Origin: an uncultured Candidatus Saccharibacteria bacterium
GTDB taxonomy: Bacteria; Patescibacteriota; Minisyncoccia; Phycocordibacterales; UBA9973
Assembly: GCA_964384645.1 (NCBI GenBank)
Contig: CAYLKL010000001.1
Span: forward strand, 70,856-134,371
Direction: 5' to 3'
Length of the DNA stretch: 63,516 nucleotides
Translations under genes and position numbers: made by a program
Part shown: one piece after another, positions 1 to 63,516 of the stretch
Layout: each line of letters opens with the position of its first letter
Position numbering within the stretch: the stretch's first letter is position 1
The notes under the pieces: generated by a model
Told to the model about the DNA's origin: nothing
The model's input: only the letters and a program-made list of their open reading frames with translations
Database searches by the model: none

Positions 1-1881
1 GGTAATACTTGAGACATCAAAAACCATTACGCGGTTGTTTTGAGAGTCGGCAACATAAAGTAGATTATTTTCAGAATCAAAAGAAAGTCCTGTTGGGTAA
101 TCCAGTGTAAATTGATCCACAGTATTTGAATTATTACCTATTACAAAATCTCCCTGCCCCAAAACATGAATCGCTGGTTCATTGTTTGAGATACTTGAAA
201 CATCAAACACCAAAACTCTATCTGAATTAGAATCTGAAACATATAGATAACTATTGTCTGCATCAAACGCTAAATCATGCGGGGCATCAAAACCAGCGGA
301 ATCATCAGAATTCCCTGAACTAACAAAATCCACTTGCCCTAAAACATAATCGGCTTCGTAGTCGACAATTTCATTGTCAACATTTAGGTCGAATACTAAA
401 ATTCTACCGACATTATTAGTAGAAATTGCAAAAAGTCTATGGTTAACTGTATCAATTTCAACAGAAATTAAATCTTCAAAACCATAAGCATTCACAGTGC
501 CTCCACCACTATTTACAACAGAATTTTCAAAAGAAATAGCCCCAAAAACATCCACTGTTCCTTCGGAGTAAAAACCTAAAACATTGCTGGCTTCTTCTCC
601 GTCCACGATATCACTTACATCAAAAATAACTATTCTGTGGGTCGCTTGATCTGATACAAAAAGTTCATCCGTATCAAAATTAAAATAAATAGCAGGAAGA
701 TTACCTGTAGAGAAAAAAGATCCGAATATTTGTAAAGAGTTATTTGGCCAATCAAAATCAAGAGAATCAAAATCCACTTGCCCTAAAACATTTACAGCCG
801 ATTCACCACTCACAATATCCTCTACATCAAAAACCATTACGCGGTTGTTTCCAGAATCAGCAACAAAAAGTGACCCTCCGGCAACTTCCAAACCTTGTGG
901 AACATTTAAGCCAAAATTTCCAACACCACCAGAGGTTGTTTCAAAATCCGTCTGTCCCAAAACATTTACTGCTGGTTCCCCGTCGGTAATACTTGAGACA
1001 TCAAAAACCATTACGCGGTTGTTTTGAGAGTCGGCAACAAAAAGAGAGTCTGTGGATGATTCATAAGTAAGATCGTATGGCGTGTTTAAAAAAGTATCCC
1101 CACTACCCGATGTCCCAACCTCAAAACCATCGATCTGTCCCAAAACATTTACTGCAGGTTCTCCATTTGATATTTCTGTGACATCAAAGACCATTACACG
1201 GTTGTTTTGAGAATCGGCTACAAATAAATTTGTACCACTAGAATCAAGCGCTATACCCAATGGCTGATTTAATCCAGTATCCTTCAAATGACCTTCCGCT
1301 GATTCAAAATCCACTTGCCCCAAAACGTATGCCGCAGCCTGACCGTTTGAAACATTTGAAATATCAAAGACCAAAACACGATTATTATTCGTATCAGAAA
1401 CAAACAACCGTTCATTATCTTGATCAACAACAAGGTAAATTGGAGTGTTTAAACTTATAACATCTACGCCCACATTATTAGTTGAAAAATCCACTTGCCC
1501 AAAAACATAATCAGCTTCGTAGTCAACAATTTCATTACTTTCATTTAGATTGAATACTAAAACTCTATTGTTTAAAGCATCAGCGATAAACATTCTATGG
1601 TTTACATAATCGATTCCCGTATCTCCAGGCAGATCAAACCCAAGAGGGCCGATGGCGCCTGAATTATTTGAAGCAAAAGCGCTCTCGGTCAGGTCTGGCG
1701 AAAAAGTTGGAGTTGTACTATGTTCAAGTTGCCCTAAAACATTTTGTGCAGGAATTTGCCCAACTGCCCTAACCAAATCAAACCTTATTGCAATTTGACC
1801 AAGAATTATAAACAAAACTATAGCAAAAGCTAAAGCTCTTAACATTTCTGTTTGTCTTGCTCTTTGAAATACAACTCTCAT
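1..1881 (-). CDS. Secreted or membrane-anchored NHL-repeat beta-propeller protein (3' end lies outside the window)
   Basis: Hand translation from ATG at 1881 is open to position 1. A hydrophobic N-terminus (ALAFAIVLFIILGQ) precedes about ten repeats of the type LFVADSQNNRVMVFDV...PAVNVLGQxDF. It is absent from the ORF track because it runs off the edge. Confidence 0.9.
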   Translation of the reverse strand, partial: MRVVFQRARQTEMLRALAFAIVLFIILGQIAIRFDLVRAVGQIPAQNVLGQLEHSTTPTFSPDLTESAFASNNSGAIGPLGFDLPGDTGIDYVNHRMFIADALNNRVLVFNLNESNEIVDYEADYVFGQVDFSTNNVGVDVISLNTPIYLVVDQDNERLFVSDTNNNRVLVFDISNVSNGQAAAYVLGQVDFESAEGHLKDTGLNQPLGIALDSSGTNLFVADSQNNRVMVFDVTEISNGEPAVNVLGQIDGFEVGTSGSGDTFLNTPYDLTYESSTDSLFVADSQNNRVMVFDVSSITDGEPAVNVLGQTDFETTSGGVGNFGLNVPQGLEVAGGSLFVADSGNNRVMVFDVEDIVSGESAVNVLGQVDFDSLDFDWPNNSLQIFGSFFSTGNLPAIYFNFDTDELFVSDQATHRIVIFDVSDIVDGEEASNVLGFYSEGTVDVFGAISFENSVVNSGGGTVNAYGFEDLISVEIDTVNHRLFAISTNNVGRILVFDLNVDNEIVDYEADYVLGQVDFVSSGNSDDSAGFDAPHDLAFDADNSYLYVSDSNSDRVLVFDVSSISNNEPAIHVLGQGDFVIGNNSNTVDQFTLDYPTGLSFDSENNLLYVADSQNNRVMVFDVSSIT

Positions 1882-1997
1882 GTATTCAAATTTTAACATA
1901 GTGATGCGTTAATTTTACCAGAAATTACAAAAAAGATGCGAGTTTTTCAAAAATCAAAGTATGTTAAAATTATAAAAACCTTAAAAAAACTAAAAAT

Positions 1998-3089
1998 ATG
2001 GGAACGCGAACAGTTAAATACAACAAAGAAAGCAACTCGGCGTTTTCGAAAACGCTGAAGGCACGAGTAGATTATTACTTTGAAACCAACAATATCAAAA
2101 AAACTGGCGGAAAAGACTTACTCCTTAAGGCGATAATTCTACTAACTTTAGGGTTTACTACTTATGGATTGATTATTTATTACCTCTCCAATGGATACAT
2201 TCTAATTCCATTTATTCTGAATTTCTTTATGGGATTTATTCTTGCGGGTATTGGCTTTAATGTTATGCATGACGCAAGTCATAAATCTTTTTCTGAAAAA
2301 TCTTGGGTCAATGATCTTATGTTGCTAACACTTGAGCTTATGGGGGCTTGTTCTGTTTTTTGGGTAATAAAACATGTTTTTCTTCATCATAGTTTTGTAA
2401 ATGTTGAAGAATTAGATGACGATATCCATACAGGAATTTTAAGAATGGGCCCAGAGCAAAAACTAAAATGGTTCCATCCTTACATCCAAAGATATTGGCT
2501 TCCGGTAGTCATTTTATATGCCATGCTTTATATCTACTGGGTTTGGGTAAATGATTTTAAGAAATATTTTTCTAGAAAAATCCACAACTACGAAATCCCT
2601 AAAAAGAAATTTACATTTCAAATGCATTTTATTTTTTGGTTCAGCAAAATAAGTTATTTTTTCTGGACAATAGGTCTTCCTTGGATTGTAAGTGATCTTG
2701 GTACAGCTGTTTTGTGCTACCTTCTAATGTCTAGCACGACTGGAATCATTATTGCTCTTGTGTTTCAATTGGCACACATTGTTGAGGCTAGTAAATTTAC
2801 GAAATCCTTTGATGGAGAAATGTCTCATTCGTGGGAAGAACAGCAACTATTTGAAACTATTAATTTTCAAACCGATAGCAAAATACTACGCTTCTATATC
2901 GGTGGCCTTAATCATCAAATAGAGCACCATTTATTTCCAAATATTTCTCATATTCACTATCACAAGATCCAGCAAATCGTAGAAAAAGTATGTGAAGAGT
3001 TTGGAGTTCCTTATGTAAATTTATCCTTAACTAAAGCTATGAAATCGCACTTTCAAAAACTAAAACAGCTAAGTAAAAAATCTACTTAG
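1998..3089 (+). CDS. Membrane fatty-acid (acyl-CoA/acyl-lipid) desaturase, linoleoyl-CoA desaturase-like
   Basis: Three His boxes (HDASH, HVFLHH, HQIEHH), multiple TM segments, and a GGLNHQIEHHLFP motif. Confidence 0.9.
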   Translation: MGTRTVKYNKESNSAFSKTLKARVDYYFETNNIKKTGGKDLLLKAIILLTLGFTTYGLIIYYLSNGYILIPFILNFFMGFILAGIGFNVMHDASHKSFSEKSWVNDLMLLTLELMGACSVFWVIKHVFLHHSFVNVEELDDDIHTGILRMGPEQKLKWFHPYIQRYWLPVVILYAMLYIYWVWVNDFKKYFSRKIHNYEIPKKKFTFQMHFIFWFSKISYFFWTIGLPWIVSDLGTAVLCYLLMSSTTGIIIALVFQLAHIVEASKFTKSFDGEMSHSWEEQQLFETINFQTDSKILRFYIGGLNHQIEHHLFPNISHIHYHKIQQIVEKVCEEFGVPYVNLSLTKAMKSHFQKLKQLSKKST

Positions 3090-3090
3090 C

Positions 3091-3120
3091 AAAAACACCC
3101 CTTTCGTAGGGGTGTTTTTT
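3091..3120. terminator. Bidirectional intrinsic terminator
   Basis: aaaaacacccct-ttcgt-aggggtgttttt between convergent genes. Confidence 0.85.
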
Positions 3121-3132
3121 AATTAAGAAAAT

Positions 3133-3828
3133 CTAAAAAAGTAATTTCTGTGCAAAGTTATGAATTATAAACAAAGCTTCTTTCTGCTTTTCGTTTGCTA
3201 TCTTTTTTGTATTTTCAATTATATTTTCTAAAGTATTAAAATTTTGTTCTGTATTATCAAGTGGACTAATAGAAATATTGTAATTTTTATAAAGGTTTTC
3301 ATATTCTCGAATCACTCCCTCAAGTGGGTCTTTTTCATTTCTTGCTAACTTTTTAATTGTATTAAAAATAAAACAAATAAAAAAATCTATTCGATAATTT
3401 TTATCTACTGCTACTTTTTTAGAATTAAAAGTAGTCTCCCCTACAGGAAGATCAATTCCAAATAATTTCTTCCCGTCTTTAATTTTATACGCGCTTGCTA
3501 AGGGACATAAATATATATCTACAACCGAAATCACCTCCACTGTTTTAATAAGCATTGCCGTATGTACACCGTTGATTGGTGCATTCTGTGGCGCCTCACA
3601 GGAGTGAATTAAAGTCCCTAATCTTCTGTAGTTTTCAAATCGATTTTTATAGACCTCTTCATACTCTTCATCTTTAAATGTAAACCAAATATCTATGTCA
3701 CTATAAAAATCAGCATCTCCACGTGCAACTGACCCAAAAACATGAGCCTCGATTGCGCTATCAATAAATAGATTTCCTAACTTTTTTAAAATTTCCTCTC
3801 TTGTTGAAACTAGAACATATTTATCCAT
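3133..3828 (-). CDS. Nucleotidyltransferase (Pol-beta superfamily) with C-terminal helical domain
   Basis: FGSVARGDADFYSDIDIW matches the GS-x-D-x-D NTase motif. Confidence 0.8.
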   Translation of the reverse strand: MDKYVLVSTREEILKKLGNLFIDSAIEAHVFGSVARGDADFYSDIDIWFTFKDEEYEEVYKNRFENYRRLGTLIHSCEAPQNAPINGVHTAMLIKTVEVISVVDIYLCPLASAYKIKDGKKLFGIDLPVGETTFNSKKVAVDKNYRIDFFICFIFNTIKKLARNEKDPLEGVIREYENLYKNYNISISPLDNTEQNFNTLENIIENTKKIANEKQKEALFIIHNFAQKLLF

Positions 3829-3851
3829 GGGATTGATTATAACACCCTGGA

Positions 3852-4430
3852 TTATTCATTCTCTAAAATATCAGACGGTAATATTTTTATATTATCTGGA
3901 TTAAAAACTACATATTGATCTGTAAAATCGCTATCGTGATTTACTATTATTCCGTCATATTGCTCTTCTAATTGTTTTTTTGTAGCCCCACCATAATAAA
4001 GGTCCATTAGCTGTTGGTGGTTTTCTAAAACAAGAGGTTTGGTAATTTTAATAAAACAAGAAAATGTCTTAACATTTGATTCGTGATTGTTTAAATATTC
4101 TGTCCGATCTTTGGAAATCAAATCATTTTCTGAATCCTCTCTAGAAAGAAGTCTTTCAAATCGATCTGTGGAATCAATATAATTCTGCTTCATATAATCT
4201 ACGGTAGCTTTTCTATCTGAAGAAAAATAAACACCCCAGGAAGACCAATCACCCTCTTCTGAAGACTTAAGGTTTAAACCTTCAAAATTTTTAATAGTTG
4301 TTGCATGGAAGACCTTTAAAGGTCTTCCATTATTATCAACAACCACACTACCTTTAAACCATTTTTCAAAATCAGGATCTTCTTGTTTCTTTGTCTCTTT
4401 TATTTCTAACTCTTTATTCGCAAATTCCAT
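3852..4430 (-). CDS. ADP-ribosyltransferase-like protein resembling the ART-PolyVal domain
   Basis: WFKGSVVVDNNGRPLKVFHAT...GVYFS...ITKPL...YDGII...YVVFNPDNIK follows the recalled ART-PolyVal pattern. Not database-checked. Confidence 0.65.
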   Translation of the reverse strand: MEFANKELEIKETKKQEDPDFEKWFKGSVVVDNNGRPLKVFHATTIKNFEGLNLKSSEEGDWSSWGVYFSSDRKATVDYMKQNYIDSTDRFERLLSREDSENDLISKDRTEYLNNHESNVKTFSCFIKITKPLVLENHQQLMDLYYGGATKKQLEEQYDGIIVNHDSDFTDQYVVFNPDNIKILPSDILENE

Positions 4431-4528
4431 TTAAAAACTATACCAGATTTTAAAAATATAGGGTAAGCAAAAGTTTTACTGCTTAGTTGCCTCAACTAAA
4501 AAAAGACCACGCAAGAATGTTTAATATT

Positions 4529-4688
4529 GAGAGAATTGATCCTTACAGGATCAGTGCAGGTTTCCCATTTTTTAAAAGCACAGCTTTTAAAAAATAAGGG
4601 AGAACCTTTTCAATTCTCTCGCGCAAGCAAAGCAGTTTGCTTGCTTAGTCACCCCATAAAAAAATCTCCCATTTGGGAGATTTTTTTA
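4529..4688. repeat. tRNA-His 3'-mirror element with 25-nt hairpin insert, plus terminator
   Basis: 4609-4620 ttcaattctctc + 25 nt (4621-4645) + tagtcaccccat is an inverted copy of the tRNA 3' end. Hairpin apex at 4671-4674. A second arm gagagaattga lies at 4529-4539. Confidence 0.85.
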
Positions 4689-4763
4689 TGGGGTGACTAG
4701 AGAGAATTGAACTCTCGATACCGGTTCCACAAACCGGAGTTTTACCACTAAACTATAGTCACC
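4689..4763 (-). tRNA. tRNA-His(GTG), with G-1 and encoded CCA
   Basis: Cloverleaf with anticodon arm ccggt-tt GTG ga-accgg and 8-bp acceptor including G-1:C73. Confidence 0.95.
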
Positions 4764-4806
4764 ATGAAACTCCTTTTTACCACAAAACTTAGCGAAGGAA
4801 AACCCC

Positions 4807-5799
4807 CTACCCCTTAAGGAGTCTTTTTTCCATAATCCTACTTACCAAATAAGCCACAACCAAAAGTCCGACATAAACAGAGATCAAGGTTTCAAATGGC
4901 CATGGAATATTCCTAATTGAACCCAAAATAAATATAAAAACCCAAGAAGTTATAGAAATCGCCCCTGAAAAGAAAGCCAAATGCTTCAAATGCTTTAGTT
5001 CTTTTTGATCATCTTTGTAATCCTCGTCAAAACTTATTTCAACAAGTCTTGGGGCGATCAAAAAATTCAACATAAATCCATTTATAACAAGAACAATTAC
5101 TGCAATAATTTTTGTAAGGAACTTTCCAGAATCAAGTAGTCTTTCAGACTGTGGCCAAAATAATCCTACACCAGTTACAATCAAGACAATAATTGCTGAC
5201 CAAATAATATTAGACAGGGTTCTCAAAGTGTCTGCTTCTTCATTTGAAATTCTCAAATCTTTTAGAAACTTAAAGAAAAACAAATCTGTAATAACCGCAC
5301 CGCCGAGCCCCAAAGAAACCCCCAAAACATGTAAGATAATCAAAGAGTCTCTATTCGCCAAAAACACACTTGCCATTGGGACATCTATAGAAAAAGCGGT
5401 TGCTATAAAGATAATAGTAGAAGCAATTGCAGAAAATACACACCAGGTACACCACTCTTTCAAAATAAATCCCTGAACACCGACCAAATACATTGAAAAC
5501 ATAAATGCCCCCAAAGAAACAGTGTAAATAGAAAAATAAATATGACTATCGTATGCGATTGGAAAAATTAAAAATAATAAATGAAAAACAATAACAGCTA
5601 AATAATACAATACCCCAACTATCTCATTTCTTATTCCGAGTGTTTTTGAATATGCGCTATGAATAACGCTATCACAATTTGCCCTCATTGGACAAACCAA
5701 AGGTTTTTTCTTTGTCTTTTTTATAAAAATATGACTAGCAATTGCTATACCAAAAACAGCGGCGCAAATTGCTAAAATATGAAAGAATTGACTATCCAT
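4807..5799 (-). CDS. Vitamin K epoxide reductase (VKOR) family protein fused to an additional multi-TM domain
   Basis: C-x5-C (CPMRANC), VIHSAYS, and the CxxC motif WCTWC, followed by about 5 more TM helices. Confidence 0.85.
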   Translation of the reverse strand: MDSQFFHILAICAAVFGIAIASHIFIKKTKKKPLVCPMRANCDSVIHSAYSKTLGIRNEIVGVLYYLAVIVFHLLFLIFPIAYDSHIYFSIYTVSLGAFMFSMYLVGVQGFILKEWCTWCVFSAIASTIIFIATAFSIDVPMASVFLANRDSLIILHVLGVSLGLGGAVITDLFFFKFLKDLRISNEEADTLRTLSNIIWSAIIVLIVTGVGLFWPQSERLLDSGKFLTKIIAVIVLVINGFMLNFLIAPRLVEISFDEDYKDDQKELKHLKHLAFFSGAISITSWVFIFILGSIRNIPWPFETLISVYVGLLVVAYLVSRIMEKRLLKG

Positions 5800-6136
5800 T
5801 TGAAATTTTATTATAAATATTATTAATTTTAGCAGCTAAGATAAAATCATTTTCTGAAAGTCCTTTTATTGCATGTGTCATCAATGTAAGGTTAACTAAG
5901 TTAAAACTAACAAAAATATCGGGGTGATGCCCTTCGCTCTCAGCCAAGTCCGCAACCGAATTTACAAAATCGATTGAATTAATAAACTTTTTAAATCTAA
6001 ATTTTCTTTCAATCTTTTTGGAATCATTATAAATTTCCCAACCTGGCGTATCCAATAAATAAACATGTGCAGTTTCAGCATCAAATGGATCAACACCACC
6101 CTCACACGGTTTGCATTTTTTTGAAAGTAAATCCAT
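5792..6136 (-). CDS. phhB: Pterin-4a-carbinolamine dehydratase
   Basis: KKCKPCEGG and AESEGHHPDI...LMTHAIKGLSENDFILAAKI. Start reassigned to ATG 6136. Confidence 0.9.
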   Translation of the reverse strand: MDLLSKKCKPCEGGVDPFDAETAHVYLLDTPGWEIYNDSKKIERKFRFKKFINSIDFVNSVADLAESEGHHPDIFVSFNLVNLTLMTHAIKGLSENDFILAAKINNIYNKISNG

Positions 6137-6215
6137 TATATTACACAACCAAGAACACAATCTTGGATACTTTAATTATTAATTTGCCGTTATGGTTAAG
6201 CATTTTTATTAAAAA

Positions 6216-8828
6216 CTATTTGCACATAGCTCCTGTGGCCGGCTTTGTTAAAACGCTATATTTACCAGTAGCATCAACACAAGCGTATTCACCAGTAGAA
6301 AGAGGGCTGAAGACAGAATATTCAGACGCAGTGCTTACACATTGAGCAGTTTTACTAACTGCAGACTGCAACCCCCTGCTAAATATCAAATAACTCTGAC
6401 TTCCACACAATCCTGAAAAAGAATTTTGATTTTCAGTTTTGTAAATTTTTGCAATATTAACAAAAGCCGTTATTGTTTCTTTTGTATAAACATCTTCTGA
6501 AATAGATTCCTTAGAACTAACGCAAGCAAGCGTTGAGCCTAAAACACCCGCTTCGTCTGAATCGGTAATTTTTGACTTGTCTACACAAAGATATTTATTG
6601 TCTGAATATTTAGCCCCAACCAAAAAACCAGAAGAACCATCTTTACAAATCGGTGTTATGTTTGGAGAAATAGTTTCAAGCTCTTTGAATCTACCTGAAA
6701 AACCCGAAGATGCATCTTGGCAAATTCCTGTAAAATTATTTTTATTAAGATTTTTAAAATTATTTGAGATACTCTGTAAATCAACAAAAATTTTTCTTAT
6801 TGAATCCTTAAGCTCCCCTTCCGCAAAAGAAATGTCACCGTTTGTAATTTCTGGCTTTATAAAATTACCAGGCAGAGAAATATCTTGTTTTTGATTATAA
6901 GAATTTATTTCTATATTCAAAGAACTAGTTGCAACATTTCCCATAGTGCTCAATACTGCAACAATCCTAACAGGTAATCCATTTTGATCAATCCATATTG
7001 TTCCCTCTTTTACCTCAACAGAACTTAACAAGTTTTTTATCTGATTCACAGAAGATTCATAACCACTCGAACCACTAGATAAAACAGACAACTGCTCTAG
7101 ATACAAACTTAACGCCTCCTTATTTAGCTCAAAAGAATACACATTTACATTATTGCCATTTATTTCTTCAGAACCTTTTTCGTAAACTAAAGTTAGAATT
7201 GGAAATTTACTAAAAAGTTGCCTAATACTAACTGCAGTTTTTTCGTCCAATACAGCGCCACTATCAGCAACTACCCCATTTGGCAGAGTTCCAGAAAGCA
7301 TGCTTGGTAAAAATGATTGAAAGAATGGCCCACCCAATTGAATCCATTGATTTTTGAAGGAAAAATCTTCGTATGTTGTGTACGCATAAGAAGCAGTATT
7401 AGTACTAACCACATTAAAGTTTAACTCTTTTCCATTTTTAATATTTACCTCAAAATTTGAAATTTTATTACTGGAATCAGAAACGTCTACAAATGCTTTT
7501 ATTTTAGCTGTTAATAAATTTGGATCTTCTGATGTTGGGAAGATTCCGCTCAAAACTGGACCACTGGCAGTAATCTCAAAATCAGCAGAAGAAACATTTT
7601 GGAAATTTTGCATAAACTTTGAGTCTTTAGATATACCTCGGTGGAAAAAAGTTAAATAACCATAACCAGCCCCACCTAAAATAATAAGAACTGCTAAAAT
7701 AATTCCTATTTTTTTTAAAAAACCCCCTCCCTTTTTTTCATCCTCGATAACATCATTTTCAATAATATTAGGATTTGCCTGACTAGCCATCTGAATTGGC
7801 ATTTTAGCTTGCGCCTCTCTCAATGTTGTACTCTCTGGTTTATTTTTTTGATACAAATCAGAAGGCACAACTCCAACAGGAGAAGCGACTCGTTCGCCCG
7901 AGGCAACACCCTGAGCTTCAGGTGTTGCAAATTTTCCATAACTTGATGGCTCCATTTTATTGAACTGAGTCTGTAAATTATTTCCAAAAACTTTTGGACC
8001 AAATGTTTTTGGTTTTAACATTGGTTGACCAATAGTCCTCCCCGCCTCTGTTGTTGTTTCTGGTTTTTTGTCAGAAAAAGTTAATGGTCCTGAGTCTTTT
8101 TTAGAAACTTCTGATGTATTTGTTGTTAGTGATTTATAAAAATCATTATTTGCATCAACCAGTGATTCTGGCTCTATCTTTATTTCTGGCTGTTTAACTT
8201 CGTTTGGTTGTATCACGGCACCAAATTGAACTTTTTTATCTGTCTGTATTTCACCAAGCGGTTTTGAACCAAAAGTTTTTGGCATAAAAACAGGACCTTC
8301 AGATTTTACTTCAATTGGTCGTATAGTATTTTTCTCATCAGTAACTGGCTCGGGCTGGGTGTCAGTTTGAAATTGTTGCTGAAGTTTTGGATTTATTTGA
8401 AATATTGGTTCTGGTCGACTAACGGCAACCGGCTCAACAACCGCCCGTGGTTGAATTTGTGGTTCGGCTATTGGTTCTGATTTAACAATAGGCTCACTTG
8501 CCTGTGTATTTTGTGCAGGTTGTGGTTGAAATGTTGTTTGTGGCGATTGAACTGGCTGAACACTTACTGGCTCGACTCGTGGCTGACTTATTTGTGGCTG
8601 AGAAAATCCTGATGTTTGCTGTGGCTGGGCACCTGAAAATCCTGGTCGCATAATGGACGCTACTTCACCTTGTGTATTTTGAGGCTTCGCACCTAACACT
8701 GTAGAAAAAGCCTGATCAACATCATCTTGTTTCCATTTATGATCTATTAAAATTTTTCTAACAGTTTCTTCAGAATGCCCAATCTCCAACTGCTTTTTAA
8801 TATACGATAGTAATTCTTCTGTAATCAT
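6216..8828 (-). CDS. Large bitopic envelope protein: helical N-domain, P/Q-rich linker, TM, extracytoplasmic domain, two Cys-rich pilin-like modules
   Basis: N-terminus YIKKQLEIGHSEETVRKIL...WKQDDVDQAF, TM IGIILAVLIILGGAGYGYL, and two similar modules ending YLCVDKSK and YACVDATG. Confidence 0.75.
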   Translation of the reverse strand: MITEELLSYIKKQLEIGHSEETVRKILIDHKWKQDDVDQAFSTVLGAKPQNTQGEVASIMRPGFSGAQPQQTSGFSQPQISQPRVEPVSVQPVQSPQTTFQPQPAQNTQASEPIVKSEPIAEPQIQPRAVVEPVAVSRPEPIFQINPKLQQQFQTDTQPEPVTDEKNTIRPIEVKSEGPVFMPKTFGSKPLGEIQTDKKVQFGAVIQPNEVKQPEIKIEPESLVDANNDFYKSLTTNTSEVSKKDSGPLTFSDKKPETTTEAGRTIGQPMLKPKTFGPKVFGNNLQTQFNKMEPSSYGKFATPEAQGVASGERVASPVGVVPSDLYQKNKPESTTLREAQAKMPIQMASQANPNIIENDVIEDEKKGGGFLKKIGIILAVLIILGGAGYGYLTFFHRGISKDSKFMQNFQNVSSADFEITASGPVLSGIFPTSEDPNLLTAKIKAFVDVSDSSNKISNFEVNIKNGKELNFNVVSTNTASYAYTTYEDFSFKNQWIQLGGPFFQSFLPSMLSGTLPNGVVADSGAVLDEKTAVSIRQLFSKFPILTLVYEKGSEEINGNNVNVYSFELNKEALSLYLEQLSVLSSGSSGYESSVNQIKNLLSSVEVKEGTIWIDQNGLPVRIVAVLSTMGNVATSSLNIEINSYNQKQDISLPGNFIKPEITNGDISFAEGELKDSIRKIFVDLQSISNNFKNLNKNNFTGICQDASSGFSGRFKELETISPNITPICKDGSSGFLVGAKYSDNKYLCVDKSKITDSDEAGVLGSTLACVSSKESISEDVYTKETITAFVNIAKIYKTENQNSFSGLCGSQSYLIFSRGLQSAVSKTAQCVSTASEYSVFSPLSTGEYACVDATGKYSVLTKPATGAMCK

Positions 8829-8859
8829 CTATATATAGTATAAACGATTTTTACTTTTT

Positions 8860-9264
8860 TTATTGTGGATTTTCGTTAATTCGCACATAAAGTTCAAATA
8901 ACTGCATTGCTTCTGGGTCTTGATTGTCTGTATAAACTGGAATTTTACCCAAACACAACTTCTGATCTTTTAACTCATCGCAATTTTTTTCACCCCCTAC
9001 TGTTACATTTATTTCTTTATTTGCAGAATTTTTATTGTACACAAAAACACCAACAACCTCTTTTCCATTTTTGCCACCAAACATTTCTTCAAACGCCCAA
9101 GTTGGTGGATACGGAAATTCTCTATTTTGATATTTAAAAGTCTCCCAAGTAGAAGTGAGTCCGTCTGTTGGAATAGTATCTTTTCGCTGCTTTAAAATAA
9201 AAGCGAAAATTCCAAGAACTACAATCACTAAAATAATTATTAAAAATTTTTTTGTCGAATCCAT
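8860..9264 (-). CDS. Hypothetical N-terminally anchored protein
   Basis: N-terminal TM followed by WETFKYQ...FPYPPTW. Confidence 0.65.
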   Translation of the reverse strand: MDSTKKFLIIILVIVVLGIFAFILKQRKDTIPTDGLTSTWETFKYQNREFPYPPTWAFEEMFGGKNGKEVVGVFVYNKNSANKEINVTVGGEKNCDELKDQKLCLGKIPVYTDNQDPEAMQLFELYVRINENPQ

Positions 9265-9289
9265 TTGTAATTTAAATTATACACACAAA

Positions 9290-9330
9290 AATAAAAAACA
9301 CCCATCTATTAATAGGGGGTGTTTTTTATT
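9290..9330 (-). terminator. Terminator downstream of tRNA-Leu
   Basis: aataaaaaacaccc...gggtgttttttatt. Confidence 0.8.
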
Positions 9331-9332
9331 TG

Positions 9333-9416
9333 TGCGCAGAGGGAGATTTGAACTCCCACAAGATTACTCCCGCTACCACCTCAAGGTAGTGCGTCTACCA
9401 GTTTCGCCACCTGCGC
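9333..9416 (-). tRNA. tRNA-Leu(GAG)
   Basis: ctacc-tt GAG gt-ggtag arm, long variable arm, acceptor GCGCAGG/TCTGCGC. Confidence 0.95.
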
Positions 9417-9460
9417 ATATTATTGAATGCCGGTATAAAATTCATAATCATATCTTCGTC

Positions 9461-9510
9461 GCACTACCGTAGTGCGTACTATAAGTCATTATGAGTTTCG
9501 CCACCTGCAC
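9461..9510 (-). repeat. Degenerate direct duplicate of the tRNA-Leu 5' half
   Basis: gtagtgcgt (9469-9477) and agtttcgccacctgcac (9494-9510) repeat tRNA segments 9387-9395 and 9400-9416. Confidence 0.8.
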
Positions 9511-9549
9511 ATTGCCTTTCTATACTAACCGAATTATTTATTTTGTCGA

Positions 9550-9580
9550 TAAAAAACCCGCTAGATGCGGGATTTTTTAT
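9550..9580 (-). terminator. Terminator after rplS
   Basis: aaaaaacccgc-tagat-gcgggatttttt. Confidence 0.75.
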
Positions 9581-9987
9581 TCTTCAGTATTTACAACTTC
9601 TTCGGCTGGTACATCTACTTCCTCCATCTTACTTGCTCCAATAGTTACCGCTTTCATTTTTCTTTTTACTTCTCTAGCAGCCTTGTCTCGGATGTAATAA
9701 AGTTTTGATCGTCTTGCTCTAGATTTCTTTACAACTTCGATTTTATCAATAAGTGGTGAATATAGAGAAAAAATTCTTTCTACACCAACACTGTTTGAAA
9801 CTTTTCGAACAGTAAAAGTGGCTCCAATTTCAGATCCGTGCTTTCTTGAAAGAACTAGACCTTCGAAAGCCTGAGTTCGAGTTTTACCTTTTTCTTCAAT
9901 TTTTACCCATACACGAACTGTGTCCCCTGAATTGAACTCAAGTTTCTTTCTTTCGTCTATGTTTACTGGTGTAAGCGTCATTGCCAT
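9577..9987 (-). CDS. rplS: 50S ribosomal protein L19
   Basis: GDTVRVWVKIEE...QAFEGLV...TFTVRKVSNSVGVERIF...RRSKLYYIRD. Start reassigned to ATG 9987. Confidence 0.97.
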   Translation of the reverse strand: MAMTLTPVNIDERKKLEFNSGDTVRVWVKIEEKGKTRTQAFEGLVLSRKHGSEIGATFTVRKVSNSVGVERIFSLYSPLIDKIEVVKKSRARRSKLYYIRDKAAREVKRKMKAVTIGASKMEEVDVPAEEVVNTEE

Positions 9988-10012
9988 ATAGAATAGGACT
10001 TTATCACACAAA

Positions 10013-10783
10013 TTAAAGCTTTACAAGTGCCAAGGCTTTTTTGAAGTCTTCTGGCATTTCAGCCTCATAAGAAACCTGTTCTCCTTCCATTTCCTTGAAA
10101 TATATCTTGTGCGCATGAAGTGCTGGTCGCTTAAATCCCAAAACCTCTGGCTTACCTTCGGCGTACAAAGAATCAGAAACAATTGGATTGCCAATATGCG
10201 CCAAATGAACTCGAATCTGATGAGTTCTTCCTGTCTTTGGACTTGCTTCTAAGTATGTAAAAAGATTCCCCTTGTACTCAAAACTTTTAATAACTCTAAA
10301 GTTTGTAAGTGCATCCCTTTTTTCACCTCTAGTATTTTTTCCTGTTTTATATTTCCTAAAGTCCATCGTACTTCGAGCAATAGGAGCAGAAACTGCAAAA
10401 GTTGGTTTATTTATTTTTCCCCAAACAATGGCTTTGTAATTTTTTATAACTCGTCTTTTTTTGAATTGTGTTTTGAAATATAAAAATGATTTTGGGTTTT
10501 TGGCGACAATCATAATACCTGATGTATCTTTATCAAGTCGGTGTACTATACCAGGGCGATAAATTTTCAAAATAGTTTTTAGATATTTATGTGATGGCAA
10601 TTTACAAACAGGAGATCCCTCTGTTATATCTGTTGAAATTTGTTCCCCCACATTTATAGGAACCATTTTTTTCTTTATTAAAATATCAGCAAGTGTTTCG
10701 TCGCAACTTCTTCCGTCGCCATGAACAACCAAACCAGCTGGTTTGTTCAAAATAATATAATCTTTTGTTTCTTTTATTATCAT
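10013..10783 (-). CDS. RluA/RluD-family pseudouridine synthase
   Basis: NKPAGLVVH, RPGIVHRLDKDTSG, TGRTHQIRVH, LHAH. Start reassigned to ATG 10783. Confidence 0.95.
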   Translation of the reverse strand: MIIKETKDYIILNKPAGLVVHGDGRSCDETLADILIKKKMVPINVGEQISTDITEGSPVCKLPSHKYLKTILKIYRPGIVHRLDKDTSGIMIVAKNPKSFLYFKTQFKKRRVIKNYKAIVWGKINKPTFAVSAPIARSTMDFRKYKTGKNTRGEKRDALTNFRVIKSFEYKGNLFTYLEASPKTGRTHQIRVHLAHIGNPIVSDSLYAEGKPEVLGFKRPALHAHKIYFKEMEGEQVSYEAEMPEDFKKALALVKL

Positions 10784-10789
10784 AATCTC

Positions 10790-10813
10790 AAAACGCACCT
10801 TGCGGTGCGTTTT
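10790..10813 (-). terminator. Intrinsic terminator
   Basis: aaaacgcacc-ttgc-ggtgcgtttt. Confidence 0.8.
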
Positions 10814-10819
10814 ACGTTA

Positions 10820-10957
10820 CTACATTGCTGCTTCTTCTGTTGAAGATTCCTCTTCCTTGTTTTCTTCTGGCATAGCTACGCCTTCAGCTTGGTTTTCAGC
10901 ACCCATGTCTGCTGTGTTTTCATCAGCTGGCATTGTGTTATTTAGTTCGTCTGTCAT
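10820..10957 (-). CDS. 45-aa acidic small protein (not in ORF track)
   Basis: Hand translation MTDELNNTMPADENTADMGAENQAEGVAMPEENKEEESSTEEAAM with double stop TAG TAA, followed by a terminator. Confidence 0.65.
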   Translation of the reverse strand: MTDELNNTMPADENTADMGAENQAEGVAMPEENKEEESSTEEAAM

Positions 10958-11040
10958 TTTTTTGAAAGTTAAATCGAATAATCAGTCGACTTTCCCATAT
11001 TACATGAAAAAAGATATTTTACAAATAAAAGAACCAAAAT

Positions 11041-11079
11041 AAAAAGTCTAACGGTTTTAAATCACGTTAGACTTTTTTT
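11041..11079 (-). terminator. Intrinsic terminator
   Basis: aaaaagtctaac...gttagacttttt. Confidence 0.75.
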
Positions 11080-11279
11080 ACTAGATAAGCCTTATTGTCT
11101 TCTTCGTCAACATAAAGGAATTTAATTTTGGTATCTTTTACCTTAAGATTTTCCGAAACACTAACACGTAGGTTCATCAGTTTTATTGATAGATGGTAAT
11201 TTAATTCACTAACACCCTGTTCCTTCATTATTCCTATTATCTTTTGAATAAAAGGTTTCTTTATTTCGAGTCTTAACAT
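11067..11279 (-). CDS. Hypothetical protein
   Basis: 70-aa ORF with ATG, co-oriented with neighbours and followed by a terminator. Confidence 0.55.
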   Translation of the reverse strand: MLRLEIKKPFIQKIIGIMKEQGVSELNYHLSIKLMNLRVSVSENLKVKDTKIKFLYVDEEDNKAYLVKKV

Positions 11280-11327
11280 TTTAAGTTTTTTATATCTGTC
11301 GATATTCTACACTTAAACTAAAAATTG

Positions 11328-12236
11328 TCAAGCTACATTTCGATTGAGCCCCATTTTATTTTCTTTGTCATTACAAAAATTAAAAATTGTATTTGAAGCA
11401 ACGTCACCTGACAAGATATCTGGGTTTTTTTCATAATCTTCAATTTTTTCTTGCATTATCGCACTTATACGATCAAAAACGTCTGAATAAGCTTTTGATA
11501 CTTCTTTTGCGCCATGCGCGTAAGCTATTTTACAAAAAGTAGAGCATTGTTGCTGAATTTGCCAAAGAAATATAAGTTGTATTTTATGATCTGCTATTTT
11601 TTCTTTTTGATTTTTATCCTCTAAAGAAAAAAGATCCTTAACATACTCCTCATTTATAGCGATGACAATTCTTGGTACAACAATCTTTCCTTTTATTTCT
11701 TCTGAGTCAAAATACTTTATTTCCGAAAAAGTATTTGGTGCAACATTTTGTTTTATTATTCTAGCTAATTTTGCCTCCACGCCAGCTTGGTCACTTGAAA
11801 AAGTAATATCCATTCCTATGCCCATGTATTCGTTAGGGGTGCCTTCTTTTGGAAACTCGACAACCATATCTACCCCATTTTTATAATCATCAAATTTTGA
11901 TGTTGGTGTACACACACCCTTATTTTCAAGCCATTTACCTGACAACTGATCAATAACGATACCTTCTGTTATATTAGAAATTTTTTTATTTTTTTCTATT
12001 TTTTCTCTTTCAAAATCAGATAATTTTAAGTTTTCTTCTGCCCATTTTTTCTCTAAACCATCAACAAAAGAATTATCTACATCAACTTGCTCGCCATAAA
12101 GATCTCTAAAATCTTCAGTCTTAGGTCTATATATCTCTATTTTCTTTTTAGCTTTTGCTTCTAACTTAGAAAGAACTTCATCCGAAAAAGGATTTCTCTC
12201 AAGTGAGATTCTATTAGAAAAATCTTCCATGCTCAT
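11328..12236 (-). CDS. Hypothetical protein with restriction-endonuclease-like acidic motif
   Basis: TSKFDDYKNGVDMVVEF...GIGMDITFS. The ORF-track start runs through tRNA-Val, so the start is reassigned to ATG 12236 or 12230. Confidence 0.65.
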   Translation of the reverse strand: MSMEDFSNRISLERNPFSDEVLSKLEAKAKKKIEIYRPKTEDFRDLYGEQVDVDNSFVDGLEKKWAEENLKLSDFEREKIEKNKKISNITEGIVIDQLSGKWLENKGVCTPTSKFDDYKNGVDMVVEFPKEGTPNEYMGIGMDITFSSDQAGVEAKLARIIKQNVAPNTFSEIKYFDSEEIKGKIVVPRIVIAINEEYVKDLFSLEDKNQKEKIADHKIQLIFLWQIQQQCSTFCKIAYAHGAKEVSKAYSDVFDRISAIMQEKIEDYEKNPDILSGDVASNTIFNFCNDKENKMGLNRNVA

Positions 12237-12237
12237 G

Positions 12238-12310
12238 TGCGCGGTAAGGGATTTGAACCCCTGACCTTCGCTGTGTAAAAGCGCTGCTCTACCAACTGAG
12301 CTAACCGCGC
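12238..12310 (-). tRNA. tRNA-Val(TAC)
   Basis: gcgct-tt TAC ac-agcga arm, acceptor GCGCGGT/ACCGCGC. Confidence 0.95.
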
Positions 12311-12422
12311 GCACATATCTTCATAATTACAACCAGTAATTACAAAAGAACTATAGCATAAAGTGTTATTTTGTCACGAAAAAAGCCCCTGTAAATCCAG
12401 GGGCTCCTATGCAAAAATCTTT

Positions 12423-12842
12423 TTAGTTTTTCTTTTTTAATGCATCTTCTTTTGCCTTTTTCTCTGCTTCATTTTTTTTCCTAACAGCTTCTTTTATAGC
12501 AGCTTCTTGCTCTTTTTTCTTTCTAAGAGCCTCGGCTCGAGCACTAGAGATTGAATCGGCTTTTTGTTTTGCTTCAAGCTTTTTCTGCTCTTCAAGAGCT
12601 TTTTTGTCTTCGACTATTTTGGCACGAGCCGAAGCAATTGAATCATTTTTAAACTTATTTGTTTTTTCAAGCTCAATTCGAGCTTTTTCTTTTTCTTCAG
12701 CGGCCTTAATAATAGCCTCAGTCTTTTCCTTGCTCACTTTTTCAATTGAATCAATTTTAGCTTGAGTAGCTGTGTCTGTTTGAGCATTAACCGATAATGC
12801 TAGCAACAACATTGCACTTAATAGTGGGATTATTTTTTTCAT
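12423..12842 (-). CDS. Secreted K/A/E-rich coiled-coil protein
   Basis: Signal peptide ending SVNA-Q, TolA-like low-complexity body, TTGAC-type promoter upstream and terminator at about 12384-12408. Confidence 0.7.
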   Translation of the reverse strand: MKKIIPLLSAMLLLALSVNAQTDTATQAKIDSIEKVSKEKTEAIIKAAEEKEKARIELEKTNKFKNDSIASARAKIVEDKKALEEQKKLEAKQKADSISSARAEALRKKKEQEAAIKEAVRKKNEAEKKAKEDALKKKN

Positions 12843-12966
12843 TTTATGGATCTTTTTTAGTTTATTGTATTATATAATAATAAATATAAAAGTCAAACAG
12901 AAAGGGTTGTAATTTTTTAAATCTCACAAAAAGAAAACCCACCGAAGTAGATTTTCTACTGGTGGG

Positions 12967-13386
12967 TCAATGTCTTCTATAAATATCAACTTCACTTTCT
13001 TGGAAATCTTCATTTTTAAAATATTCCGCAATTTGAAATTGTAAGCCGTAAGCTATCATCTTGCCTTTTTCATCGGGAACTTGATCGTAAGACCGATAAA
13101 CATATAGTTTAGTTTTATCGGGGTTAAGAATACCAAAATGGTAAACTTCATCTTTGCCGTATTTATCTGGAAAATTTACGAGACGCACAAGTTCTTTGTC
13201 ATTTTCAGTGAGGATAGAATGGAATCCATTTTCTTCACTCCAAATGAATAAGGTTTCACCTGCACGAACCAAGTGTTCTTCAAAAAATCCTTGATTAGTT
13301 AAATTAGCAACTTCAATATTTTTACCAAGCTTCCTAGCTTTTCTATTGAAAGAAAGTAACGCTAGATTATTCAATGTGCTATTCAT
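12967..13386 (-). CDS. Hypothetical protein
   Basis: 139-aa ORF with an upstream TTGACT...TATAGT-type promoter (about 13500-13540) and a downstream hairpin. Confidence 0.65.
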   Translation of the reverse strand: MNSTLNNLALLSFNRKARKLGKNIEVANLTNQGFFEEHLVRAGETLFIWSEENGFHSILTENDKELVRLVNFPDKYGKDEVYHFGILNPDKTKLYVYRSYDQVPDEKGKMIAYGLQFQIAEYFKNEDFQESEVDIYRRH

Positions 13387-13550
13387 TTTTTAATGTATTT
13401 TACCGCAACGTGCGATGCCGAGATTATTTGATTGCGTCGTGCCATTAAGTGAGTTTGTCTATTCTCACAATATCTACTAATTTAAGGGAGTAGAAAAACC
13501 TACTATATATAATAGCATAGTTTATCTTAAAAGTCAATATCTCCCCCAGT

Positions 13551-13687
13551 CCCGCCAGGAATCGCTTCTCCCTGTGGTCGAAACGCTTAATTTTTATAGT
13601 CGCTTCGCTCTTTAAAAATTAGCGCCTTCGGTTCGATTCCTGTCGGGGCTTAAATCTAAAGTCCGAATGCGTTGCATTCGGACTTTA
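13551..13687. repeat. tRNA-Arg(TCT) 3'-mirror palindrome plus terminator
   Basis: cccgccaggaatcg (13551-13564) and ggttcgattcctgtcggggc (13630-13649) copy the tRNA 3' end in opposite orientations. Terminator ctaaagtccgaatgc-gtt-gcattcggactttag. Confidence 0.85.
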
Positions 13688-13696
13688 GTATTTTTG

Positions 13697-13768
13697 TGCC
13701 CCCGCCAGGAATCGAACCTAGAGCTACTCCTTAGAAGGGAGTCGTTTTATCCATTGAACTACGGAGGC
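13697..13768 (-). tRNA. tRNA-Arg(TCT)
   Basis: actcc-ct TCT aa-ggagt arm. Confidence 0.95.
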
Positions 13769-13776
13769 AAACACCT

Positions 13777-14097
13777 TTACTGCTCCAAACTATAACTGTT
13801 TACGACGCTCGGGTCAATGGCCTCTGACTTACTCTGTTTCAAAACTTCAACTAAATTTTCTTTCTCTTTATAAAAGATCTCGGCCTCTTTTATTTTTACC
13901 CTATCTAAAAATAACGTTTTTTCAGACACGTCTAAAACAACAGATCTTTCAAATGCTTTATACAGGTACAAAAATAAAACCACAGACACTAAAAAACCAA
14001 CGACTAAAAACCAAAAGGTAAATTTTAATATTCTTCCCCATCTATAAGCCAAAATTTCTGATATTTCATTTTTTACAAAAACTTTATTTTTATTCAT
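13777..14097 (-). CDS. Single-TM protein ending the pilMNO-like operon
   Basis: Overlaps the upstream gene by 8 bp and has one TM. Confidence 0.7.
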   Translation of the reverse strand: MNKNKVFVKNEISEILAYRWGRILKFTFWFLVVGFLVSVVLFLYLYKAFERSVVLDVSEKTLFLDRVKIKEAEIFYKEKENLVEVLKQSKSEAIDPSVVNSYSLEQ

Positions 14098-14611
14098 ATA
14101 TTTTATTTGTTAAAAACTCAGCTTCAAAAAACAATACCCACAAATCTTGAGAATTACCATTTGATTTAACCAAGTCTACTTTTAAAATTTTTATTGGATA
14201 AATATGATTCTCAATAATCTGTAGCTGTCTGGTAACTTCAGAAAATTTACCGGTTGATTTTCCAGAAAAAACAAAATTTTCACTATTTTGATTTACCACC
14301 GGAACAAAATCAAAAGAATTTTTAACTAAGTTTAAATCGTTCTTTATTTTATCCAACTTATCTTTTAGAGAGTTACTATCTACGAATAATTGATCTAGGG
14401 TGCGAACAACTTCTTTTGTTTCTGATATATCTTTTACAGCTTTCTCTACGGACAAATCGATTATTTCAGATGCACCTATTTCTTTCTTTAGACTATCAGC
14501 CGACTTTATTCCTGAAAAAATCTCGCGAATAAAAAAAATACTTGAAAAAACACCAATCAGTGCTATCAGTAAAGCAATTATAAATAAAATATTTTTCTTA
14601 CTATTTTTCAT
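14090..14611 (-). CDS. PilO-like type IV pilus assembly protein
   Basis: N-terminal TM, coiled coil, ferredoxin-like C-terminus, third gene of the operon. Start reassigned to ATG 14611. Confidence 0.6.
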   Translation of the reverse strand: MKNSKKNILFIIALLIALIGVFSSIFFIREIFSGIKSADSLKKEIGASEIIDLSVEKAVKDISETKEVVRTLDQLFVDSNSLKDKLDKIKNDLNLVKNSFDFVPVVNQNSENFVFSGKSTGKFSEVTRQLQIIENHIYPIKILKVDLVKSNGNSQDLWVLFFEAEFLTNKIYE

Positions 14612-15137
14612 AAATAACTCTGATACTAAAAGTAAAATTTTTACCTGCATTTTCTTTTGAATCAACGACGACGACCTCTTTAACTTTTGGAACCAACCTT
14701 AAACTTTCTACAAAAAGAGAGACGGCTTCTATTCTTGGTGAAACACCCGAAACATCAACGATAGAACCATCTTCCCTTTTTTCAAAGTAAAAACCATTCA
14801 ATCCAACACTGTCTGGTTTATTTTTTATAATTTGTGAAAAATAAACATCTGAAACACTAATATTTTGTTTATTTTCAAGATACAAGTTAGTTGTTTGGTT
14901 TGAATAAGCGACTTCTTTTTTTGTATCCTGAAGTGTTCTGTTTCTTTCTTCAATAGAAACAGACAGAGTCTTATTAAAATTTTCTTTCTTTAAGTTTAAA
15001 AAATATATAGAAGGAGCCAAAAACAAAGAAAATACAAAAAATGCAATTCCTAAACAAAAAAATAATATTATGTAAGCCCTTCTTTTTAGAAGAAAATCTA
15101 TTTCTCTTTTTTTATTTTGTGGTAAAAAATTTATCAT
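14601..15137 (-). CDS. PilN-like type IV pilus assembly protein
   Basis: MINFLP start, TM, and VDVSGVS...SLFVESL. Confidence 0.7.
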   Translation of the reverse strand: MINFLPQNKKREIDFLLKRRAYIILFFCLGIAFFVFSLFLAPSIYFLNLKKENFNKTLSVSIEERNRTLQDTKKEVAYSNQTTNLYLENKQNISVSDVYFSQIIKNKPDSVGLNGFYFEKREDGSIVDVSGVSPRIEAVSLFVESLRLVPKVKEVVVVDSKENAGKNFTFSIRVIYEK

Positions 15138-15138
15138 A

Positions 15139-16200
15139 TTATTTTTCTGCCATCGCCAGCCCTACAACCTGCGCAAAAGATAAAGAATCTTCGTATGTCA
15201 TTGTTGAAACAAATGACTCGCTAGTTTGTAAATTTATCCAAGGATTAGCTATTTCAACGGGAATCTTTAGAGTAGTGGCAAGATAATCCTTAAGCCCCGC
15301 CATATTAGCAGTCCCCCCTGAAAGTATTATCTTTTGTAATTTAAAATCTAAAAACATCTGCTCTTTGTTTTCTGAAATCCATTCTAAATATGTAGAATTA
15401 ATTTTATCTTTTAATATAGAAATGTTGCCGACCAAAAATTCAAAAAAATCTTTGTTTTCCAAGCTCTTATTTAGTCCAACAGAAATCTTTTTATTTTCTG
15501 CCTGAGAAAAACTAAGACCAAGTTTAGCCACCAAAGCTTTTGTGACAAGTTCTCCTCCAAAGAAGATTTCAGTCGAATATATTTTTTTACCCTTATAAAC
15601 AAAGAGTAGATCGGTCTTTCTTTTGCCTATATCGACTATTATTTGCCCACCAGAACCTCCTCCAACAGCACGAACCAAGGCGTTCCCCACAGGTTCAAGT
15701 GAAATAATTTTTATTTTTGCTTTATCAAAAATCGAAATGTAACCACCTATCGTTTGCTTCTTTGAAACAAAAACAGAAATTTTTATACTCTTTGTACTTG
15801 CTTCTATTATTTCATAATCAACTACAAAATTTTTAAAAGAAGTTCCAGATTTCTCTTCAACACTTGCCTCTACTATTTGTTTTATATTTTTTGACTTTTC
15901 AACGGGAATCTCCAAAATATATTGGAAAATATTTTTCTCATCCACCCCAACCCTTGCAAAAGATATTTTTTCTTTATTTTTTATATCTCTTAGAATTTCG
16001 ACAACTTTTTCTGGATTTAAAATTTCACCGTTTCGTATTACACCCTCTGGCAAATCAACAACGCCAAATTTACCCAGCTTATCAAAAATGCCATTCGAAT
16101 TTATTTGAACATACTTAATAGAAGTATCTGACATGTAGACACCAAAGCATGGAATATTTAAATAATTTGGAGATGGAAAAATCTTAGATAGAATTTTCAT
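15139..16200 (-). CDS. pilM: PilM type IV pilus assembly protein
   Basis: Actin-like fold motifs: IIVDIG, FGGELVT, ILSGGTANMAGL, VEIANPW, VGLA. Confidence 0.88.
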   Translation of the reverse strand: MKILSKIFPSPNYLNIPCFGVYMSDTSIKYVQINSNGIFDKLGKFGVVDLPEGVIRNGEILNPEKVVEILRDIKNKEKISFARVGVDEKNIFQYILEIPVEKSKNIKQIVEASVEEKSGTSFKNFVVDYEIIEASTKSIKISVFVSKKQTIGGYISIFDKAKIKIISLEPVGNALVRAVGGGSGGQIIVDIGKRKTDLLFVYKGKKIYSTEIFFGGELVTKALVAKLGLSFSQAENKKISVGLNKSLENKDFFEFLVGNISILKDKINSTYLEWISENKEQMFLDFKLQKIILSGGTANMAGLKDYLATTLKIPVEIANPWINLQTSESFVSTMTYEDSLSFAQVVGLAMAEK

Positions 16201-16223
16201 AGTATTTATTATAGCGCAATATT

Positions 16224-16857
16224 TTATTTTATTTCTTCAGTAACTTCAGTTGTTTCGGGTTTTTTATTAAAAAATTTATTAAATATTCTTGGCACAAGCG
16301 GCGTAATGATAGATATAAATATAAAAGCAACAAGAGCGCCGTGTAAAATAGTATTTTGAGGCAAAATACCACCTAAAAAATATCCCAAACCTCCAATACC
16401 CAAAACCCACAAAAGCGCCCCGAAAATATTATAAAAAATAAAAGTAGAATATTTCATTTTTATAACTCCAGCAATAATCGGTGCAAAAGTTCGAACTATT
16501 GGAACAAATCGTGCCACAACAATAGTTGCGATTCCATATTTATTATAAAAATGCTCTGCTTTTTCAATATAGCCCCTCTTAAAGAAAAAAGATTCTTTTT
16601 TGGTAAACCAATAAGCGCCCATCTTTTGTCCACTAAAATATCCAACAATGTCACCAATAATAGCGGAAATTGCCAAAACAAAAAACATGGCGGCAAAAGA
16701 ATAATACCCCTGCGAAGCAAAAACTCCCGCCGTCAAAATAAGAGTATCTCCTGGCAAAAAGAATCCAAAAAACAAACCCGTTTCGGCAAAAATAACAATA
16801 CCTGCCCCAAGCAGACCAAATGTCCCTATTATGTTTTCGGGTAAAAATATTTCCACA
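16224..16857 (-). CDS. DedA family membrane protein
   Basis: IFAETGLFFGFFLPGDTL and ARFVPIVRTFAP. Probable GTG start at 16857, directly after the upstream stop. Confidence 0.92.
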
Positions 16858-17190
16858 CTATGAAGCTCTTGTGCCTGGGGCAACATTAAACTCTGGATGA
16901 ATCGGAGCAAATTCTGTTTCGCCAACTGCGTACATTATCATTCCTTGGCTATCCAAACCTTTCAATTTACGAGTTGGCAAATTTGCAATAACTGGAACCA
17001 TTTTTCCTACTAGACCTTCCCAGTTAGCATATCTCTCGCGAATACCTGAAAGAATTTGGCGAGGATTTTCTTCCCCAAGATCTACCATAAATTTAATAAG
17101 CTTGTCCGCCCCCTCAACTGTTTCTGCTGAAAGAATTTTTCCTAACTTTATTTCTATTTTTGCAAAATCATCAATACTTATGTTTTCCAT
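16858..17190 (-). CDS. tRNA-binding OB-fold protein (Trbp111/CsaA/MetRS C-terminal-like)
   Basis: ISIDDFAKIEIKLGKI...ADKL...RQILSGI...ANLPTRKL...SQGM. Confidence 0.9.
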   Translation of the reverse strand: MENISIDDFAKIEIKLGKILSAETVEGADKLIKFMVDLGEENPRQILSGIRERYANWEGLVGKMVPVIANLPTRKLKGLDSQGMIMYAVGETEFAPIHPEFNVAPGTRAS

Positions 17191-17202
17191 ATATATAGTT
17201 TA

Positions 17203-17589
17203 TCAAGAATTAGCTCTCTCTAAAAATCTCTGTAATATCAAGGCGGCTGCTTGAGAGTGATCACCGCCATCTCCCCCCCTTGCTTCATCTAAAACATGCA
17301 TAGACGAAAAGCTTTCATTTTGCCATTTAACAGGCAACTTAATATCTGAAATTAGCGCTTCTTTAAAATTTTCAATTTGTTTTTGAATTTGATTTGGCTG
17401 TCCTTGGTCATTTATCGATTTGCCCAAAACTATTGTTTCCACTTTTTCCAAATGACAAATATCTTTTATTGAAGCTATAAGTCCTCCTTCATTTTTTAAA
17501 GTCTTGAAAGGAAAAGCTATTTGTCCGTCATCGTCTGAAATAGCGACTCCAATATTTTTTCCTCCAAAATCAATTCCCAGGTATTTCAT
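17203..17589 (-). CDS. ruvX: YqgF/RuvX pre-16S rRNA nuclease
   Basis: MKYLGIDFG...VAISD...NESFSS...DHSQAAALILQRFL. Confidence 0.9.
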   Translation of the reverse strand: MKYLGIDFGGKNIGVAISDDDGQIAFPFKTLKNEGGLIASIKDICHLEKVETIVLGKSINDQGQPNQIQKQIENFKEALISDIKLPVKWQNESFSSMHVLDEARGGDGGDHSQAAALILQRFLERANS

Positions 17590-17647
17590 AACCTGGAATA
17601 TACCACACAATATGGCGCTTTGAATAACACCTTGCTATAATTGCCCC

Positions 17648-17944
17648 GTGCAGAACGATACAATAATTTTTATAGTAATTTTTCTTTTAAGTTTTTGGAC
17701 ACTTATTTGGAAAATTTTTTCTGTTTGGACAGCAGCTCGAAACGGAGACCGAGGATGGTTTGTTGCCCTGCTTTTACTAAACACACTTTCTATTTTAGAC
17801 ATTTGGTATCTTTTTAAAGTAGCTAAAATACCAAAAGAGAGAGTAGCTCAAGTTTTCAAAAGACCAATTCGAAAACTTTTTGAAAAATCAGTCGCAACAC
17901 CAAGAAGTGAAAACCAAAAAGAAGAAGAGAGTTTTAAGTTATAA
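17648..17944 (+). CDS. Small membrane protein (DUF5652-like)
   Basis: WTLIWK...WTAARNGDRGWFVALLLLNTLSIL. GTG start. Confidence 0.75.
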   Translation: MQNDTIIFIVIFLLSFWTLIWKIFSVWTAARNGDRGWFVALLLLNTLSILDIWYLFKVAKIPKERVAQVFKRPIRKLFEKSVATPRSENQKEEESFKL

Positions 17945-17970
17945 AGTTGAAAGTAGAAAGTTATAAAGTC
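17935..17970. repeat. AAGTTATAAAGTTGAAAGT short tandem tract
   Basis: Degenerate 7-8 nt repeats. A reverse-complement copy lies at about 29118-29150. Confidence 0.7.
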
Positions 17971-17977
17971 CGAAACT

Positions 17978-18005
17978 AAAAGCGCTCCCTCACGGGAGCG
18001 CTTTA
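17978..18005 (+). terminator. Intrinsic terminator
   Basis: aaaagcgctccc-tcac-gggagcgcttt. Confidence 0.85.
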
Positions 18006-18057
18006 AATTTTACATAAAAACTTGAGAAAAATACGAAAATACAGTAATCTATTCAAC

Positions 18058-18144
18058 GGAGGTGTGGCTGAGTGGTTGAAGGCGGCAGTCTTGAAAACTG
18101 TTGTATGGGAAACCGTACCGCGAGTTCGAATCTCGCCGCCTCCG
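18058..18144 (+). tRNA. tRNA-Ser(TGA)
   Basis: gcagt-ct TGA aa-actgt arm, long variable arm. Confidence 0.95.
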
Positions 18145-18257
18145 CAAAAATAAAAAACCGTCCCAAAATGGGCGGTTTTTTATTATGCGGAGGCGAGAAA
18201 GCAAACTGCTTTGCTTGCGTGCGAAATTCGAATAGGATAAAGTTCAAAATTTTCGCC
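18145..18257. repeat. Terminator plus tRNA-Ser 3'-mirror with 25-nt hairpin insert
   Basis: tgcggaggcg (18186-18195) + 25 nt (18196-18220) + gcgaaattcgaa (18221-18232). Degenerate sense arm gttcaaaattttcgcc at 18242-18257. Confidence 0.85.
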
Positions 18258-18305
18258 ATTTACATCCACCTACCTCAAATATTTGATTTAGGCTAAAATA
18301 CCTAC

Positions 18306-19154
18306 ATGGAAAGATTTGAAATGCCTCATGTTGATAAGGTTGTTGGAATACCAAAGGAATACCCTAATGGTCAAAATGAATTAGAAGTTCATCTCGCAAA
18401 TAAATTTAAAGAAGAAGGAAAAAAAATTGAGGGACACGAAATTGAAAAAACAGACAAGGATATTCTTTTAATTGATTTCGCCCAAAATGCCGTTGATGAT
18501 TATCTTAAAAAATATAATCGGAAAAAGAATGTAATTATACCTCTTGAAAATATTCATCTACTAGAAGAAGGGGGCGTAGATAAATTAACACGAGGGAAAA
18601 TAAGCGCTGGAGCATCTGCACCAGTATATGGAGGTATTATTGTGGACAGGGTGGTTTCAGATGTGGAATTTTCTCTTGTGACCTTTCATGAATTAATGCA
18701 CGCGAAATCTTATAATTCTATACAAATAACTAAAGAGAAGAACAAAGAAAAAGGAGTGATTAAATCATTTAGAACCGGTTTTTGTGTGACCACTAGAGAC
18801 GGAGAGAAAACTTTTTTTGAAGATGTAAACGAAGCCATTGTTGGCTTTTTAACTAAAAAATTTTTTGAAGAATATATAGAAAAAAACGATATGTTCAAGG
18901 ATGAACTAACCATGCAGAAAGAGAAAAAAATATCTTTCAACCTTAGCCGACAAAAAGAAATGCGCGAGGGTTTGAATTACATGTTTAAGATTTATGAATT
19001 AAATAAAGATAAATATTCCCAAGAAGAAATTGTGGATATTTTTATAGATGCCGGCATAAATGGAAATCTATTGAAAGTTGCTAGATTAGTTGAAGAAACT
19101 TTTGGTAAAGGAAGTTTTAGGGTACTAGGAGAAACAACTGCAGTGAAAAAGTAA
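18306..19154 (+). CDS. Hypothetical protein with zincin-like HExxH motif
   Basis: FHELMHAKS plus downstream NEAIV. Confidence 0.65.
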   Translation: MERFEMPHVDKVVGIPKEYPNGQNELEVHLANKFKEEGKKIEGHEIEKTDKDILLIDFAQNAVDDYLKKYNRKKNVIIPLENIHLLEEGGVDKLTRGKISAGASAPVYGGIIVDRVVSDVEFSLVTFHELMHAKSYNSIQITKEKNKEKGVIKSFRTGFCVTTRDGEKTFFEDVNEAIVGFLTKKFFEEYIEKNDMFKDELTMQKEKKISFNLSRQKEMREGLNYMFKIYELNKDKYSQEEIVDIFIDAGINGNLLKVARLVEETFGKGSFRVLGETTAVKK

Positions 19155-19223
19155 TTTAAAAACACCCTAACCCTGCAAGGATCAAGTCTCTCCCCATCCC
19201 ATCTTATGTTATATTAAATCCAT

Positions 19224-19649
19224 ATGGCAGAAATAAAAACAAAACCAACCAAAGTACCACCAAGGTCATTTCTTAAAACCATTAAAGACGAGCAAAAAAG
19301 AGATGACTCCCTAAAACTACTAAAAATTTTTGAAGAAACTACAAAACTAAAACCTAAGATGTGGGGCGAAAGCATTGTCGGCTTTGGTGAGTATCACTAT
19401 AAGTCGGATCGCTCTACACAACATGGTGACTGGCCCCTTATAGCATTTTCGCCACGTGCAACTGGAATAACAATTTACATAATGCCCGGATTTAAAAGAT
19501 ACGGCGATTTACTTGAAAAAATCGGTCCGCACAAAGTAAGCGGTGGATCTTGTTTATACATTAAAAAACTAGAAAACATTCACATTCCCACCCTAAAGGC
19601 CATCATCAAAAAATCTGTTGCTGATATGAAGAAACAACATAAAGTGTAA
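19224..19649 (+). CDS. DUF1801 family protein
   Basis: PKMWGESIVGFGEYHYK...FSPR...KIGPHK...SCLYIKKL. Confidence 0.88.
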   Translation: MAEIKTKPTKVPPRSFLKTIKDEQKRDDSLKLLKIFEETTKLKPKMWGESIVGFGEYHYKSDRSTQHGDWPLIAFSPRATGITIYIMPGFKRYGDLLEKIGPHKVSGGSCLYIKKLENIHIPTLKAIIKKSVADMKKQHKV

Positions 19650-19708
19650 AAATGCTACAATAATAAAGAATGTCGGGTCGAATTTATTATTTAATTTAAA
19701 ATAAATAT

Positions 19709-19861
19709 ATGCTTACGACAATCGCTACTGTTTTATTGATATTGTGGCTACTTGGTTTCTTGGGATTCCACATACTAGGAGGATTTATACACATCCTTTT
19801 GGTTATAGCTGTTATTTTATTTTTGATTCGAATTATTCGAGGGGAAAACCCCCTAAAGTAA
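19709..19861 (+). CDS. lmo0937-family small membrane protein (not in ORF track)
   Basis: Hand translation MLTTIATVLLILWLLGFLGFHILGGFIHILLVIAVILFLIRIIRGENPLK. Confidence 0.85.
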   Translation: MLTTIATVLLILWLLGFLGFHILGGFIHILLVIAVILFLIRIIRGENPLK

Positions 19862-19887
19862 ATCCTTTATTAATTAAATTCTAATTT

Positions 19888-20097
19888 ATGGAAAATCAAA
19901 CAAATTACCCACAACAACCAGCGCCAAATAGTTCAGGCGCAAATACTGTACTAATAGTTATCGTTATCTTAATACTCGCTGGCTTTGGGTATTGGCTATA
20001 CAATAAAGAAACAAAACCAGCACCATCTGACAACCCTGGAATAAACATAGATGTAAATCTACCCGCCGACAACAATTCTGACGAATCAACTCAATAA
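19888..20097 (+). CDS. Small single-TM protein
   Basis: TM VLIVIVILILAGFGYWLY and a GINIDVNLP tail. Confidence 0.75.
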   Translation: MENQTNYPQQPAPNSSGANTVLIVIVILILAGFGYWLYNKETKPAPSDNPGINIDVNLPADNNSDESTQ

Positions 20098-20100
20098 ATC

Positions 20101-20145
20101 AAATATAAAATAGCCACGACCTTTAGTTGTGGCTATTTTATATTT
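20101..20145 (+). terminator. Strong inverted repeat or terminator
   Basis: Perfect 17-bp arms aaatataaaatagccac / gtggctattttatattt. Confidence 0.85.
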
Positions 20146-20203
20146 AGACTTACCCAATTTTCCTTCTTCCCTCCATCACAAAAGCGGTATAATATGCGTT
20201 AAT

Positions 20204-20752
20204 ATGGCTGAAAGAGCAAATGACCACGAAAAACTCAAGAACCTGTTTGATGAGGCTAGAAATGGCTCGCTTACGGCGCAAGATGAGATATATAAATATT
20301 TCTACTCCCCGCTCTACCGCTACTTTTTTATGCGAACCCAAAACGAAGACGAGGCCATAGATTTGACCCAAACCTCCTTCGTTAAATTTTACGGAAACCT
20401 CGCAAAAATAACTCAAACGATTTCCCTTCCAAGCTTCATTTTTACCATCGCCCGAAATACTCTTATCGACTACTGGCGAAAACGTGGAACCCGAAATACG
20501 GTCGTGAGCGACGAGGTGGTAATGATAGAAAGTGAAAATCAAGTAGAAGAAAAAAAAGAATTAGGGCTTGAGTTCAAAGACATGATAGAAAAACTCTCAG
20601 AAGAACAAAAAGAAGCTTTAACACTTAGATACGTCGAAGACCTCCCCGCCAAAGACATTGCCGAAATTATGGGAAAGAGTGAAGAAGCAGTCCGGCAACT
20701 ACTATCGCGTGGAATAAAAACTTTACGAGAAAATATAAAAGAATATGAATAA
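20204..20752 (+). CDS. ECF RNA polymerase sigma factor
   Basis: Region 2 (EAIDLTQTSFVK...FIFTIARNTLIDYWR) and region 4 (LSEEQKEALTLRY...IAEIMGKSEEAVRQLLSRG). Start ATG 20204. Confidence 0.95.
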   Translation: MAERANDHEKLKNLFDEARNGSLTAQDEIYKYFYSPLYRYFFMRTQNEDEAIDLTQTSFVKFYGNLAKITQTISLPSFIFTIARNTLIDYWRKRGTRNTVVSDEVVMIESENQVEEKKELGLEFKDMIEKLSEEQKEALTLRYVEDLPAKDIAEIMGKSEEAVRQLLSRGIKTLRENIKEYE

Positions 20753-21281
20753 AGAAATACCACAAGAAAATATTGAAGAATTAGATGCACAAGATTTGCA
20801 GGTAATTTCAAAGTTGCAAAATTTAAGAAAAGATATAAAAGCCCCACACGAATCTTTTTTGAAAGCTATGCAAATTCTAAATCCAGATACTTCTTCCACT
20901 CCAACAAAGTCTCCATTTTATATTCCAATGTTTTTTAGAATCTCTGTTCCAGCTTTGGCGGTAATACTTATAGTTGGCCTTTCTGTAAAGAATAATCTAA
21001 ACCCAAATACTGATTCTATTTTAGAGCCGTCAGTTGAAAGCCCTGCCTCTTTTGCATTACTTCAAAATGAAACAGTAAGTAATTCAGATGTCGGCCAATC
21101 GCAAGACACAGCACTAATGAAAATGTCTACGGTCACACCCGAAAATCTTAAGCCGGAAGATTTTGAAGCAATCACCGCAGAAGAATTTTCAACATATTCA
21201 ACTTCGTCTGATGAAAAATTTGCGTCTTATGATGAAACTGGGGTTAATAATTTTGTAAACTACTATGGAGAAAATTTTTAA
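20745..21281 (+). CDS. Putative membrane anti-sigma factor
   Basis: Overlaps the sigma gene by 8 bp and has a central TM. Confidence 0.6.
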   Translation: MNKEIPQENIEELDAQDLQVISKLQNLRKDIKAPHESFLKAMQILNPDTSSTPTKSPFYIPMFFRISVPALAVILIVGLSVKNNLNPNTDSILEPSVESPASFALLQNETVSNSDVGQSQDTALMKMSTVTPENLKPEDFEAITAEEFSTYSTSSDEKFASYDETGVNNFVNYYGENF

Positions 21282-21999
21282 TAAAAAAACAATAATTGCT
21301 TCTTTTGTACTTATTTCAGTGCTTTTTGCACCAATTCAAAGTTTTGCCTCAAATGGCGGATCAACGTCTATTTGCCAAAAAATATCTAAAGTTGAATCTG
21401 ATATCAAGAAAGAACAAAATAAAATAAAAGAAGAAGTTCAAAAATCTCGACAAAAAAGGACAGAAGACATAAAGGAAGAATGGACAAAAAGAGACGAACA
21501 ATTTAACCAAGAAAGAAACCGAATCGACTCAATATACAAAAACTTTGTTGTTTCTTTGAAAGCAAAAGCGCAAACTGACGCTGATAAAAAAGCGGTAGAA
21601 AACTTTGAAAAAACTATTTTTACCCTTTTGTCTGACGCCAGAAATAAAACAGATGATGTTTGGGATAAATATGAAAGTGAAACACTTCTCTCTCTTTCAA
21701 GGCAAGATTCTTCTAGTGAAACATATTTCAAGGAAATAGAGGGCGAATCCACAAGTCGACTCGGCACACTCAAGACTTTGTGCGTTGGAGTATTTGAAGA
21801 AAAAATTAAAGACGAATTGGATAATATAAAAAAGATGAAGGATCGTGGAATGGCAAAATCTTCATTTTTGAGAAAATCAAAACTTGAAATAGCCCAGCTA
21901 ACATCTACTCGAAACAAACAAATAGAAACAATCAAAAAAGAATTGTCTCAAAAAATAATTGAGGCTTACAACGCCTTGCCTACAAACCTGAGAAAATAA
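21265..21999 (+). CDS. Secreted coiled-coil protein
   Basis: Signal peptide ending QSFA-S and a helical K/E-rich body. Overlaps the previous gene. Confidence 0.7.
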   Translation: MEKIFNKKTIIASFVLISVLFAPIQSFASNGGSTSICQKISKVESDIKKEQNKIKEEVQKSRQKRTEDIKEEWTKRDEQFNQERNRIDSIYKNFVVSLKAKAQTDADKKAVENFEKTIFTLLSDARNKTDDVWDKYESETLLSLSRQDSSSETYFKEIEGESTSRLGTLKTLCVGVFEEKIKDELDNIKKMKDRGMAKSSFLRKSKLEIAQLTSTRNKQIETIKKELSQKIIEAYNALPTNLRK

Positions 22000-22010
22000 A
22001 AACTCCGTAC

Positions 22011-22505
22011 GTGCAAAAAAACAATAAGTTTTATACAATTAGAAGAATGAAGGATGAAATAAAATGGTTTGCTCTAGAATACCGAGAAGTTCATCGGTCT
22101 AATGATTGGTATTGGGCTGTTGGAATAACAGCTTTTGCCCTTGCTGTTGGTTCTATTTTGATAAAAAACTTTTTGTTTGCGATTTTTATAATACTTTCAG
22201 TATCTATGGTTTTTTATTTTTCAAAAAGAAAACCTAAAGAAATAGAAGTAGCTATAAACAGAAAAGGAATTCGAATGAATGAATATATTTATCCTTACGA
22301 CTCAATAAAACATTTTTGTATTGATCACTCTGACGACGAACCACGACTCCTGTTTATGTCTTCTCGCCTCGTTGACCCCATCGTGAGTGTGTATATAGAA
22401 GAAGACGATGTTGACGATATCGCAAACTATCTAAAAACAAAAATAAAGGAAAAAGCAATTCAAGAACCGAAACACAGAATGGTAATGGAGAGGTTGGGGT
22501 TTTAA
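22011..22505 (+). CDS. CPR-type membrane protein (DUF5673-like)
   Basis: IKWFALEY...RSNDWYW, two TMs, ends MERLGF. Confidence 0.75.
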   Translation: MQKNNKFYTIRRMKDEIKWFALEYREVHRSNDWYWAVGITAFALAVGSILIKNFLFAIFIILSVSMVFYFSKRKPKEIEVAINRKGIRMNEYIYPYDSIKHFCIDHSDDEPRLLFMSSRLVDPIVSVYIEEDDVDDIANYLKTKIKEKAIQEPKHRMVMERLGF

Positions 22506-22537
22506 AAGAGTTTGAATTAAGTTAATTAAAAACACCA

Positions 22538-23029
22538 TTATTTTACTAATGGTGTTGAAAATTCTAAAATTTCATTAATCATAGAAATGTGGCATTCTAA
22601 CCAGGACTTATCGCTACTATTTGTTAAACTGGCTGCCTGTTCTTTAATATTAATTGAACAGTACCCATATTTATTTGATTCCACAATAATGTATGGCCTA
22701 TTAGAACCCTTTTTTCCTTCCTCATAGGGACAATTTTGTTTTATCGACCCTAAAAGATACTCCAACACAATTGCTTCATTTCCTCTTTTATAACAATACA
22801 AATATTCTCTAAAATCCCGGTGTCGAGAATTTTTCATATTAATTTTTACAAATATTGCCGGATAAAAAGAATCACACCGATGTTTCTTTATATCTCCCTC
22901 TCCATATTTATCATACAAGTACGCAAGAAGGTGTAAGGGAAATAAATGTTGGTTAATATTACTATTTATTACTTCGTCTTCTAGACCCAAAAAACGAAGT
23001 ATCGTTTGGATACTTTTTAACTTTCCCAT
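22538..23029 (-). CDS. Hypothetical protein
   Basis: 163-aa ORF downstream of tRNA-Arg(GCG) and its mirror element. Confidence 0.55.
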   Translation of the reverse strand: MGKLKSIQTILRFLGLEDEVINSNINQHLFPLHLLAYLYDKYGEGDIKKHRCDSFYPAIFVKINMKNSRHRDFREYLYCYKRGNEAIVLEYLLGSIKQNCPYEEGKKGSNRPYIIVESNKYGYCSINIKEQAASLTNSSDKSWLECHISMINEILEFSTPLVK

Positions 23030-23096
23030 TTTTTAATTGTTAGATTTCGGATTATATTACAGATAAAAAATTGTTTGTAAATAGCTGGTTTTTTAG

Positions 23097-23378
23097 CCGG
23101 TAGGAATCTTTCGTTACGCGAACAGTATACCTTTTCGGTGAATTCAGAATAAATTCTTTATTCACAACGAAAAGCTTTTCAATTCCTACCCGCAAGCAAA
23201 GCAGTTTGCTTGCTCGGGATCACTTGTGGTCACGAGTTACTAAGTCTACTCGTATTGCTCCGCAACACTGCGTGGACTAAGTACTCTCGACCCCGCCTCG
23301 CCTGTTTTCGAAACTCAAACATGGCTCCGGCCATCACAAGTACAGAAAAAAGCGGAGCAGTCCGCTTTTTTCGTCTTG
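23097..23378. repeat. tRNA-Arg(GCG) 3'-mirror element with 25-nt hairpin insert and nested structured segment
   Basis: ccggtaggaatc (23097-23108); ttcaattcctac (23178-23189) + 25 nt (23190-23214) + cgggatcac (23215-23223); terminator aaaaaagcgga-gcag-tccgctttttt (about 23346-23371). Confidence 0.85.
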
Positions 23379-23450
23379 TGATCCCGGTAGGAATCGAACC
23401 TACATTTTAACTTCCGCAAAGTCATGTCCTATCCATTGAACGACGGGACC
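23379..23450 (-). tRNA. tRNA-Arg(GCG)
   Basis: tgact-tt GCG ga-agtta arm, acceptor GGTCCCG/CGGGATC. Confidence 0.9.
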
Positions 23451-23487
23451 AATAGATAGTTAGACATTATCAGAAATGTGAAAAAAT

Positions 23488-23514
23488 AAAAAGGCGGAGA
23501 ATTTCTCCGCCTTT
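23488..23514 (-). terminator. Terminator after the helicase gene
   Basis: aaaaggcggaga-at-ttctccgccttt. Confidence 0.75.
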
Positions 23515-23539
23515 GAACACTTTAAAAACTTTCTTTTTA

Positions 23540-25378
23540 TTACACATTTTCCCAACCTGGAAAATCTTGGTAACTACGTTTTAAATCAGCCGGAAGTTTA
23601 GGATCTTCTTTATACCTTAACCTGTACTCCCTTCCCCTGCCATCAATTTTGAGCTTTTTTATAGCCTTACTCGCTTCTTCCCATGTCGCGTATTTTTCTG
23701 GCTTCTTTTTTCCATAAAAATAAATAGAGAACCCGGGAAAATTCGGATAGTATTGCTGAGGGTTTCTTGGAAGCTTAGGATCTTCAGTATAACGGTCATA
23801 ATAATTTTTATAAGTTAGACCGAGATTTCTTACAGAGACAGAAGCTTCTTCCCATGTGGAATATTTTACCCCTACAGCATTTTTTCCTAAAAAATTACTC
23901 CACCCGGGAAAATCTTTATAGTACCTAGATGGTAAACTACATAACCGTGGATCTTTTTTGTAATTCTCAGAATAGTTTTTCCTAGAGTAAATCCCGAATT
24001 TTTCTACAGCCTTCCTTGCTTCTTTCCATGTTGGATACCAGGATACCTTGAATCGACTATTGTGACTAACGCGACCTTTAGTTAATTCATCTATAGTGTG
24101 AACGTCATAGATAATTTTAAGTCCATCAATTTCCAATAATTCTCTTGGGTCACGAATTGCACCGCCTTTTAAATTCCTACTTGTTTTAAAATGTTCCGGC
24201 AACACAATCGCGCCGCAAGTAATTTCGGAAAAAAGAATTGCAAGCTTGCGTCGAGTGGATTCCTTATAAATAAAATCAACTACATGGGCGATTTTATTTG
24301 GGTTGTCCGGATCAAGCCGTAAGACCCTTCCGCCACGTTGTTCAGCGAAAACCGCAGATTGAGTTGGTCGCAAGTTTAAGCAAACTGAAACTCTTGGCTC
24401 ATCAAATCCTTCACTAAGAAGATCACAATTTACCAACACGCTGAATTTTCCAAGATGATAATCATGAAGAATTTCCCCACGAACTTTCTTAGACAAACCT
24501 CCATGAATTCCGCGAGCTTTAATACCGCTTTTTACAAAAGTAGCTACAACATCGTGAACGTGTTGTACGGAGTTTGCATAAATGATTGTGCATTCTCCTT
24601 TGAAATACTTTTTGTATACCTTAAGTGCTGTATTATTTACCTCATTTGTATTAATCAACTTCTCAAGATCTTTGGTCTCGTAATCGCCTCGCTTTGATGC
24701 AGTATTAGATAAATCGACATCAAGTTCCACAAGCATAACCCGAACCCCCACTAGCAGCCCTAAATGAATTGCCTCTCCAAGTTCCATAGTATAGATTTCA
24801 TGAATAAGCAATTCGTTTAAGTGCTTATAAGCACTAAATCCAGGAGTTGCAGAGAATCCAAGTATGATTGATTTTTTCTTTGCCTTTTCAACAAGTTTTG
24901 TAATGTTAGGAGTAAGCGCACGATGACCTTCATCAAGAATAATATAATCGTAATCATCAATCTTTATCTTTCCTGATTGAATTTGAAGCACCCAAGAAGT
25001 ATAAGTACAAACAGTAATTTGATTTCCGTATTCCTTATAATCTGTATTGATGCGTCCCACACTTAATTTTGGTGCAAAGGTTTTTAGACTCTTATACGTT
25101 TGTTCTACTAATTGAATTCTGGGAACTAAAATAAGTGCCCGAGATTTGTGATTGGCGACTGCACGTATGATTTGCCCAAACAAGACTGTTTTACCAGTTC
25201 CTGTAGGTAATTTGATGTAACCACTAGTTAAGTTCTTTTTTAGAAAACCATGAACTGCCTCAAAGACATTCATCTGCTTTTCACGAAGAACTTTTTTACC
25301 AGTGCGATAATGACTGCGTATGTACACAGCCATTCGATGGATAGTTCCAGTGAGGAGCTTTTGAAGAATTTGGTTCAT
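23540..25378 (-). CDS. SF2 DExH helicase with three C-terminal integrase-repeat-like units
   Basis: LPTGTGKT, DEGH, SAT, QRGGRVLR, and 3 x Y-x-TW-x-EA...Y-x2-DP-x-L...FPG. Confidence 0.85.
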   Translation of the reverse strand: MNQILQKLLTGTIHRMAVYIRSHYRTGKKVLREKQMNVFEAVHGFLKKNLTSGYIKLPTGTGKTVLFGQIIRAVANHKSRALILVPRIQLVEQTYKSLKTFAPKLSVGRINTDYKEYGNQITVCTYTSWVLQIQSGKIKIDDYDYIILDEGHRALTPNITKLVEKAKKKSIILGFSATPGFSAYKHLNELLIHEIYTMELGEAIHLGLLVGVRVMLVELDVDLSNTASKRGDYETKDLEKLINTNEVNNTALKVYKKYFKGECTIIYANSVQHVHDVVATFVKSGIKARGIHGGLSKKVRGEILHDYHLGKFSVLVNCDLLSEGFDEPRVSVCLNLRPTQSAVFAEQRGGRVLRLDPDNPNKIAHVVDFIYKESTRRKLAILFSEITCGAIVLPEHFKTSRNLKGGAIRDPRELLEIDGLKIIYDVHTIDELTKGRVSHNSRFKVSWYPTWKEARKAVEKFGIYSRKNYSENYKKDPRLCSLPSRYYKDFPGWSNFLGKNAVGVKYSTWEEASVSVRNLGLTYKNYYDRYTEDPKLPRNPQQYYPNFPGFSIYFYGKKKPEKYATWEEASKAIKKLKIDGRGREYRLRYKEDPKLPADLKRSYQDFPGWENV

Positions 25379-25578
25379 ATATTTAGTTTTAAAGGTTTAA
25401 CTATTTTTCTTATACGTTACCACTAAACACACAAAAGTCAAACAAAAAAGCCGGAGTTTCCTCCGGCTTAGCAAAAACTTAATCCAACATTGAGTTTCCA
25501 GTCTCAATCCTATCTTTAATGTAGCCCTTCCATAACATATTTTAGTTGCCGGCAAGCAACCAGATAGAAATTCGTTGT

Positions 25579-26190
25579 TTAAGATTCCTTTACCCTTACT
25601 ATGGCGAATAACCATTTATTATTATCAATAAATGAAAGATTGATAATTTCAAAATTATTTTCAATTAGCACAGACTCCAATTCTTCTTTGAAATAAAATT
25701 TGTAATATCTTTCAGCGCCCATTTTTTCACTACTGACTTCTTCTCCAACGCCTGCTTTTACAGAAAAAGCTACTAACCCACCAGTCTTGAGAACTTTTGG
25801 TATATTTTTAATTATACTTTCAAAAATTTCCAAAGTTGCATGGTGAAGTACGGCATTTGCAAAAAATCCATCGAATGAATTCATCCATTCTGACCTGAAC
25901 TCTTCTCGAAAATCAAAAAGGTGCGTTTCAAAACCTTCTTCTTTAAGTCTTGAAATTGCTTCTGGAATAATATCAGTACAGACAACCTCAAAACCTTTGT
26001 CTTTAAAATATCTAGCATCGCGACCGGTTGCTGATCCCAATTCTAAAATTTTTCCGCCCGGCCTAAGATGTTTTGAAAACTCATCAAATAGATCTTTGAA
26101 TTCTCCACTTACCACACTGGGTGTCCCTTTTGTGTATTTGTCGAAGTTTTCCCTATATGTTTCTATTGTCTTGTCTTGGTTATTTTTCAT
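25579..26190 (-). CDS. Class I SAM-dependent methyltransferase
   Basis: ILELGSATGRDA, FDGFFANAVLHH, VLKTGG. Confidence 0.88.
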   Translation of the reverse strand: MKNNQDKTIETYRENFDKYTKGTPSVVSGEFKDLFDEFSKHLRPGGKILELGSATGRDARYFKDKGFEVVCTDIIPEAISRLKEEGFETHLFDFREEFRSEWMNSFDGFFANAVLHHATLEIFESIIKNIPKVLKTGGLVAFSVKAGVGEEVSSEKMGAERYYKFYFKEELESVLIENNFEIINLSFIDNNKWLFAIVRVKES

Positions 26191-26261
26191 ATTTAAAGTT
26201 TTTTAAAATACTACTCCTTAGATAAAAATTGTCAAAAAAAACACCTCTTTCGAGGTGTTTT

Positions 26262-26519
26262 TTATTTTGCCCACTCTTTTAGTTCGTCGATTGTTGCTTC
26301 TCCGCAGATTCCCTTTCGAGATACATCATTCCAAAGAAATGGAACTCCTCCGCAATCTTTCTGCTCTGGAATAGATTCAAGTGTATGAAGGTTTTCATCA
26401 TTGTGCCAGACTTCTACCCTCTCCACTTTTACATCTGTTTCTTTTTCAAGCTGATCAATCAGCGGCATCATTTTTTCACAGTGTGGACATTCTGTCCCGT
26501 AGTAAAAAAACAAAGACAT
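26262..26519 (-). CDS. Thioredoxin/glutaredoxin-like protein
   Basis: CPHC motif and CGGVPF. Confidence 0.85.
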   Translation of the reverse strand: MSLFFYYGTECPHCEKMMPLIDQLEKETDVKVERVEVWHNDENLHTLESIPEQKDCGGVPFLWNDVSRKGICGEATIDELKEWAK

Positions 26520-26520
26520 A

Positions 26521-26775
26521 TTATTTGATTATTTTAGCTAATCGAGATTTCTTTCTTGAAGCGTTTCCTTTTTTGATAACTCCAGCCTTTCCTGCTTTGT
26601 CGATTGCTTGAAATGCAGTTGAAAGAGTCTTTTTTGCATCTTCAACCTTTCCACCCTTAACTAGTTTTTCAACTGTCTTAATAGCTTCTCTCATCGCTTT
26701 TCTTCGTCGATCGTTAACAGCTCTTTTTTTACCAGACTGTCTTAGTGCTTTTTTAGCTGATTTTGTAATTGGCAT
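26521..26775 (-). CDS. rpsT: 30S ribosomal protein S20
   Basis: MPITKSAKKALRQS...IDKAGKAGVIKKGNASRKKSRL. Confidence 0.97.
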   Translation of the reverse strand: MPITKSAKKALRQSGKKRAVNDRRRKAMREAIKTVEKLVKGGKVEDAKKTLSTAFQAIDKAGKAGVIKKGNASRKKSRLAKIIK

Positions 26776-26923
26776 AATTTTTATGAATTAAATAATAATT
26801 GTAATAATTTTGATAGATAATTTTGAACCTTTGACACGGTGCCTTCAGTGCCAAATGGCCCCCTGAATGCTTGAAATTTACCAGAAATTCCTATTATTGG
26901 CAAGATTTGATAGGATATACAAT

Positions 26924-27502
26924 ATGATCAGACTAATAAAAGGAAAGGTTTTGGAGATAAATGAAAAAAGCCTAATTCTTGAAACAGGAGGAATCGGCTA
27001 TGAGATATTTTGCACAACTGACGACCTAATAAGAACAAAGCCTGGGAACGAAGAGATTTTTCGAACAAAACTAGTAATTCGCGAAGATGCCCACGAACTT
27101 TATGGATTCACCCAAAAGGACGACTTGGTGTTTTTTGAAAACTTACTCCTTGTCTCTGGTGTTGGTCCTAAAAGTGCCGTATCAATTATTTCCATTGGTT
27201 CAACCGAAAGTTTGAAGAAAGCGATTGGCTCTGGAGATGTTGAATATTTGAAAAAAGTTTCTGGTATAGGAAAAAAGACAGCGGAGAAAATAGTTATCGA
27301 ACTAAGAGACAAGCTTCACTCACTCGGACATCAATCTCTCGACGGAGAGCTAGGACGAGAAGCTGATGCGATACTTGCACTTGAATCTTTGGGCTATTAT
27401 CGCGAAGACGCACGAGAGGCGCTAAAAAATATTCCAGAAAACATTACAGATGTTGGCGCTAAAATAACTTTAGCTTTAAAAAATTTAAACACTAAAAAAT
27501 AA
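26924..27502 (+). CDS. ruvA: Holliday junction branch migration protein RuvA
   Basis: GGIGYEI, REDAHELYGF, VSGVGPKSA, GIGKKTAEKIVIEL, ALESLGY. Start ATG 26924. Confidence 0.96.
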   Translation: MIRLIKGKVLEINEKSLILETGGIGYEIFCTTDDLIRTKPGNEEIFRTKLVIREDAHELYGFTQKDDLVFFENLLLVSGVGPKSAVSIISIGSTESLKKAIGSGDVEYLKKVSGIGKKTAEKIVIELRDKLHSLGHQSLDGELGREADAILALESLGYYREDAREALKNIPENITDVGAKITLALKNLNTKK

Positions 27503-27531
27503 AAACCCCGCAAAAAAAATGCGGGATTAGT

Positions 27532-28104
27532 CTACCTCCTTAGAGGAAACGCTTTTTGCAATTCAACAAACTCACGTTGAACTTGAAGTTTTACATCAAA
27601 TGAAAAAAGAAATTTTTTACCTTCTTCAATATAGACAAGGCTTTTTTCCAGATCGCGTTGAGCTTTATCGTTAACAGAGTAGCTTAAATTAATTATCCAA
27701 TTATCATTTTTGTTTCTTTTGTACCACAAAAAATTTGTAATAAATCCATTTCTATCAAAAACAATTGTTTTCAAATCGTTTGTTGTGTCGGGGAAATTCC
27801 AAAAGAATTCAAAGCTTGAAGGATAAAGAATCCCAAAAACAGAAACTTCCACAGTACCACCTTCTGAAGTTTTAGCTTCTATTTTTAAATTTGCTCGCGC
27901 AATTGGATTTTCCAAACCCCAAGACTTCCGATCTGCATCTGTAAACGGAAAGAAGTTGGTTTTGTCATTGGAAACTTCCTCAAAAAACTTCCTTGAGTCT
28001 CTCACGTCAAAGACTTGGATACACCTCTGGTATTGGCAATCTTGAGCTTGCGCCCAATTCAAGCTGGCAATAAAGCCTAGCAAGATAAGAAGATTTTTTT
28101 TCAT
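27532..28104 (-). CDS. Secreted hypothetical protein
   Basis: Signal peptide ending WAQA-Q, upstream TTGACA promoter. Confidence 0.7.
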   Translation of the reverse strand: MKKNLLILLGFIASLNWAQAQDCQYQRCIQVFDVRDSRKFFEEVSNDKTNFFPFTDADRKSWGLENPIARANLKIEAKTSEGGTVEVSVFGILYPSSFEFFWNFPDTTNDLKTIVFDRNGFITNFLWYKRNKNDNWIINLSYSVNDKAQRDLEKSLVYIEEGKKFLFSFDVKLQVQREFVELQKAFPLRR

Positions 28105-28184
28105 ATGCTATTTATTTTTTAGGTTTATCTATCTTTAAAATTACATTTTTTATTAACTTTGTCAAATTATGCTAAAATCAATCA

Positions 28185-29112
28185 ATGCCGGAATTACCCG
28201 AAGTCCACACAACAACCCTTGGAGTCAATGCAGTCTTGAAAGGACGCACTTTTTTGGATGTTTGGACAAGTCTCAATTCTAACGACAAAAGACAGCTCGA
28301 TACAATAAAGAATCCCCTCTTTTTCAAAAAACTCCAAAAAGAAATAAAAGGTAAAAAAATTTTTAAAAGCAGAGCGTGTTGGAAAAAATATTCTAATCCA
28401 TCTATCTGAAAGTAAAACGATCTTAGTTCACATGAAAATGACTGGGCACTTGATGTACGGGAAATATGAATATGATAAAAAAAATAATTCTTGGAATCCA
28501 CACATAGCTGAAAAAAATGAAAAGCTTCGTGATCCGTACAACAGATTTGTTCGTGTAGTTTTTATTTTAGACAACAAAATGCATTTAGTTTTTTGTGATA
28601 CTAGAAAATTTGGGAAAATTACAATTTTAAATACAGACGATATAGAAAATTCAAAACATTTAAACACATTAGGTATCGATGCACTTTCAAAAGACCTAAA
28701 TGCTAAAAAGTTTGGAGAATTATTAAACACGCGTCCAAATGGAAAAATTAAAAGCGTCTTACTTGATCAAACAAAAATTGCAGGTATTGGAAACATATAT
28801 TCAGATGAAGCACTTTGGCTTTCTTCTATTCACCCACTTTCGACTGTTTCAAAAATACCTAGTAATATTATTACTGAATTATACAAAGCAACGGTAAAAG
28901 TTTTAGAAAAAGGAATTGATTTTGGCGGAGACTCAACAAGTGACTATCGAAACATTCATGGAGAACATGGAAAATTTCACCACGCTCACAATGTCTACAG
29001 ACTTAAGGGAGAAAAATGTAAAAAGAAAAATTGCGAAGGAGTAATAGAGCGCTTAGTTATCGGCGGACGAAGTGCTCACTTTTGCCCAAAGCACCAAAAA
29101 ATATTTAAATAA
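28185..29112 (+). pseudogene. mutM: Formamidopyrimidine-DNA glycosylase, frameshifted at about 28360
   Basis: MPELPEV N-terminus, HMKMTG, GIGNIYSDEAL and zinc finger. Removing one base in A7-T5-A4 (28353-28368) restores KKILKAERVGKNILIHL. Confidence 0.88.
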
Positions 29113-29162
29113 TTCTTACTTTATAACTTTCAACTTTATAACTTTTTACTTATACTATATTT

Positions 29163-29324
29163 ATGGCAGATAAACCAAAAGCACCAGACGCAATGAAGGA
29201 TCTAAAAAACCTTTTACTAATACTTATTGGTATCTTTTTCTTGTGGTATTTAACTGGCGGATACGAAAGAGCTCAAAATCTAGAAAGTCCTTACCTAAAT
29301 TTAAATACTTCTTCTATTTCTTAA
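29163..29324 (+). CDS. 53-aa single-TM protein (not in ORF track)
   Basis: MADKPKAPDAMKDLKNLLLILIGIFFLWYLTGGYERAQ..., with TATACT 6 nt upstream. Confidence 0.6.
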   Translation: MADKPKAPDAMKDLKNLLLILIGIFFLWYLTGGYERAQNLESPYLNLNTSSIS

Positions 29325-29799
29325 GTATTGAAAAAAGCGCAATACCTGTTGCCACAGAAACATTGAGAGATTCTTTGTCTCCCGCCATTGGTATTTCTAT
29401 TATTTCATCGCTTTGTTTTTGTGTCTCCGCTGAAATTCCACTCACCTCATTACCTGCAATCAAGGCAATTTTTTCTTTTATTTTTAAATCTCGATAGTCA
29501 ATAGAGTTTTCATTTTGTTCGAGTGAAACAATTTTATAATCATCTTTTTTTAATTTCTCTATAACGTCACCAATATTTTCAAAATGCTCCCATGGTATGT
29601 TTTTTTCTGCCCCGAGTGATGCTTTATTTATTTTTGGATTCGGTCTACCAAAACGATCAACGGGATTAGGTGTTATGCCGATAAGATAAATTCTCTCTAC
29701 CCCTCCTGCGTCAGCGGTACGAAAAATAGACCCGACATTTTCGGAACTACGGATGTTATCGAGGATTAGGGTTATTTTAACTTTGATTTTATTGTTCAT
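29314..29799 (-). CDS. TrmH/SpoU family RNA methyltransferase
   Basis: LDNIRSSENVGSIFRTAD, GNEVSG, IPMAGDKESLNVSVA. Confidence 0.93.
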   Translation of the reverse strand: MNNKIKVKITLILDNIRSSENVGSIFRTADAGGVERIYLIGITPNPVDRFGRPNPKINKASLGAEKNIPWEHFENIGDVIEKLKKDDYKIVSLEQNENSIDYRDLKIKEKIALIAGNEVSGISAETQKQSDEIIEIPMAGDKESLNVSVATGIALFSILKK

Positions 29800-29844
29800 A
29801 TATGTTATTTTAACACTACCAATTTCCGTATTTGGAAATTAGAT

Positions 29845-29917
29845 CCGCCCATAGCTCAGCCGGTAGAGCAGCTCCCTTTTAAGGAGAAGGTCCTAGGTTC
29901 GATTCCTAGTGGGCGGA
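29845..29917 (+). tRNA. tRNA-Lys(TTT)
   Basis: ctcc-ct TTT aa-ggag arm, acceptor CCGCCCA/TGGGCGG. Confidence 0.95.
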
Positions 29918-30061
29918 CATTGAGAGAAAATAAGAAATGCTTCTTATTTTCGATACATGTCCGTGCCAGAACGTTGTTTTTGTTTTATGAAATAAAGGCA
30001 AAAACCGTGAGGCGGGCTCGCGAGAAAATTCTGTCAGGAATTTTACTTGTGAGGACAAATA

Positions 30062-31189
30062 TTAATGCCCATGCGAATGAACGTGGCTGTGCCCTTTGCC
30101 TTTATACCCCTTAAGATATATTGTGGCAAAAAATGTTACAACTGGCACAGTTAATATGAGTCCGACGCTTCCCACTATTGCTCTTATTATTTCAGTGGCA
30201 AAAACTTCAGAATTTACTGACATTAATAGAGTTGAAGGTGATGCATAAAAGTACAAAAGTACAGGCAATGCCGATCCTGTGTACGCCAAAACCAATGTAT
30301 TAACCAACGCACTTACATGTTCTCGCCCTATTCTAATGGCTCTTTTGTAAACTTCTCTTCTGGTTAGATTTGGATTAGCGTTAAATAATTCTGTAACCAC
30401 TGCTGATTGAGTGACTGCAATATCATCTAAAACACCAAGAACTCCAATAATTATTGCCCCCAAAAGAAGGCCCTTAAAATCAAGAGATCCTTGTGTGTTG
30501 AAATTTAGATAGACAGATTCTTCTGTCGCAAAACCTGAAAGATTGTTTAAATCAACCGCTAAATAGGCCAAGACTCCAGTTAAAGCCACGGCAAACATTG
30601 TTCCAAAATAAGAAACAGCTGACTCTCTATTAAATCCGTGAGTAAAAAAGATTGCAACAAAAAGTATAATTCCTGCAACTAAAATACTAGAAAGCACGGG
30701 CGACCACCCAGCCAAAAGCCCAGGCATCAAAACATAAAAAAGTGCAAAAAAACTTCCCGCCAATGCCATAAGAGACCTTACCCCCTGAAATCCACCAAAA
30801 ATTATAACAACAAAAACAAAGAATATAATAAAGAAAATCAAAGTATGCATTCGGTAGAAATCTTTTACTTGAAAAAATCCTCTTCCTTCTAATGTTAGAA
30901 AATAATCAAAAAATAATTTATCACCCTTTCTAAGCTTTAAATAATCATCTTTTATAATAATCACTTCTTTAGCTCTGGGCCCATTTAAAATTTCTACTTT
31001 TATAGACTGAAGCTTTTCGTTTGTTTCAGTTCCTTCTATTTCAACAGACTCAACAGACAAAACCTCCAAGACTTTACCCTTCCAAGTAGCTTGATACTCA
31101 TCATAAGCCTCTTGGGCAAATGTTGTATTTGTCGAAAAAGCACAAACCAAAAAGACAGCTAAAGTAAAAATTTTTTTGAAGATATTCAT
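30062..31189 (-). CDS. YibE/F family membrane protein with His-rich tail
   Basis: IGVLGVLDDIAVTQ, GREHVSALVNTLVLAYTG, and C-terminal GHSHVHSHGH. Confidence 0.9.
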   Translation of the reverse strand: MNIFKKIFTLAVFLVCAFSTNTTFAQEAYDEYQATWKGKVLEVLSVESVEIEGTETNEKLQSIKVEILNGPRAKEVIIIKDDYLKLRKGDKLFFDYFLTLEGRGFFQVKDFYRMHTLIFFIIFFVFVVIIFGGFQGVRSLMALAGSFFALFYVLMPGLLAGWSPVLSSILVAGIILFVAIFFTHGFNRESAVSYFGTMFAVALTGVLAYLAVDLNNLSGFATEESVYLNFNTQGSLDFKGLLLGAIIIGVLGVLDDIAVTQSAVVTELFNANPNLTRREVYKRAIRIGREHVSALVNTLVLAYTGSALPVLLYFYASPSTLLMSVNSEVFATEIIRAIVGSVGLILTVPVVTFFATIYLKGYKGKGHSHVHSHGH

Positions 31190-31250
31190 ACTCTAATCTT
31201 ATAATTTAAAAAAATAATGTCTAATAAAAAAGCGCCTTACTAAGGCGCTT

Positions 31251-31916
31251 TTAGTGACCGATGTGTAAAAAATTAAGAACAAAAACAAGAATTGACCCAA
31301 AAATAAGGAACCCCATTTTTATTCTTCCGCCATGATGTTTGATGTAATAAAACAAATCAGTCGCAACTGCTACAAACAATGCACCAGAAACCAAATGCCC
31401 CAATCCTTCGTACTCACCAATTGAGATAAACGATGAAAAAACAAAACCTAAAAATATACCCAAGACCGAAACACCAAAAACAGAAAGTAGTGCTATTTTC
31501 TTTGGGAAAGACATTGCCCTTAGGACATTATAAAGAACTGTAGTTCTTATGATTTCGTGACCCAAAATAGCCAACAACAAAATAGTACCTTCTGCAATCG
31601 ATACAGAAAAACCTTCGTGAACAATTGATCCATCAAAAAATGTGTGAACCAAACTACCAACAACTACAATGACCAAAAACCAAACATCTTTAGCATCATC
31701 AACATGATCATGAGTGCAAAAAGACAAGTGCTTTGCCAAAGATCTACCAATTAAAAAACCGGCAACAATAAATAGCAAAGAAATCAAAATAGAATCTACT
31801 GAAAAAGCAGACTCTTCTATTTCATGCCAAAAACTAGAAACAGAGATTGTGGCAAGAAACCCCAACCCTAAGGATGACATGTTTAGAAATTTAAATTTTT
31901 TTGTTTTTTGTTCCAT
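31251..31916 (-). CDS. ZIP-like divalent metal transporter
   Basis: CTHDHVDD loop, HTFFDG, and LAILGHEI. Confidence 0.75.
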   Translation of the reverse strand: MEQKTKKFKFLNMSSLGLGFLATISVSSFWHEIEESAFSVDSILISLLFIVAGFLIGRSLAKHLSFCTHDHVDDAKDVWFLVIVVVGSLVHTFFDGSIVHEGFSVSIAEGTILLLAILGHEIIRTTVLYNVLRAMSFPKKIALLSVFGVSVLGIFLGFVFSSFISIGEYEGLGHLVSGALFVAVATDLFYYIKHHGGRIKMGFLIFGSILVFVLNFLHIGH

Positions 31917-31950
31917 AATTTTCTATTTTTAAAAAGATTATCACCAATCT

Positions 31951-31975
31951 AATTGCAAGTCAATTGCATTTGCAA
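31951..31975. promoter_or_regulatory. Candidate Fur/Zur-family operator
   Basis: TTGCAA-gtcaa-TTGCAT dyad plus an extra TTGCAA between the divergent ZIP and Fur genes. Confidence 0.55.
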
Positions 31976-32004
31976 AAAAAGCACCTCTACCCTAAAATAG
32001 TGAG

Positions 32005-32430
32005 ATGGAAACAAGTCTCCGGGAAAAATTGAAAAAAGCAGGAATGAAAGCCACTTCTCAAAAACTGGCAATTCTTAATATTTTTGCCAACAACCACAAA
32101 CCACTATCCATCAAAGAAATTATGGAGAAAATAAAAATAAAAATCGAAGAGTCTACCGTCTATAGATCTATAGATCAGATGGTAAGCGCCAACATTCTAA
32201 CAATGGTTCAACTTAAAAAAGACTCAGCGCTTTATGAATTAAATGACCCCGAGAACCACCACCATCATATTCTTTGTAAGATTTGTGAAAAAATAGAAGA
32301 CGTTCACAGTTGCAATATGGCAGATTTTCAAAACAATATACTTAAAAAATCTAAACATTTTTCAGATATAAAAAGCCATTCTCTAGAATTTTTTGGTGTT
32401 TGTAAAAATTGCTCAAAAAACTCTAAATAA
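32005..32430 (+). CDS. Fur-family regulator (Zur-like)
   Basis: STVYR, HHHHILCKIC and GVCKNC. Confidence 0.92.
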   Translation: METSLREKLKKAGMKATSQKLAILNIFANNHKPLSIKEIMEKIKIKIEESTVYRSIDQMVSANILTMVQLKKDSALYELNDPENHHHHILCKICEKIEDVHSCNMADFQNNILKKSKHFSDIKSHSLEFFGVCKNCSKNSK

Positions 32431-32454
32431 GACAAAATCCTTAAACTTGATATA

Positions 32455-32847
32455 ATGCCAGATATGGAAAAAAAGAAAATAATATATACAATAATTTTTA
32501 TAATAATAGGTATTGGACTAGCGGTTTTTTTAAGCATGTATCAAAGTAAAGGTTCTGGAAAATATGACGAGCTTGCCCAGTGCGTAAAAGATAGTGGTGC
32601 AAAATTCTACGGTGCTTTTTGGTGCCCCCACTGTGCAGATCAAAAAAGATTATTTGGTCAATCAGCAAAATTACTTCCTTACATAGAATGTTCAAATCCT
32701 GATAGATCTCAAAATCAAACCTGTGTTGATGCAAAAATTACAGGATACCCAACTTGGGAATTTAAAGATGGAACAAGAAGAGTTGAAACAATCGAACCAG
32801 AAAAATTAGCGGAACTAACTCAGTGCTCTCTTCCAGCAACAGAATAA
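32455..32847 (+). CDS. Membrane-anchored thioredoxin-like protein (VKOR/DsbB partner type)
   Basis: FYGAFWCPHC, YIECS and ITGYPTW. Confidence 0.88.
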   Translation: MPDMEKKKIIYTIIFIIIGIGLAVFLSMYQSKGSGKYDELAQCVKDSGAKFYGAFWCPHCADQKRLFGQSAKLLPYIECSNPDRSQNQTCVDAKITGYPTWEFKDGTRRVETIEPEKLAELTQCSLPATE

Positions 32848-32853
32848 TAAAAA

Positions 32854-33393
32854 ATGCCGGAATGGATTTTAATTTCTAATAAGATAATGGCGAGCGGTGT
32901 TTTAATACTGCAGTTTATTTCTTTGTATATAATTTTTTCTCTACTCATAAAAAAAGATCCAATTGGAATCTCAACTTTGGTTGGAAAATATTTTAAAGAA
33001 GTTGGTATAACGATTTCTTTAATGTCTATGGCTTTGTCATTATTTTATTCAGAAGTTATTGGATTTCCTCCATGCAAACTTTGTGTCGTTCAAAGATTTC
33101 TTATGTATCCACAATTGTTGTTTTTCATAATTGCAAAATACAGTCCAAAAAATATTTTTATAAAAATTCCCGTTGCGCTTTCTGTTATTGGATTTTTTGT
33201 TTCAATATTTCACTACTTAGTAGAACTTGGAATTTTTTCTAGTTCACTCATCTGCGGAGCAACAGGGCCATCATGTGCAGAAAGATATGTATTTGAGTTT
33301 GGGTATATTTCAATTCCTATGATGGCGTTTGCTGGTTTTACCTTTATTTTACTTGCCTTTTTTGCCAACAAAAGGTTTTCCCCAACAAAATAA
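32854..33393 (+). CDS. dsbB: Disulfide bond formation protein B
   Basis: SLFYSEV.GFPPCKLC..QR..MYP, HY, C-x5-C, and FGYISIPMMA. Confidence 0.9.
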   Translation: MPEWILISNKIMASGVLILQFISLYIIFSLLIKKDPIGISTLVGKYFKEVGITISLMSMALSLFYSEVIGFPPCKLCVVQRFLMYPQLLFFIIAKYSPKNIFIKIPVALSVIGFFVSIFHYLVELGIFSSSLICGATGPSCAERYVFEFGYISIPMMAFAGFTFILLAFFANKRFSPTK

Positions 33394-33426
33394 AACTAAC
33401 TCTTAAAAAAGTTTGTATAATAAATA

Positions 33427-33625
33427 CGAGCCACATTTAAAGCGAACGCGAAAATTCCTTGTCCAGAATAATAGGACTAATAAAATTTCGTTGATTCCCT
33501 TCATCTGTATTTGTTCCTTCAAAAGAATCTGCCCTCGTTGCACTTTTTACAAACCAATAAAACTCGTCTGTTTAACAGACAACAATCTATAAAAGCCCTC
33601 ATTTTTTTGGAGGGCTTTTCTTTTT
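33427..33625 (+). ncRNA. Candidate structured ncRNA between convergent genes
   Basis: TGTATAAT at about 33414-33421, several hairpins, and terminator aaaagccctc...gagggctttt at about 33591-33620. No credible ORF. Confidence 0.35.
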
Positions 33626-33640
33626 GTCTTTATTTTAAAT

Positions 33641-34330
33641 TTAAAAAATTTTTTTTAGAAGAAAATTTTCAAGAACAACGTTTGTGTCTGTTCCTTTAAA
33701 TCTTGAGTCACTCAAAAGAAAAGTTAATTCTTTATAAATTTCTTTTGTCCTATTTTGCCCGATAACATTTTGAGCATTCTTAAGACCGCTAACAACATAT
33801 GGATTTATTCCGTGATTAAATTTTTCTTTTTGACTTTGCTCATACAAATATAAATTTTTAAAAAACCACAACAATCCTCCGTGAATACTTTCGGCCGACT
33901 CCCCCATTTCTAAACTTTCTAAAAAATTTAACCAAACCTTTTTTTTATCACCCGCTGAAATTGCATTTGTAATTTTAAAAACTGCCGGAGTTTCTTTTTT
34001 TTCAAATTGAACTTTTTCTTTTACAGAAACAATTTCTGCTTTTAGTTTTTCTAAAACTTTTGTAAACACAACTGCCTCTTTACCAAAAAGAAAAAACTGG
34101 TTTGTGCTTTTGGAAATTGAGTCCAAAATATCTTTAGGAAATTCACTTGCATCGTCACCAGAAAAAACAACCTGCATGGTATCGCCGAATAAACTTTTTG
34201 AATCAAGATACACGCGCCAATTTGAATCATCAATTGCAAAAGAAATTGGCAGTGTTTTAATTTTGCCAATTTCTTTTAAAAGTTCGTTTCTCGCCAAATC
34301 TAAATTTTTTGAAATATAAATCTTTATCAT
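33641..34330 (-). CDS. DNA polymerase III delta subunit (HolA)-like
   Basis: SKSLFG, VFKITNAIS.GDKKKVW, and NPYVV. Confidence 0.65.
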   Translation of the reverse strand: MIKIYISKNLDLARNELLKEIGKIKTLPISFAIDDSNWRVYLDSKSLFGDTMQVVFSGDDASEFPKDILDSISKSTNQFFLFGKEAVVFTKVLEKLKAEIVSVKEKVQFEKKETPAVFKITNAISAGDKKKVWLNFLESLEMGESAESIHGGLLWFFKNLYLYEQSQKEKFNHGINPYVVSGLKNAQNVIGQNRTKEIYKELTFLLSDSRFKGTDTNVVLENFLLKKIF

Positions 34331-34797
34331 ATTCTAACTTTCTTTTTGTAGTGCCTATATGCTTCTCCGTATTTTTCTTCCAACATTTTCTCTTCTTTTT
34401 TTATAAAAACAATCTTTGTAAAAACAAAAGCAATAATAGAAGTAAGTGCAACAACAAAAGAGTTGTCTAATACGGCCATACCAGCACAAAGTAAAAATAC
34501 ACCCAAATGAGTCGGTGATCTATAAAACTTATACGGACCTGTCGCGAAACCTTGTTTAGAAATTTCTATATCATCATGACCTCTTTTTGACTTTGTTTTT
34601 CTTGAAGATTGCTGAGCCCAAAAAACCAAAATTGTACCCAAAATAAGCACAGTAAAGCCTAGATCATTTTTAACTTCTGGAAACAAATTTACATCCCAAA
34701 AAAGAGAAAGTAATAATCCAACCAAGATAAATAGAAAAAATACAAAATAAGACCGAGCAAGAACTTCGTGTATACTTTTGAATATTTTTTCTTCCAT
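34327..34797 (-). CDS. ICMT/phospholipid methyltransferase family membrane protein
   Basis: TGPYKFYRSPTHLG and EEKMLEEKYGEAYRHYKKKV. Confidence 0.8.
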   Translation of the reverse strand: MEEKIFKSIHEVLARSYFVFFLFILVGLLLSLFWDVNLFPEVKNDLGFTVLILGTILVFWAQQSSRKTKSKRGHDDIEISKQGFATGPYKFYRSPTHLGVFLLCAGMAVLDNSFVVALTSIIAFVFTKIVFIKKEEKMLEEKYGEAYRHYKKKVRI

Positions 34798-34801
34798 AAA
34801 A

Positions 34802-37225
34802 TTATCTTATCACAATCTCTTTTAGCTCGCCCAAGCTTTTGCCACTATACGCATTTACCACCAACGGGACGTCTGTTTTTAGTGCTAAAAACGATCTTGG
34901 AAGAACTTCTTCCATAGCTTTTTTGACTACACTTACAAGTATGTCTATCTCAGAATCATCTACCTCAAAAACTATTTCGTCATGGATTTGAAGTATTAAC
35001 TTTGCACTTTTTATTCCAGCTTTTCTTATATCTTCCATCGCAAAACGGATTGAAAGCTTCATAATATCAGCTGAAGTCCCCTGGATCGGTGCATTTGTCG
35101 CCATCCTTTCAGCAAAAGCTCGCAAGAAAGGAATTTTTGATTTTATATCTTTAAAAAACCTTTTTCTCCCAAACAAAGTCTCCGTGAAACCATTTTGACT
35201 TGCTTCTACTTTAATATTTTCTAGAAAGTTTTTTACTCCTGGAAGTTGCTTGAAATAGTTTTCATAAAATTCCTTTGCTTCTGCAGTTGTGCAACCAATA
35301 TTTTTTCTAAGTGCCAAAACCCCCATACCGTAAATAATTCCGAAATTTATAGTTTTAGCCTTGCGACGCATATCTTTTGTTACCTCTTCTTTTGGAATCC
35401 CAAAGATTTTCATGGCAACTGTTTCGTGAATATCCTCTCTGTTTTTAAAAATCGAAACCAAAACTTCTTCGTTTGATAAAATAGCGAGCGATCGTAAATC
35501 GATCTGACTATAGTCAAAACTCACGAGAGAAGTGTTTTTCTCTGATATAAAGCCTCGTCTTATTGCCATTCCCCTTTCGCCCTTTATGGGTAAGTTTTGC
35601 AAATTTGGATTTTGCGCCGAAAATCTTCCAGTAGTTGTCCCATGCTGTAAAAATTCAGCATGAAGTCTACCGTCGGACGCAACAAGTTTTGGAATAGTGT
35701 CGATATAAGTCGAAAGCAATTTTGCGAGCTCTCTGTGTTTTAAAATATCTGCAATTATTTCATGCTCTTCTTCAAGACTCTCGAGAACTTCTTGTTTAGT
35801 TGAAAAATTACCAGATTTACCTACCGCACCCTTAGGTTTAAGGCCTAAATCTTTAAACAAGACTTCTGCCAACTGCTTTGGCGAATCGACATTAAATTCT
35901 CGTCCTGCAAATTTATAAATCCTACTCTTTAGTTCATTTAATTCTTTTGTATATTCAACAGAAAGATCTTCTAAGTATTTAGTGTTTACTTTGATACCGT
36001 TTTCAGTCATCTTGAAAATATCATCAATTATCGGCTCTTCTATTTCTTTAAATACAATTTCATTTTTCTTATCTTTCTTTATTTCTTCTTCAAAATATTT
36101 CTTTGCTTCATCCAGTGTTTTTCTCTTTGACCAAAACAACAAATCTTCTCCTGTAGAATTTGTCCTCTCAGAATCTATAACCCAAGCAATAATTGATGTT
36201 CGCAAAATATCTTCTCTTTTGTATTCCACACTAGTTTGCGGATTTATTTCTTCCACAGACAACTCTTTGTCTACACCATTTTTTCCATTTTTTATTTGCT
36301 CCCCGTTGTGAATCACTTCTCGAACTTTACCAACGAGACTCCTAAACTCAAGTTCAGAAAAAAGTTTTTCTATTTTTTCTTTTGCTGCACCGTGCGGAAA
36401 TCTCTCTGGTAAAACAAAATCAATCGGAGCATCTCGCCTAATTGTCGCAAGTGTTTTTGAAAAAATTGCCTCGTCCTCTCCTTCGGTAATCAGATTTTTA
36501 ACACGTAAAGTAAGCCCCGCTTTATCGAGTGCACCAGGATCTTTTTTTATTTTCTTATACATCTCCTCCAGTGTTCCAAATGTTTGTATCAAATTTGTAG
36601 CTGTCTTTTCACCAATCCCCCTAATTCCTGGAATATTGTCTGACGAATCACCCGCAAGGCCTTTGTAGTCAGGAACGTGTTTAGGGAGAAATCCATATCG
36701 AGACATAACATCTTCTTCCCCATACATTGCCACCTCTCCAATTCCTTTTTTGAAAGTAAAAACCTTTACTCTATTTTTTACAACAAGTTGGAATGTGTCC
36801 ATATCCCCCGAAGCGATAACTATTTCAACATCCTTCATTTCCTTATTTTCAAGGACTTGGTGCACAATTGTTCCCAAAATATCATCCGCCTCAAAACCCT
36901 CAGCTTCAAGAATTGGTATATGAAAAGCATCAAAAATCTCCCGAGATTTTATAATTTGTGCCACAAGATCGTCATCAGTCTTTTTGCGTCCCGCCTTGTA
37001 GCCGTCATATGCCTCATGCCTAAAAGTCTTTTTTGGAAGGTCGTAAGCCGCCACCATATAGTCAGGCTTTAGATCCGCTATTATCTTCATCAGCATATTG
37101 GACAGGCCGTATAGTGCCCCTGTGGGCGTCCCGTCGCCACTCTTGAAGTCAGGAACAGCATGATAGGCGCGGTGAATAATCGCATGAGAATCGAAGAGTA
37201 TAAGTCTGTCCTTTTTGGTCGCCAT
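34802..37225 (-). CDS. polA: DNA polymerase I with reduced 3'-5' exonuclease domain
   Basis: 5' nuclease (FEADD, GDSSDNIPGI) and polymerase motifs (DYSQIDLR, AKTINFGIIYG, QIHDE). Confidence 0.96.
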   Translation of the reverse strand: MATKKDRLILFDSHAIIHRAYHAVPDFKSGDGTPTGALYGLSNMLMKIIADLKPDYMVAAYDLPKKTFRHEAYDGYKAGRKKTDDDLVAQIIKSREIFDAFHIPILEAEGFEADDILGTIVHQVLENKEMKDVEIVIASGDMDTFQLVVKNRVKVFTFKKGIGEVAMYGEEDVMSRYGFLPKHVPDYKGLAGDSSDNIPGIRGIGEKTATNLIQTFGTLEEMYKKIKKDPGALDKAGLTLRVKNLITEGEDEAIFSKTLATIRRDAPIDFVLPERFPHGAAKEKIEKLFSELEFRSLVGKVREVIHNGEQIKNGKNGVDKELSVEEINPQTSVEYKREDILRTSIIAWVIDSERTNSTGEDLLFWSKRKTLDEAKKYFEEEIKKDKKNEIVFKEIEEPIIDDIFKMTENGIKVNTKYLEDLSVEYTKELNELKSRIYKFAGREFNVDSPKQLAEVLFKDLGLKPKGAVGKSGNFSTKQEVLESLEEEHEIIADILKHRELAKLLSTYIDTIPKLVASDGRLHAEFLQHGTTTGRFSAQNPNLQNLPIKGERGMAIRRGFISEKNTSLVSFDYSQIDLRSLAILSNEEVLVSIFKNREDIHETVAMKIFGIPKEEVTKDMRRKAKTINFGIIYGMGVLALRKNIGCTTAEAKEFYENYFKQLPGVKNFLENIKVEASQNGFTETLFGRKRFFKDIKSKIPFLRAFAERMATNAPIQGTSADIMKLSIRFAMEDIRKAGIKSAKLILQIHDEIVFEVDDSEIDILVSVVKKAMEEVLPRSFLALKTDVPLVVNAYSGKSLGELKEIVIR

Positions 37226-37280
37226 TAGAGAGATTATAGCAAGTATCTTAGTATGTTAGTAATTAGTATTTTAGACCTGT

Positions 37281-37308
37281 ACGGAACCATTCGCACGAAT
37301 GGTTCCGT
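37281..37308. terminator. Perfect hairpin
   Basis: cggaaccattcg-cac-gaatggttccg. Confidence 0.6.
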
Positions 37309-37379
37309 GGAATTATTGTAGGAAAATAAAAAGATCAGAATATTAATTCTGATCTTTAACTTATTGGTGAGATTTTAAA

Positions 37380-37781
37380 TTACTCCTTAATAAAAATATT
37401 GTGAACTTTTAAAAACTCCTTCAATTCTTTAATACTTTTTTCTCCTATATTTCTAAATTTCATAATATCCCAAATTGAATACTCTAAAAGTTCTTGTATT
37501 GTTTTTATTCTTTCGTGATTTAAGCCATTATAGATACGCCTACTAAGACCTAAATCTTTTAATGGGGTCTTAAGAAATATTCCTCTGTCCTGGATAACTG
37601 GGGCAGGTATTTTTTCCTGACTATCAGTAATTTTTTCAAACTCAATTCTTAATGTGTGTGAGGCGGGTATTCTAATAATATTTTTAAGAGTTAGGTCTTC
37701 GTCAATATAACATTTTTCCCTCAATATGACTTCTAGGTCTTTGAAATCTAGTGTGATTTCTGTAGGTGTGACTATTTTCAT
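37380..37781 (-). CDS. Protein with a standalone RNA polymerase alpha-CTD-like domain
   Basis: TPLKDLGLSRRIYNGL...IKTIQELL...KFRNIGEKSIKEL. Confidence 0.8.
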   Translation of the reverse strand: MKIVTPTEITLDFKDLEVILREKCYIDEDLTLKNIIRIPASHTLRIEFEKITDSQEKIPAPVIQDRGIFLKTPLKDLGLSRRIYNGLNHERIKTIQELLEYSIWDIMKFRNIGEKSIKELKEFLKVHNIFIKE

Positions 37782-37844
37782 TTTATGAAGTTTTAAATTG
37801 TTTATTTCATTCTAACATAGAAAATAAGTCTGTCAATATAGGTG

Positions 37845-38030
37845 TTATCGTTCGCCTTGAACTGTTTTGAGTATACGAACAAACGAGTACGAATGTTACG
37901 AAGTAAAAAATAATCTGTTTGAGTGAAGCGAGTTATTATTTTTAATGAGTGCGAGTTTCGTGAGTATTCAAAACAGTGAGTGGCGAGAGCATTTTTGGTT
38001 ACTTTTTGGCGGTTAAAAAGTAATTAGAAA
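37845..38030 (-). repeat. About 185-bp palindromic element, copy A
   Basis: Long internal inverted repeat. Shares ttactttttaacc.ccaaaaagtaaccaaaaatgctctc.cca and a terminal aaggcgaa with 44868-45056. Confidence 0.8.
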
Positions 38031-38467
38031 AATCTATCGATTTCAATCAATCTCTCGTTTTCATTTATATGTTTAATTAAAACCTTAAAACTTTTTCTTG
38101 GTAAAATCTTTTTTATTTTCTCTGGCCATTCTATAAGAACAAGATTTTTAGGACTCGTTATTATTTCTTGAAAACCGAGTTTTTCAATTTCTGATTCTGA
38201 TTCAAGCCGGTACGCATCAACATGAACTAAAAGCTCAAAATCCTTATTTTCTAATTTGTAGTTTCGCATTATTACAAATGTCGGTGACTGCATTAATTTT
38301 TCAATTCCAAACCTCTTCCCGATTGTTTGCGCCATTGTAGTCTTCCCGGCCCCCAAATCGCCCGACAACAATACAACGGTTGCACCTTGAGTATTGGCTC
38401 TTAGTTTCTTAGCGAAGCCAAGCGCCACACTTTCGAACTCTTTTAGATTTTTAGTTTTTATTAGCAC
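38024..38467 (-). CDS. tsaE: t6A biosynthesis ATPase TsaE
   Basis: GDLGAGKTT, SPTF, HVDAYRL and LIEWPE. GTG start. Confidence 0.95.
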   Translation of the reverse strand: MLIKTKNLKEFESVALGFAKKLRANTQGATVVLLSGDLGAGKTTMAQTIGKRFGIEKLMQSPTFVIMRNYKLENKDFELLVHVDAYRLESESEIEKLGFQEIITSPKNLVLIEWPEKIKKILPRKSFKVLIKHINENERLIEIDRFF

Positions 38468-38523
38468 TTTGTAAATCTATAACAAAAAGCCCCGGAAATC
38501 CAGGGCTTTTTGTTTCGATATAA

Positions 38524-41316
38524 TTATCGATATGTTTGTGGTGGAACTGGTACGGTCATCGGCTGCGCTACATTTTTTCTTCTGAACATTCTATTTGCAA
38601 TATAAATGATCATCAAGAATATAATTAGAAGAATTAGCCATCCGATAAGAGTGTTTGGCCAAAAACCTGTTCCCAGAGCGAATGCTCCAAGACTAGACCC
38701 TTCTGTAACTTTGTTTGTAAGAATATCAATTACTTCTTCTTTCTTGCTATTTTTCTCATAGTTTAGAGTTCCAATAGTAACCAATAATTCTCCGCTTTGC
38801 GCTTTATTACCTACTAAAACTTGTAGGGTTATTTCTCCTTTTTCCTTTGGAGATACATCTTCTAGGTCAACAAAAATTGTGTGATCACGAAGATTGTATT
38901 CACCTCGAGAAATTCTTTGAAATACCAAATTCTTTGGCAGAACAATAGTTAGAGTTGTATCACGCGCTGTAACAGTAGATGATGTGTTTTCGTAAGCGAT
39001 ATCAATATCATATTGTTCACCTACTCCAACATTTTCAAAAGCTGATGTTATTTCTAGGTTTAGAAGAGATTCACCTGTTCCAGAATTTACATAAACAACA
39101 GTATTTGTATTTGTACTAGTTGTTCCTGGTGTTCTAAAAGAGCGAATTATACCCTCCACTCTTCCGGTGTCAGAAGCTGTTGCAACTGCGCGGAAGTAAT
39201 AAGTTGTATTCGGCGCAAGGCCAGAGATTGAATTTGTATAGGCGGTATTGATTGGACCAATCGCTGCTGATGGAGCTGATTGAGATGTCGTACTACCTAA
39301 GGCCGTTGTTGTACCGTACTCGAACCAAGCACTTCTAACACCGCTTCCTGTGTAGACCAACACACCAGCTAAATGGGCAGATGTTTGGGTAACATTTTGA
39401 ACGCCAAGAGTTGTAACAGAAATTGTTCCCAAAACCGGCGCTTGCCTTACATAAACAGTAACAGAATCACTATCACTTCCATTGTCGCCATGAGCGGTAA
39501 TTGTATAAGTTGTAGTTGAGTAAATATTGTCTACTCTTTCATTTCCATCATCATCGACATTTCCAACACCGTTTGAAATGTAAACATCGTCACAATCTGT
39601 AGTTTCCCAGTAAAGTTTTGTATCGTCACCGTATGAAACAGTTGATGGGCTTGCATAGAAGTCATCGATTTCACAATCGTCATCATTGTTGTTATCTTCA
39701 TCTACTCGAACTGTAATAGTTTTTGAGTCACTTGAGTTGTTTCCAGTTGCTGTGATTGTATAAGTTTCATCTTCAAACAAATCGTCAGTGTCAACGTGAC
39801 CATCGTCTGAAACATTTCCAATACCATTTGAAATGTAGACATCGTCACAATCTGTAGTTTCCCAATATAGAGTTGTGTCTTCCCCTTCGTCTATTTCGTC
39901 AGGTGATGCATAGAATGAATCGATTTCACAATCATCATTATTATTTCCATCAACATCAACAGTTACTGTTTTTGAAACAGATCCGTTGTTTCCATAAGCG
40001 GTTAGTGTGAAAGTTGTGTCATTGTATAGTGAACCTGTAGATTTAGATCCGTCAGCATTAAGATTACTTTGGTTTATATTCCCACCTACGATTCTTACAT
40101 AATTACAATCTGTTGTGTTCCAGTTCAGTGTTGAATAATAACCATAATTTACAGAATTTGGGTTTGCTGTGAAAGAATTAATAACACAACTATCTTGAGA
40201 TTGACCGTCGACATTTACAGTTACTTGATCAGAATCACTTCCGTTTTGACCAGTAGCATTTATTGTAAATGTTGTATTTCCATAAAGAGAATTTGTACTT
40301 ATGTGTCCGTTAGAAGAAAGATTATATTGATTTATATTTCCACCTACAATTGAAACGTTATTACAATTTGTAGTTGTCCAGTACAAAGTAGTACTCTGTC
40401 CGTAGGAAAGATTATATTGATCAGGATAAAAAGAGTTTATAACACAGTTATTTGCTGGTTGACCTGTAACGGTAACAACTTCGGTTTTTTGAACCATTCC
40501 ATTGTCTCCATAACCAGTAAGTGTGAAAACATTACTTGGATTATATAGAGCTCCTGTCGAAACAGATCCGTCTTGGTTTATACTTGAAAGGCTTAACCCT
40601 CCACCAACTAAAGTTAGATTGTTACAGTTTGTAGTGTTCCAGTTTAGTGTTGAGAAATATCCATAATTTACAACATTTGGATTTGCTGTAAATGAATCAA
40701 TTGTACAGTTTACTTGAGGTGGTGGAGTTTGTGTATTTGTAACTCTAAATCTCACCACAACAGAACCTTGTGTTGAAAAACTTCCAAGTGGTGCGTCAGG
40801 TGAAATGTTTCCAATACTCAAACCACTTCCACTCAAAACTTCACTGCCATTTTGACCAGAAAGTAATGTTGCTGAATTTGTAATCTGATGATTTGGATAC
40901 CACCTTACATAGTTATCAAAAACCAAAGATTCTGATTGACTAAGGTTTATAGAGGCTGAACCGTTTGATGCGCTAGCGTTACTTGCAGAAACAAATCCTG
41001 AAATATTGTGATATTGAGAATCAGCTCCTTGGTTAACGTTTAATTTTACTTTTGTGTTGTTAGCTGCAACTGTTCCTGTGTTGTGATAATAAATATAAAC
41101 AGAAACAATATCTCCTGGATCAGCAGATACGCTTGTTGACCAACAACTTGTACAACCCGGATTATTTGTATAATTAGAAACCTGGATTGTAGGTCTGTCG
41201 TTGCCCAATGTATTGAATTGTGTTTGCTGAGCAAATGCATTTGATGGAGAAAAAAGCCCCAACGAAATGATTGTGACAGCAAAAATGAAAAATAATTTTG
41301 AAATCTGTGTTTTCAT
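38524..41316 (-). CDS. Large surface protein with Cys-paired Ig-like repeats, Fn3-like and DUF11-like domains, and a C-terminal TM
   Basis: Signal peptide (start ATG 41316), 5 x C-x-I-x2-F-x-A-x-P...L-x-W-x-TT-x-C repeats, TYYFRAVA, C-terminal LIGWLILLIIFLMIIYI. Confidence 0.85.
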   Translation of the reverse strand: MKTQISKLFFIFAVTIISLGLFSPSNAFAQQTQFNTLGNDRPTIQVSNYTNNPGCTSCWSTSVSADPGDIVSVYIYYHNTGTVAANNTKVKLNVNQGADSQYHNISGFVSASNASASNGSASINLSQSESLVFDNYVRWYPNHQITNSATLLSGQNGSEVLSGSGLSIGNISPDAPLGSFSTQGSVVVRFRVTNTQTPPPQVNCTIDSFTANPNVVNYGYFSTLNWNTTNCNNLTLVGGGLSLSSINQDGSVSTGALYNPSNVFTLTGYGDNGMVQKTEVVTVTGQPANNCVINSFYPDQYNLSYGQSTTLYWTTTNCNNVSIVGGNINQYNLSSNGHISTNSLYGNTTFTINATGQNGSDSDQVTVNVDGQSQDSCVINSFTANPNSVNYGYYSTLNWNTTDCNYVRIVGGNINQSNLNADGSKSTGSLYNDTTFTLTAYGNNGSVSKTVTVDVDGNNNDDCEIDSFYASPDEIDEGEDTTLYWETTDCDDVYISNGIGNVSDDGHVDTDDLFEDETYTITATGNNSSDSKTITVRVDEDNNNDDDCEIDDFYASPSTVSYGDDTKLYWETTDCDDVYISNGVGNVDDDGNERVDNIYSTTTYTITAHGDNGSDSDSVTVYVRQAPVLGTISVTTLGVQNVTQTSAHLAGVLVYTGSGVRSAWFEYGTTTALGSTTSQSAPSAAIGPINTAYTNSISGLAPNTTYYFRAVATASDTGRVEGIIRSFRTPGTTSTNTNTVVYVNSGTGESLLNLEITSAFENVGVGEQYDIDIAYENTSSTVTARDTTLTIVLPKNLVFQRISRGEYNLRDHTIFVDLEDVSPKEKGEITLQVLVGNKAQSGELLVTIGTLNYEKNSKKEEVIDILTNKVTEGSSLGAFALGTGFWPNTLIGWLILLIIFLMIIYIANRMFRRKNVAQPMTVPVPPQTYR

Positions 41317-41430
41317 AAATAAATCTAATAAATCTTTTAACCCCCATATAATATCATAGATAGCTATCCTTGTCAATAGAATAAAAAAAGCCCCCACTTG
41401 GTGAGGGCTTTGCTAAAAATGTGTACTTTT

Positions 41431-43056
41431 TTACCTACGTCCACCAGAGTTTCCTCCACCAGAATTTACACGCCCACCAGATGGAGGGTTGTTTCCTCTT
41501 GCTGGTTGACCTGCATTATTGGCAATTTGCCTTGAAGGATTACCGTTACTATAACTTGGTCTTGGTGATTGTGGGGTTCTTGAAACTTGCCCCTGATCAA
41601 CACTTGAACCACGAGAATTTGGTTTGTAATTGTCTCTACTTTCTTGCGTTTGTTGTGTTGTGGGTCTATCGACTCGAGCTTGACTGTATTCCGGTGGAAC
41701 TTGTCGAGTGAGTTGATTTGGTTGATCTTGCGCAGGCGCATATCGAGATTCAGACCTAGGAACATCCGTAGATGGCCTTAAGTTTAAATTCGAGTTCTCT
41801 GGCCGAGGTTTAGGTTGTTCTGCAATTACTGCTTCAGAACCTAAAGCTGGATTAAACTTCGGACCAAATTTACTTGGACGCGAACCAGGATTCGAACGAG
41901 AACCTTTAACACTAACGTCCGGCTTAGAACCTACAGCTGCTGGATTCATTGGTCGAGGGTCTGAATTATTCGCAAGTCCTTCATTTTGATTTCCCTTAAC
42001 ACCTTTAGATGGCCTATTGTGCGGATCTATTGGATCTTTAGGATCATCTCCGTTCGGTGGATTAGGACCAGGATTACCTGGAGGATTTCCGGGGTTCGTT
42101 GTTACTGTTGCTGTGTTAGTGTTGGTAATATTATTTATAACATTCACATACACATCTGTATTTGTCACAACAGGTTGAGTAGGTTGATTATTATAAGCCT
42201 GAGGCTGATAACCAAACTGCTGATAACCATAACCGTGACCACACTGACCAGCGTTGTGACCCCAACAACCATCACTTGCACCAAAGAGAATCCCAACCGA
42301 AAACTGAAATTGAACCTTAGGCTTCTCATAATACACTTCCTCATCCTGATCGTAACTTAATTTTTCACGATCGTAATAATTATTTGTAATGTTCACCGCT
42401 CCGTCTTCAGTTTTTTCCACAAATTCAGATTCTGGATAATTCTCAACTCCAGTACTTGGAGGCATCTGAGAATATCCTTCGTTATTGCGATTAACTCTCG
42501 CATAACCTCCACCAACTCGCGCTGGATAGAGTGGATTTCCGCATTTTGCAGAAAAAACATTTACAGGCTCAACATCGGCACCCAAAAAAGATATACCACT
42601 CATGTCTTCAATCGCATTCCAGTCATATGTGAAAGGAAGTTCAAAAGAATAAGCGTTTCTTGTTAGTGGGTCTACAGCTTTTTTGGAATTTATACCGGCG
42701 GTTTTTACTTGTCCAGAAAGTGATTCTACGCCTCTTTCAAGATAAGGTAACATTGCCCGAATTGCCTCAGCGTCTCCAAAATAATAAACTAATCCGTTTT
42801 GCTTCATTAAATCGAAAACACTTTGCGTAGGCGATACTTTCGTATTTTTTGCACTCCACAAAAATTGTCCTCCGACATAACAAACCAATTCTTCGTCTGA
42901 TTTGTTTGACCAGAAGTCGATAAATTCATCGACTGTATAGTTTTCATAACCGGTTTTTTCCGGCATGAATGGTTTTAGTGTTTCGGCATTTGTCTGAGCA
43001 TTGAATCCCAGAACAAAAGCACACATTGTTAGAATTTTAAAGATCCTTTTTTTCAT
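41431..43056 (-). CDS. Secreted hypothetical protein with a long P/N/Q/S/G/R-rich disordered tail
   Basis: Signal peptide ending QTNA-E, KCGNP motif, low-complexity C-terminal half. Confidence 0.75.
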   Translation of the reverse strand: MKKRIFKILTMCAFVLGFNAQTNAETLKPFMPEKTGYENYTVDEFIDFWSNKSDEELVCYVGGQFLWSAKNTKVSPTQSVFDLMKQNGLVYYFGDAEAIRAMLPYLERGVESLSGQVKTAGINSKKAVDPLTRNAYSFELPFTYDWNAIEDMSGISFLGADVEPVNVFSAKCGNPLYPARVGGGYARVNRNNEGYSQMPPSTGVENYPESEFVEKTEDGAVNITNNYYDREKLSYDQDEEVYYEKPKVQFQFSVGILFGASDGCWGHNAGQCGHGYGYQQFGYQPQAYNNQPTQPVVTNTDVYVNVINNITNTNTATVTTNPGNPPGNPGPNPPNGDDPKDPIDPHNRPSKGVKGNQNEGLANNSDPRPMNPAAVGSKPDVSVKGSRSNPGSRPSKFGPKFNPALGSEAVIAEQPKPRPENSNLNLRPSTDVPRSESRYAPAQDQPNQLTRQVPPEYSQARVDRPTTQQTQESRDNYKPNSRGSSVDQGQVSRTPQSPRPSYSNGNPSRQIANNAGQPARGNNPPSGGRVNSGGGNSGGRR

Positions 43057-43168
43057 ATCTGAGTTTTTTTAGTTTGGTATCAGTTTATCACACAAAGAAC
43101 CTCTTGTCAATAGACTTTCTCCCCCTTTTTACCCTTATTTTAAAGGCTTAAATTGCTATAATAAGCAC

Positions 43169-44866
43169 ATGAGTGACATAGACGAAAAGAATAAAAAGTT
43201 CATTGACGACCTACATTCAAAGGAAGAAGAGGAACTTGTAGAAACTTTGGCACGTGATAAATACGGAATTCCCTCAATAAACCTAACAGGTGTCGGTATT
43301 GAGAATGAAGCTTTGAAACTTGTTGATGAAAAAAGGGCTCGCGAGCTCGAAGTTGCCCCTTTTAACATATCTGGAAAGATTGTTTCTATTGCTGTTCGAG
43401 CCCCAGCAAGAGACGATATAAGAATTCTAGAAGAAGAGCTAGAAAGGAAGGGTTATTTTATAAAATGGTTCATGGCTTCTCGCGCCTCGCTCCTAAAAGC
43501 CTGGGCACGTTATGAAGAAATCTCTTATGCAGCAAAAGTAAAATCTGGCAGTCTTGATGTGTCTGAAGAAAGTCTTAAAAAACTATCGGAAGAAATAAAA
43601 TCAGTTGAAGATGTTTTGAAAGCCGTAGAGGAAGTAAAAAACAACGACAACACACACAAAGTATCACGAATGCTTGAAATAATGATCGGTGGGTCTATTG
43701 GTATTGGAGCCTCTGACATCCACTTGGAACCAGAAGAAGTGGATGTTCGTTTTCGAATGAGAATCGACGGAATACTTCAAGAAATTCTTAGAATAGATTA
43801 CCCTACATTTAAATTTTTAAATTCTCGAATAAAACTTTTGGCAGGAATGAAACTTACAACCACTCAATCTTCTCAAGATGGAAGATTTTCTATTTGGCTA
43901 GACAAAGAAGAAATATCTCTTCGTGTTTCTGCAATGCCCGGAGCATACGGAGAATCAATAGTAATGAGAATTCTAAACCCAAAATCTATTCGTGTTCAAG
44001 TTGAAGAACTTGGTATGACTGATAAGCTATACAAACAAACACTTTCAGAAATTAAAAAGCCAAATGGTTTGGTTTTGATCACTGGCCCTACTGGATCTGG
44101 AAAAACAACAACTCTTTATGCTTTTATGCAAAAAATTTATTCTCCAGAAATAAAAATAATTACAATCGAAGATCCTGTTGAGTATCATTTGCCTGGGTTA
44201 AGCCAAACTCAAGTCGAACCAGATAAAGGGTACACTTTTTTTGAAGGACTAAAAAGCGCACTTAGACAAGACCCTGACGTAATAATGGTTGGAGAAATAC
44301 GAGACCCCGACACAGCAAAGACAGCTGTAGAATCAGCCCTAACTGGACACATGGTTTTCTCAACACTACACACAAACAACGCAGGCGGTGTTGTTCCCCG
44401 CTTAATAGATCTTGAGGTAAATCCGAAAATTTTAGTTTCAGCACTAAAGATGTCTATCGCGCAAAGACTTGTGAGAAAGCTTTGTGTTAATTGTCGAAAA
44501 AAAGTTCCCGCAAAAACTGAAGACGAAACACTTTTGAAAAAAATTGTTGACGACGCAAAAGCTGAAGGAAAAGATATGACAGAGTATGGAATAAACACCC
44601 AGCCACCGTATGAAATATTTGAAGCAGTTGGTTGCGACAAATGCAACAAAACAGGTTACAAGGGGCGAGTTGGTATATTTGAAGCAATTATTACAGACGA
44701 AGCTATGGAAAATTTAATTCCACAAAACCCATCTGAACACGAAATAAAAAAAGTTTCAGAGCGTCAAGGAATCTTGGACATGAAAGAAGATGGGGTTTTG
44801 AAAATACTAAACGGAACAACGTCTATAGAAGAAGTAAGAAGTGTGGTGGACTTAGAGGAAGAATAA
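43169..44866 (+). CDS. GspE/PilB family assembly ATPase
   Basis: ASDIHLEP, GPTGSGKTTTLY, TIEDPVEY, LRQDPDVIMVGEIRD, TGH, CxxC pairs, GYKGRVGIFE. Confidence 0.95.
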   Translation: MSDIDEKNKKFIDDLHSKEEEELVETLARDKYGIPSINLTGVGIENEALKLVDEKRARELEVAPFNISGKIVSIAVRAPARDDIRILEEELERKGYFIKWFMASRASLLKAWARYEEISYAAKVKSGSLDVSEESLKKLSEEIKSVEDVLKAVEEVKNNDNTHKVSRMLEIMIGGSIGIGASDIHLEPEEVDVRFRMRIDGILQEILRIDYPTFKFLNSRIKLLAGMKLTTTQSSQDGRFSIWLDKEEISLRVSAMPGAYGESIVMRILNPKSIRVQVEELGMTDKLYKQTLSEIKKPNGLVLITGPTGSGKTTTLYAFMQKIYSPEIKIITIEDPVEYHLPGLSQTQVEPDKGYTFFEGLKSALRQDPDVIMVGEIRDPDTAKTAVESALTGHMVFSTLHTNNAGGVVPRLIDLEVNPKILVSALKMSIAQRLVRKLCVNCRKKVPAKTEDETLLKKIVDDAKAEGKDMTEYGINTQPPYEIFEAVGCDKCNKTGYKGRVGIFEAIITDEAMENLIPQNPSEHEIKKVSERQGILDMKEDGVLKILNGTTSIEEVRSVVDLEEE

Positions 44867-44867
44867 A

Positions 44868-45056
44868 ATTTCTTTGTTACTTTTTAACCACCAAAAAGTA
44901 ACCAAAAATGCTCTCACCAGAATAAAGTTTTATTATGTAAACGAAATTCGTCCTCGCAAAAACTTTAAACTCCACTTCGACAAGCTCAGTGTCAAACAGA
45001 AAAGTTTTAGCCTTCGGACTCATTGGTTTTCATATATAAAACTTTATAAGGCGAAT
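44868..45056 (+). repeat. About 185-bp palindromic element, copy B
   Basis: Homologous to the reverse complement of 37845-38030. Contains cttcgacaagctcag. Confidence 0.8.
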
Positions 45057-45062
45057 TGACGA

Positions 45063-45506
45063 CTATTTAATTTTTATCGTCTTGTTAAAATCGCCTCGTG
45101 AGACACAAATTGAATAAATGGGCTTTATTTTTTTCTTACACAAATATTCCGAACTATTTTCCTTACGTTCAAAATCGTTTTTTAAAAACACATAAACAAA
45201 CCCTTTAAATTCATTTGTGATTTTTTCTGACACCTCTTTTGAAACACTGAATTCTAAAATTCCGTTTTTATTACTCACCCCCGCAGTGTAACCTTGTGGT
45301 AAATTTGATTTGTTTATTAGAGCCATAAATATTGCGTAATCTAAAATATCCGAGGCAAAAACTGCCGGTTCTCCGTCAGGAATTTTCTCTCCGTTTCTAT
45401 AGTTATGCGCTTGTCGTGGTTCAAATTCTTCTATTTTTTCTCCCGAACCATGAAAAACGTATAGGCCACTCGATTCAAGTTCTCTTAATTCTTCTAAATT
45501 AGACAT
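45063..45506 (-). CDS. Hypothetical protein, possibly ART-like fold
   Basis: YVFHGS...AVFAS...GFVYVF. TATAAT lies just upstream. Confidence 0.6.
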   Translation of the reverse strand: MSNLEELRELESSGLYVFHGSGEKIEEFEPRQAHNYRNGEKIPDGEPAVFASDILDYAIFMALINKSNLPQGYTAGVSNKNGILEFSVSKEVSEKITNEFKGFVYVFLKNDFERKENSSEYLCKKKIKPIYSICVSRGDFNKTIKIK

Positions 45507-45603
45507 ATTTATTATTATACATTTTCACCTTACGAAGTTTAAATACACAAATATTAATCAAAAACACATCTACGCCGTAGCGTAAATGTGTTTTTAGATC
45601 TAT

Positions 45604-45650
45604 CTACTAATATACTAATTACTAGAATACTAGAATACTAGAATACTAAA
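45604..45650. repeat. TACTAGAA octamer tandem tract
   Basis: Three exact units at 45620-45643 with degenerate flanks. Confidence 0.8.
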
Positions 45651-45660
45651 CAAAAAAAGC

Positions 45661-45921
45661 TTAAACCTCTAAACAATCCTTCCGTCGCTTCCGACAGAAG
45701 TAAGGTCGACGGTAAGGATAGCCCCAGCGAAACCACCGAAATGGAGCCAGAACGTCCTTTCCAAAAAACCTATTGACAAGTGCCCGATTGCTTAGAGATT
45801 TAAGCCTTTTTAATCTCTTTCTGTTATTATAAGATAAGGTCAAGTAATATTTTGGACAATATGTATACAACCCTGTTAACAAGGTGTTAATTACCCAAAA
45901 CATTATTCTTTTTGACTTCAA
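45661..45921 (-). CDS. Small Arg/aromatic-rich hypothetical protein
   Basis: Isolated ORF (TTG 45921 or ATG 45903) in an otherwise empty interval. Confidence 0.4.
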   Translation of the reverse strand: MKSKRIMFWVINTLLTGLYTYCPKYYLTLSYNNRKRLKRLKSLSNRALVNRFFGKDVLAPFRWFRWGYPYRRPYFCRKRRKDCLEV

Positions 45922-45969
45922 ATTAGATTAATTCAAGTTCTGAGCCGATTGTAGCATACAAAAATTTTT

Positions 45970-46965
45970 ATGTCAAGCACTGAAGAAAACTACAAAAAAC
46001 TAAATGATGACGAAGTTTTAGACAAAACTTTGCGCCCTTTAAACTGGGACGAGTATGTTGGACAAGATTTAATAAAAGAAAATGTAAAAATTTTAATACA
46101 AGCCGCAACAGAAAGGGGTCACACACCTGAACATATTTTATTTTATGGACCTCCTGGACTAGGAAAAACAACCCTTGCCCATGTTATTGCAAAAGAAACA
46201 GGACGAAATATAAAAATAACTTCTGGTGCCGCTCTTTTAAAAGTTGGAGACTTGGCGGCAATTCTTACCAACCTATCAGAAGGAGATATTTTTTTCATAG
46301 ACGAAATACATCGACTAAATAAACAAATTGAGGAAGTTCTCTACCCTGCTATGGAGGCAGGCAGTCTTGATATTGTTATAGGTAAAGGTGCATCAGCCAG
46401 AACAATTCAGCTTGAACTTCCTAGCTTTACACTAATTGCCGCAACAACTAGAGTTGCGCTTTTATCATCCCCTCTTCGGTCAAGATTTTCGGGTGGTGTT
46501 TTTAGATTAGATTTTTACAGCAATGAAGAAATAAACAAAATCCTTAATCGTTCAAGCCAGCTTCTTGGTGTTGAAATTAAGAATGACGAGATACAAGAAA
46601 TCGCAAAACGAAGTCGCTTTACTCCACGTATTGCAAACCACCTCTTAAAAAGAGTTCGTGATTTTGCGCAAGTAAAAAAAATGGATCTTAAAAAAGAAAC
46701 AATTGATGATGCTATGCGTCTTTTAGGAATAGACAAACGCGGTCTAGGTAAAACAGAGAGAGAATTTTTAAAAACTCTACAAAACAAATTTAGCGGAGGC
46801 CCAGTTGGACTTAAGACTCTTGCTGCATCTTTGCAAGAAGAAGACGAAACCCTAGAGGACGTTGTTGAGCCATACTTAATGCAAATTGGTTTCATAGAAA
46901 GAACACCAAGAGGAAGAACAATAACTGCAAGTGGCAAAAAATACTTAGAAGATGAAAACATCTAA
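45970..46965 (+). CDS. ruvB: Holliday junction helicase RuvB
   Basis: LRP, GPPGLGKTTLA, DEIHRL, ATTR and RTPRGR. Confidence 0.98.
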   Translation: MSSTEENYKKLNDDEVLDKTLRPLNWDEYVGQDLIKENVKILIQAATERGHTPEHILFYGPPGLGKTTLAHVIAKETGRNIKITSGAALLKVGDLAAILTNLSEGDIFFIDEIHRLNKQIEEVLYPAMEAGSLDIVIGKGASARTIQLELPSFTLIAATTRVALLSSPLRSRFSGGVFRLDFYSNEEINKILNRSSQLLGVEIKNDEIQEIAKRSRFTPRIANHLLKRVRDFAQVKKMDLKKETIDDAMRLLGIDKRGLGKTEREFLKTLQNKFSGGPVGLKTLAASLQEEDETLEDVVEPYLMQIGFIERTPRGRTITASGKKYLEDENI

Positions 46966-47443
46966 ACACTCTCCTAAAACTATTTTAGGGATCGACCCTG
47001 GATACGAAAGACTTGGTGTGGCTATAATTGAAAACACACAAAAACCTAGTCTAATATTTTCTTACTGCGTTAGAAGCAAAAAGGGAGATGAATTTATAGA
47101 GAGGCTTTTTAGTATAACAACAGAACTTGAAAAAATAATTGAAAAATTTAAACCAGAATTAATTTCTATTGAAAATCTTTTTGTGGTTAAAAACCAAAAA
47201 ACAGCCATGGCGGTATCTGAAGTGCGCGGTGTTATAAAGTATTTAGCAAGAAAAAATAATATCCCGATAGTAGAAATGACGCCTCCTGAAATAAAACTTT
47301 CAATCACTGGATACGGACACGCATCAAAAGATGCAATATATAAAATGATTTCCAAAATATTTGTTTTACCTAAAAAAGGAATTTTAGATGACGAAATAGA
47401 CGCTATGGCGATTGCAATTGCTGGTAGTTTTAAAAAAATTTAG
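46952..47443 (+). CDS. ruvC: Crossover junction endodeoxyribonuclease RuvC
   Basis: ILGIDPG, ISIE, EVRGV, TGYG.ASK and DDEIDA. Confidence 0.95.
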   Translation: MKTSKHSPKTILGIDPGYERLGVAIIENTQKPSLIFSYCVRSKKGDEFIERLFSITTELEKIIEKFKPELISIENLFVVKNQKTAMAVSEVRGVIKYLARKNNIPIVEMTPPEIKLSITGYGHASKDAIYKMISKIFVLPKKGILDDEIDAMAIAIAGSFKKI

Positions 47444-47534
47444 TTTTCCACCCTACTTAAATAGTTGCATATTTTTTATTTATTTTGTATAAAACTATTA
47501 TCTTAATAGTAAATAATTTTATTTTTTAAAAAAT

Positions 47535-47768
47535 ATGGCACGAGCAGATCAAGAAGACGAGTTATTCGAAAAAGACATAGAGGAAATTCTACCTTCTGGT
47601 TTTCATATTGTAGACGAAGACGGTGAAGACGAAGAAGAGACAGACGGGGCTCTTGATGAAGTTTTGGCAGTAGAAGTAGGCGAAGTAGATGACCCATTAT
47701 TAGAAGCAGTTTCTGGAGATTTTGGTGGAAATGAATTTGATTTTGAACACCAAGAAGAAGAGAGTTAG
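47535..47768 (+). CDS. Highly acidic small protein
   Basis: 77 aa dominated by D/E, with an upstream TTGCAT-type promoter. Confidence 0.7.
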   Translation: MARADQEDELFEKDIEEILPSGFHIVDEDGEDEEETDGALDEVLAVEVGEVDDPLLEAVSGDFGGNEFDFEHQEEES

Positions 47769-47847
47769 GTTAGAATTTAGATAATTTTAGATAATTAGAA
47801 TATAGATTTTAGACAAACAAAAAAACCAGCAATGCTGGTTTTTTTGT

Positions 47848-49038
47848 TTATATTATTTTAAGAAATCTATGTTTCCCTATTTTGTAGGTTCCTTCTTTGG
47901 TTATGTCTGTCCAGTTTTTAACAACCTCTTCGGTATTAAGATTTTTAACAGACCATAATGTTATTAACCTTTTAATTTCTGATTTTGTTCCAATCCCTGC
48001 ATTAAACAAACTTTCTATAACCGTCTCCCCCTCTTTCATTTTATAAGTTGGTGCGTCTTGTGGAATTCCGCCACCCCCAAAAACTGATGAAAAGTTAAAC
48101 TGTGCTTTTTGGGCTTGTTTTTCTCCATGAATGTTTTTTACTACTTCTAGAGCTATTTTTTCCTTTGCCTCTTTTGGCCCTAAAGAGAATATATTTTCTT
48201 TTTGTTCAAGTGGAATTCTTGTGTTGTTAACAAAAAATACTTCAGTCATTTCATCGGGTTGAGACATTATGGCTCCAAACATATCTTCGGGTGATGATGC
48301 CAAAAAAACACCAGTACCTTCTGATTTTGACATAAGTTTTCCTGTTTTTGGATTTTCTCCGAGCTTTAAGACTATTACAAACTTTTCTTTGTTATTTATT
48401 CTTTTTTGCAAAACCCTACCTGCCATAGCATTAAATGTTTGATCCGTTCCACATAATTCAATATCTACATCCATCGCCACACTGTCGTAACCTTGCATCA
48501 AAGGGTATAAAAATTCGTGTAAATGAATTGGGGTATTTGATTCTATTCTTTTTTCAAACATATCCCTTTCTAGCATTTGCTGAACAGTAAAGTTTGAAGC
48601 CAAAGAAACTACATCTTTGAAAGAAAGTTTTTCGAGCCACTTAGAATTATATTTTATTTTGGCTGGGTTAGTTTTGTCTTGAAAATTTATTATGTTTTTT
48701 AGATTTTTTTTCCAAGAAACGGCATTATTTTGAGCTTCTTTTTTTGTAAGCTGTTTTCTTGTTGATTCCTTTCCTGTTGGGTCACCGATTTGAGCTGTAA
48801 AATCCCCTACCAAAACGATAACTTCATGGCCCAACTGTCGCAATTCTTCCAAAAACATATAATTTTTGGCGTGATTAAGGTGTAAAGAGTTAGATGTTGG
48901 GTCTGCACCTAGGTAAATTCTCAGTTTTTTACCGGAATCTAGAACCTTAAATAGCTCTTCTTTTGAGGGCAAAACCTCTGAAACAACTCCTCTGTTGAAG
49001 ATTTCTTCGATTCTTTTTTTGTCACTATTGATTGGCAT
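47848..49038 (-). CDS. tyrS: Tyrosine--tRNA ligase
   Basis: GADPT..SLHLNH, LYPLMQGYD, GTDQTFN and LMSKS. Confidence 0.95.
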   Translation of the reverse strand: MPINSDKKRIEEIFNRGVVSEVLPSKEELFKVLDSGKKLRIYLGADPTSNSLHLNHAKNYMFLEELRQLGHEVIVLVGDFTAQIGDPTGKESTRKQLTKKEAQNNAVSWKKNLKNIINFQDKTNPAKIKYNSKWLEKLSFKDVVSLASNFTVQQMLERDMFEKRIESNTPIHLHEFLYPLMQGYDSVAMDVDIELCGTDQTFNAMAGRVLQKRINNKEKFVIVLKLGENPKTGKLMSKSEGTGVFLASSPEDMFGAIMSQPDEMTEVFFVNNTRIPLEQKENIFSLGPKEAKEKIALEVVKNIHGEKQAQKAQFNFSSVFGGGGIPQDAPTYKMKEGETVIESLFNAGIGTKSEIKRLITLWSVKNLNTEEVVKNWTDITKEGTYKIGKHRFLKII

Positions 49039-49123
49039 ATTTCGTCTAACTAATTAATATACAAATACTCTATCATTTTTTTGTTAAATTTGGTAATAGT
49101 ACGTGATATCATTAAAGAACAAT

Positions 49124-51637
49124 ATGAGAAAATACTTAAAAAAACATTGGGAGAAGCATTGGGTTAGAAATATAATTTTTTTTATACTAGGAGCTGGTTT
49201 AATTTTTGCCAGTTTTGTATTTATAACAATAGCAACTATAAAAATACCAGACCTAAAGTCTTTTGAGGAGAGAAAAATTGTTAAGTCTACTAAAATATAT
49301 GACAGAACTGGTGAATTTGTTCTTTTCGACATTCACGAATCTCTAAAAAGAACTGTTATTCCTTTTTCTGATATGGGAACAAATATTAAAAACGCAGTTG
49401 TTGCGGTAGAAGATGCCGAATTTTATAGCCACAACGGTGTTCGAATAGACAGAACTCTAAAAGCGATATTCAACAACCTCACAACAGGAGGCCCAACACA
49501 AGGTGGGTCAACTATCACACAACAGCTTATTAAAAACAGTGTTCTAACAACTGATAAAAAGATTTCTCGAAAAATAAAAGAGTGGATGCTTGCTTATAAA
49601 ATTGAGGAAGAAATGACAAAAGATCAGATATTAGAAACTTACCTAAACGAACTACCTTACGGAAATATATACGGAGTTCAAGAAGCATCTCGTTCTTTTT
49701 TTGGAAAAGACCCAATTGATCTAACCCTTACAGAATCAGCTTATTTGGCGGCTATTCCACAAGCTCCCACTTACTACTCCCCTTATGGTAGTCATTTAGA
49801 TGATTTAGAAAATAGAAAAAACTTCGTTTTAAAAAGAATGAATGAACTAGGTTTTATAACAGAAGAGGAATATCTAAATGCATTAGCAGAAAAAGTGGTT
49901 TGGAAAGAACAGGATAATATAAAAATAAAAGCCCCTCACTTTGTTTTCTATATAAAAGAATACTTAGAGGGTAAATACGGTAGAGACACAGTTGAAAATG
50001 GTGGTTTAAAAATAATATCAACTCTTGATTGGGAACTTCAACAAAAAGCAGAGGAAATTGTAAAAAGAAACGCATTAGAAAATGAAGTAGATTTTAATGC
50101 TTCAAATGCCGCCCTTGTAACCATAGACCCTAAGACTGGGCAAGTTTTAACAATGGTTGGTTCAAGAGATTATTTCGACACAAAAATAGACGGTAAATAC
50201 AATGTTGCAATAGCAAAAAGACAGCCTGGTTCTTCTTTTAAGCCATTTGCTTACGCTACTGCTTTTAAAAAAGGATTTACACCAAATTCTAAACTATTCG
50301 ATGTTTTTACAGAATTTAACACAGGATGTTCTCCTTACGGAAAACCACTTCGTTCAGGTGCTGATTGTTATAATCCTGATAACTTTGACGGAACATTCAA
50401 AGGACCTATTACAATGCGCTCAGCTTTGGCTGAATCTATAAACGTTGTTGCCGTTAAAACTCTTTATCTAGCTGGTCTTAATAATGCTATTGCAACAGCA
50501 AGAGACATGGGAATAAAAACACTAACAGATCCTGACAGATACGGCCTTACTTTGGTTTTGGGAGGTGGAGAAGTTACACCTCTTGAAATGACTGGGGCTT
50601 ATGCAACTTTTGCAAATGAAGGAGTACACAATCAACCTACAACAATTTTATCTGTTGAAGATTATGAGGGTAATGTTTTAGAAGAATTCGTACCAAACCC
50701 AAGAGAAGTTTTAGATAGAAATGTTGCATTAATGATTTCAGACGTGCTATCAGACAACATAGCCCGATCGCCGACTTTTGGTCTATACTCTTCACTTCAT
50801 TTCCCAGGAAAATCAGTTGCTGCAAAGACAGGAACAACAAACAATAACCGAGATGCGTGGCTAGTTGGGTATTCTCCAAATATTGCTGTAGGTGTTTGGT
50901 CTGGAAACAATGACAATACACCCATGAAAAAATCTTCTTCTGCTATTTCCGGCCCGCTTTTTAAAGAATTTATGAACGAAGCACTAAAAACTGTTCCAAA
51001 CGATAGTTTTGAAAAACCTTTTATAAATGACTCAAACTTACCCGCTCCTCTTAAGGGTGAGTGGCAAGGTGGCGAAGCTTACACAATAGATACAATCTCA
51101 GGAAAACTCGCGACAGAATATACACCAAATGAAACTAAAAAAGATTTAGTTGTAACAAATGTTCATTCTATTCTTTATTGGATAGACAAAGACAACCCAA
51201 CTGTTTTAAAAACAGGAGATTTCGACTCTGATAACCAATTTAAAAACTGGGAAACAACTGTGCAAGATTGGTGGAGTCAAAATAAATCTAAATATAACAC
51301 TGTAACTCAAAGCCAAGTACCGAGTAGCTACGACGACGTACATGTACCTTCAAAATTTCCAAGCGTTACAATAAGTAGTCCCAACAATAATTCTGTTTTA
51401 TCTATAAACCAAAATGTTGCCGTAAATTTTAATTACAATGGATTTTACTCTTACAAAAAAGCAGACATTTACTTAAATAATTCATTTTTAGGTAGTATAG
51501 ACGCACCGCAAAATAGTTTTTCTTTTGACCCTAAAAACATAGCCAAAATAGGTGAAACGAACGAATTATCTATAGTTGTAACAGATGTAGTGTTTAATAA
51601 AGATACTGAAATTATTAAAGTTGAATTTTCTGAATAA
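49124..51637 (+). CDS. Class A penicillin-binding protein (1A family)
   Basis: EDAEF, GGSTITQQL, RKIKE, SSFK (SxxK), SIN and KTGT. Start ATG 49124. Confidence 0.95.
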   Translation: MRKYLKKHWEKHWVRNIIFFILGAGLIFASFVFITIATIKIPDLKSFEERKIVKSTKIYDRTGEFVLFDIHESLKRTVIPFSDMGTNIKNAVVAVEDAEFYSHNGVRIDRTLKAIFNNLTTGGPTQGGSTITQQLIKNSVLTTDKKISRKIKEWMLAYKIEEEMTKDQILETYLNELPYGNIYGVQEASRSFFGKDPIDLTLTESAYLAAIPQAPTYYSPYGSHLDDLENRKNFVLKRMNELGFITEEEYLNALAEKVVWKEQDNIKIKAPHFVFYIKEYLEGKYGRDTVENGGLKIISTLDWELQQKAEEIVKRNALENEVDFNASNAALVTIDPKTGQVLTMVGSRDYFDTKIDGKYNVAIAKRQPGSSFKPFAYATAFKKGFTPNSKLFDVFTEFNTGCSPYGKPLRSGADCYNPDNFDGTFKGPITMRSALAESINVVAVKTLYLAGLNNAIATARDMGIKTLTDPDRYGLTLVLGGGEVTPLEMTGAYATFANEGVHNQPTTILSVEDYEGNVLEEFVPNPREVLDRNVALMISDVLSDNIARSPTFGLYSSLHFPGKSVAAKTGTTNNNRDAWLVGYSPNIAVGVWSGNNDNTPMKKSSSAISGPLFKEFMNEALKTVPNDSFEKPFINDSNLPAPLKGEWQGGEAYTIDTISGKLATEYTPNETKKDLVVTNVHSILYWIDKDNPTVLKTGDFDSDNQFKNWETTVQDWWSQNKSKYNTVTQSQVPSSYDDVHVPSKFPSVTISSPNNNSVLSINQNVAVNFNYNGFYSYKKADIYLNNSFLGSIDAPQNSFSFDPKNIAKIGETNELSIVVTDVVFNKDTEIIKVEFSE

Positions 51638-51639
51638 AC

Positions 51640-51888
51640 TTAAAAAATATTAGATAAAAAAATATTACTTTCTTTTAACTCTAAAAGTATTTCTTCTTTT
51701 TTTATTTTAATTTCGTGTTTTACAGACGGGTGAATATTTAACTTAACACTATCCCCCGTTAAGATTATTTCATCTTCTTTAATTTCAAAGTTTATTTTTT
51801 TAGAAATTATTTTTCTAATTAAGTCTATTTTGTCTTTATTTTTAAAAACATTAGTTTTTAAATTTTTAAAAATATCAGATAAATCCAT
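51640..51888 (-). CDS. DciA/DUF721-like small protein
   Basis: HPSVKHEIKIKKEEILLEL and position downstream of dnaN. Confidence 0.5.
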   Translation of the reverse strand: MDLSDIFKNLKTNVFKNKDKIDLIRKIISKKINFEIKEDEIILTGDSVKLNIHPSVKHEIKIKKEEILLELKESNIFLSNIF

Positions 51889-52985
51889 TATCTTATCATT
51901 GGCATAATTAAATAAAGGAAAGTTCCGTCTGTTATTCCTTTAATAATTATAGGTTTATTATTTCCATTAAACATAAACTCAACTGAATCTGCATTTATAA
52001 TAGACAAAACATCTGCTAAATATCGATAGTTTATAGATATGTTGATTGGTTCACCTTTCATCGCACAATCAATCTCTGTTTTCTGTTCACCTAAATCTGA
52101 GTTTTTTGAAATCAAAAAACAGGTTTTGTTTTTTGGGTCTACATCAAAAGTTATTTGATTAAATTTATCAGAAAAAATATTAGAGATCTTAATTGATTGT
52201 TCCAAGTCTTTCAAAAGAAAGACGGCGTCCGTTGTTGAGTTTTTAGGAATTATTTGTTTATAGTCTGGATAACTTCCATTTATTATCCGAGTGGTTAAAT
52301 AAATATTATCTATATTATAAGAAAGCTGATTTTCGTTCCATGTTATAGAAACACTGCCTTCGTAGTCGCTTAAAATTCTACTTATATCTAAAATATTCTT
52401 AAACGGTATTATGATTCCATTTATTTCATTCTGAATCTTAATTTTTATTCTTTTTTCGGAAAGTCTAAACGAGTCGGTCGCAACAAAAACTAACCCATTA
52501 TCGTCGCTATACATATAAACACTTGATATTTCTGGTCTTATTTCTGTTGTTGCAGCACTATTTACAACAGACTTAATACCTTCTAAATAAACATTTACTG
52601 GGACAGAAAAACTAAAACCTTCAACAATTGGTATAGTTGGAAAATCTTCATGAGGTATAGCTTTAACGGTTGCTTTATGGTGTTTAGTTGAGATATTTAA
52701 ATTTCCATTAATCTCCTCTAAACTTACTTCTTCATCTAAATCAATTGAAGATAGAAATTCATTTATAATAGCCCCTGGAACAGCTAAAACGCCCTCCTTT
52801 TCAAGAGTACCTATTATTTCCATCTCAGAACCTATGTTGATGTTTGTAGCTCGTAATTTAAGGGTTTTCCCTGATCCTATAAAAAGAATACTCTCTAATA
52901 CAGGTAACGTTACGTTCTTCCCTGTAATTCTAACCAGGTTACCAATCGCCTTTTTTAAGTTTTTGTTTTTTGTAGTGAATTTCAT
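51888..52985 (-). CDS. dnaN: DNA polymerase III beta clamp
   Basis: LPVL, ATN, FPTIP, VATDSFRL, YPDYKQIIP and IMPM. Confidence 0.97.
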   Translation of the reverse strand: MKFTTKNKNLKKAIGNLVRITGKNVTLPVLESILFIGSGKTLKLRATNINIGSEMEIIGTLEKEGVLAVPGAIINEFLSSIDLDEEVSLEEINGNLNISTKHHKATVKAIPHEDFPTIPIVEGFSFSVPVNVYLEGIKSVVNSAATTEIRPEISSVYMYSDDNGLVFVATDSFRLSEKRIKIKIQNEINGIIIPFKNILDISRILSDYEGSVSITWNENQLSYNIDNIYLTTRIINGSYPDYKQIIPKNSTTDAVFLLKDLEQSIKISNIFSDKFNQITFDVDPKNKTCFLISKNSDLGEQKTEIDCAMKGEPINISINYRYLADVLSIINADSVEFMFNGNNKPIIIKGITDGTFLYLIMPMIR

Positions 52986-52989
52986 ATTA

Positions 52990-53218
52990 GTATATTAATT
53001 ATTTAATTTAGATATTTTTTATTAGTATTAGTAATTACTAAATTGTTAATAACTTGATTTTTTATTGTAAATAAAGGGTTTTTTAGAAAAAGAGCTGTTG
53101 AAAAGTGCTGGGGAATCTTTAAATTAAGAGTAGTAACGTTGGGTATAAGTTTATTGTTTATAAAGTTATTAACTTTTAGTTTTAAGTTTTTCATATTATA
53201 TACAATGTTTTTCCACAG
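52990..53218. other. Probable oriC segment (dnaA-dnaN spacer)
   Basis: AT-rich, with DnaA-box-like 9-mers (ttttccaca 53209-53217, tgttaataa, tgttgaaaa, tgggtataa). Confidence 0.65.
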
Positions 53219-54525
53219 CTATTTAAACATAATTTTTAACTGCTCTATCTCTTGAGCAAGTAGTGGGTTGGTTTTAAGGTCGTCTTTTATTTTTAAGTAA
53301 GAGTGAATAACAGTGGTGTGATCTTTTCCCCCAAGTTTTTGACCGATTAATGGGTAAGATACGTTAAAGAATTCTCTTAATATGTACATAACAAGTTGCC
53401 TAACCTTAACAATTTCCTTTCTTCTTGTTTTTTCGTAAATTGAATTTTCATCTATGTTGTAATAGCCAGAAACAGCCTTAACTATATCTTTTACTACAAC
53501 CTGTTTTTTAGGTTTTATACTGTTTTTAATTAAACACTTTACATCATTTAAGGTTACGGTTTTGTTTTTTAATTGCCCATGACACACAACAGTGTTTAGG
53601 CTTCCTTCTAGCTCTCTAACGTTTCCTTGAACTATTTCAGCCATATAACTTAGAACATCTTCAGTTAGTTCTATTGGTGAAATTTTGGCTTTTTCTCTAA
53701 GGATAGCTAGTCTAGATTCAAACTCGGGTTGGTTAATGTCTATTATCATTCCAGCTTGGAAGCGAGATCTTAGTCGGTCTTCTAACCCATGTGCTTCCCT
53801 TTTTCGTATAAAGTATTGAATAAATGAAATAGTTCTTCTTGAGTTTTTTCCATTTTTCCAACAAATTGAATGTCGTCAACTATTAAAACGTCAAACTTTC
53901 TAAATTTTTCCTTGAAAGAGTTTGTTGAGTTGTTTGTAAAAGAAGTTACGAGTTCTGTCGCAAACTTCTCAAGAGTTGTGTAAATAACCTTTTTATCCTT
54001 GTGTTTTTCTTTAATAGCATTACCAATAGATTGTATTAAGTGAGTTTTTCCAAGGCCAGTATCTCCGTATATAAAGTATGGATTGTAGTTTAATCCTGGT
54101 TTGTCTACCACCGCATTAGCTGCAGCAAAAGCCATTTCGTTAAAAGGTCCAACAACTAAAGAATCAAAAGTGTATTTAGGGTTTAAATTGTCTTCTTTGT
54201 TTACATAAAGGTCGTGTAGAGGTAGTTCTCGAGAGCGATCGGTTAGAGAAGGTCCTTTAAGTAAGTTTGGTCTATCAAATTTAACAATTAGATACTCAAC
54301 GTTTCGAGTATCTTCAGAAAAGTTTATTAAAGTTTGAAGTATTAGCGTGTGGAATTTATTAGAAATCCAATCTCTTACGAATTCATTCGGTACTCCTATA
54401 AAAATAACACCAGATTCTTTCTTTACCAAGGATGTGTTTTTAAACCAAGTGTTAAAATTAGCTTTTGAAACGTTGCTTTCTATAACGTGAAGGCATTGAT
54501 TCCAAAGAGTATTGTATTCATTCAT
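53219..54525 (-). pseudogene. dnaA: Replication initiator DnaA, split by an apparent deletion/frameshift at about 53790
   Basis: GDTGLGKTHL and DDIQF in ORF 53782-54525. LEDRLRSRF and GGKDHTTV are in another frame. The QIVxSSDxxP segment is absent. Confidence 0.9.
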
Positions 54526-54677
54526 AATTTATCCACAGAAAAACTAATTAATAAGTAATTTGAATTATATCTTTTAATAAGGAATGCTTCCAATCTAAAA
54601 ATTTTATAACATTGTTAATAACATGTGGAAATCTTTTAATCGTTGCAAGATAATCGATTATAGTATAAAATCGCCTC
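54526..54677. promoter_or_regulatory. dnaA/rpmH divergent region with DnaA boxes
   Basis: Perfect TTATCCACA at 54529-54537 and tgtggaaat at about 54624. Confidence 0.75.
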
Positions 54678-54818
54678 ATGTCACAAACCTATAATCCTAA
54701 GAAGAGAAAAAGAGCCAAGACCCACGGCTTTTTGACTCGTACTAAAACAGTCGGGGGTCAGAATATTCTTAAGAGAAGAAGACAAAAAGGAAGAAAAAAA
54801 CTTACTGTTTCAGGATAA
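54678..54818 (+). CDS. rpmH: 50S ribosomal protein L34 (not in ORF track)
   Basis: [46 protein letters not shown]. Confidence 0.96.
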
Positions 54819-54825
54819 AATCTAG

Positions 54826-55173
54826 ATGTTGCCTAGAGAAAACAGAATATCGAAGACAGAATACCCTACCCTACTTAAGCAAAGTAGGTATTTTGTTTTA
54901 GATGGAACAACTATAAAGCATGCGGTTTCTGAAAAAGGGCCTAAATTTTCAATAGTTATTTCTGCAAAAGTTTCAAAAAAGGCGGTTAAAAGGAACCTAA
55001 TTAGAAGGATATTTAGCGAAAACATTAAAAAAGCAGACTTACTAGCTAAAATAGGTAAAAAAGCTTTATTTATATACGTTTCTAAAGAGCTGGGCCTTAT
55101 GTCTAGGTATAAAATTAACCAAAAATCAGAGGATTTAGTCAATAAAATATGTCTGTTTTTTCAAAAATCTTAA
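54826..55173 (+). CDS. rnpA: RNase P protein
   Basis: MLPRENRI, SAKVSKKAVKRNLIRR, and synteny. Confidence 0.93.
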   Translation: MLPRENRISKTEYPTLLKQSRYFVLDGTTIKHAVSEKGPKFSIVISAKVSKKAVKRNLIRRIFSENIKKADLLAKIGKKALFIYVSKELGLMSRYKINQKSEDLVNKICLFFQKS

Positions 55174-55379
55174 TATTTTTAATAAGAATGTATCAAAAAA
55201 CTCTAGGTAAAATGATTGGCACCCTAAGGGGTCACGCTACTTGTCGTTTTTTGCCAACTTGTTCTGAGTACACCATTCTTGCTATTGAAAAATATGGCTT
55301 TCTTAAGGGTCTTTATAAGGGTATAAATAGAGTTTTAAGGTGTCACCCGTGGAGTAAACAAAGGGTCGACTTTCCATAA
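55149..55379 (+). CDS. yidD: Membrane protein insertion efficiency factor
   Basis: CRFLPTCSEY...G...RVLRCHPW. Confidence 0.95.
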   Translation: MSVFSKILIFLIRMYQKTLGKMIGTLRGHATCRFLPTCSEYTILAIEKYGFLKGLYKGINRVLRCHPWSKQRVDFP

Positions 55380-55438
55380 AAACAAAAAAATAGATAGTCA
55401 ATATATTAAATAAAGGGTTTTTTGTGTAGAATAGACGA

Positions 55439-56179
55439 ATGATTACCCTTTGGAACATAATAATTTATAAACCCCTTTATAACGCACTGGTCGCACTAAT
55501 AGATATATTGCCGGGCGCAAATATAGCCATAGCAGTAATACTTTTAACTGTAATTGTTAAGGTAGTAATGCTTCCTTTAAACAAAAAGTCTATTAAAAGC
55601 CAGATGGCAATGAAAGAAATCGAGCCTGAGCTTAATAAAATTAGAAAAGATTACCCAGACAAGCAAGTTCAAGCCCAAAAAACAATGGCGCTTTACAAAG
55701 AGCGAGGTGTAAATCCTTTTTCAGGCTGTTTGGTTATACTTATTCAATACCCTATTATCATCGCTCTTTATTTGATTTTCACAAAAGGAATAAACGGAGG
55801 AATTATAGACCCAAGCTTACTTTATTCTTTTATAAAAATGCCAGCAGAAGTTGGACTTAATTTTTTAGGCACGCAAATAACAGAAAAGAGTTTAATTATC
55901 GCTATTTTGGTTGCAGGTTCTCAATATTTTTCACTAAAGCAAATTAACGATATTAATAAGGTTAAAAATGAAACACCGGTAGATCCAAACGAGAAACTAG
56001 ATTTCGCTCAAGAGTTTGGTAAAAATATGACAAAAAACATGACCTACACCCTTCCGGTGATTATTGGTATTGTCTCTTATCAAGTTTCAGCAGCTGTCGC
56101 ATTATATTTTTTAACAAGTAATATTGTTTCTATAGTTCAACAAACATTTATATTAAAAAATAAAAATGCCAAAAAGTAG
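55439..56179 (+). CDS. yidC: Membrane protein insertase YidC/Oxa1
   Basis: AVILLTVIVK..MLPL, GVNPFSGC and ALYFLTSN. Confidence 0.93.
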   Translation: MITLWNIIIYKPLYNALVALIDILPGANIAIAVILLTVIVKVVMLPLNKKSIKSQMAMKEIEPELNKIRKDYPDKQVQAQKTMALYKERGVNPFSGCLVILIQYPIIIALYLIFTKGINGGIIDPSLLYSFIKMPAEVGLNFLGTQITEKSLIIAILVAGSQYFSLKQINDINKVKNETPVDPNEKLDFAQEFGKNMTKNMTYTLPVIIGIVSYQVSAAVALYFLTSNIVSIVQQTFILKNKNAKK

Positions 56180-56627
56180 AATACAAAATATAATAACTGA
56201 CATTTTAAGTACTGTGGGTTTTTCAAATCCTGAGATTTCTTTTGATGAAGTCGACGGCACTATGATTTTTGTTTCTTTAAAAGTTGATTCTCCAAATACT
56301 CTGATTGGTCAAAATGGAGAAACTTTGAATGCTATAAATTATTTAGTATCTAAAATTCTAGAAAAAGAATTTACAGGACAAGAAATACCGCATTTTATTG
56401 TGGATGTTAATAATTTTAGAAGAAAAAAGATTGAAAACATTAGAACAAACGCCCATATGCTAGCTGAAAGAGTTAAGTATTTTAAGTCAGAAATAGAAGC
56501 TGAGCCTATGTCTGCGTATGACAGAAAGATAATGCACTCATACTTACAAAATATTAAGAATATAAAAACAGAGTCTGTTGGTTTTGGAAGAGATCGACAT
56601 ATTGTAATTAAATTTATAGAAGAGTAA
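56166..56627 (+). CDS. jag: Jag/KhpB (KH-R3H) RNA-binding protein, short form
   Basis: LIGQNGETL, PMSAYDRKIMH and TESVG. Confidence 0.88.
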   Translation: MPKSRIQNIITDILSTVGFSNPEISFDEVDGTMIFVSLKVDSPNTLIGQNGETLNAINYLVSKILEKEFTGQEIPHFIVDVNNFRRKKIENIRTNAHMLAERVKYFKSEIEAEPMSAYDRKIMHSYLQNIKNIKTESVGFGRDRHIVIKFIEE

Positions 56628-56629
56628 GT

Positions 56630-57895
56630 TTAATTTTTCAAGTCTATAGTCCAAACAGATCCATCGCGTTTGTTTACAAAGTATAAGTAGTCTTCTTCTT
56701 TTGAGAGTGATGGGTAAATAAAGTCCACTTGTTCTTCGGGGAATCCAATTATTTCTTTTGTTCCATCTAAAATATTATATTTTTCTATTGAATCAGCAAA
56801 AGATACTTGTCCTTGGTACCAAACATCCGGATACGCGCCGTCTCTTGGATTTATCGGCACACCACAATAAACAAAAGTGCCGTTTGTAGACCACACACAT
56901 TTTTCAGGGATTGAGTTTATTGAAGTGCTGGTTAGTCTGGATGTTTTTGAGTCATACAAAGATATTTTCATGTATGAAGAACCAGCTTCCCCTATCAAAA
57001 ATTTATCACCCGTCTTGTTTGGTAAAACTGTTAATCCTTTTATTCCTCCAATTATTTTTTCAAAAACGTTATTTTGAGTGTTTAAAATATAAGAGTAACC
57101 TGAAACAAATCCTGAAGGTTTTGTTGTGAAAAGTATTTTTGCAGGGCTTATGAAATTTGTGGTCCATTCTGAAAAAGTGTGAGAAAAAATGCTTTTTTTA
57201 TTGCCCCCATTCGGGTCTGCAAAAGATCCAGAAGCGGAACCGTCGAAGTTTTGTAAATAAAATAATTTACCAGCTTGTTGATCTACAGATACTGAGATTA
57301 AGTCTTCTGGTAAAAAAGAACCTTTAATAGAATTTTCTAGGTCTGCACCTGGAATAAATGTTGCAGCAAATGTCTCTACTGTTTCTAGATCAGAAGAAAT
57401 GTATCTCAAAACAAGACTGCTTCCTAGAGGTCCAAATATTGCTTCATGTATTTGAGGCATTCTTTTTGATGAAACAATAACCTCTTCTTCTGTGTCAGGA
57501 AAAATATCTATAACTTGACCAGTTATTCTGTTTACAGATCGAACAGCAGAATAAATAGCTACAGAGTTTAAGTTTTGTGCATCAGTTCTTGTTTTTTGTA
57601 TTGAGGTTATTCCAGCAACGGGTCCTTGGTAGATTTTTCTTATTTTAGGTTTTGTTAATTCTTTATTGTCTGCCTGAGAGGGTGTTTCGTTAGTCGTGTT
57701 GCCCGTGTTTTCGTTTGGAGTGTTTTCTGTTGGCGGTTCTTCTTTTTTGCCGAAAGGTAAAAACTCTCTAAAGGTAATACCTCCACTATTTGTTGTTTCG
57801 TTTGTGTTGTTTTTACCTTTTATACCTAAATAAGCAGAAAGACCTAAGATTCCAACAAAAATTATTATAAAAATTATGATTAGTATTTTTTTCAT
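56630..57895 (-). CDS. Membrane-anchored beta-propeller-like protein
   Basis: N-terminal TM, IPEKCVWS, YPDVWYQG, and YLYFVNKRDGSVW. Confidence 0.75.
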   Translation of the reverse strand: MKKILIIIFIIIFVGILGLSAYLGIKGKNNTNETTNSGGITFREFLPFGKKEEPPTENTPNENTGNTTNETPSQADNKELTKPKIRKIYQGPVAGITSIQKTRTDAQNLNSVAIYSAVRSVNRITGQVIDIFPDTEEEVIVSSKRMPQIHEAIFGPLGSSLVLRYISSDLETVETFAATFIPGADLENSIKGSFLPEDLISVSVDQQAGKLFYLQNFDGSASGSFADPNGGNKKSIFSHTFSEWTTNFISPAKILFTTKPSGFVSGYSYILNTQNNVFEKIIGGIKGLTVLPNKTGDKFLIGEAGSSYMKISLYDSKTSRLTSTSINSIPEKCVWSTNGTFVYCGVPINPRDGAYPDVWYQGQVSFADSIEKYNILDGTKEIIGFPEEQVDFIYPSLSKEEDYLYFVNKRDGSVWTIDLKN

Positions 57896-57896
57896 A

Positions 57897-59504
57897 TTAT
57901 CTAGGCTCTACTCTTTTTATAAATTTAATTTTATTTTTGTACTCTGTAGTATTGTAAATTCCAACAGCATTGCCGGGTTCCCTACCGCTACCTCCGTGTG
58001 AGTCTGCTATTTTGCCATTGCCTACATATATAAGTACGTGGCGATTTCCAGATGTCCAACCGAGTAAGTCTCCTGGTTTTAGGGCTACCCCGTTTACTTC
58101 AGTGTTTGTTATTGAGTTTACACGTTCAGCATTACTAAAAATTGTTTGCGTTCCTCCATTAAATTCTTTATATCCAGAGTATCTTAGAACAAAATTAACA
58201 AATCCAGAGCAATCTAAACAAATAGTACCTGGTGGACAAAATGTTTTACAAGGTCCTATTGGAGGGCATTCTTTTGTTTCGTATTGGTATGGAGGGGGTG
58301 TTCCCTTTCCGCCAAATCGATAAGTTGTTTTGCCATTTAGTTTTGAAACTATAGAATAAACCAGATTTTCATTTGGAGTGCTCGGTATGTTGCAGTCTAT
58401 TCCAGTCGGACAACTAACCCCTGTTTGAGGAATTCCTACGTTCGTATCTCCAGAATATTCAATTTTAATTGTTTGTTTATCAAGTCTAAAATCAATTGTT
58501 ACAAGGTCTGGGTTTATTGTTATTAATATAAGATAAGACCCAAGTAATAGGACAAGCCCCTTTATTGCGTTTAGTATTTTTTTCTTACCTTCACCTTTTG
58601 AAATAAAAGAATCAGACATCATCCACTCTATTCCACCAAAAACAATCATAAATACAGCCATTGCAGCAGCGAGTCCAATAATAACTTTTATTAAATTGTT
58701 TACATAAGTACCAAGATTAAAGTCTGGACCAACCACGTTGCCTGGAACTACGCCAGGAATTGGCGCGAGTAACTCGTAACTATTGTCGTAACTGCTCGAT
58801 CCAGTTGTGAAAGGTGTTGGTGGTGGTGGCGTCGGTTCAAATGTTAGTTTGAAAAAACAGCGGCCGTTTGTTTCGTTTCCAGTTGTTGTTTTAAAATCAG
58901 CACGTGCTTGGTTGCAGGCTGTAATATCGTCATAGGGTCCTCTTTGGTCACTTGGGCCTGTTCCAAAGAAAAACCAAACAGCTTTTGCGTTTCCATAGTT
59001 TGTTCCAACAAATTCAAAATTTTCATCACAAAAAGCGTCACATTCGTATTTAAGCTCTCCGTTGGGTTTGCCCTCAGAAACATAGTTGTTTTCAACGTCG
59101 CCCTTTACTTCTATGTAAAAATAATCACAATCTAGGTTTGGCCTAATTTCGCATTCATCCTCTCCGGCCTTTAGTGTAATTTCCGTGAGGTTTGATGTAA
59201 TAACTTTTAATTTTAGGTTGTCTACCCCAGCAACCGCATCATCGTTTCCTATACCGTAATCATCTTCAAGTAAGCTTATGTCCAATTCTTTTCCGGAACA
59301 ATTTTCTGTTTCAATAACCATCTTTATCGTAGGCCTGTTCGTGTCAGAGTACCAAGCTTCAGGTTGTGTTCCCGCTGGTTGGAAATAAGCATTTTTTACA
59401 TTACACGGCGCCGTTGTAGATTGAGCGATTGAGGAATTATTAAAAGAAAGAAATAGTGTAAATATTCCTAAAACTATTAAACTAAAATTTAAAATCTTTT
59501 TCAT
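57897..59504 (-). CDS. CPR pilin (TrbC/VirB2-like) fused to an NlpC/P60 peptidase
   Basis: YELLAPIPG...GLAAAMAVFMIVFGGIEWM...INPDL, then YRFGG...LDCSGFV...PGDLL...HVLIYVG. Confidence 0.85.
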   Translation of the reverse strand: MKKILNFSLIVLGIFTLFLSFNNSSIAQSTTAPCNVKNAYFQPAGTQPEAWYSDTNRPTIKMVIETENCSGKELDISLLEDDYGIGNDDAVAGVDNLKLKVITSNLTEITLKAGEDECEIRPNLDCDYFYIEVKGDVENNYVSEGKPNGELKYECDAFCDENFEFVGTNYGNAKAVWFFFGTGPSDQRGPYDDITACNQARADFKTTTGNETNGRCFFKLTFEPTPPPPTPFTTGSSSYDNSYELLAPIPGVVPGNVVGPDFNLGTYVNNLIKVIIGLAAAMAVFMIVFGGIEWMMSDSFISKGEGKKKILNAIKGLVLLLGSYLILITINPDLVTIDFRLDKQTIKIEYSGDTNVGIPQTGVSCPTGIDCNIPSTPNENLVYSIVSKLNGKTTYRFGGKGTPPPYQYETKECPPIGPCKTFCPPGTICLDCSGFVNFVLRYSGYKEFNGGTQTIFSNAERVNSITNTEVNGVALKPGDLLGWTSGNRHVLIYVGNGKIADSHGGSGREPGNAVGIYNTTEYKNKIKFIKRVEPR

Positions 59505-60527
59505 TTAATTTCCTAAAACACTAATGTTTAAACTCCTGGTAGCCTTTTGGAAAATTTTCCCAAGGTTTGAAACTTCTAGTTGTATGTTTGATAAACCACT
59601 CCCCCCATCTCCTCTTACAATTATAAAACTTTTATAAGGTGGAGTTTCGATTGTTGTTCCATTAACTTTCCAGTTGTATTTTAAAGTTGGGTCGTTTTTG
59701 TTTTTTGGAGTTATAAAAAATGGTTCAGCTATTAGGTTGAAGTCATTTTGACCAACACTTACGCCATCATTCAATGCGTTCCAGAAATCAATACCTAGAC
59801 CATCTTTTTTTTGGTAGAACAGTATGATCGGGTTGTAAAATAGTAAATCTGTTTTTGCAGAAGAAACATAAGCGCCAGTAGAGTCTGTTGCCCTTACTTC
59901 TATTTTTTCGACTTGTTTTAGTGGGTCGTTTCTAAATGAGAAACTCTGTTTAGAAAAACCAGAAGAATTTGGAACATTGTCAAAATTTCGCTTCCAGCTA
60001 AAAGTTAGGTTTTTTTGAGAAGTAGTTGTTTGGTTCTTTCTATTAGGGATGGCTGTTATTTCAAGCAACGACTCTCTTGTCGGTAAAATTTTTCCTTTGT
60101 AGAGACTGTTCGTGTATCCATCGACTGTTTCCCATAGTATATCTATACTAGAAGGTTCTATTGTTACAGTTTTCTCGATCTGTAGTCCAGTACTTATATC
60201 TACTATTTTTGCTGTTACTGTTGTTTTTTTACCTAAAGGTCCTGTTGTTATAAGTAATTCCTTTAGCCCGGTTCCAGATCTTTCGATTTTGCCATCTATT
60301 CTCCACTCTATTTGTGTGTTATCTAAATTAACAAGAAAACTAGAAAGACTAATTTTTACTTCTTGGTTTTCTTCTGGAACTTCTGGGTTCATACTTATTG
60401 AGATATCGTTATCGTCTATAGCGGCGATATTTTGAGCTGTCGCATTTCCATAAAAAACAAAAAAAGAAAATAGTGCGAAAAATATAATTAAATTTCGTTT
60501 ATACATTACGTTTATTTTATCACGCAT
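59505..60527 (-). CDS. Secreted Ig-like repeat protein
   Basis: Signal peptide, PEVPEENQEVKISLSS, W..DG, LFYKGK-like LYKGK, and YNWKVNG. Confidence 0.75.
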   Translation of the reverse strand: MRDKINVMYKRNLIIFFALFSFFVFYGNATAQNIAAIDDNDISISMNPEVPEENQEVKISLSSFLVNLDNTQIEWRIDGKIERSGTGLKELLITTGPLGKKTTVTAKIVDISTGLQIEKTVTIEPSSIDILWETVDGYTNSLYKGKILPTRESLLEITAIPNRKNQTTTSQKNLTFSWKRNFDNVPNSSGFSKQSFSFRNDPLKQVEKIEVRATDSTGAYVSSAKTDLLFYNPIILFYQKKDGLGIDFWNALNDGVSVGQNDFNLIAEPFFITPKNKNDPTLKYNWKVNGTTIETPPYKSFIIVRGDGGSGLSNIQLEVSNLGKIFQKATRSLNISVLGN

Positions 60528-60557
60528 TTTATTCGTTTGCGAACAAAAAAGTAGTAC

Positions 60558-62381
60558 TTAACCCCCAGAAGCTTCTAGTTCTTCTTTTGATTTTTTTATT
60601 GCCAAAATTTGAGATGGGTCAGATGTTATTATTTGATCTTCTGTATATGAGGCAACAATTTGTATTGCCACATGCTTTAGCCCTGCAAAGAAAATTCCCT
60701 CACCTACTCCAGACTCTAGTAGTAGATATTTTTCTTCGTCTGTTAGGTTAAATGTCTTCTGAAGAACTTCCATGGTAGACGGAGATTGTTTAAGGAGTAT
60801 TTGAATTGAAGAGTTGGTTACAATAGGTACTCCATAGGGGCTTTTCATAAAGTCTCCAACGTCTTGAGTGATAGTACAAAGACCTAGGAAGTATTTTCGC
60901 CCCCTTTTGGCGATGGAATATAGAAAAGAGGCCGTGTCTTCAGATTTCATCATCCACCAAGCCTCGTCAACAACCAGAAGACGTTTTTTTAGTGTTCGTC
61001 GAACTGCATTCCAGATGAAGTGTGTGACTATATACATAGCTACAGGCTTTAGTTCGTCTTCCATGTCTCTAACAGAAAAGACTATAAATTTTTTGTTTAT
61101 ATCAACATTTGTAGGCTGGTTTATGAAAGTTGACCAACTTCCTCTTGTAAATTTTTGAAGTCGGGCAAGTATAGACTCAGAGCCTTCCATTCCAGAGAGA
61201 ACCATTTCAAAATCTGATAGGAGTGGTGGCTCTACGTTTGCAAAGTCTGATTCTGGGGTAATGTCTTTTATTGCGTAAGTTTCAGTAATAGCTCGGTCTA
61301 CAATAGAATCTTCTTCTGGAGTAAGGCCTCCAAGCATTATTCTAAAGAGACCAACTAGGTTGATTATGTTTGATCTCAAAACATCAGCCGCTGTCTCATC
61401 CTCTTTTGGGACAGGTAGGTCAAAAGGGTTTATGTGATGTTCTGATGAAAGTGAAATATTAAAATATCTACCACCAACAGCTTCAGATAAGTATTCATAT
61501 TCCCTTTCAGGGTCGATAACAATAACTTCAGTGTCGAACATTAAAGTTCGCAAAATTTCTAGTTTTGTTGCGTAAGATTTTCCAGAACCAGATTTTGCAA
61601 AAATTATAGAATTGTAGTTTTCAAGAGAAAATCTATCAAACAAAACAAGTGAAGAATTATGTCTGTTTATTCCGTACAAAATACCCTTGTCAGAATTGAG
61701 GTCAAAAGAAACAAATGGAAAAATAGAAGAAATTGGCGCGGTGTTTAGTTTTTGATGAACGGCAAGTTCGTCTGTTCCGGTTGGAATTGTAGATTTAAAA
61801 CCTTCAACTTGTTGGTAAAGTGCAGGTTTTATATATACTAGTTTTGATTCAAGTCTTGATTTTATTTCATTCTCAACTTTGTATAATTCTTCCTCTTTGT
61901 CTGCGTAGATGGTTATATATACACCAGCGTCAAAAAGTTTCTCTTCTGCCATTTGAAGCGAGTCTCTAAGTTCTTCAAGATTCCTAAATGCAGTATCAAG
62001 TAGAGGGTCTCGAACAAGACCTTTTTCTTCACGAACCATTATTTGACTTTGAACTTCGGCAACTTTTTTCTGGAAAGCCCGAAGAGCTTGAGAGGTATCT
62101 ACTGGGTGAACAAAAATTGATATATCGAATATTCTCTCCATGTTTATAATTGGAGTAAACCAATCTTCAGAAAGAGTGCTCGGGAAAGAAATAATGAAAT
62201 AAGTCCTAAGTATTTTGTCTCCAAGTCTTAGGTATCGAGGTTCTATTTTAAGAGCTTCGGGAGCAATTAGGTCTTCAAAACTCAAAGATGCAGCTCTGTA
62301 CATTTCAGCAGGCAAAACAGGCACAGGTATTGTGCTCGCTTCCCCTTTTTTCTTTCCGAATAATGAATCAAAAATTCCCAT
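60558..62381 (-). CDS. VirB4-like ATPase
   Basis: AKSGSGKS, VIDPEREY, INPFD, VDEAW, KRGRKY, and TQD. Confidence 0.92.
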   Translation of the reverse strand: MGIFDSLFGKKKGEASTIPVPVLPAEMYRAASLSFEDLIAPEALKIEPRYLRLGDKILRTYFIISFPSTLSEDWFTPIINMERIFDISIFVHPVDTSQALRAFQKKVAEVQSQIMVREEKGLVRDPLLDTAFRNLEELRDSLQMAEEKLFDAGVYITIYADKEEELYKVENEIKSRLESKLVYIKPALYQQVEGFKSTIPTGTDELAVHQKLNTAPISSIFPFVSFDLNSDKGILYGINRHNSSLVLFDRFSLENYNSIIFAKSGSGKSYATKLEILRTLMFDTEVIVIDPEREYEYLSEAVGGRYFNISLSSEHHINPFDLPVPKEDETAADVLRSNIINLVGLFRIMLGGLTPEEDSIVDRAITETYAIKDITPESDFANVEPPLLSDFEMVLSGMEGSESILARLQKFTRGSWSTFINQPTNVDINKKFIVFSVRDMEDELKPVAMYIVTHFIWNAVRRTLKKRLLVVDEAWWMMKSEDTASFLYSIAKRGRKYFLGLCTITQDVGDFMKSPYGVPIVTNSSIQILLKQSPSTMEVLQKTFNLTDEEKYLLLESGVGEGIFFAGLKHVAIQIVASYTEDQIITSDPSQILAIKKSKEELEASGG

Positions 62382-62451
62382 TTTTATGTTTCTGTTATAT
62401 ATAGTATATCGTATTTAGGGCAATTGATTAGTTTATAACTTTATAAATAAT

Positions 62452-63093
62452 CTATTTTTCTACTATTCCCCGCGCATTATCTCCGGGGTTAAAAGATTTA
62501 TGGAATAGTTCAACTAATTCGTCGCTACCAAGTTGCACAGCACGAACACCAACTCTTTTTAGTCCTGAAATAATAACAGCAAGTCTTTGTTCTAATTGGC
62601 TTCTTTTTTCTTCAAAAACGGCCGCTTCGTCTTCTTTTTCCTTTTTAGCGTCTGTTTTTTTGAATGGGTTTGAGGGTAATATGCTAGACATACTTGTGTT
62701 TGATAAAGAAGAAGTATAAGGAACTATTATATAAAATCTCTTTTGCATAATATTGTGAGTGTCAGTGAAACCTCTTATGAATTCTATATATTCTCGAATT
62801 TGAACTTTCATTAGTGGTTCTAATTCTTCTTTTTGTCTGTCGTCTAGGACAGATAGGTAAGGCAATATGTCGTAGCGCCTTGATTGAGTTAGTATTTGTA
62901 AAGAAAAATCTATGGAATTTAGGAAAGCTTGATAGTTATAGTAAAGGGCTTGGCGCTCGTCGTAAGATTTTAAGGCCATATTAACAGAAGAAGCAAGAAG
63001 TACAGCTCGAATTCCTCCGTCTTTTAGTACGATCAATCCGTCGCGGATTTCTTTTATGGGTACAAATTCTTGGGTTGGTCTTGAGCTTGGCAT
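62452..63093 (-). CDS. VirB4-associated (TraC/TcpE-like) protein
   Basis: TQEFVPIKEIRDG...SVNMALKS.DER, conserved position between PrgI and VirB4. Confidence 0.7.
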   Translation of the reverse strand: MPSSRPTQEFVPIKEIRDGLIVLKDGGIRAVLLASSVNMALKSYDERQALYYNYQAFLNSIDFSLQILTQSRRYDILPYLSVLDDRQKEELEPLMKVQIREYIEFIRGFTDTHNIMQKRFYIIVPYTSSLSNTSMSSILPSNPFKKTDAKKEKEDEAAVFEEKRSQLEQRLAVIISGLKRVGVRAVQLGSDELVELFHKSFNPGDNARGIVEK

Positions 63094-63094
63094 A

Positions 63095-63511
63095 TTATTC
63101 TTCGGTTGGTTTGTTTATGTCTTGGACGTCTAGATTCCAAGAAAGGTCTTTTAATTTACTATTTGATAATTTCGGTATGAAACTTTTTATATCTCCCGGA
63201 TCAAGGTCTGATGTTTTTGTTTCTTTCTTCGGTTCACTCTTTTTCCAAAGGTATAACTTGCTTTGTAGTTTGTATGTTACCCATGCGTTCACTATGAAAA
63301 TAAAAGGTTTTCCATTTATTTTGTAAAAAGCTAAAGCCAAAGAAAGAAGGACTATTGGAGCGCCAACAATAAAAGCTAGAAAGCCTGGTAGAAATCTGAA
63401 AATTATATAAACCATCCCTGCCCCTCCACCTAAATAAGCAAATTGTTTAAAAGTAAGAGGCCCAAAAAGTTTATCTTCAACGTCTATGAATTGAGGAACT
63501 TTAAATTGCAT
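63095..63511 (-). CDS. PrgI family protein
   Basis: QFKVPQFIDVEDKLFGPLTFKQF, two TMs, and KINGKPF. Confidence 0.88.
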   Translation of the reverse strand: MQFKVPQFIDVEDKLFGPLTFKQFAYLGGGAGMVYIIFRFLPGFLAFIVGAPIVLLSLALAFYKINGKPFIFIVNAWVTYKLQSKLYLWKKSEPKKETKTSDLDPGDIKSFIPKLSNSKLKDLSWNLDVQDINKPTEE

Positions 63512-63516
63512 GACAT

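Follow-up and report, generated by a model that had tools for sequence, protein, structure and literature searches.

The stretch of DNA analyzed here (the window, 63,516 nucleotides) carries near its start, at positions 1998 to 3089 of the + strand, a gene for a protein of 363 amino acids. Its Pfam match, its histidine boxes, its structural model and its place in a tree mark the product as a membrane di-iron desaturase, similar to the front-end (Delta6, FADS-like) enzymes and lacking a cytochrome b5 domain. Divergently oriented to it, on the - strand at positions 1 to 1899, lies a gene for an NHL-repeat beta-propeller protein (Pfam NHL, E 2.8e-30) that is secreted or membrane-anchored. The NHL gene extends beyond the start of the window.

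The two genes are separated by an intergenic region of 98 bp (1900 to 1997), which is presumably regulatory. The same divergent NHL-desaturase pair is found at two other loci, L159 (62% identity) and L160 (58% identity), whose spacers are 78-81% identical to that in the window. For comparison, the coding DNA of the more distant of these pairs, L160, is 62% identical to the window in the desaturase and 66% identical in the NHL gene. Within the conserved spacer, at positions 1962 to 1970 of the + strand and 27 nt 5' of the ATG, reading of the sequence identifies a promoter-like extended -10 element, TGTTAAAAT. This is kept as TGGTAAAAT in both L159 and L160, and elements resembling TGnTAnAnT stand 30-45 nt before the start codon in many orthologues from Candidate Phyla Radiation (CPR) bacteria. 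A sigma-70 consensus scan of the + strand of the spacer gave no full -35/-10 match. Such a scan misses the extended -10 element because it has no -35 element at 16-18 nt.

At its other end, the desaturase gene is followed by an intrinsic terminator (CACCCC-TTTCGTA-GGGGTG and then T6; 3096 to 3120, + strand), a hairpin set between the desaturase and a convergent downstream gene. A run of A lies upstream of it, and the terminator therefore probably serves both genes. The desaturase thus appears to have its own promoter region and its own terminator, as an earlier note on this DNA had proposed. That note had also pointed to an ICMT/PEMT-like methyltransferase at 34327. Here, the open reading frame on the - strand at positions 34327 to 34797 matches the Pfam PEMT profile (E 2.2e-11), a membrane methyltransferase family, with a sub-threshold NCBIfam match to isoprenylcysteine methyltransferase.

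The genome that contributed this DNA is small: 726 kb in 21 contigs, with a GC content of 34-36%, a completeness of 95.8% and a contamination of 0.3%. The contig that holds the desaturase is 134 kb long, has a uniform GC content of 34%, and carries tRNAs and genes of CPR type. The GC content of the desaturase gene, 0.33, is like that of the genome. The same GTDB family includes G077, whose desaturase (QQR76536.1) is filed at NCBI under "Candidatus Nomurabacteria bacterium" and is identical to P0096 at 352 of 353 positions. The window contig is from a CPR (Patescibacteria) bacterium; the assignment of the lineage in the earlier note agrees with the size of this nearly complete genome and with the family tie to Candidatus Nomurabacteria. 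In a second genome of the same genus (G001), the contig stops 47 nt past the tRNA-His region that borders the desaturase locus.

The evidence that the gene encodes a membrane desaturase comes from several directions. A profile search matches residues 72-340 to the Pfam family FA_desaturase (PF00487) with an E value of 4.9e-32 and a score of 112.1 bits, where the gathering score that serves as the cut-off is 29.7 bits. The three histidine boxes that hold iron in such enzymes are all intact, as had been read from the sequence earlier, and no residue that defines them varies among 120 aligned homologues. The first, HDASH (residues 91-95; 2268 to 2282, + strand), stands where the second membrane helix ends, with H91, D92 and H95 invariant. 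The second, HVFLHH (residues 126-131; 2373 to 2390, + strand), has H126, H130 and H131 invariant. The third, QIEHH (residues 307-311; 2916 to 2930, + strand), begins with glutamine, lies inside GGLNHQIEHHLFPNISHIHY, and has Q307, H310 and H311 invariant. The boxes have the canonical order and spacing (HX3H, HX3HH and QX2HH), and three further histidines, H260, H318 and H320, are invariant in the same alignment.

AlphaFold2, given that alignment, yields a model with a mean pLDDT of 93.8 and a pTM of 0.92. The model presents two long helical hairpins with a helical cap. The hydrophobic helix pairs fall at about residues 41-91 and 166-262, and these two hairpins are read, from model and hydropathy together, as four membrane spans. 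Foldseek finds the best PDB folds for the model in the membrane desaturase-like chains 8xks_K and 8xqw_M (TM 0.60), followed by AlkB (8sbb, TM 0.42) and SCD1 (4ymk, TM 0.36). The predicted fold is the one expected for a membrane di-iron enzyme. By sequence, neither the single protein nor the 120-sequence profile has a match in the PDB, and no characterized enzyme was found nearer than about 30-40% identity.

To which class of desaturases does the protein belong? Judged from its sequence, it is a member of the front-end class, whose enzymes count from the carboxyl end of the chain (Delta4/5/6-like) and are defined by a double bond placed between that end and C9, although without the b5 domain. 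The assignment is made because its third box is of the glutamine type and because it is homologous to desaturases that carry the same boxes fused to cytochrome b5. Glutamine in the first place of the third box is reportedly the signature of front-end enzymes. The fused homologues come from metagenome-assembled genomes of giant viruses (L172-L201); they are about 30% identical to the window protein over the desaturase domain (E about 1e-30), have the boxes HDANH, HVLLHH and QIEHHLFP, and carry an N-terminal cytochrome b5 with an HPGG motif, as Pfam matches to both Cyt-b5 and FA_desaturase confirm. A fusion of b5 to desaturase is, of course, the classical architecture of front-end desaturases of eukaryotic type.

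With that type, exemplified by FADS2 and by the Delta6 enzyme of borage as well as by the giant-virus proteins, the window protein has the pattern HDxxH, HxxxHH and QIEHHLFP in common. It differs in that the fused enzymes have their electron donor built in, as the Cyt-b5 domain with its HPGG motif, while Pfam finds no Cyt-b5 domain in the window protein and its genome has no free b5. Nor does the 476-amino acid form of the enzyme in G055 contain any additional Pfam domain that might serve as a fused donor. Cyanobacterial front-end members, DesD included, also do without the b5 domain. Its absence is for this reason compatible with the front-end class.

Two other assignments were considered and rejected. 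The Delta9 SCD/DesC type shares a Pfam family with the window protein, but its boxes (HRYxxH, HRxHH and HNxHH) are different; HDASH, HVFLHH and QIEHH in the window protein do not fit the HRxxxH, HRxHH and HNxHH that the type requires. Likewise set aside was a carotenoid hydroxylase or ketolase of the CrtR/CrtW kind, for which the sole NCBIfam match (NF045688, CrtR) reaches 24.3 of the 475 bits that its cut-off demands.

Class does not, of course, dictate substrate. As no close relative has been characterized and no PDB entry matches by sequence, substrate and regiochemistry rest on analogy within the class. One might therefore suppose that an enzyme of this fold and class desaturates or hydroxylates something else: a sphingoid base, a lysolipid, the tail of a quinone or isoprenoid, or another scavenged lipid. 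Sphingolipid Delta8 desaturases do belong to the front-end class, and the weak CrtR match is the only NCBIfam match to a protein that has no characterized close relative. Further, the PF00487 superfamily is chemically diverse, including hydroxylases, ketolases and alkane monooxygenases (PMC5037126). Yet a score of 24 bits lies far below the CrtR cut-off, and the pattern of the boxes, together with the motif GGLNxQxEHHLFP, agrees with front-end desaturases that act on fatty acyl chains. Moreover, the nearest large group of homologues is found in aerobic Bacteroidota, where the JGI label is linoleoyl-CoA desaturase, a Delta6 KO. We therefore regard a different substrate or chemistry as unlikely, although it is the most serious of the alternatives.

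The enzyme looks active. Compared with an orthologue that is 85% identical, its gene has a dN/dS of 0.087 (dS 0.94), which implies strong purifying selection. The residues predicted to bind the metal are kept, and the confidence of the structural model is high. The inactivity that the earlier note had named as fatal to its interpretation is thus not what the sequence and the model suggest.

Is the gene nonetheless a stranger in this genome, or a relic? It might be a fragment of a Bacteroidota genome that was mis-binned, or it might be idle for want of an electron donor. In raw identity, the window protein is indeed as close to Bacteroidota proteins (34-43%) as to CPR proteins (28-43%), and the genome encodes no canonical donor. 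Trees nevertheless place it otherwise. The phylogeny against Bacteroidota desaturases that the earlier note had proposed puts the window protein not among the Bacteroidota but in a clade whose labelled members are all CPR. In both trees, this clade holds 13-14 CPR sequences and four unlabelled metagenome proteins, with zero from Bacteroidota. Its SH-aLRT support is 98 in a quick tree of 122 rows, and its support in a careful tree of 69 rows is 100/98.

The uniform composition of the long contig, with its tRNAs and CPR-type genes, also speaks against a mis-binned fragment, as does the fact that the NHL gene stands beside the desaturase in two other assemblies as well. Against a relic stand the low dN/dS and the presence of PF00487 genes in 72 of 201 relatives. 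The view that the gene does nothing here is largely refuted, and we give it very little weight.

Those relatives also show how the gene is distributed. Sixty of the 121 genomes in the same family have a PF00487 gene, as do 12 of 80 from elsewhere in the order; across the phylum, a score above the cut-off is found in 44 of 401 sampled genomes. Samples in which the gene is present include SRR23592399 and SRR12762287. The genes are of two kinds, a long front-end type of about 340-400 amino acids (38 genomes) and a short Delta9 type of 243-275 amino acids. Five relatives have both, and the window genome has the front-end type only. The desaturase is therefore not exceptional; it is common in its family and scattered through the phylum.

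As to its origin, a recent transfer from Bacteroidota is rejected, given the CPR-only clade in both trees and a composition that is native. Many deep-branching members and genera of the family have the gene in one context, ClpP-RNase Y-HU-des-YraN-CCA, and from this shared context a long vertical inheritance is argued. In the window's own clade, the desaturase stands in varied contexts. A scan of metagenomes for nearer relatives returned 80 loci. All of them resemble Bacteroidota, their identity does not exceed 44%, and an HI0933-like or FNR-like neighbor is present at none. Viral contigs hold distant homologues only, and thus give no sign of transfer by phage.

What might such an enzyme act upon in a cell of this kind? 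The earlier note had placed the desaturase in a lineage that generally has no fatty acid synthesis, and the searches bear this out. The window genome has no match to the profiles of ketoacyl synthase (KAS, PF00109) or acyl carrier protein (ACP, PF00550), profiles that were positive in 14 and 11 control genomes, respectively; KAS is likewise absent from all 201 relatives. These two profiles define the search for type II fatty acid synthesis. Also missing is any PlsC-type acyltransferase (PF01553), which the control genomes do have. A motif scan of six-frame open reading frames gave no signature of PlsY, CdsA, a CDP-alcohol transferase, PLD or an AMP-binding protein; these five negatives are weaker, as they were sought by motif only. 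All these absences fit the published picture, in which the membranes of CPR cells are of ordinary lipid although the cells do not synthesize lipids (Probst 2020, PMC7242380).

In a cell with neither fatty acid synthesis nor ACP, and without a PlsC-type acyltransferase or a recognizable acyl-CoA synthetase, only one kind of substrate makes sense, namely acyl chains that glycerolipids or lysolipids of the membrane already carry in ester linkage. Such cells probably re-tailor lipids that they obtain from others. Thus, the best explanation, which we hold to be more probable than not, is that the protein is a functional, oxygen-dependent, integral-membrane di-iron desaturase and that, by analogy with DesD, it acts as an acyl-lipid desaturase on scavenged membrane lipids.

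The databases suggest a different substrate. PGAP names both QQR76536.1 and MBP6854996.1 "acyl-CoA desaturase," and the JGI name for homologues, linoleoyl-CoA desaturase, points the same way. Were these names taken literally, free fatty acids would be converted to CoA thioesters, desaturated, and then built into lipids. Names of this sort are, however, generic family labels. Further, the six-frame open reading frames contain no AMP-binding signature of the kind that an acyl-CoA synthetase would have, and with no PlsC-type acyltransferase, no PlsY motif and no ACP, an acyl-CoA product would have no way into the membrane. We consider this scheme quite improbable.

For the acyl-lipid desaturase that we favor, a course of reaction can be proposed by analogy, from its substrate through the position of its double bond and the source of its electrons to its physiological role. 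The substrate would be an acyl chain on a glycerolipid or lysolipid of the membrane, acquired from a different organism. The di-iron center, held by the histidine and glutamine boxes at the cytoplasmic face of the membrane, would receive two electrons and O2. Two hydrogens would then be removed, leaving a cis double bond close to the carboxyl terminus of the acyl chain. The outcome would be a tuning of fluidity or curvature in a membrane whose acyl chains the cell cannot choose. The earlier note had also raised the idea that the enzyme alters the membranes of a host. This finds no support; the protein is of the usual polytopic kind and belongs to the membrane of the cell itself.

Where the two electrons might come from is harder to say. 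As the earlier note had remarked, neither a reductase nor cytochrome b5 is present in the neighborhood of the gene within the window. The puzzle that it saw in the donor proves to be wider than the window, as the canonical donors are missing genome-wide. Profile searches of the genome found no cytochrome b5, no 2Fe-2S ferredoxin (PF00111) and no flavodoxin (PF00258), and six-frame open reading frames of at least 40 amino acids contain no 4Fe-4S motif (CxxCxxCxxxC) and no rubredoxin motif.

The genome-wide search for a ferredoxin reductase that the earlier note had recommended did find one FNR-like flavoprotein, on contig C2. This protein (P0121) has 237 amino acids, consists of FAD_binding_6 and NAD_binding_1 domains, stands beside a PNPOx-like protein, and most resembles the reductase half of a flavohaemoglobin. 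As a dedicated partner of the desaturase it was rejected; across 201 genomes, an FNR-like match of any kind occurs in 6 of the 38 that have the long-type desaturase and in 48 of the remaining 163. Both close orthologues of P0121 come from genomes without a desaturase.

Synteny was equally unhelpful in the hunt for a redox partner, with no ferredoxin or reductase conserved beside the gene in CPR or in Bacteroidota. In 39 CPR loci, the conserved neighbors are housekeeping genes (HU, RNase Y-like, CCA/polyA polymerase and YraN-like). Those in 80 Bacteroidota loci, read from sequence as an aminotransferase, a methyltransferase and an aldehyde-dehydrogenase-like protein, are also of housekeeping type.

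A few loci do offer a lead. In three separate lineages, the desaturase directly adjoins a gene for an HI0933-like FAD protein (Pfam E 1e-73): at L116, L117 and L121, all in one genus, at L147, and at the distant L151; the window genome has a homologue, 45% identical, on contig C6. The candidate donors in the window genome are thus the FNR-like flavoprotein (C2, 33336-34046), its HI0933-like counterpart (C6, 18681-19862), and thioredoxin reductase (C8, 20388-21389). It may be, and we offer this only tentatively, that Patescibacteria of this family run their desaturases on scavenged lipids with electrons from a non-canonical flavoprotein supply, delivered directly or via an unknown carrier. For this, the HI0933-like protein would be the best lead.

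The nearest known system is DesD of Synechocystis sp. PCC 6803 (Reddy 1993), which is likewise a bacterial front-end enzyme of about 360 amino acids with three histidine boxes and no b5 domain. DesD acts on lipid-bound acyl chains, and by analogy the window protein is predicted to do the same. Counting from the carboxyl end, DesD is able to place the first double bond in a saturated lipid-bound chain (PMC9775110). The two proteins differ in their cells, however: DesD receives its electrons from ferredoxin, where the window genome encodes none, and the window organism, in contrast with the host of DesD, makes no fatty acids at all. In the region of the third box, DesD and the window protein presumably have GGLNHQxxHHLFPNIxHIHY in common.

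Closer in sequence are the homologues from Bacteroidota (Chitinophagaceae, Flavobacteriaceae and Cytophagales), which are 34-43% identical over their full length and have the same length, boxes and topology. They form clades apart from the window's CPR clade, and their hosts are aerobic heterotrophs. These hosts presumably have type II fatty acid synthesis, and ferredoxins or flavodoxins as well. No experimental characterization of these homologues was found.

Des of Bacillus subtilis, a Delta5 acyl-lipid desaturase, is also bacterial and is also encoded by a stand-alone gene with its own regulation. It desaturates phospholipids in adaptation to cold and in the control of fluidity, a role to which that of the window enzyme may be likened. 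Des, however, has six membrane helices and groups with the methyl-end-like enzymes (Li et al. 2016, PMC5037126), while the window protein is of the front-end class with four predicted spans. Because of that clustering, Des is an analogue of the window enzyme and not its closest relative. Its electron donors are given, in a paper that cites the original work, as ferredoxin and flavodoxins (Chazarreta-Cifre 2011).

What, then, is new here? The class of enzyme is already known, and genes of this kind are already annotated automatically by NCBI and by JGI; within its own family, the enzyme is an unremarkable addition. A full-text search of the literature found no paper on membrane fatty acid desaturases in CPR bacteria or Patescibacteria. 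What has been under-reported is the frequency of desaturases in a lineage without fatty acid synthesis, together with the missing electron donor.

The finding bears on how CPR bacteria acquire and maintain membranes without lipid synthesis. A desaturase that is under selection, and that occurs in about half of the family and in about a tenth of the Patescibacteria sampled, suggests that many of these cells edit the lipids of their hosts. As the enzyme would depend on O2, its presence suggests that the cells live where O2 is available. If the tentative reading with a flavoprotein supply is true, front-end enzymes like the one described here, together with the Delta9 enzymes of some relatives, would give CPR bacteria double bonds at positions unlike those in the lipids of their hosts. 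Such positions would, in turn, be a chemical signature by which CPR lipids might be traced in nature.

In family f1, the GTDB family to which the window's genome belongs, the order ClpP, RNase Y-like, HU, desaturase, YraN-like, CCA/polyA polymerase is kept across many genera (about 15 loci, L119-L150). The desaturase probably already lay at this site in the family's ancestor. In the window's clade, it no longer lies in this context, and has been relocated. Here, it is transcribed divergently from an NHL-repeat gene, and the spacer between the two (window 1900-1997) is more conserved than either of the coding regions that flank it, with 78% identity between the window and its distant counterpart L160, versus 62% and 66% for the coding regions. 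This, in turn, suggests from sequence conservation that the spacer would serve as a regulatory region common to both genes, extending past the -10 element.

Many relatives carry a second, short FA_desaturase gene of 243-275 amino acids (for example, L154-L158, in genomes G077, G003, G007, G041, and G064), whose boxes HRYxxH, HRxHH, and HNxHH are of the Delta9/SCD type. The short and long types occur together in G004, G047, G064, G077, and G087; the window's genome has the long type only. Many giant-virus MAGs (IMG/VR contigs, L172-L201) encode front-end desaturases that are fused to cytochrome b5 and have a QIEHHLFP box, and four other viral contigs (L168-L171) encode homologues lacking b5 that are 34-38% identical to the window protein.

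A candidate for the electron donor of the desaturase, or alternatively for an enzyme that modifies its product, is an HI0933-like FAD oxidoreductase. Its gene immediately adjoins the desaturase in three separate lineages (L116:7980-9230, L117:5659-6909, L121:5712-6962, L147:5432-6691, and L151:8044-9339), being convergent with it at four of these loci and divergent at one. The window's own genome encodes a 45%-identical homologue (C6:18681-19862), which lies outside the window and not beside the desaturase. The same genome also holds a small cluster (C2:32958-34046; L021/L022) of an ArsR-type regulator, a PNPOx-like flavin-binding protein, and a stand-alone FNR-type reductase, closest in type to the reductase half of flavohaemoglobin. 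Most relatives have the FNR-like module inside open reading frames of about 500 amino acids.

A second lipid-modifying, or prenyl-modifying, enzyme is possibly the PEMT/ICMT-superfamily membrane methyltransferase (window 34327-34797, minus strand), encoded directly downstream of polA (34802-37225) in the same orientation.

Between the desaturase and tRNA-His, a nucleotidyltransferase gene (NTP_transf_2; window 3133-3828) and an ART-PolyVal ADP-ribosyltransferase gene (3852-4430) stand in tandem on the minus strand. The two genes resemble a toxin/antitoxin or defence pair, and their site may be a variable segment adjoining the tRNA. Short pieces of window 4533-4689 are repeated on four other contigs. 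In the same-genus genome G001, the tRNA-His/VKOR block (C1:47509-49056; L161, L167) is 85% identical to the window, and the contig ends 47 nt past it. The window gene at 4807-5799 (minus strand) joins a VKOR (vitamin K epoxide reductase family) domain and a CopD-like membrane domain in a single protein. VKOR requires a quinone, the synthesis of which is probably beyond the capacity of so reduced a genome. Thus, the VKOR-CopD-like protein, too, may rely on scavenging, in its case of a lipid cofactor.

Follow-up and report, generated by a model that had tools for sequence, protein, structure and literature searches.

Behind three tRNA genes of the window, by which we mean the whole 63,516-nt stretch of DNA analyzed here, a short hairpin splits an antisense copy of the 3′ end of the neighboring tRNA. 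The flanks of the hairpin follow the individual tRNA gene and the hairpin itself hardly varies; hence, the locus raises the question of what kind of entity combines a constant part with a copy of its neighbor. An earlier note on this DNA offered two answers, namely an RNA that pairs with the tRNA and displays the hairpin as a protein-binding handle, or the footprint of a tRNA-targeting miniature mobile element. We address this question by comparing the three loci with each other and with loci bearing the same hairpin in other genomes.

Tail units behind the tRNA genes of the window

The 22-mer GCAAGCAAAGCAGTTTGCTTGC of the hairpin occurs in the window as exact copies at 4623–4644 (+) and 23192–23213 (+) and with one mismatch at 18197–18218 (−), i.e., three observed matches against none expected by chance from shuffles of the window. 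All three copies are downstream of tRNA genes (Table 1), with the strand reading GCAG being convergent with the tRNA. Sequence comparison bears out the earlier claim that tRNA-His, tRNA-Ser and tRNA-Arg(GCG) are each followed by an antisense copy of their own 3′ end (hereinafter the mirror) that is split by 25 nt, and in all three copies the split falls exactly where it had been placed, between the T-stem and acceptor strands at positions 65/66. At tRNA-His, the + strand of the mirror reads ttcaattctctc, the 25-nt insert and then tagtcacccca, corresponding to tRNA positions 54–65 plus 66–CCA with zero bases lost or doubled. The tail copied by this element is thus the last 23 nt of the gene, including the encoded CCA. 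Across the window, a full CCA is encoded by tRNA-His only, with six of the seven tRNA genes ending in N73-C-A, as is likewise the case in most relatives (…cac followed by a…).

Other parts of the earlier description stand in modified form. The inserts had been reported as identical; they agree in length and position but not strictly in sequence, as those of tRNA-His and tRNA-Arg differ at the first base only, and that of tRNA-Ser shows three differences from these, one of them within the stem. The mirror had been placed just beyond the terminator of the tRNA gene, which does not hold at tRNA-Arg(GCG), where a hairpin-less element intervenes. Finally, the further T-arm copy described at each locus is indeed present in all three, and relative to the tRNA it constitutes a direct repeat of the tail.

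Altogether, tail units follow five of the window's seven tRNA genes, the exceptions being tRNA-Leu and tRNA-Val. The units behind tRNA-His and tRNA-Arg(GCG) share a core that we term type B, and that behind tRNA-Ser is without a core. The hairpin-less unit of type A nested at tRNA-Arg(GCG) is flanked by ATCACAAG (the tRNA end) and CCACAAG, which form flanking repeats of 7–8 nt.

Table 1. Positions of tRNA genes and parts of tail units in the window.
Feature	Positions	Strand	Basis and remarks
tRNA-His(GTG), encoded CCA	4689–4762	−	ARAGORN; Rfam tRNA, 68 bits
Terminator-like palindromic hairpin L, between tRNA-His tail and mirror	4657–4688	.	Sequence
His mirror, acceptor part	4646–4656	−	UGGGGUGACUA on the tRNA strand, complementary to tRNA 66–CCA
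His hairpin module, 25 nt	4621–4645	−	9-bp stem; loop CUGC on the tRNA strand (GCAG on +)
His mirror, T-arm part	4609–4620	−	Complement of tRNA positions 54–65
His type B core	4540–4608	−	Alignment of 23 type B units, RNAalifold; fold z = −6.8
His direct repeat of tRNA tail, truncated	4529–4539	−	T-loop plus T-stem 3′ strand, ends at 65
Third unit type behind tRNA-Arg(TCT)	13551–13695	−	Uninterrupted mirror, GAGCGAAGCGA loop
tRNA-Ser(TGA)	18058–18145	+	ARAGORN, Rfam
Minimal unit behind tRNA-Ser(TGA)	18186–18257	+	Fold weak, z = −1.5
Ser anti-acceptor	18186–18195	+	
Ser hairpin	18196–18220	+	
Ser anti-T	18221–18232	+	Followed by a 10-nt loop replacing the core
Ser direct repeat	18243–18257	+	Degenerate
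Type B unit with hairpin behind tRNA-Arg(GCG)	23097–23223	−	z = −4.7
Arg direct repeat	23097–23108	−	
Arg core	23109–23177	−	
Arg anti-T	23178–23189	−	
Arg hairpin	23190–23214	−	
Arg anti-acceptor	23215–23223	−	
Type A unit without hairpin	23224–23340	−	Nested between tRNA-Arg terminator and type B unit
tRNA-Arg terminator hairpin	23341–23377	.	Loop A-CUGC-U, same as hairpin module
tRNA-Arg(GCG)	23378–23450	−	ARAGORN, Rfam
Type A unit without hairpin behind tRNA-Lys	29919–30065	+	

Directly downstream of the tRNA-His unit, where its direct repeat is truncated, is a gene for a 192-aa free-standing ART-PolyVal ADP-ribosyltransferase (Pfam E = 3e-13) adjoining one for a 231-aa Pol-beta-type nucleotidyltransferase (window 3133–4430, −). 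This pair may represent a small island or a toxin–antitoxin-like pair.

Covariation, distribution and tRNA linkage of the hairpin

Sequence variation shows the hairpin to be a genuine 9-bp helix whose pairs covary and whose tetraloop is invariant. The window and a further 1.09 Mb of loci contain 151 perfect 7-bp stems with a GCAG loop, as compared to at most 27 for any other tetraloop. Behind tRNA genes we recovered 64 distinct versions of the hairpin with at least 19 different, fully compensated 7-bp stems (e.g., ACATGAA, GAGCCGA, AACAAGA, GAGTCAA and AAGCGAA), and the loop, CUGC on the tRNA strand, is constant across all 64. In the 9-bp helix 99.5% of the cells are paired and compensatory changes are seen at all nine pairs. 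These include the outer two pairs, which lay outside the selection criteria and are paired in 62 and 64 of the 64 rows, respectively, with five to six pair types. A loop of the form A-CUGC-U also caps some of the terminator hairpins that separate the tRNA from the mirror. Change in the hairpin is further seen at short range: a strain that is ~98% identical in DNA across this region (locus L121) has five changes within the His hairpin and another three in the loop of the terminator, with the adjacent 335 nt (4285–4620) being without any change. A second hairpin resembling the module, gGGTAAGCAAAAGTTTTACTGCTTAg, is found at 4466–4490 of the window; the degenerate hairpin of L121 (CGCAAGCAAAGGTTTTACTTGCT) seems to have been partly converted to this sequence.

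When one genome per species was scanned for exact matches to the 18-base core of the hairpin, at least 119 loci were recovered. Among the matches listed, the bulk are from Patescibacteria (the Saccharibacteria, Paceibacterota, Kaiser-, Nomura- and Moranbacteria groups), with others from Campylobacterales, Elusimicrobia and a few Firmicutes and gamma-proteobacterial bins. As the earlier note anticipated, the copies keep company with tRNA genes: 70 of the 127 listed copies have a convergent tRNA within 300 nt and three more have a convergent tmRNA. Across these 73 convergent loci, the hairpin is most often positioned at the 65/66 junction; thus, the copies are neither mostly away from tRNAs nor at random offsets. 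More than 20 tRNA identities are involved in the listed loci, where the flanks match their own tRNA and are joined without loss at 65/66, the mirrors matching the adjacent tRNA well. The flank copies contain the genomic trailer (e.g., cac followed by aatt) and not the added CCA, indicating that what is copied is the gene or the precursor rather than the mature tRNA. In a minority class the module instead lies within the trailer, 5–6 nt from its start, and caps a hairpin formed by the tRNA end and its complement. Roughly one in four non-ascertained tRNA genes in the sampled loci is followed by a unit. Only a single match was obtained among 2.9 million viral contigs, on which ground a phage origin is rejected.

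A few occurrences depart from this pattern. In Campylobacterales the same 18-mer is part of a different, ~145-nt element (L030 about 3380–3640; L051, L102, L015, L023, L043 and L103) with a covarying outer helix (GAGCC/GGCUC, GAGAU/AUCUC and GAAGC/GCUUC), which is flanked once by a 35-nt direct repeat of a tRNA-Lys tail on the tRNA's own strand; other copies of this element are not near tRNAs. At two loci (L045 305–322 and L073 6112–6129) the module lies 4–20 nt upstream of a tRNA, next to its 5′ end, and is oriented in the same way as that tRNA. The Firmicutes bin Fimivivens (L016 about 2900–3150) shows tandem module-bearing units behind tRNA-Ser, one copy having the compensated stem AAGCGAA/TTCGCTT.

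Architecture, fold and turnover of the units

Comparison of these loci indicates that the hairpin is an optional modular side arm of small non-coding tRNA-tail elements and is found on several core types. The units are about 75–200 nt long, non-coding and strongly folded, and immediately follow tRNA and tmRNA genes. In the direction of the tRNA strand, their layout is X, L, rcX with the hairpin between its acceptor and T-stem parts, a core of type A or B, and X again, where X extends from the T-loop to the tRNA 3′ end, often plus the trailer, L is a loop or terminator, and rcX is the inverted tail (the mirror). An RNAalifold analysis of 23 aligned type B units (the His and Arg units of the window and 21 others) gives the order anti-acceptor, hairpin, anti-T (GGAAUCGAAA), P3, GUACUG, P2 and tRNA-tail copy, with P3 (CUUUUC...GAAAAG) enclosing a variable hairpin and the P2 hairpin having a GUA loop. 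The type A core, which occurs with or without the module, has the form GGUCACGAGUUACUAAGU...ACUAAGUACUCUCGACCCCGCCUCGCCUG...ACAUGGCUCCGGC on the GCAG strand; a UNCG tetraloop in its conserved CUCCG motif was considered and rejected for lack of conservation in the closing pairs. Many units (e.g., L036, L053 and L100; window 13600–13620) share another recurrent loop motif, which reads UCGCUUCGCUC or UCACUUCGUUC on the GCAG strand and tops variable hairpins in their cores and spacers.

The distal X is a perfect direct repeat (17/17) in 15 of 71 loci and matches at 13/17 or more in 35 of 71 (shuffled controls, 9.4), and in the same comparison the mirror is perfect in three loci only. The direct repeat can reach past the trailer into the terminator (e.g., L087). 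The complete unit L068:1371–1492 is predicted to fold into P1b, the hairpin and P1a (z = −4.5). Its closing stem of 9 bp with two G.U pairs unites the anti-acceptor with the acceptor copy; next come the hairpin and a 9-bp stem of anti-T with the T copy, which encloses P3 and P2. The predicted fold thus shows rcX of the complete unit paired with the distal X, resulting in a stem that resembles the stacked acceptor/T helix of a tRNA. From this stem the hairpin branches off at the same point, and from the same strand, as the D and anticodon domain in a real tRNA. As this exit is at the 7/49 side of the tRNA, equivalent to 65/66 on the mirror, it accounts for the fixed position of the hairpin. The alternative that the 25 nt are a secondary insertion into an existing mirror is rejected in favor of an integral arm of a three-way junction. 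In the window, the direct repeats are truncated (9–11 nt for His and 12 nt for Arg) or degenerate (Ser). The His repeat pairs with the T-arm part of its mirror. In all three window copies the repeat ends at position 65 or shortly thereafter, so that pairing in cis cannot extend to the acceptor part of the closing stem; in the His and Arg units, the inner stem and the hairpin alone fold in cis.

These features bear on the first interpretation in the earlier note, under which a read-through or separate RNA would pair in trans with the 3′ half of the mature tRNA and the constant hairpin at the resulting three-way junction would recruit a modifying or cleaving protein. Its descriptive part, i.e., the constant hairpin, its position and the tRNA-tracking flanks, holds in the window plus about 70 other loci. 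Moreover, the loop is invariant, and the anti-acceptor arm of the three window copies has no cis partner and is perfectly complementary to the tRNA. However, the arm of the complete unit pairs in cis with its own direct repeat, and most loci combine a perfect cis partner with an imperfect mirror. Further, the arm copies the trailer and terminator of the gene rather than the added CCA, pairing would demand the unfolding of the acceptor and T stems, and no partner protein is linked within 4 kb. Hence, we consider such a trans-acting guide highly improbable.

The turnover of the units is seen at tRNA-His loci whose orthology is set by the neighboring VKOR gene. The window and L121 have a type B unit with the hairpin; L122 and L149 have a type A unit with the hairpin, that of L149 showing a wholly different stem with the same loop and the same 65/66 junction; L146 has two type A units without the hairpin; and L127 and L131 have no unit. 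Likewise, at a Saccharibacteria tRNA-Phe, one contig of the wastewater run X48 is without the hairpin-bearing second unit. The variation in unit type at tRNA-His loci together with this strain without a unit indicates that units are gained and lost, though the presence/absence polymorphism could result from deletion between direct repeats rather than insertion. Units also occur in tandem and nested arrays. Taken together, the direct repeats of the tail, the tandem and nested arrays, the differing orthologous loci and the strain polymorphism mean that a miniature mobile element fits better than a guide. On short time scales the units are not highly mobile: two strains (L190 and L191) share with the window tRNA-Arg and both of its units, with three substitutions across the two, even as their upstream genes differ (window 23451–23560). 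No empty sites were found in near-identical strains of the window's organism, in which the elements are stable. The 5′ side of tRNA-Arg is a recombination breakpoint in the comparison of L190 and L191 with the window.

The changes observed within the units also offer some indication of the strand that folds. In 105 of 122 units the folding energy favors the tRNA strand, but the difference of 6.4 kcal/mol is matched by 6.3 kcal/mol in composition-preserving shuffles; being fully explained by base composition, this asymmetry was dropped as evidence. Counts at the level of individual pairs also lean to the tRNA strand: on the GCAG strand, the outermost two pairs of the stem are A.C in 10 cases and G.T in one; transitions between mirror and tRNA number 21 vs. 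12 and changes in P2 12 vs. 7; and a C>T strain variant in the Arg mirror gives a U.G pair on the tRNA strand. Against this, the Campylobacterales copy is in the opposite orientation relative to its tRNA. Thus, the folded strand is weakly indicated to be the tRNA's own.

Such a lean to the tRNA strand at the level of individual pairs would suit the main rival of the mobile reading, wherein the units are small RNAs co-transcribed with the tRNA and released by the tRNA-processing enzymes, with spread being only local, through duplication and unequal crossing-over between tail repeats. In such a trailer RNA the closing stem and 3′ end would imitate the tRNA tail, and the hairpin would be a structural or protein-binding arm. 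The tRNA-like closed stem predicted for the complete unit and the existence of tandem arrays are consistent with this, as are metatranscriptome contigs that run unbroken from tRNA-Arg through the hairpin, although these contigs are unstranded and might include DNA carry-over. RNA runs for the window's own organism yielded related tRNA sequence only, and the strong terminator that often stands between the tRNA and the unit argues against simple co-transcription.

The closest known analogue of the units, and a precedent for a trailer RNA, is the E. coli rtT/RttR (RF00391), with 178-bp tandem non-coding repeats behind tyrT–tyrV on the tRNA strand, like the units described here. In the K-12 region that we analyzed, the rtT unit follows the same layout: its end repeats 19 nt of the tRNA-Tyr tail in direct orientation, from the T-loop to the CCA, and it holds a complement of the T-stem/acceptor junction, GGGGAAGGAT, and a GCGAAGCG loop resembling loops in the cores of our units, and has GGCGAAGCGCGC at a place comparable to the above-mentioned UCGCUUCGCUC/UCACUUCGUUC loops. 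However, its complement is 10 nt long and not split by a hairpin, unlike the mirrors here, and it belongs to a different sequence family: the RtT model gave no match at the gathering score in the window and none with E up to 10 in the His and Arg loci. To our knowledge, rtT is known only behind tRNA-Tyr in enterobacteria; in contrast, the present units are found behind more than 20 tRNA identities plus tmRNA in many lineages. Local duplication is insufficient to place the same cores and 18-mer behind so many tRNA identities in several phyla. The differing core types at orthologous loci also count against this reading. We therefore see a trailer RNA that spreads by such means as somewhat unlikely, but a trailer-RNA role and the mobile reading do not exclude each other.

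Linked proteins, known systems and a possible insertion cassette

The earlier note envisaged an element mobilized in trans and a co-distributed protein. All-against-all clustering of the 1870 ORFs within 4 kb of the 127 copies revealed no linked recombinase, transposase or other protein, with the recurrent families being housekeeping only (EF-G, ClpB, RluD, RuvA and TsaD) and present in at most 12 loci. A crude regular expression for the serine-recombinase catalytic motif matched zero ORFs across 177 sources in the 1.09 Mb of loci; accordingly, a large-serine-recombinase element is rejected for want of a match in cis to this crude pattern. An IS110-type element with a bridge RNA is rejected given the housekeeping neighbors and the lack of a recurrent ORF within 4 kb, and a T-box-like or tRNA-sensing synthetase leader is rejected on account of the downstream ORFs, which encode the ART-PolyVal ADP-ribosyltransferase and two proteins without a Pfam match.

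The lack of an integrase near any of the roughly 127 copies also weighs against deriving the units from double-stranded integrative elements, whereby they would be CIME-like mini-islands, flanked by att sites and devoid of an integrase, left behind by tyrosine or large serine integrases acting on the T-loop-to-3′-end segment of tRNA genes. A direct repeat of this segment is the classical attL/attR signature, and the mirror and hairpin would then be binding sites for the integrase or an accessory factor. Indeed, the units resemble the islands in the T-loop sublocation of tRNA and tmRNA genes and CIMEs in the target segment, the bounding direct repeat and the use of tmRNA. Nevertheless, they differ from these in being only 75–200 nt in length, in carrying no integrase or cargo, and in having the site repeated internally in inverted orientation alongside conserved folded cores, whose helices display compensatory changes that double-stranded protein-binding sites would not need. 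Such remnants are thus quite unlikely.

With respect to other short repeats, the units are like REP/REPIN, MITEs and the Rickettsia palindromic elements in being short, multi-copy, hairpin-forming non-coding DNA. Unlike these, they have no constant terminal inverted repeats of the MITE type, no fixed short target duplication and no RAYT nearby, and their ends are copied from the individual target gene. As the ends vary with the tRNA and no protein family is linked within 4 kb, both a MITE and a REP–RAYT system are rejected; nor are the units an already catalogued element of this kind in Rfam. There, no family was found for the units in the window, in three loci or in 20 non-Patescibacteria loci. 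In the literature that we searched, neither the 18-mer nor its complement was found, and a search by topic returned nothing on such elements. Hence, this is a family of tRNA-tail elements that is widespread in Patescibacteria and for which we found no description in Rfam or the literature searched.

Another architectural parallel is offered by integron attC sites and the CTXphi attP hairpin, in which inverted copies of the site fold into a stem that imitates the target duplex. Upon integration the resulting order is site, inverted site, site; the strand is marked by asymmetric extra-helical features, and the cassettes form arrays. Compared by architecture alone, the units resemble these in the order of sites, the strand-marking asymmetry and the arrays. 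They differ from attC in having no linked IntI/Xer-type enzyme, no GTTRRRY, no carried gene and a tRNA tail as the target, and their side feature is a whole 9-bp hairpin in place of single bulged bases. As the flanks are tRNA tails rather than GTTRRRY and no neighbor protein recurs within 4 kb, an integron cassette with attC is rejected.

By analogy to these systems, the X-L-rcX-core-X order could be the outcome of a comparable folded-strand integration: a folded single-stranded circle, its X:rcX stem imitating the target duplex, would be recombined into the tRNA tail. The CUGC hairpin would then serve as an asymmetric, sequence-specific handle that marks one strand and the acceptor/T boundary, and would be read by a candidate recombinase or other protein supplied in trans. 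Should it be the tRNA strand that folds, the unit would, in addition, be transcribed together with the tRNA to form a tRNA-like trailer, in the manner of the E. coli RtT. Going by the sequence comparisons presented here, the best-supported reading, at roughly even odds (about 50%), is that the units are insertion cassettes directed to the tRNA tail, in which the hairpin serves as a constant asymmetric handle. We count against it that no excised or circular form of a unit was seen, as well as the absence of both a linked protein within 4 kb and a match to the serine-recombinase motif. The truncated direct repeats of the three window copies, the low mobility of the units over short time scales, the weak strand evidence and the alternative of deletion between repeats likewise weigh against it. 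Building on the cassette reading, we more tentatively posit that the units might be protein-less mobile cassettes of 75–200 nt that exist as folded single strands of DNA or RNA, with the CUGC hairpin being the handle for a trans-acting recombinase, and that the E. coli rtT might be a domesticated or fossil relative. As the stem of such a cassette reproduces the last ~20 bp of the chosen tRNA gene, its address would be written in nucleic acid.

The units are abundant in genomes that are otherwise pared to a minimum. They also introduce long inverted repeats at tRNA genes, which break assemblies and may be mistaken in annotation for att sites or pseudo-tRNAs. Should the units prove to be trailer RNAs, the long-enigmatic RtT RNA of E. 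coli would gain a large family, and the CUGC loop, the cores and the tRNA-like closing stem would be conserved parts open to direct tests. If they are mobile, they would represent DNA aimed at tRNA tails via a folded copy of the target, the address of which would be readable and possibly rewritable.

Follow-up and report, generated by a model that had tools for sequence, protein, structure and literature searches.

The two palindromic repeats that lie in the window, a 63,516-nucleotide stretch of DNA (C1:70856-134371) from an uncultured Saccharibacteria bacterium, belong to a family of intergenic elements whose core is common to several phyla, as judged from sequence. On balance, the family is somewhat favoured to be a non-coding, non-autonomous repeat that acts at the level of DNA, depends on its structure and is mobile, and that can be placed with REP- and ERIC-like repeats as part of a cross-phylum superfamily. 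An earlier note, made from the letters of the window, had described two ~185-bp palindromes with compensatory stems; that the family extends beyond CPR bacteria had gone unnoticed there.

Both palindromes are present, in opposite orientations, and each is a whole element from head to tail. Copy A (37850-38025, minus strand) is of the A-type subfamily and is matched by the covariance model R1 at C1:108705-108880(-) with 87 bits. Copy B (44875-45056, plus strand) is of the B-type subfamily and is matched at C1:115730-115911(+) with 217 bits. The shared end that had been seen in the two copies is borne out by a repeat finder as a 57-nt inverted match of 86% identity (37981-38037 versus 44863-44919), and the internal anchors and the terminal AAGGCGAA can be found in both. 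The head hairpin of copy A, P0 (ATTACTTTTT-AACCGCC-AAAAAGTAAC; 37998-38024, minus strand), is adjoined by the stop codon of tsaE, and the corresponding hairpin of copy B (GTTACTTTTT-AACCACC-AAAAAGTAAC; 44876-44902, plus strand) is followed by a CAAAAA linker. The apical junction of copy A reads AACTC-GCTTCAC-TCAAACAG (37915-37934, minus strand). In copy B the junction (44968-44999, plus strand) consists of AACTC, a hairpin called S2 and TCAAACAG, such that the extra segment pointed out earlier in B, CACTTCGACAAGCTCAGTG, is the S2 hairpin where A has GCTTCAC. The stems that had been described as compensatory are one and the same helix, P2, which differs in sequence between the copies: A has ACTGTTTTGA/TCAAAACAGT and B has ATAAAGTTTTAT/ATAAAACTTTAT. 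The folding energies are -31.2 kcal/mol for copy A and -38.9 kcal/mol for copy B (z = -3.9 and -3.3, respectively), and for each copy 0 of 200 shuffles folded as well.

The genes named as neighbours, tsaE and gspE, are confirmed by Pfam. The tsaE gene (38024-38467, minus strand; Pfam TsaE, 2.2e-34) ends at the head of copy A, and the gene for a GspE/PilB-type secretion ATPase (43169-44866, plus strand; Pfam T2SSE, 1.5e-113) ends 9 nt 5' of copy B. Copy A is placed between the tsaE stop codon and the predicted promoter of a gene for a 133-aa protein with an RNA-polymerase alpha-CTD-like domain; this promoter, TTGACA-16-TAGAAT (37809-37836, minus strand), is of consensus type and stands directly past the tail of the copy. 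Copy B takes up the space between gspE and a convergent gene of 147 aa, and no terminator other than copy B itself is predicted there. In a congener (G001), gspE is followed by a canonical terminator and by different downstream DNA, without the element. Where a copy lies within a transcript, as A behind tsaE and B behind gspE, the rod of the element probably acts as a stable 3' structure as well, and such a role at the 3' end of the upstream transcripts is plausible for both copies.

From head to tail, the element consists of P0, the CAAAAA linker and a long rod, which is an imperfect palindrome. The stem of P0, GTTACTTTTT/AAAAAGTAAC, is conserved in sequence. In the rod, the helices P1 (TCGCC/GGCGA), P2, P3, P4 and P6 alternate with conserved unpaired blocks (ACTCACGAAAYTC; TTCG..TC; TTKGTTCGTAT), and the apex is formed by AACTC, the S2 hairpin and TCAAACAG, a nearly invariant junction. 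Helices P1, P2, P3, P4, P6 and S2 vary freely yet stay complementary. For example, the 4-bp helix P4 is found as GTCC/GGAC, GGAC/GTCC, ACAC/GTGT or GACC/GGTC in different copies, and CACT/AGTG in S2 is replaced by TCCT/AGGA in copy B3. Variation in length is located at the helix tips.

To measure covariation, 22 full-length copies, taken from 8 genomes, were aligned with the model as a guide. Standard pairs occupy 91.8% of cells, versus 38-50% when the partners are slid by 1-3 columns, and pairs changed on both sides amount to 42/54, versus a shuffled mean of 25.5, with 0 of 500 shuffles attaining the observed value; these figures are somewhat inflated, given that the alignment was fitted to the model, and the margin is still large. 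P0 stays paired in 98.6% of cells and has four compensated pairs, and changes in the arms are compensated as in GTTCC/GGAAC, CTTAC/GTAAG and ACCCC/GGGGT. The claim that structure is conserved over sequence is upheld by covariation far above the controls.

The genome searched (726 kb in 21 contigs, 95.8% complete) carries exactly nine full copies, on which blastn, nhmmer and the covariance model agree (E 1e-14 to 1e-46). The model, R1, was built from five B-type copies and a hand-drawn structure. A homologue search with such a model had been proposed in the earlier note, and it yields many more copies elsewhere. The nine fall into four A-type and five B-type copies, with 92-95% identity inside each subfamily. 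All nine are intergenic and are dispersed over five contigs in both orientations. The claim that a copy begins at the 3' end of a gene applies to three of the nine (A1, B1 and B5), which start at or no more than 9 nt past the stop codon of a co-directional gene; it does not apply to the remaining six, where a divergent gene lies on the head side. Copies A2 and B5 stand tail to tail, ~12 nt apart. The ends of the element are uncertain by a few bases. Its head bears no relation to its tail, with no terminal inverted repeats seen, and no target-site duplication was seen at the nine flanks, where the boundaries are soft enough for a very short one.

Comparison with relatives reveals gain, loss and rearrangement of copies. 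Congener G001 has kept B2 and B3 at orthologous sites and lacks A1, B1, A3 and B4. Its site for the A2 and B5 pair holds a single P0-like hairpin between unchanged flanks, and its site for A4 holds P0, the linker, a short closed stump of P1 and then a T-run. In the genus g41, one orthologous intergenic site is empty in one genome (G119), is occupied by the element and a second hairpin module in another (G096), and carries that same block inverted in a third (G109). Two loci of G004 (L027 and L028) are chimeric, with left and right arms from different subfamilies and the pairing lost, and one locus of G001 (L020) is a mosaic of a B-type body and an A-type apex. Old, divergent copies within one genome, in G023 and in G016, still keep the fold, which hints at selection on individual copies. 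Within the GTDB family the distribution is patchy: 14 of 401 genomes carry the element, in 7 of 45 genera, and genomes of one genus can differ. One genome was sampled from each of 32 other families of the order, and no copy was found in these. Transposition is suggested by this polymorphism. No clean empty site with sharp boundaries was found in the G001 and g41 comparisons, in which the flanks had diverged or been rearranged.

The spread of the element across phyla was traced with the signature AAAAAGTAACCAAAAA-N55-85-TCAAACAG, which has 24 fixed bases and a chance expectation below 1 by rough estimate. Among the matches listed, more than 120 stretches carry the signature, and the phyla listed are Bacteroidota, Proteobacteria, Campylobacterota, Saccharibacteria and Parcubacteria. 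Matches were found in Saprospiraceae, Haliscomenobacter, Emticicia, Chitinophaga, Prolixibacteraceae and Rikenellaceae; in Gallionella, Ferrigenium, Methylotenera, Thiomicrorhabdus, Sulfuricurvum, Ilyobacter and Caldithrix; in Haemophilus paracuniculus and Acinetobacter lwoffii; in Saccharibacteria, Parcubacteria and Nomurabacteria; and in one contig of IMG/VR. The cross-phylum set was gathered by exact pattern, so divergent members are under-sampled in it. The common core consists of P0, the linker and the junction S1-AACTC-S2-TCAAACAG-S1', and minimal versions, in Acinetobacter, Caldithrix and others, are the core alone. The unit is 175-380 nt long across carriers, with a repeat unit of ~380 nt in Thiomicrorhabdus. 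Across phyla, 70 distinct copies share the conserved junction, and in 70 of 70 distinct S1 helices the strands pair while differing in sequence; S2 covaries too.

Copy number was gauged by counting a 16-mer, which occurs 87 times in a Saprospiraceae MAG, 31 times in Thiomicrorhabdus, 21 times in a Parcubacteria MAG of 0.8 Mb, eight times in Haemophilus paracuniculus, seven times in Ferrigenium and four times in Emticicia. The reversed 16-mer, used as a control, gave 0-1 occurrences in each of six genomes. When the 16-mer was allowed one mismatch and applied phylum-wide, it was too noisy in AT-rich genomes for estimates of prevalence. Many copies in the 87-copy MAG lie within ~150 nt of a contig end. 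A search of the literature, including one on the sequence words themselves, returned nothing on the element, and annotated collections hold only unannotated partial matches in Acinetobacter baumannii chromosomes and none in phages.

The earlier note had allowed for either an RNA or a single-stranded DNA fold; of these, the DNA fold is the better fit and a non-coding RNA is disfavoured. That the copies make up a family of genes for structured non-coding RNAs, or an RNA module active in any transcript that contains it, is unlikely. On that reading, an AACUC/UCAAACAG internal loop would combine with P0 and the A-rich linker into a conserved core, either tertiary or protein-binding, of the kind found in small ribozymes and ribonucleoprotein RNAs, and the copies would have spread by duplication. 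Such an RNA would be consistent with conserved unpaired nucleotides flanked by freely covarying helices, with length variation at helix tips, with a core kept across phyla and with divergent paralogues that still fold within one genome. In addition, the best-conserved nucleotides are central, at the apical junction, and not only at the ends of the element, a pattern less typical of classical transposons than of functional RNAs or of motifs bound by a protein. The P0 loop of Bacteroidota copies, CTTGAT/CTTGAC, is complementary by eye to the post-linker bases ATCAAG/GTCAAG, with one compensated change, and the two may possibly form an RNA-type (H-type) pseudoknot, to go by the letters. The apical S1 helices (n=70) also have a weak excess of G-T on the forward strand (G-T plus T-G 19 versus A-C plus C-A 9), which is due in part to GC-rich copies aligned out of register. 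However, G-U pairs are rare and no commoner than A-C, with 15 versus 19 in the well-aligned pairs of the family alignment and, in the helices compared across phyla, 5 versus 11 where the mismatch has Watson-Crick pairs on both sides. Orientation is random with respect to neighbours: in a set of 117 distinct copies drawn from many phyla, 45 have a co-directional gene upstream and 42 a divergent one. Neither a promoter nor a terminator travels with the element, and no promoter or other sequence upstream of P0 is common to the copies. Independent small RNA genes with an extended -10 box, TGTCAAATT, were considered for the copies in which TGTCAA stands 7-9 nt before P0 (A2, B2, B3, B4, G001 L020 and both G016 copies), and were rejected. 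TGTCAA is the reverse complement of the consensus -35 box, is followed by a 17-18-nt spacer and the TAnnnT -10 box of the divergent neighbour, and proved each time to be the -35 box of that neighbour; it is also present at a G001 site without element bodies. Further points against an RNA are that copy number runs from 0 to 87 between related genomes and the distribution is patchy within genera, that truncated copies and unfoldable chimeric copies persist, and that Rfam 15 gave no match at gathering score for the window or for 15 cross-phylum loci, with chance-level matches only at E<=10. Given that G-U pairs are not enriched, that orientation is random and that no promoter is shared, a single-stranded or cruciform DNA fold fits better than RNA.

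Less probable still is a role for P0 as the core site of a site-specific recombinase, with the rod as accessory sequence and head-outward pairs as the product sites of cassette integration. P0 has two 10-bp inverted arms and a 6-8-bp spacer, as in dif, lox and pdif, which is the geometry of a tyrosine-recombinase core site. The single P0-like hairpin left at the A2/B5 site of G001, the inversion of a whole block between G096 and G109, and the head-outward pairs that frame single accessory genes in Ferrigenium would all suit such a site. The compensated changes in the P0 arms, however, suit a hairpin better than a duplex read by a protein, and the P0 sites that flank A2/B5 are each internally symmetric rather than the hybrids expected from recombination. 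Framed cargo is known from two Ferrigenium loci, at which interrupted elements face head-outward around a single accessory gene (MUG113-like or TIR-domain), but most copies are solitary and have no cargo, and in Thiomicrorhabdus inverted neighbouring elements simply bracket housekeeping genes. No recombinase was found linked to the element in 120 cross-phylum loci. A very remote alternative is that the element is an orphan guide or accessory RNA of a transposon enzyme, such as the bridge RNA of IS110, the omega RNA of TnpB or a diversity-generating retroelement (DGR) tail. Insertion sequences of the IS110 family encode, at their left end, a bridge RNA of ~180 nt that has a 5' stem-loop. The present element is similar in size and also has a 5' stem-loop, and in Ferrigenium straubiae six IS110 copies adjoin six of the seven elements, with the element directly upstream of the transposase ORF. 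The bridge RNA suggested by this adjacency was overturned by an alignment of the six copies, in which the 1.45-kb insertion sequence lies inside the element at a fixed point, between CCTGACCAGCCTGCGC and TACTCGGCGGCGC; uninterrupted copies of related genomes are continuous across that point. Therefore, the element is a target of the insertion sequence and not its bridge RNA. Moreover, its loops are conserved and its stems variable, the reverse of what holds for guide loops, and IS110 genes are missing from this genome, from almost all CPR carriers and from the genomes with 21 and 87 copies. An omega RNA was rejected as no TnpB was found. For the DGR, one copy in G004 lies 200 nt from a truncated reverse-transcriptase gene, but 6 of 8 carriers have reverse-transcriptase genes, as do 6 of 12 non-carriers, and a covariance-model search of 12 such loci found the element at the known G004 locus only. 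A DGR cassette component was rejected given that the adjacent gene, in G004 alone, is a truncated relic and that copy B4 is one of nine copies.

No mobilising enzyme was found for the mobile DNA repeat favoured here: tests of HUH/Y1, TnpB, IS110 and reverse transcriptase showed no linkage for any of them. A linked HUH/RAYT or GIY-YIG gene had been anticipated in the earlier note, and neither turned up; the GIY-YIG-like MUG113 gene is mere cargo at one Ferrigenium locus. In the GTDB family, 4 of 8 carriers have a Y1_Tnp match, as do 3 of 12 non-carriers. Y1 genes are absent from G435, which has 21 copies, and from G096 and G109, and 0 of 20 Y1 loci checked have the element within ~1.5 kb. Mobilisation by RAYT or IS200 was rejected for this lack of linkage. 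The sole IS200-type gene of the genome (C20:152-508) is inserted into an ATPase gene beside a restriction-modification cluster, on a contig with no element-like sequence. Its end hairpins, CGTC-TTCA-GACG and CGAC-TTCA-GTCG, are unlike P0, and a PATE derived from IS200/IS605 was rejected because the ends of the element do not match these resident hairpins. No recurrent neighbouring protein was found in the 120 cross-phylum loci, where the largest cluster comprises 8 loci at scattered positions. The neighbours checked are housekeeping genes, for GDP-mannose dehydratase, LpxB, a porin, an ABC-F protein and the small subunit of ribonucleotide reductase.

The closest likeness among known repeats is to ERIC/IRU of Enterobacteriaceae and Vibrio, which are imperfect palindromes of ~127 bp. 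Both are long, intergenic imperfect palindromes in either orientation to genes, with a copy number that varies between relatives, internal insertions at fixed points, an occurrence beyond one species, a rod when transcribed and no known transposase. The present element differs by the addition of a sequence-conserved P0 and A-rich linker, by its invariant asymmetric apical junction and by a core that crosses phyla, not just families. To our knowledge, the element has no sequence similarity to ERIC. The class of ERIC-like repeats is a functional one and not a sequence family, and the element shares with it the intergenic imperfect palindrome, the use of either orientation, polymorphism of presence and absence, and the lack of an encoded protein.

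REP, BIME and REPIN sequences are 20-40 nt long, GC-rich and species-specific, and flank a RAYT (Y1 HUH) gene (PMC2817692). The present element behaves as a dispersed repeat of the REPIN/PATE type would, as had been proposed: it occurs as singlets and as inverted doublets (here A2/B5), has compensated stems and, like REP, is a target of IS110-family insertion sequences. In contrast to REP, its unit is 175-380 nt, no Y1 gene is linked to it and its core crosses phyla. Membership among REP/REPIN-RAYT systems was rejected because no RAYT flanks or co-occurs with the element and the unit is neither short nor species-specific. The classical bacterial MITEs include Correia/NEMIS, RUP and cargo cassettes of the MIC231 type (PMC3184786). 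The element resembles these in being non-autonomous, multi-copy and polymorphic for insertion, and in framing cargo by pairs in some lineages. It differs from them in having no inverted repeats at head and tail, no visible target-site duplication and no parent insertion sequence that shares its ends, and a classical MITE was rejected on its unrelated head and tail and the lack of a duplication at the nine flanks. The attC sites of integrons have R''/R' boxes (RYYYAAC...GTTRRRY) and form co-oriented arrays behind cassettes. An attC identity was rejected, given that the copies lie scattered on five contigs, in either orientation, and that their ends, by eye, do not fit the boxes. The best-supported assignment is to an element that works like the ERIC/REP type and that is not a REP-RAYT repeat, PATE, classical MITE, attC site, bridge RNA or DGR component.

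Under the favoured assignment to a mobile DNA repeat, the element would fold as a hairpin or cruciform, or as single-stranded DNA, and would spread, or be lost, inverted or recombined, between intergenic sites. P0 and the junction may be the recognition sites of a trans-acting enzyme that handles the folded strand, and the variable helices would need only to pair. The elements serve in turn as landing sites for an IS110-family insertion sequence. A more tentative proposal, and one that is rather doubtful, is that P0, the A-rich linker and AACUC/UCAAACAG make up a module conserved from CPR to Bacteroidota and Gammaproteobacteria and read by a widespread trans-acting machine. If true, the family would be a new structure-guided mobile element, or else a new multicopy ribonucleoprotein or catalytic RNA, and some lineages would have co-opted the module to hold exchangeable cassettes of defence genes between two arms and to receive insertions of IS110 elements.

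On the practical side, the repeat breaks metagenome assemblies and attracts IS110 insertions. Small palindromic repeats are normally confined to one species or genus, whereas those described here have in common, across at least five phyla, a defined fold and a 24-base signature, and the carriers include 0.7-Mb CPR genomes that have very little other non-coding DNA and hold 9-21 copies. In iron-oxidising bacteria, pairs of the element frame accessory and defence-type genes. The signature and fold that cross phyla therefore point to a conserved, previously undescribed recognition system, for which P0 and the junction provide a concrete handle.

The copy of the hairpin repeat that the earlier note called A (window 37850-38025, minus strand) has a consensus promoter directly behind it, which is predicted from its sequence to drive a 133-aa stand-alone protein (37380-37781, minus strand) containing a module that resembles the RNA polymerase alpha C-terminal domain (Pfam RNA_pol_A_CTD, 1.8e-16). 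Another small repeat of the window consists of TAGTA-like words (AGTATCTTAGTATGTTAGTAATTAGTATTTTAG), found as an inverted pair at 37242-37274 and 45607-45639 (repeat pair I8) with arms that are 85% complementary. A stretch similar to it, GTTAGTAATTAGTATATTAG, lies at the 3' end of gspE, just after the gene, on contig C1 of the congener G001 (locus L035).

In three genomes of genus g41 (G096, contig C2, 134030-134200; G109; G119), the element is followed at several loci, for instance L064, L073 and L074, by a second repeated hairpin module of about 120 nt, CCATACTTTTAAAAAG...CTTTTTAAAAGTNATGG, accompanied by a GTTTTCCGGAAAC block after the element. Such modules are also found alone at many other sites in the same genomes. 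A variant of the element, unannotated, is present at L196 2500-2640 in NZ_CP077849.1, an Acinetobacter baumannii chromosome that is catalogued as a plasmid, behind a membrane-protein gene that is LysE-type by eye. It has the head hairpin P0, the linker and a closing stem, but the apical loop differs, reading AACCTGC...GGGCAGG rather than the AACTCGC...GCTCAAACAG of the element.

In Ferrigenium straubiae, an IS110-family insertion sequence with a 340-aa transposase interrupts the repeat at one fixed position. Head-outward pairs of such interrupted repeats occur on contig C1 of that genome at 1629800-1635000 and 2017500-2023100 (L197, L198). The gene enclosed by the pair is MUG113-like at one of these loci, and at the other it encodes a TIR domain. 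The sole IS200-type TnpA in the genome that contains the window is encoded outside it, on contig C20 at 65-620 (Y1_Tnp, 147 bits), within an element whose end hairpins are CGTC-TTCA-GACG and CGAC-TTCA-GTCG. An ATPase gene, judged by eye to be AAA/OLD-like, was apparently cut at 114 aa by this IS200-type element. It adjoins a cluster whose genes look by eye like DNA methyltransferases or restriction-modification genes.

Copy B2 of the repeat, whose locus also lies outside the window (contig C7, 20990-21590), is part of a block with a terminator and a minus-strand ORF of about 88 codons. Each side of the block has a copy of the same promoter region of about 50 nt (GTTTTAGTTTTGCTCACTTTACACTTCTAATATATAYTTGTCAAA). 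The whole block therefore resembles an insertion in which the promoter of one gene was copied, namely the gene upstream of an apparent uvrC, a name based on N-terminal sequence only. Copy B4 is found near fusA and tuf, with tuf on one side and an SDR-like gene on the other. In the congener G001 (contig C2, 3178-4830; L032 2116-3369), a 417-aa ORF of unknown function takes the place of B4, a further indication that the content of the fusA-tuf gap varies.

Follow-up and report, generated by a model that had tools for sequence, protein, structure and literature searches.

Patescibacteria encode a relaxase-less, MPF-FATA-like, pilin-bearing T4SS beside dnaA (PMC12102498, PMC10633639). The system is without DNA-processing parts in a Saccharibacterium, where it is essential for epibiotic growth (PMC10633639), and the pattern has been published as that of a vertically kept Patescibacteria clade (PMC12102498). 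In Paceibacteria, "VirB1" profiles of the NlpC/P60 type are found in association with VirB4 (PMC12102498), and a supplementary table lists a Nomurabacteria protein encoded two genes past VirB4 as "VirB2", in a PF00877 cluster (PMC12102498, PMC10633639). The text of these two papers makes no mention of a fusion, of passenger-domain architecture or of cassette exchange. The role of the essential, DNA-transfer-incompetent Patescibacteria T4SS is an open question (PMC10633639, PMC12857230), for which a pilin-enzyme fusion offers a testable handle.

The locus examined here, in a window of 63,516 nt (the whole stretch of DNA that was analysed) from an ultra-small, uncultured Candidatus Saccharibacteria bacterium, is that published relaxase-less T4SS beside oriC. 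What is new relative to the published texts is the modular pilin; the locus itself had already been described (PMC12102498, PMC10633639). Wall-cutting enzymes are permanently fused to the pilin in its gene, and even among near-clonal strains there is reshuffling of the enzyme and of a variable domain predicted to be exposed. This cassette-like polymorphism is the main point of interest.

A T4SS operon bounded by core genes near the origin

The operon genes within the window, all on the minus strand, are given in order of transcription.

63095..63511 (-), PrgI/VirB3-like small membrane protein, first operon gene within the window (PF12666, 42.6 bits)
62452..63093 (-), TraC-like/TrsD-like protein, 213 aa, resembling the N-terminal region of VirB4 (NCBIfam VirB4_plasma N-terminal region, TrsD)
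60558..62381 (-), VirB4-family ATPase, 607 aa (conju_CD1110, 376.7 bits; P-loop_TraG, 93.4 bits)
59505..60527 (-), predicted secreted 340-aa protein, conserved upstream partner (N-terminal signal-like segment)
57897..59504 (-), focal gene, modular pilin-peptidase of 535 aa, a single ORF with an ATG start
56630..57895 (-), membrane-anchored 421-aa protein, conserved downstream partner and last operon gene (convergent with jag)

The initial annotation had described this co-oriented order, and the ORF and profile calls bear it out. The focal gene is translationally coupled within the operon: an AGGA lies 7 nt 5´ of its ATG, which directly adjoins the stop codon of the upstream gene. A scan of the operon for promoters and terminators gave results no better than shuffles. 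The TraC-like protein is encoded by a separate gene in every relative examined, and its orthologues match PF26593 (TraC-like). The 340-aa protein matched nothing in Pfam or NCBIfam; a protein of 334-341 aa is encoded directly 5´ of the pilin gene in relatives L001, L002 and L007, and one of 315 aa two genes 5´ of it in L006. The 421-aa protein likewise matched nothing in Pfam, so that the labels "Ig-like" and "propeller" initially given to these two neighbours find no support there. In L005, where ~5.7 kb separate the pilin gene from VirB4 and the two are on different strands, a 408-aa protein encoded just 5´ of the pilin gene is possibly the counterpart of the 421-aa protein and has only faint propeller matches.

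The window ends at the end of its contig, and a conserved inverted repeat of 20 bp, which includes the start codon of the PrgI gene, straddles the contig junction. Joining contig C12 completes the locus, with ksgA at one end and jag-yidC-rnpA-dnaA at the other. The absence of a relaxase and a coupling protein from the window, noted initially together with a position adjoining oriC genes, holds for the completed locus as well: a check of the flanking sequence for VirD4 or a relaxase turned up neither between these core genes, nor did the completed locus contain an integrase-like or Rep_trans gene. Profile searches for the relaxase PF03432 and for Rep_trans (PF02486) found neither anywhere in the genome. 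Two T4CP-like ATPases are encoded elsewhere in the genome, on other contigs only. One, a 716-aa ORF found through PF12696, scored 22.4 bits against PF02534 by hmmscan, above the cut-off of 20.1, although a six-frame search of the genome for PF02534 gave no match. The absence of VirD4 thus applies to the locus and not to the genome. A five-gene array of short pilins is likewise separate, on contig C4, and the fusion is the only pilin within the T4SS locus. The contig break, the two T4CP-like ATPases, the pilin array and the cassette-like polymorphism all go beyond what the initial annotation had recorded.

The location near the origin is shared by relatives. Site and gene order are the same in L001, L002 and L007, L006 has the same cluster beside jag/yidC, and L004, in which the sequence breaks off upstream of the focal gene, agrees on the side of dnaA. 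The pilin gene stands in a co-oriented block with PrgI, TraC-like and VirB4 in the close relatives, L006 and L007, and 39 of the 41 genomes from the family and order encode the pilin module. The VirB4 identity with the L001 orthologue is 97.7%, and VirB4 is 94.6-97.7% identical among the relatives that have it (L001, L002), as for core genes.

A pilin module between two passenger domains

The single ORF had been read initially as a signal peptide, a Cys-rich domain, a two-helix pilin and an NlpC/P60 domain, and the sequence itself, profile searches and an AF2 model together support all four parts.

59424..59504 (-), Sec signal peptide, aa 1-27 (read from the sequence as a hydrophobic segment; cleavage inferred between SIA and QS)
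58839..59423 (-), 8-Cys beta-sandwich passenger domain, aa 28-222 (AF2 strands at aa 35-168)
58500..58784 (-), VirB2-type pilin module, aa 241-335, running from Y-x-LLAPIPG through helix 1, a Lys-rich loop and helix 2 to INPDLV (PF18895, AF2 helices)
57900..58370 (-), NlpC/P60 (C40) peptidase domain, aa 379-535 (PF00877, invariant residues, pLDDT >90)

In the AF2 model, the beta-sandwich spans aa 35-168, the two helices of the hairpin aa 264-296 and 303-330, and the C-terminal domain has pLDDT >90. Eight Cys lie between aa 34 and 216. A Foldseek search with the complete model of 535 aa returned weak matches only, to a phage endolysin (E 7e-3) and to Ig-like adhesin repeats (E ~0.03), and we took this result no further than a beta-sandwich plus a papain-like domain.

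The pilin module matched PF18895 (T4SS_pilin) at aa 264-321 with 25.3 bits by hmmscan, just below the cut-off of 26.6, and with 29.1 bits in the six-frame search, above it. The same profile is matched by 93 of 99 and by 31 of 36 relatives that have the module, a few of which also match PF04956, and the motifs flanking the hairpin are nearly invariant across both sets. A phmmer search with the module retrieved 14,906 representative clusters. The same hairpin with its Y-x-LLAPLPG and INPxL flanks is also found as free-standing pilins of 130-180 aa. The focal protein, encoded two genes downstream of VirB4, is far more than a hairpin, as its 535 aa include domains of ~200 aa on both sides of the module.

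The basic loop between the helices is turned towards the lumen in known conjugative pili, and VirB2-type pilins can be processed at the C-terminus (PMC11722321). Judged from its sequence, the loop joining the helices of the focal protein (SKGEGKKK) should face the cytoplasm, with the Cys-rich and NlpC/P60 domains both outside the membrane. A homopolymeric pilus is unlikely for a subunit with ~200 aa at each end, and the hairpin may do no more than anchor the protein in the membrane. As a rare VirB2-type pilin with passenger domains, the protein bears on the way in which a monoderm envelope handles the extraction and assembly of such pilins.

The NlpC/P60 domain retains its catalytic residues

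NLPC_P60 (PF00877) matched at aa 394-503 with 29.8 bits against a cut-off of 23. The catalytic Cys (DCSG) and His (HVLIY), initially described as intact, proved to be invariant among 30 homologues, and a third residue of the triad is largely kept.

58209-58211 (-), Cys432 (DCSG), invariant in 30/30 homologues
58038-58040 (-), His489 (HVLIY), invariant in 30/30 homologues
58002-58004 (-), Asp501, third catalytic residue, D/E/N in 29/30 homologues

A single-sequence phmmer search of the PDB with the C-terminal domain was marginal (best E 5e-3). A 20-sequence family profile matched CwlO (E 7e-10) and the YkfC-like structure 3h41 (E 7.5e-10), as well as RipA/B, MepS and Tn916-like hydrolases; for the Tn916-like structures 9ubf and 4hpe and the S. 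aureus NLP/P60 lipoprotein-like 4fdy, which we take to be CwlT-like, E was 8e-4 to 4e-3. The domain is thus no nearer to the hydrolases of Tn916-type T4SSs than to general P60 enzymes in this search. With its intact Cys-His-Asp triad, the peptidase is predicted to group with the gamma-D-Glu-diamino-acid D,L-endopeptidases. It is the sole NLPC_P60 domain of the 726-kb genome, and the focal gene, operon-encoded and signal-bearing, is the only recognisable hydrolase gene in the completed T4SS locus.

Enzyme cassettes and N-terminal alleles are exchanged among close relatives

Comparison with close relatives revealed two features in the focal gene at which homology is abruptly lost.

59079-59369 (-), hypervariable patch, aa 46-142, inside the beta-sandwich domain
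58461..58469 (-), recurrent recombination junction, aa 346-348, just past DFRLDKQTI (homology ends, dS drop)

Relative L004 is near-clonal, its DnaN and PBP1A being 100% identical to those of this genome. DNA homology with L004 is nevertheless lost exactly at 59077-59369, where dN is 0.56. The dS values are 0-0.07 in the flanking genes and for aa 349-535 and range from 0.36 to saturated for aa 2-348, falling from at least 0.42 to a background of 0.064 across the aa 346-348 junction. By this comparison, L004 has a recombinant 5´ two-thirds of the gene, with its breakpoint at the same junction of pilin and enzyme. The complementary pattern was seen against L001, for which the homology break is confined to 57904-58467: homology ends at 58468 and resumes at 57903, at the stop codon. 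Enzyme cassettes and 5´ alleles are, on these alignments, exchanged at the aa 346-348 junction. N-terminal allele types and enzyme types assort independently, and the allele type of the window is also found in the more distant genome G001, so that allele type does not track genome relatedness. The downstream 421-aa gene stays orthologous (64-98% identity) whichever enzyme cassette precedes it. As shown by comparison among these genomes, the three modules recombine independently at their junctions, and the variable domain and the enzyme type are therefore reshuffled among close relatives.

The same exchange is visible at greater distances. Within one genus-level clade, pilin modules that are 88-90% identical carry three enzyme types; the third cassette (P0005/P0007), for which neither Pfam nor a PDB sequence search gave a match, folds like Hedgehog-N/MepA according to its model and Foldseek, and its H..D..H is invariant. 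For a wider survey, we took one genome per genus and examined the VirB4-adjacent pilin module gene in 38 related genera or loci. In 32 of the 38 loci, 0.9-2.6 kb separate this gene from VirB4, and in 33 it has a C-terminal extension of at least 138 aa. The C-terminal enzymes in this survey were NlpC/P60 in five cases, LAS-like in six, VanY/M15 in four, YkuD in two and CHAP-like in one, with at least one clear SLT (three in the Pfam tally); 16 of the 36 extensions, including one cluster of seven members, are without a class assignment. Among 99 representative clusters, the counts were NLPC_P60 9, M15_4 7, VanY 7, SLT 5, YkuD 4 and amidases 3. At least six clear enzyme classes thus occur across the order. 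In four of 37 genera, the slot is occupied by a plain pilin of 124-166 aa, which suggests that the enzyme is not universally needed in cis for assembly. Swaps among classes that cut different bonds are odd for a purely self-directed housekeeping role. A swappable enzyme on a pilin points to a modular wall-cutting tool on the T4SS.

A candidate wall-opening pilin

On balance, and with moderate confidence, we favour the reading that the focal gene encodes the VirB2-type pilin, with two passengers, of a chromosomal non-conjugative Patescibacteria (Paceibacteria-type) T4SS, and that its peptidase opens peptidoglycan at the apparatus. The pilin module would dock the protein to the VirB4/VirB6-like machine, or bring the protein into it, and the peptidase would therefore cut peptidoglycan stem peptides exactly where the apparatus or the pilus must pass. 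By analogy, its job would be that of VirB1, or of Orf14/CwlT/PrgK in Gram-positive systems. The T4SS is probably the machine that these bacteria use to live on other cells. With a pilin as its carrier, the enzyme could also travel outward to the wall of the host. A VirB1-like role on the wall of the producer is no less likely than a host-directed one. The initial annotation had proposed a host-contact apparatus that carries a wall-lytic enzyme; the hypervariability of the N-terminal domain among strains and the swapping of enzymes support this suggestion indirectly, and the apparatus may be of this kind.

We consider it possible, though doubtful, that the protein is primarily directed against the host. 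As a minor or tip subunit on the T4SS pilus or on the cell surface, it would bind the host through the beta-sandwich and breach host peptidoglycan with the enzyme, and cassette swapping would track host wall chemistry or host inhibitors. The diversity of enzyme classes, both on nearly identical pilins within the genus-level clade and across the order, speaks for this case, as do the replacement of the N-terminal domain by recombination between near-clonal strains, with alleles that ignore genome relatedness, and the dispensability of the enzyme in some genera. The geometry of VirB2-type pilins, both termini of which point away from the lumen-facing loop (PMC11722321), and the essential role of the T4SS in epibiotic growth of Saccharibacteria (PMC10633639) also agree with it. 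However, a protein that stays in the membrane would have a linker of only ~45 aa between helix 2 and the enzyme, and all of the enzymes would act on the wall of the producer too: the cell makes its own peptidoglycan (PBP1A is encoded in the window), yet no immunity gene co-varies with the cassette. Incorporation of the focal protein into a pilus is putative, moreover.

Taken further, the host-directed view would make the Paceibacteria pilin a modular display scaffold, with a shuffled N-terminal binding domain and a C-terminal "warhead" (NlpC/P60, LAS/Hedgehog-fold, YkuD, VanY/M15 or SLT), both displayed on the pilus or its tip, where they would recognise the host cell and open its wall locally. 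We offer this only tentatively; if it is true, the combination of two cassettes would be a strain-level determinant of host range in these epibionts.

An ordinary membrane-anchored autolysin for growth or division, with the hairpin as a two-pass (holin-like) anchor and an incidental position in the T4SS locus, is improbable. The borderline pilin score of the focal protein and its status as the only NLPC_P60 protein of a small genome are compatible with such a role. The slot beside VirB4 is conserved in 32 of 38 genera, however, and is occupied in some genera by a plain pilin, the hairpin and its flanks are the same unit as the free-standing pilins, and a housekeeping enzyme would not be traded for YkuD, LAS or SLT between close relatives.

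Even less credible, and rejected after the contig break had been bridged, is the wall hydrolase of an ordinary ICE with its relaxase, oriT and coupling protein beyond the window: the VirB4 is of the CD1110/Tn916-like class and T4CP-like ATPases exist elsewhere in the genome, but the locus has no relaxase, T4CP, Rep_trans or integrase-like gene, occupies the same origin-proximal site in L001, L002, L004 and L007 (the L006 cluster agreeing), has a VirB4 as conserved as core genes and follows the pattern published as vertically kept (PMC12102498). A prophage lysis cassette (holin plus endolysin) was rejected given the T4SS synteny fixed in 32 of 38 genera. The C-terminal enzyme is interchangeable, as in a classical toxin-immunity system, but since its cassette has no co-varying gene, this reading was rejected as well.

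The preferred reading, a pilin that carries a wall-opening peptidase, lends itself to experiment. The fusion predicts where the T4SS machine meets peptidoglycan, its soluble domains can be expressed and assayed on defined sacculi, and the cassette type is a genetic marker that can be correlated with hosts in metagenomes.

Comparison with known systems

The focal protein shares with the VirB2/TrbC/TraA pilins a signal peptide, a pair of hydrophobic helices with a short basic loop between them and adjacency to VirB4, and its match to PF18895 is borderline. Classical conjugative pilins are ~70-130 aa when mature and have no enzymatic or adhesin domains, whereas the focal protein adds ~200 aa on each side of the module.

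The enzyme part invites comparison with Orf14 (Tn916), CwlT (ICEBs1), PrgK (pCF10) and TraG (pIP501), which are NlpC/P60- or CHAP-type enzymes encoded in a T4SS operon downstream of VirB4. They are exported, membrane-tethered and presumed to open the wall for the channel, properties that are predicted for the focal protein. These enzymes have a single N-terminal anchor or signal and usually an extra muramidase/SLT domain. None is known to have a VirB2-like hairpin or a variable N-terminal domain and, unlike the cassettes described here, they are not known to be swapped for other enzyme classes between close relatives. Similarity of the focal domain to the Tn916-like structures is weak, as noted above, and weaker than that to CwlO.

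The locus as a whole corresponds to the Patescibacteria T4SS (Quinonero-Coronel et al., 2025, PMC12102498) and to that of Southlakia epibionticum (SEML1_0006-0019; Wang et al., 2023, PMC10633639), with which it shares PrgI, a TrsD/TraC-like protein, VirB4, VirB2-like pilins, a VirB6-like polytopic protein upstream, the absence of a relaxase and a place beside dnaA/dnaN/rnpA/ksgA. In those papers, however, pilins and VirB1-like hydrolases are handled as separate components, and the S. epibionticum cluster includes an array of six short-pilin genes, whereas here the array is on another contig.

Finally, the combination of a conserved delivery part with an interchangeable C-terminal enzyme, joined at a sharp exchange point, recalls the polymorphic toxins (Rhs, CDI, LXG; T6SS Tae, Tlde1), among which NlpC/P60-like and YkuD-like peptidoglycan enzyme classes also occur. 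The resemblance differs in two respects: no adjacent immunity gene swaps with the cassette here, and the enzyme is carried by a structural component of the machine, its pilin, rather than by a secreted substrate.

A pilin and a peptidase domain are joined in one gene of the VirB4 operon

The 535-aa modular pilin-peptidase (the focal protein) is encoded by a single ORF with an ATG start, within the following run of genes:

63095-63511, minus strand: PrgI gene, first of the run (Pfam PrgI match)
62452-63093, minus strand: TraC-like gene, 213 aa (NCBIfam: N-terminal part of VirB4 and TrsD)
60558-62381, minus strand: VirB4 ATPase gene, 607 aa (Pfam P-loop_TraG; NCBIfam CD1110-type VirB4, 376.7 bits)
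59505-60527, minus strand: gene for a 340-aa protein, directly 5´ of the focal gene
57897-59504, minus strand: focal gene
56630-57895, minus strand: gene for a 421-aa protein, directly 3´ of the focal gene

An AGGA lies 7 nt 5´ of the focal ATG, which immediately follows the stop codon of the preceding gene, and a single base separates the focal stop codon from the start of the 421-aa gene. Given these abutting starts and stops, the PrgI, TraC-like, VirB4, 340-aa, focal and 421-aa genes read as one operon. VirB4 is coded by two genes (the TraC-like/TrsD-like N-terminal piece and the ATPase) here as in all relatives examined, which makes this a conserved split rather than a pseudogene. A perfect 20-bp inverted repeat with a 3-nt loop was found at ~40-85 of contig C12, joining window positions 63511-63516 at the contig junction. 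The repeat has TATAAT at its centre and contains the PrgI start codon; it is unchanged in a locus from the same genus (L008), and the L002 copy differs by changes that compensate each other. It may serve as operator/promoter of the PrgI-VirB4-pilin operon and is the probable cause of the assembly break between C1 and C12.

Pfam placed NLPC_P60 at aa 394-503 of the focal protein (29.8 bits, cut-off 23) and gave a borderline T4SS_pilin match (PF18895, 25.3 bits, cut-off 26.6) at aa 264-321. The structure modelling proposed in the initial annotation, performed with AF2 from 34 homologues (mean pLDDT 76), recovered, after a signal helix, a beta-sandwich spanning aa 35-168 and an extended helical hairpin (264-296/303-330); the C-terminal domain is predicted with high confidence (pLDDT above 90). 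The two hydrophobic helices of the hairpin were also found by hydropathy, and by the positive-inside rule the loop between them (SKGEGKKK) would be cytoplasmic, with both large domains outside the membrane. Eight cysteines fall within aa 34-216. All 30 NlpC/P60-carrying homologues share Cys432 and His489, and 29 of them have Asp, Glu or Asn at position 501. Against the PDB, the domain profile matched D,L-endopeptidases (CwlO at 7e-10, a YkfC-like protein, RipA/B and MepS) and, more weakly, Tn916-like conjugative hydrolases (8e-4 to 4e-3). The ORF, domains, catalytic residues and gene order of the initial annotation were right in every detail that could be checked by ORF, Pfam, model and homologues.

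The completed locus is chromosomal and lacks a relaxase

Because contig C1 ends with the window, upstream content was judged from C12, which overlaps the C1 end by 55 bases and carries the operon onward. Outward from PrgI, C12 encodes proteins of 169, 824, 675, 290 and 119 aa, followed by ksgA. None of the five matched Pfam; the polytopic 824-aa protein, which has a coiled-coil tail, is VirB6-like by appearance. The opposite flank of the operon holds jag, yidC, rnpA, dnaA and dnaN. Here dnaA is broken into ORFs of 247 and 176 aa (53219-54525, minus strand, break at ~53792): it lacks 37 nt that are present in the near-identical strain of L004, where dnaA is intact (447 aa). The deletion is either an artefact, of assembly or of population, or a genuine frameshift in this essential gene.

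Across the genome (726 kb, 95.8% complete), the Relaxase and Rep_trans profiles had no match, and a six-frame search found no PF02534. Two ORFs on other contigs matched TraG-D_C, and one, of 716 aa, scored above the TrwB_AAD_bind and T4SS-DNA_transf cut-offs. These T4CP-like (VirD4/TrwB-like) ATPases, at ~11.7 kb of C3 (912 aa) and ~29.7 kb of C7 (716 aa), lie far from VirB4 and lack obvious N-terminal membrane helices; the 716-aa protein has a long Pro/Gln-rich tail. The initial report of neither relaxase nor coupling protein therefore stands for the locus, C12 included, and for relaxases genome-wide, but T4CP-like ATPases are present outside the locus. A chromosomal apparatus, also proposed there, is borne out by a locus running from ksgA to jag-yidC-rnpA-dnaA-dnaN without a relaxase, and is already published. 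That the focal protein is an ICE component is extremely improbable, this reading being ruled out by the completed locus.

Outside the T4SS locus, five VirB2-like pilin genes (514, 257, 127, 131 and 115 aa) stand in tandem at 68077-71602 of C4. The N-terminal domain of the 514-aa pilin is large and rich in repeats, and the 257-aa pilin has a Gly/Ser/Asp repeat; the array pilins are candidate major pilins.

Close relatives exchange the enzyme domain

Genomes labelled Pacebacteria, Nomurabacteria and Uhrbacteria encode homologues that combine pilin and NlpC/P60, while the nearest relatives of the focal N-terminal two-thirds have a different C-terminus. In pilin proteins P0006 and P0008 this is YkuD (Pfam 7.7e-13). 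The C-terminal domain of P0005 and P0007 gave no match in sequence searches, including Pfam; 15 homologues were collected, every one on a pilin protein, with His88, Asp95 and His156 invariant. The fold of its model (pLDDT 81) is that of LAS zinc peptidases, with matches to Hedgehog N-terminal domains (E 9e-4, probability 1.0) and to MepA of E. coli.

The relatives' loci match gene for gene. DNA homology between the window and L001 continues through the operon, is lost at 58468 and returns at 57903, such that exactly the last 190 codons of the focal gene are replaced and nothing else. The downstream 421-aa protein is 64-98% identical, and no neighbouring gene co-varies with the enzyme cassette.

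Identity to L004 is 100% for DnaN and PBP1A and 99.6% for YidC, and just 80% for the focal protein.

Nei-Gojobori estimates, window strain versus L004
dnaN, pbp1a, yidC, jag and the 421-aa gene: dS 0 to 0.07
focal aa 2-45: dS 0.36-0.38
focal aa 46-142: dS saturated, dN 0.56
focal aa 143-235: dS 1.75
focal aa 236-348: dS 0.42
focal aa 349-535: dS 0.064

High dS over aa 2-348 against the background elsewhere identifies the 5´ two-thirds of the gene as imported, with the break once more at the junction of pilin and enzyme, directly after DFRLDKQTI. N-terminal allele type A was found with NlpC/P60, YkuD and LAS domains, and type B with NlpC/P60 and LAS. A more distant genome of the genus (G001) is 89.5% identical in DNA over the region, yet has the window's N-terminal type, with 93 of 97 residues of the variable patch identical. 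These combinations show the modules to be reassorted independently of genome relatedness.

Pilins with C-terminal extensions are widespread

With the pilin module (aa 236-350) as phmmer query against 1.84 billion representatives, 14,906 clusters were detected at E <=1e-3 and 3,603 at E <=1e-10. Among the single-module proteins collected, 166 of 196 extend at least 100 aa past the module. In 99 of the collected proteins, Pfam found T4SS_pilin (93), NLPC_P60 (9), Peptidase_M15_4 (7), VanY (7), SLT (5, plus 3 SLT-like), YkuD (4), Amidase_5 (2) and Amidase_2 (1). The survey of domain architectures that the initial annotation had called for thus revealed varied enzyme extensions, NlpC/P60 being one of several.

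When one genome per genus of the same family and order was surveyed without bias, 39 of 41 genomes had the module, just five matching via the NlpC/P60 domain. The module gene lay 0.9-2.6 kb from VirB4 in 32 of 38 loci (the other six are cut by contig ends) and had a C-terminal extension of at least 138 aa in 33 of 38. The C-terminal types were an unnamed domain ending in an H-W-H motif (7 genes), LAS-like (6), NlpC/P60 (5), VanY/M15 (4), lysozyme-like (3, by motif only), YkuD (2), SLT (1 clear, against 3 in the Pfam tally on the set, plus 1 weak transglycosylase-like), CHAP-like (1, weak) and unassigned singletons (6). In L033, L034, L036 and L041, a plain pilin of 124-166 aa fills the slot of the fusion gene between equivalent neighbours of ~340 and ~410-470 aa, with no separate hydrolase gene evident nearby; L039 is truncated by a contig end. 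More distant loci retain the association with PrgI, TraC-like and VirB4 genes. Free-standing pilins of the subfamily have Y-x-LLAPLPG right behind the signal peptide and end soon after INPxLL; the hairpin with both motifs is thus a complete pilin unit in itself, and low-complexity linkers attach the passengers to it.

In the Uhrbacteria locus L005, a DsbA/thioredoxin gene (8340-8996) lies immediately 5´ of the pilin-NlpC/P60 gene, which would fit disulfide-rich extracytoplasmic passenger domains. P0073 (1147 aa), P0077 (1775 aa), P0078 and P0079, from the representative-cluster search, are single polypeptides of 5 to 15 tandem modules (~10 each in P0073 and P0079, the two read; pattern C..I....Q..G..A...AG.KWM.SDDPE.R..AK) and look like "poly-pilin" polyproteins.

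Relation to known type IV secretion systems

The T4SS of Patescibacteria is MPF-FATA-like and relaxase-less, has VirB2-like pilins, lies near dnaA/dnaN/rnpA/ksgA and is essential for epibiotic growth of a Saccharibacterium (Quinonero-Coronel et al. 2025, PMC12102498; Wang et al. 2023, PMC10633639); the locus described here is that system. A full-text literature search found no paper text describing a pilin-hydrolase fusion in these T4SSs. A supplementary table of PMC12102498 contains the fusion implicitly: it lists a Nomurabacteria protein two genes past VirB4 as VirB2 and assigns its cluster to PF00877. New here are the completed locus, strain-level recombination with a recurrent junction shown by dS, independent assortment of two passenger modules, the one-genome-per-genus tally and the LAS/Hedgehog-fold identity of a cassette missed by Pfam.

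The basic inter-helix loop of VirB2-type pilins faces the inner side of the membrane and later the pilus lumen (PMC11722321), so the termini are directed outward; TrbC and TrhA are known to be processed at the C-terminus (PMC11722321). Architecture, intact catalytic residues, operon membership, the conserved slot and modular exchange were directly observed, and we lean slightly toward the focal protein being the locus pilin that brings a predicted stem-peptide endopeptidase to the peptidoglycan, positioning it exactly where the machine or pilus would cross. The enzyme may act on the producer's own wall, as the locus has no other recognisable hydrolase and as the enzyme shares its operon position with Orf14/CwlT, has a short linker and is accompanied by no immunity gene. 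Action on the host's wall is rather unlikely; it would agree with the exchange, among close relatives, of enzyme classes cutting different bonds, with an exposed N-terminal domain hypervariable at strain level, with absence of the enzyme in some genera and with the requirement of the system for epibiotic growth. We doubt strongly that the focal protein, encoded within this operon, is a plain autolysin. The locus pilin as carrier of the endopeptidase can be compared with Gram-positive T4SSs, which need a dedicated membrane-tethered wall hydrolase (Orf14, CwlT, PrgK, TraG; cited in PMC12102498), encoded, for Orf14 and CwlT, at the same operon position as the focal enzyme.
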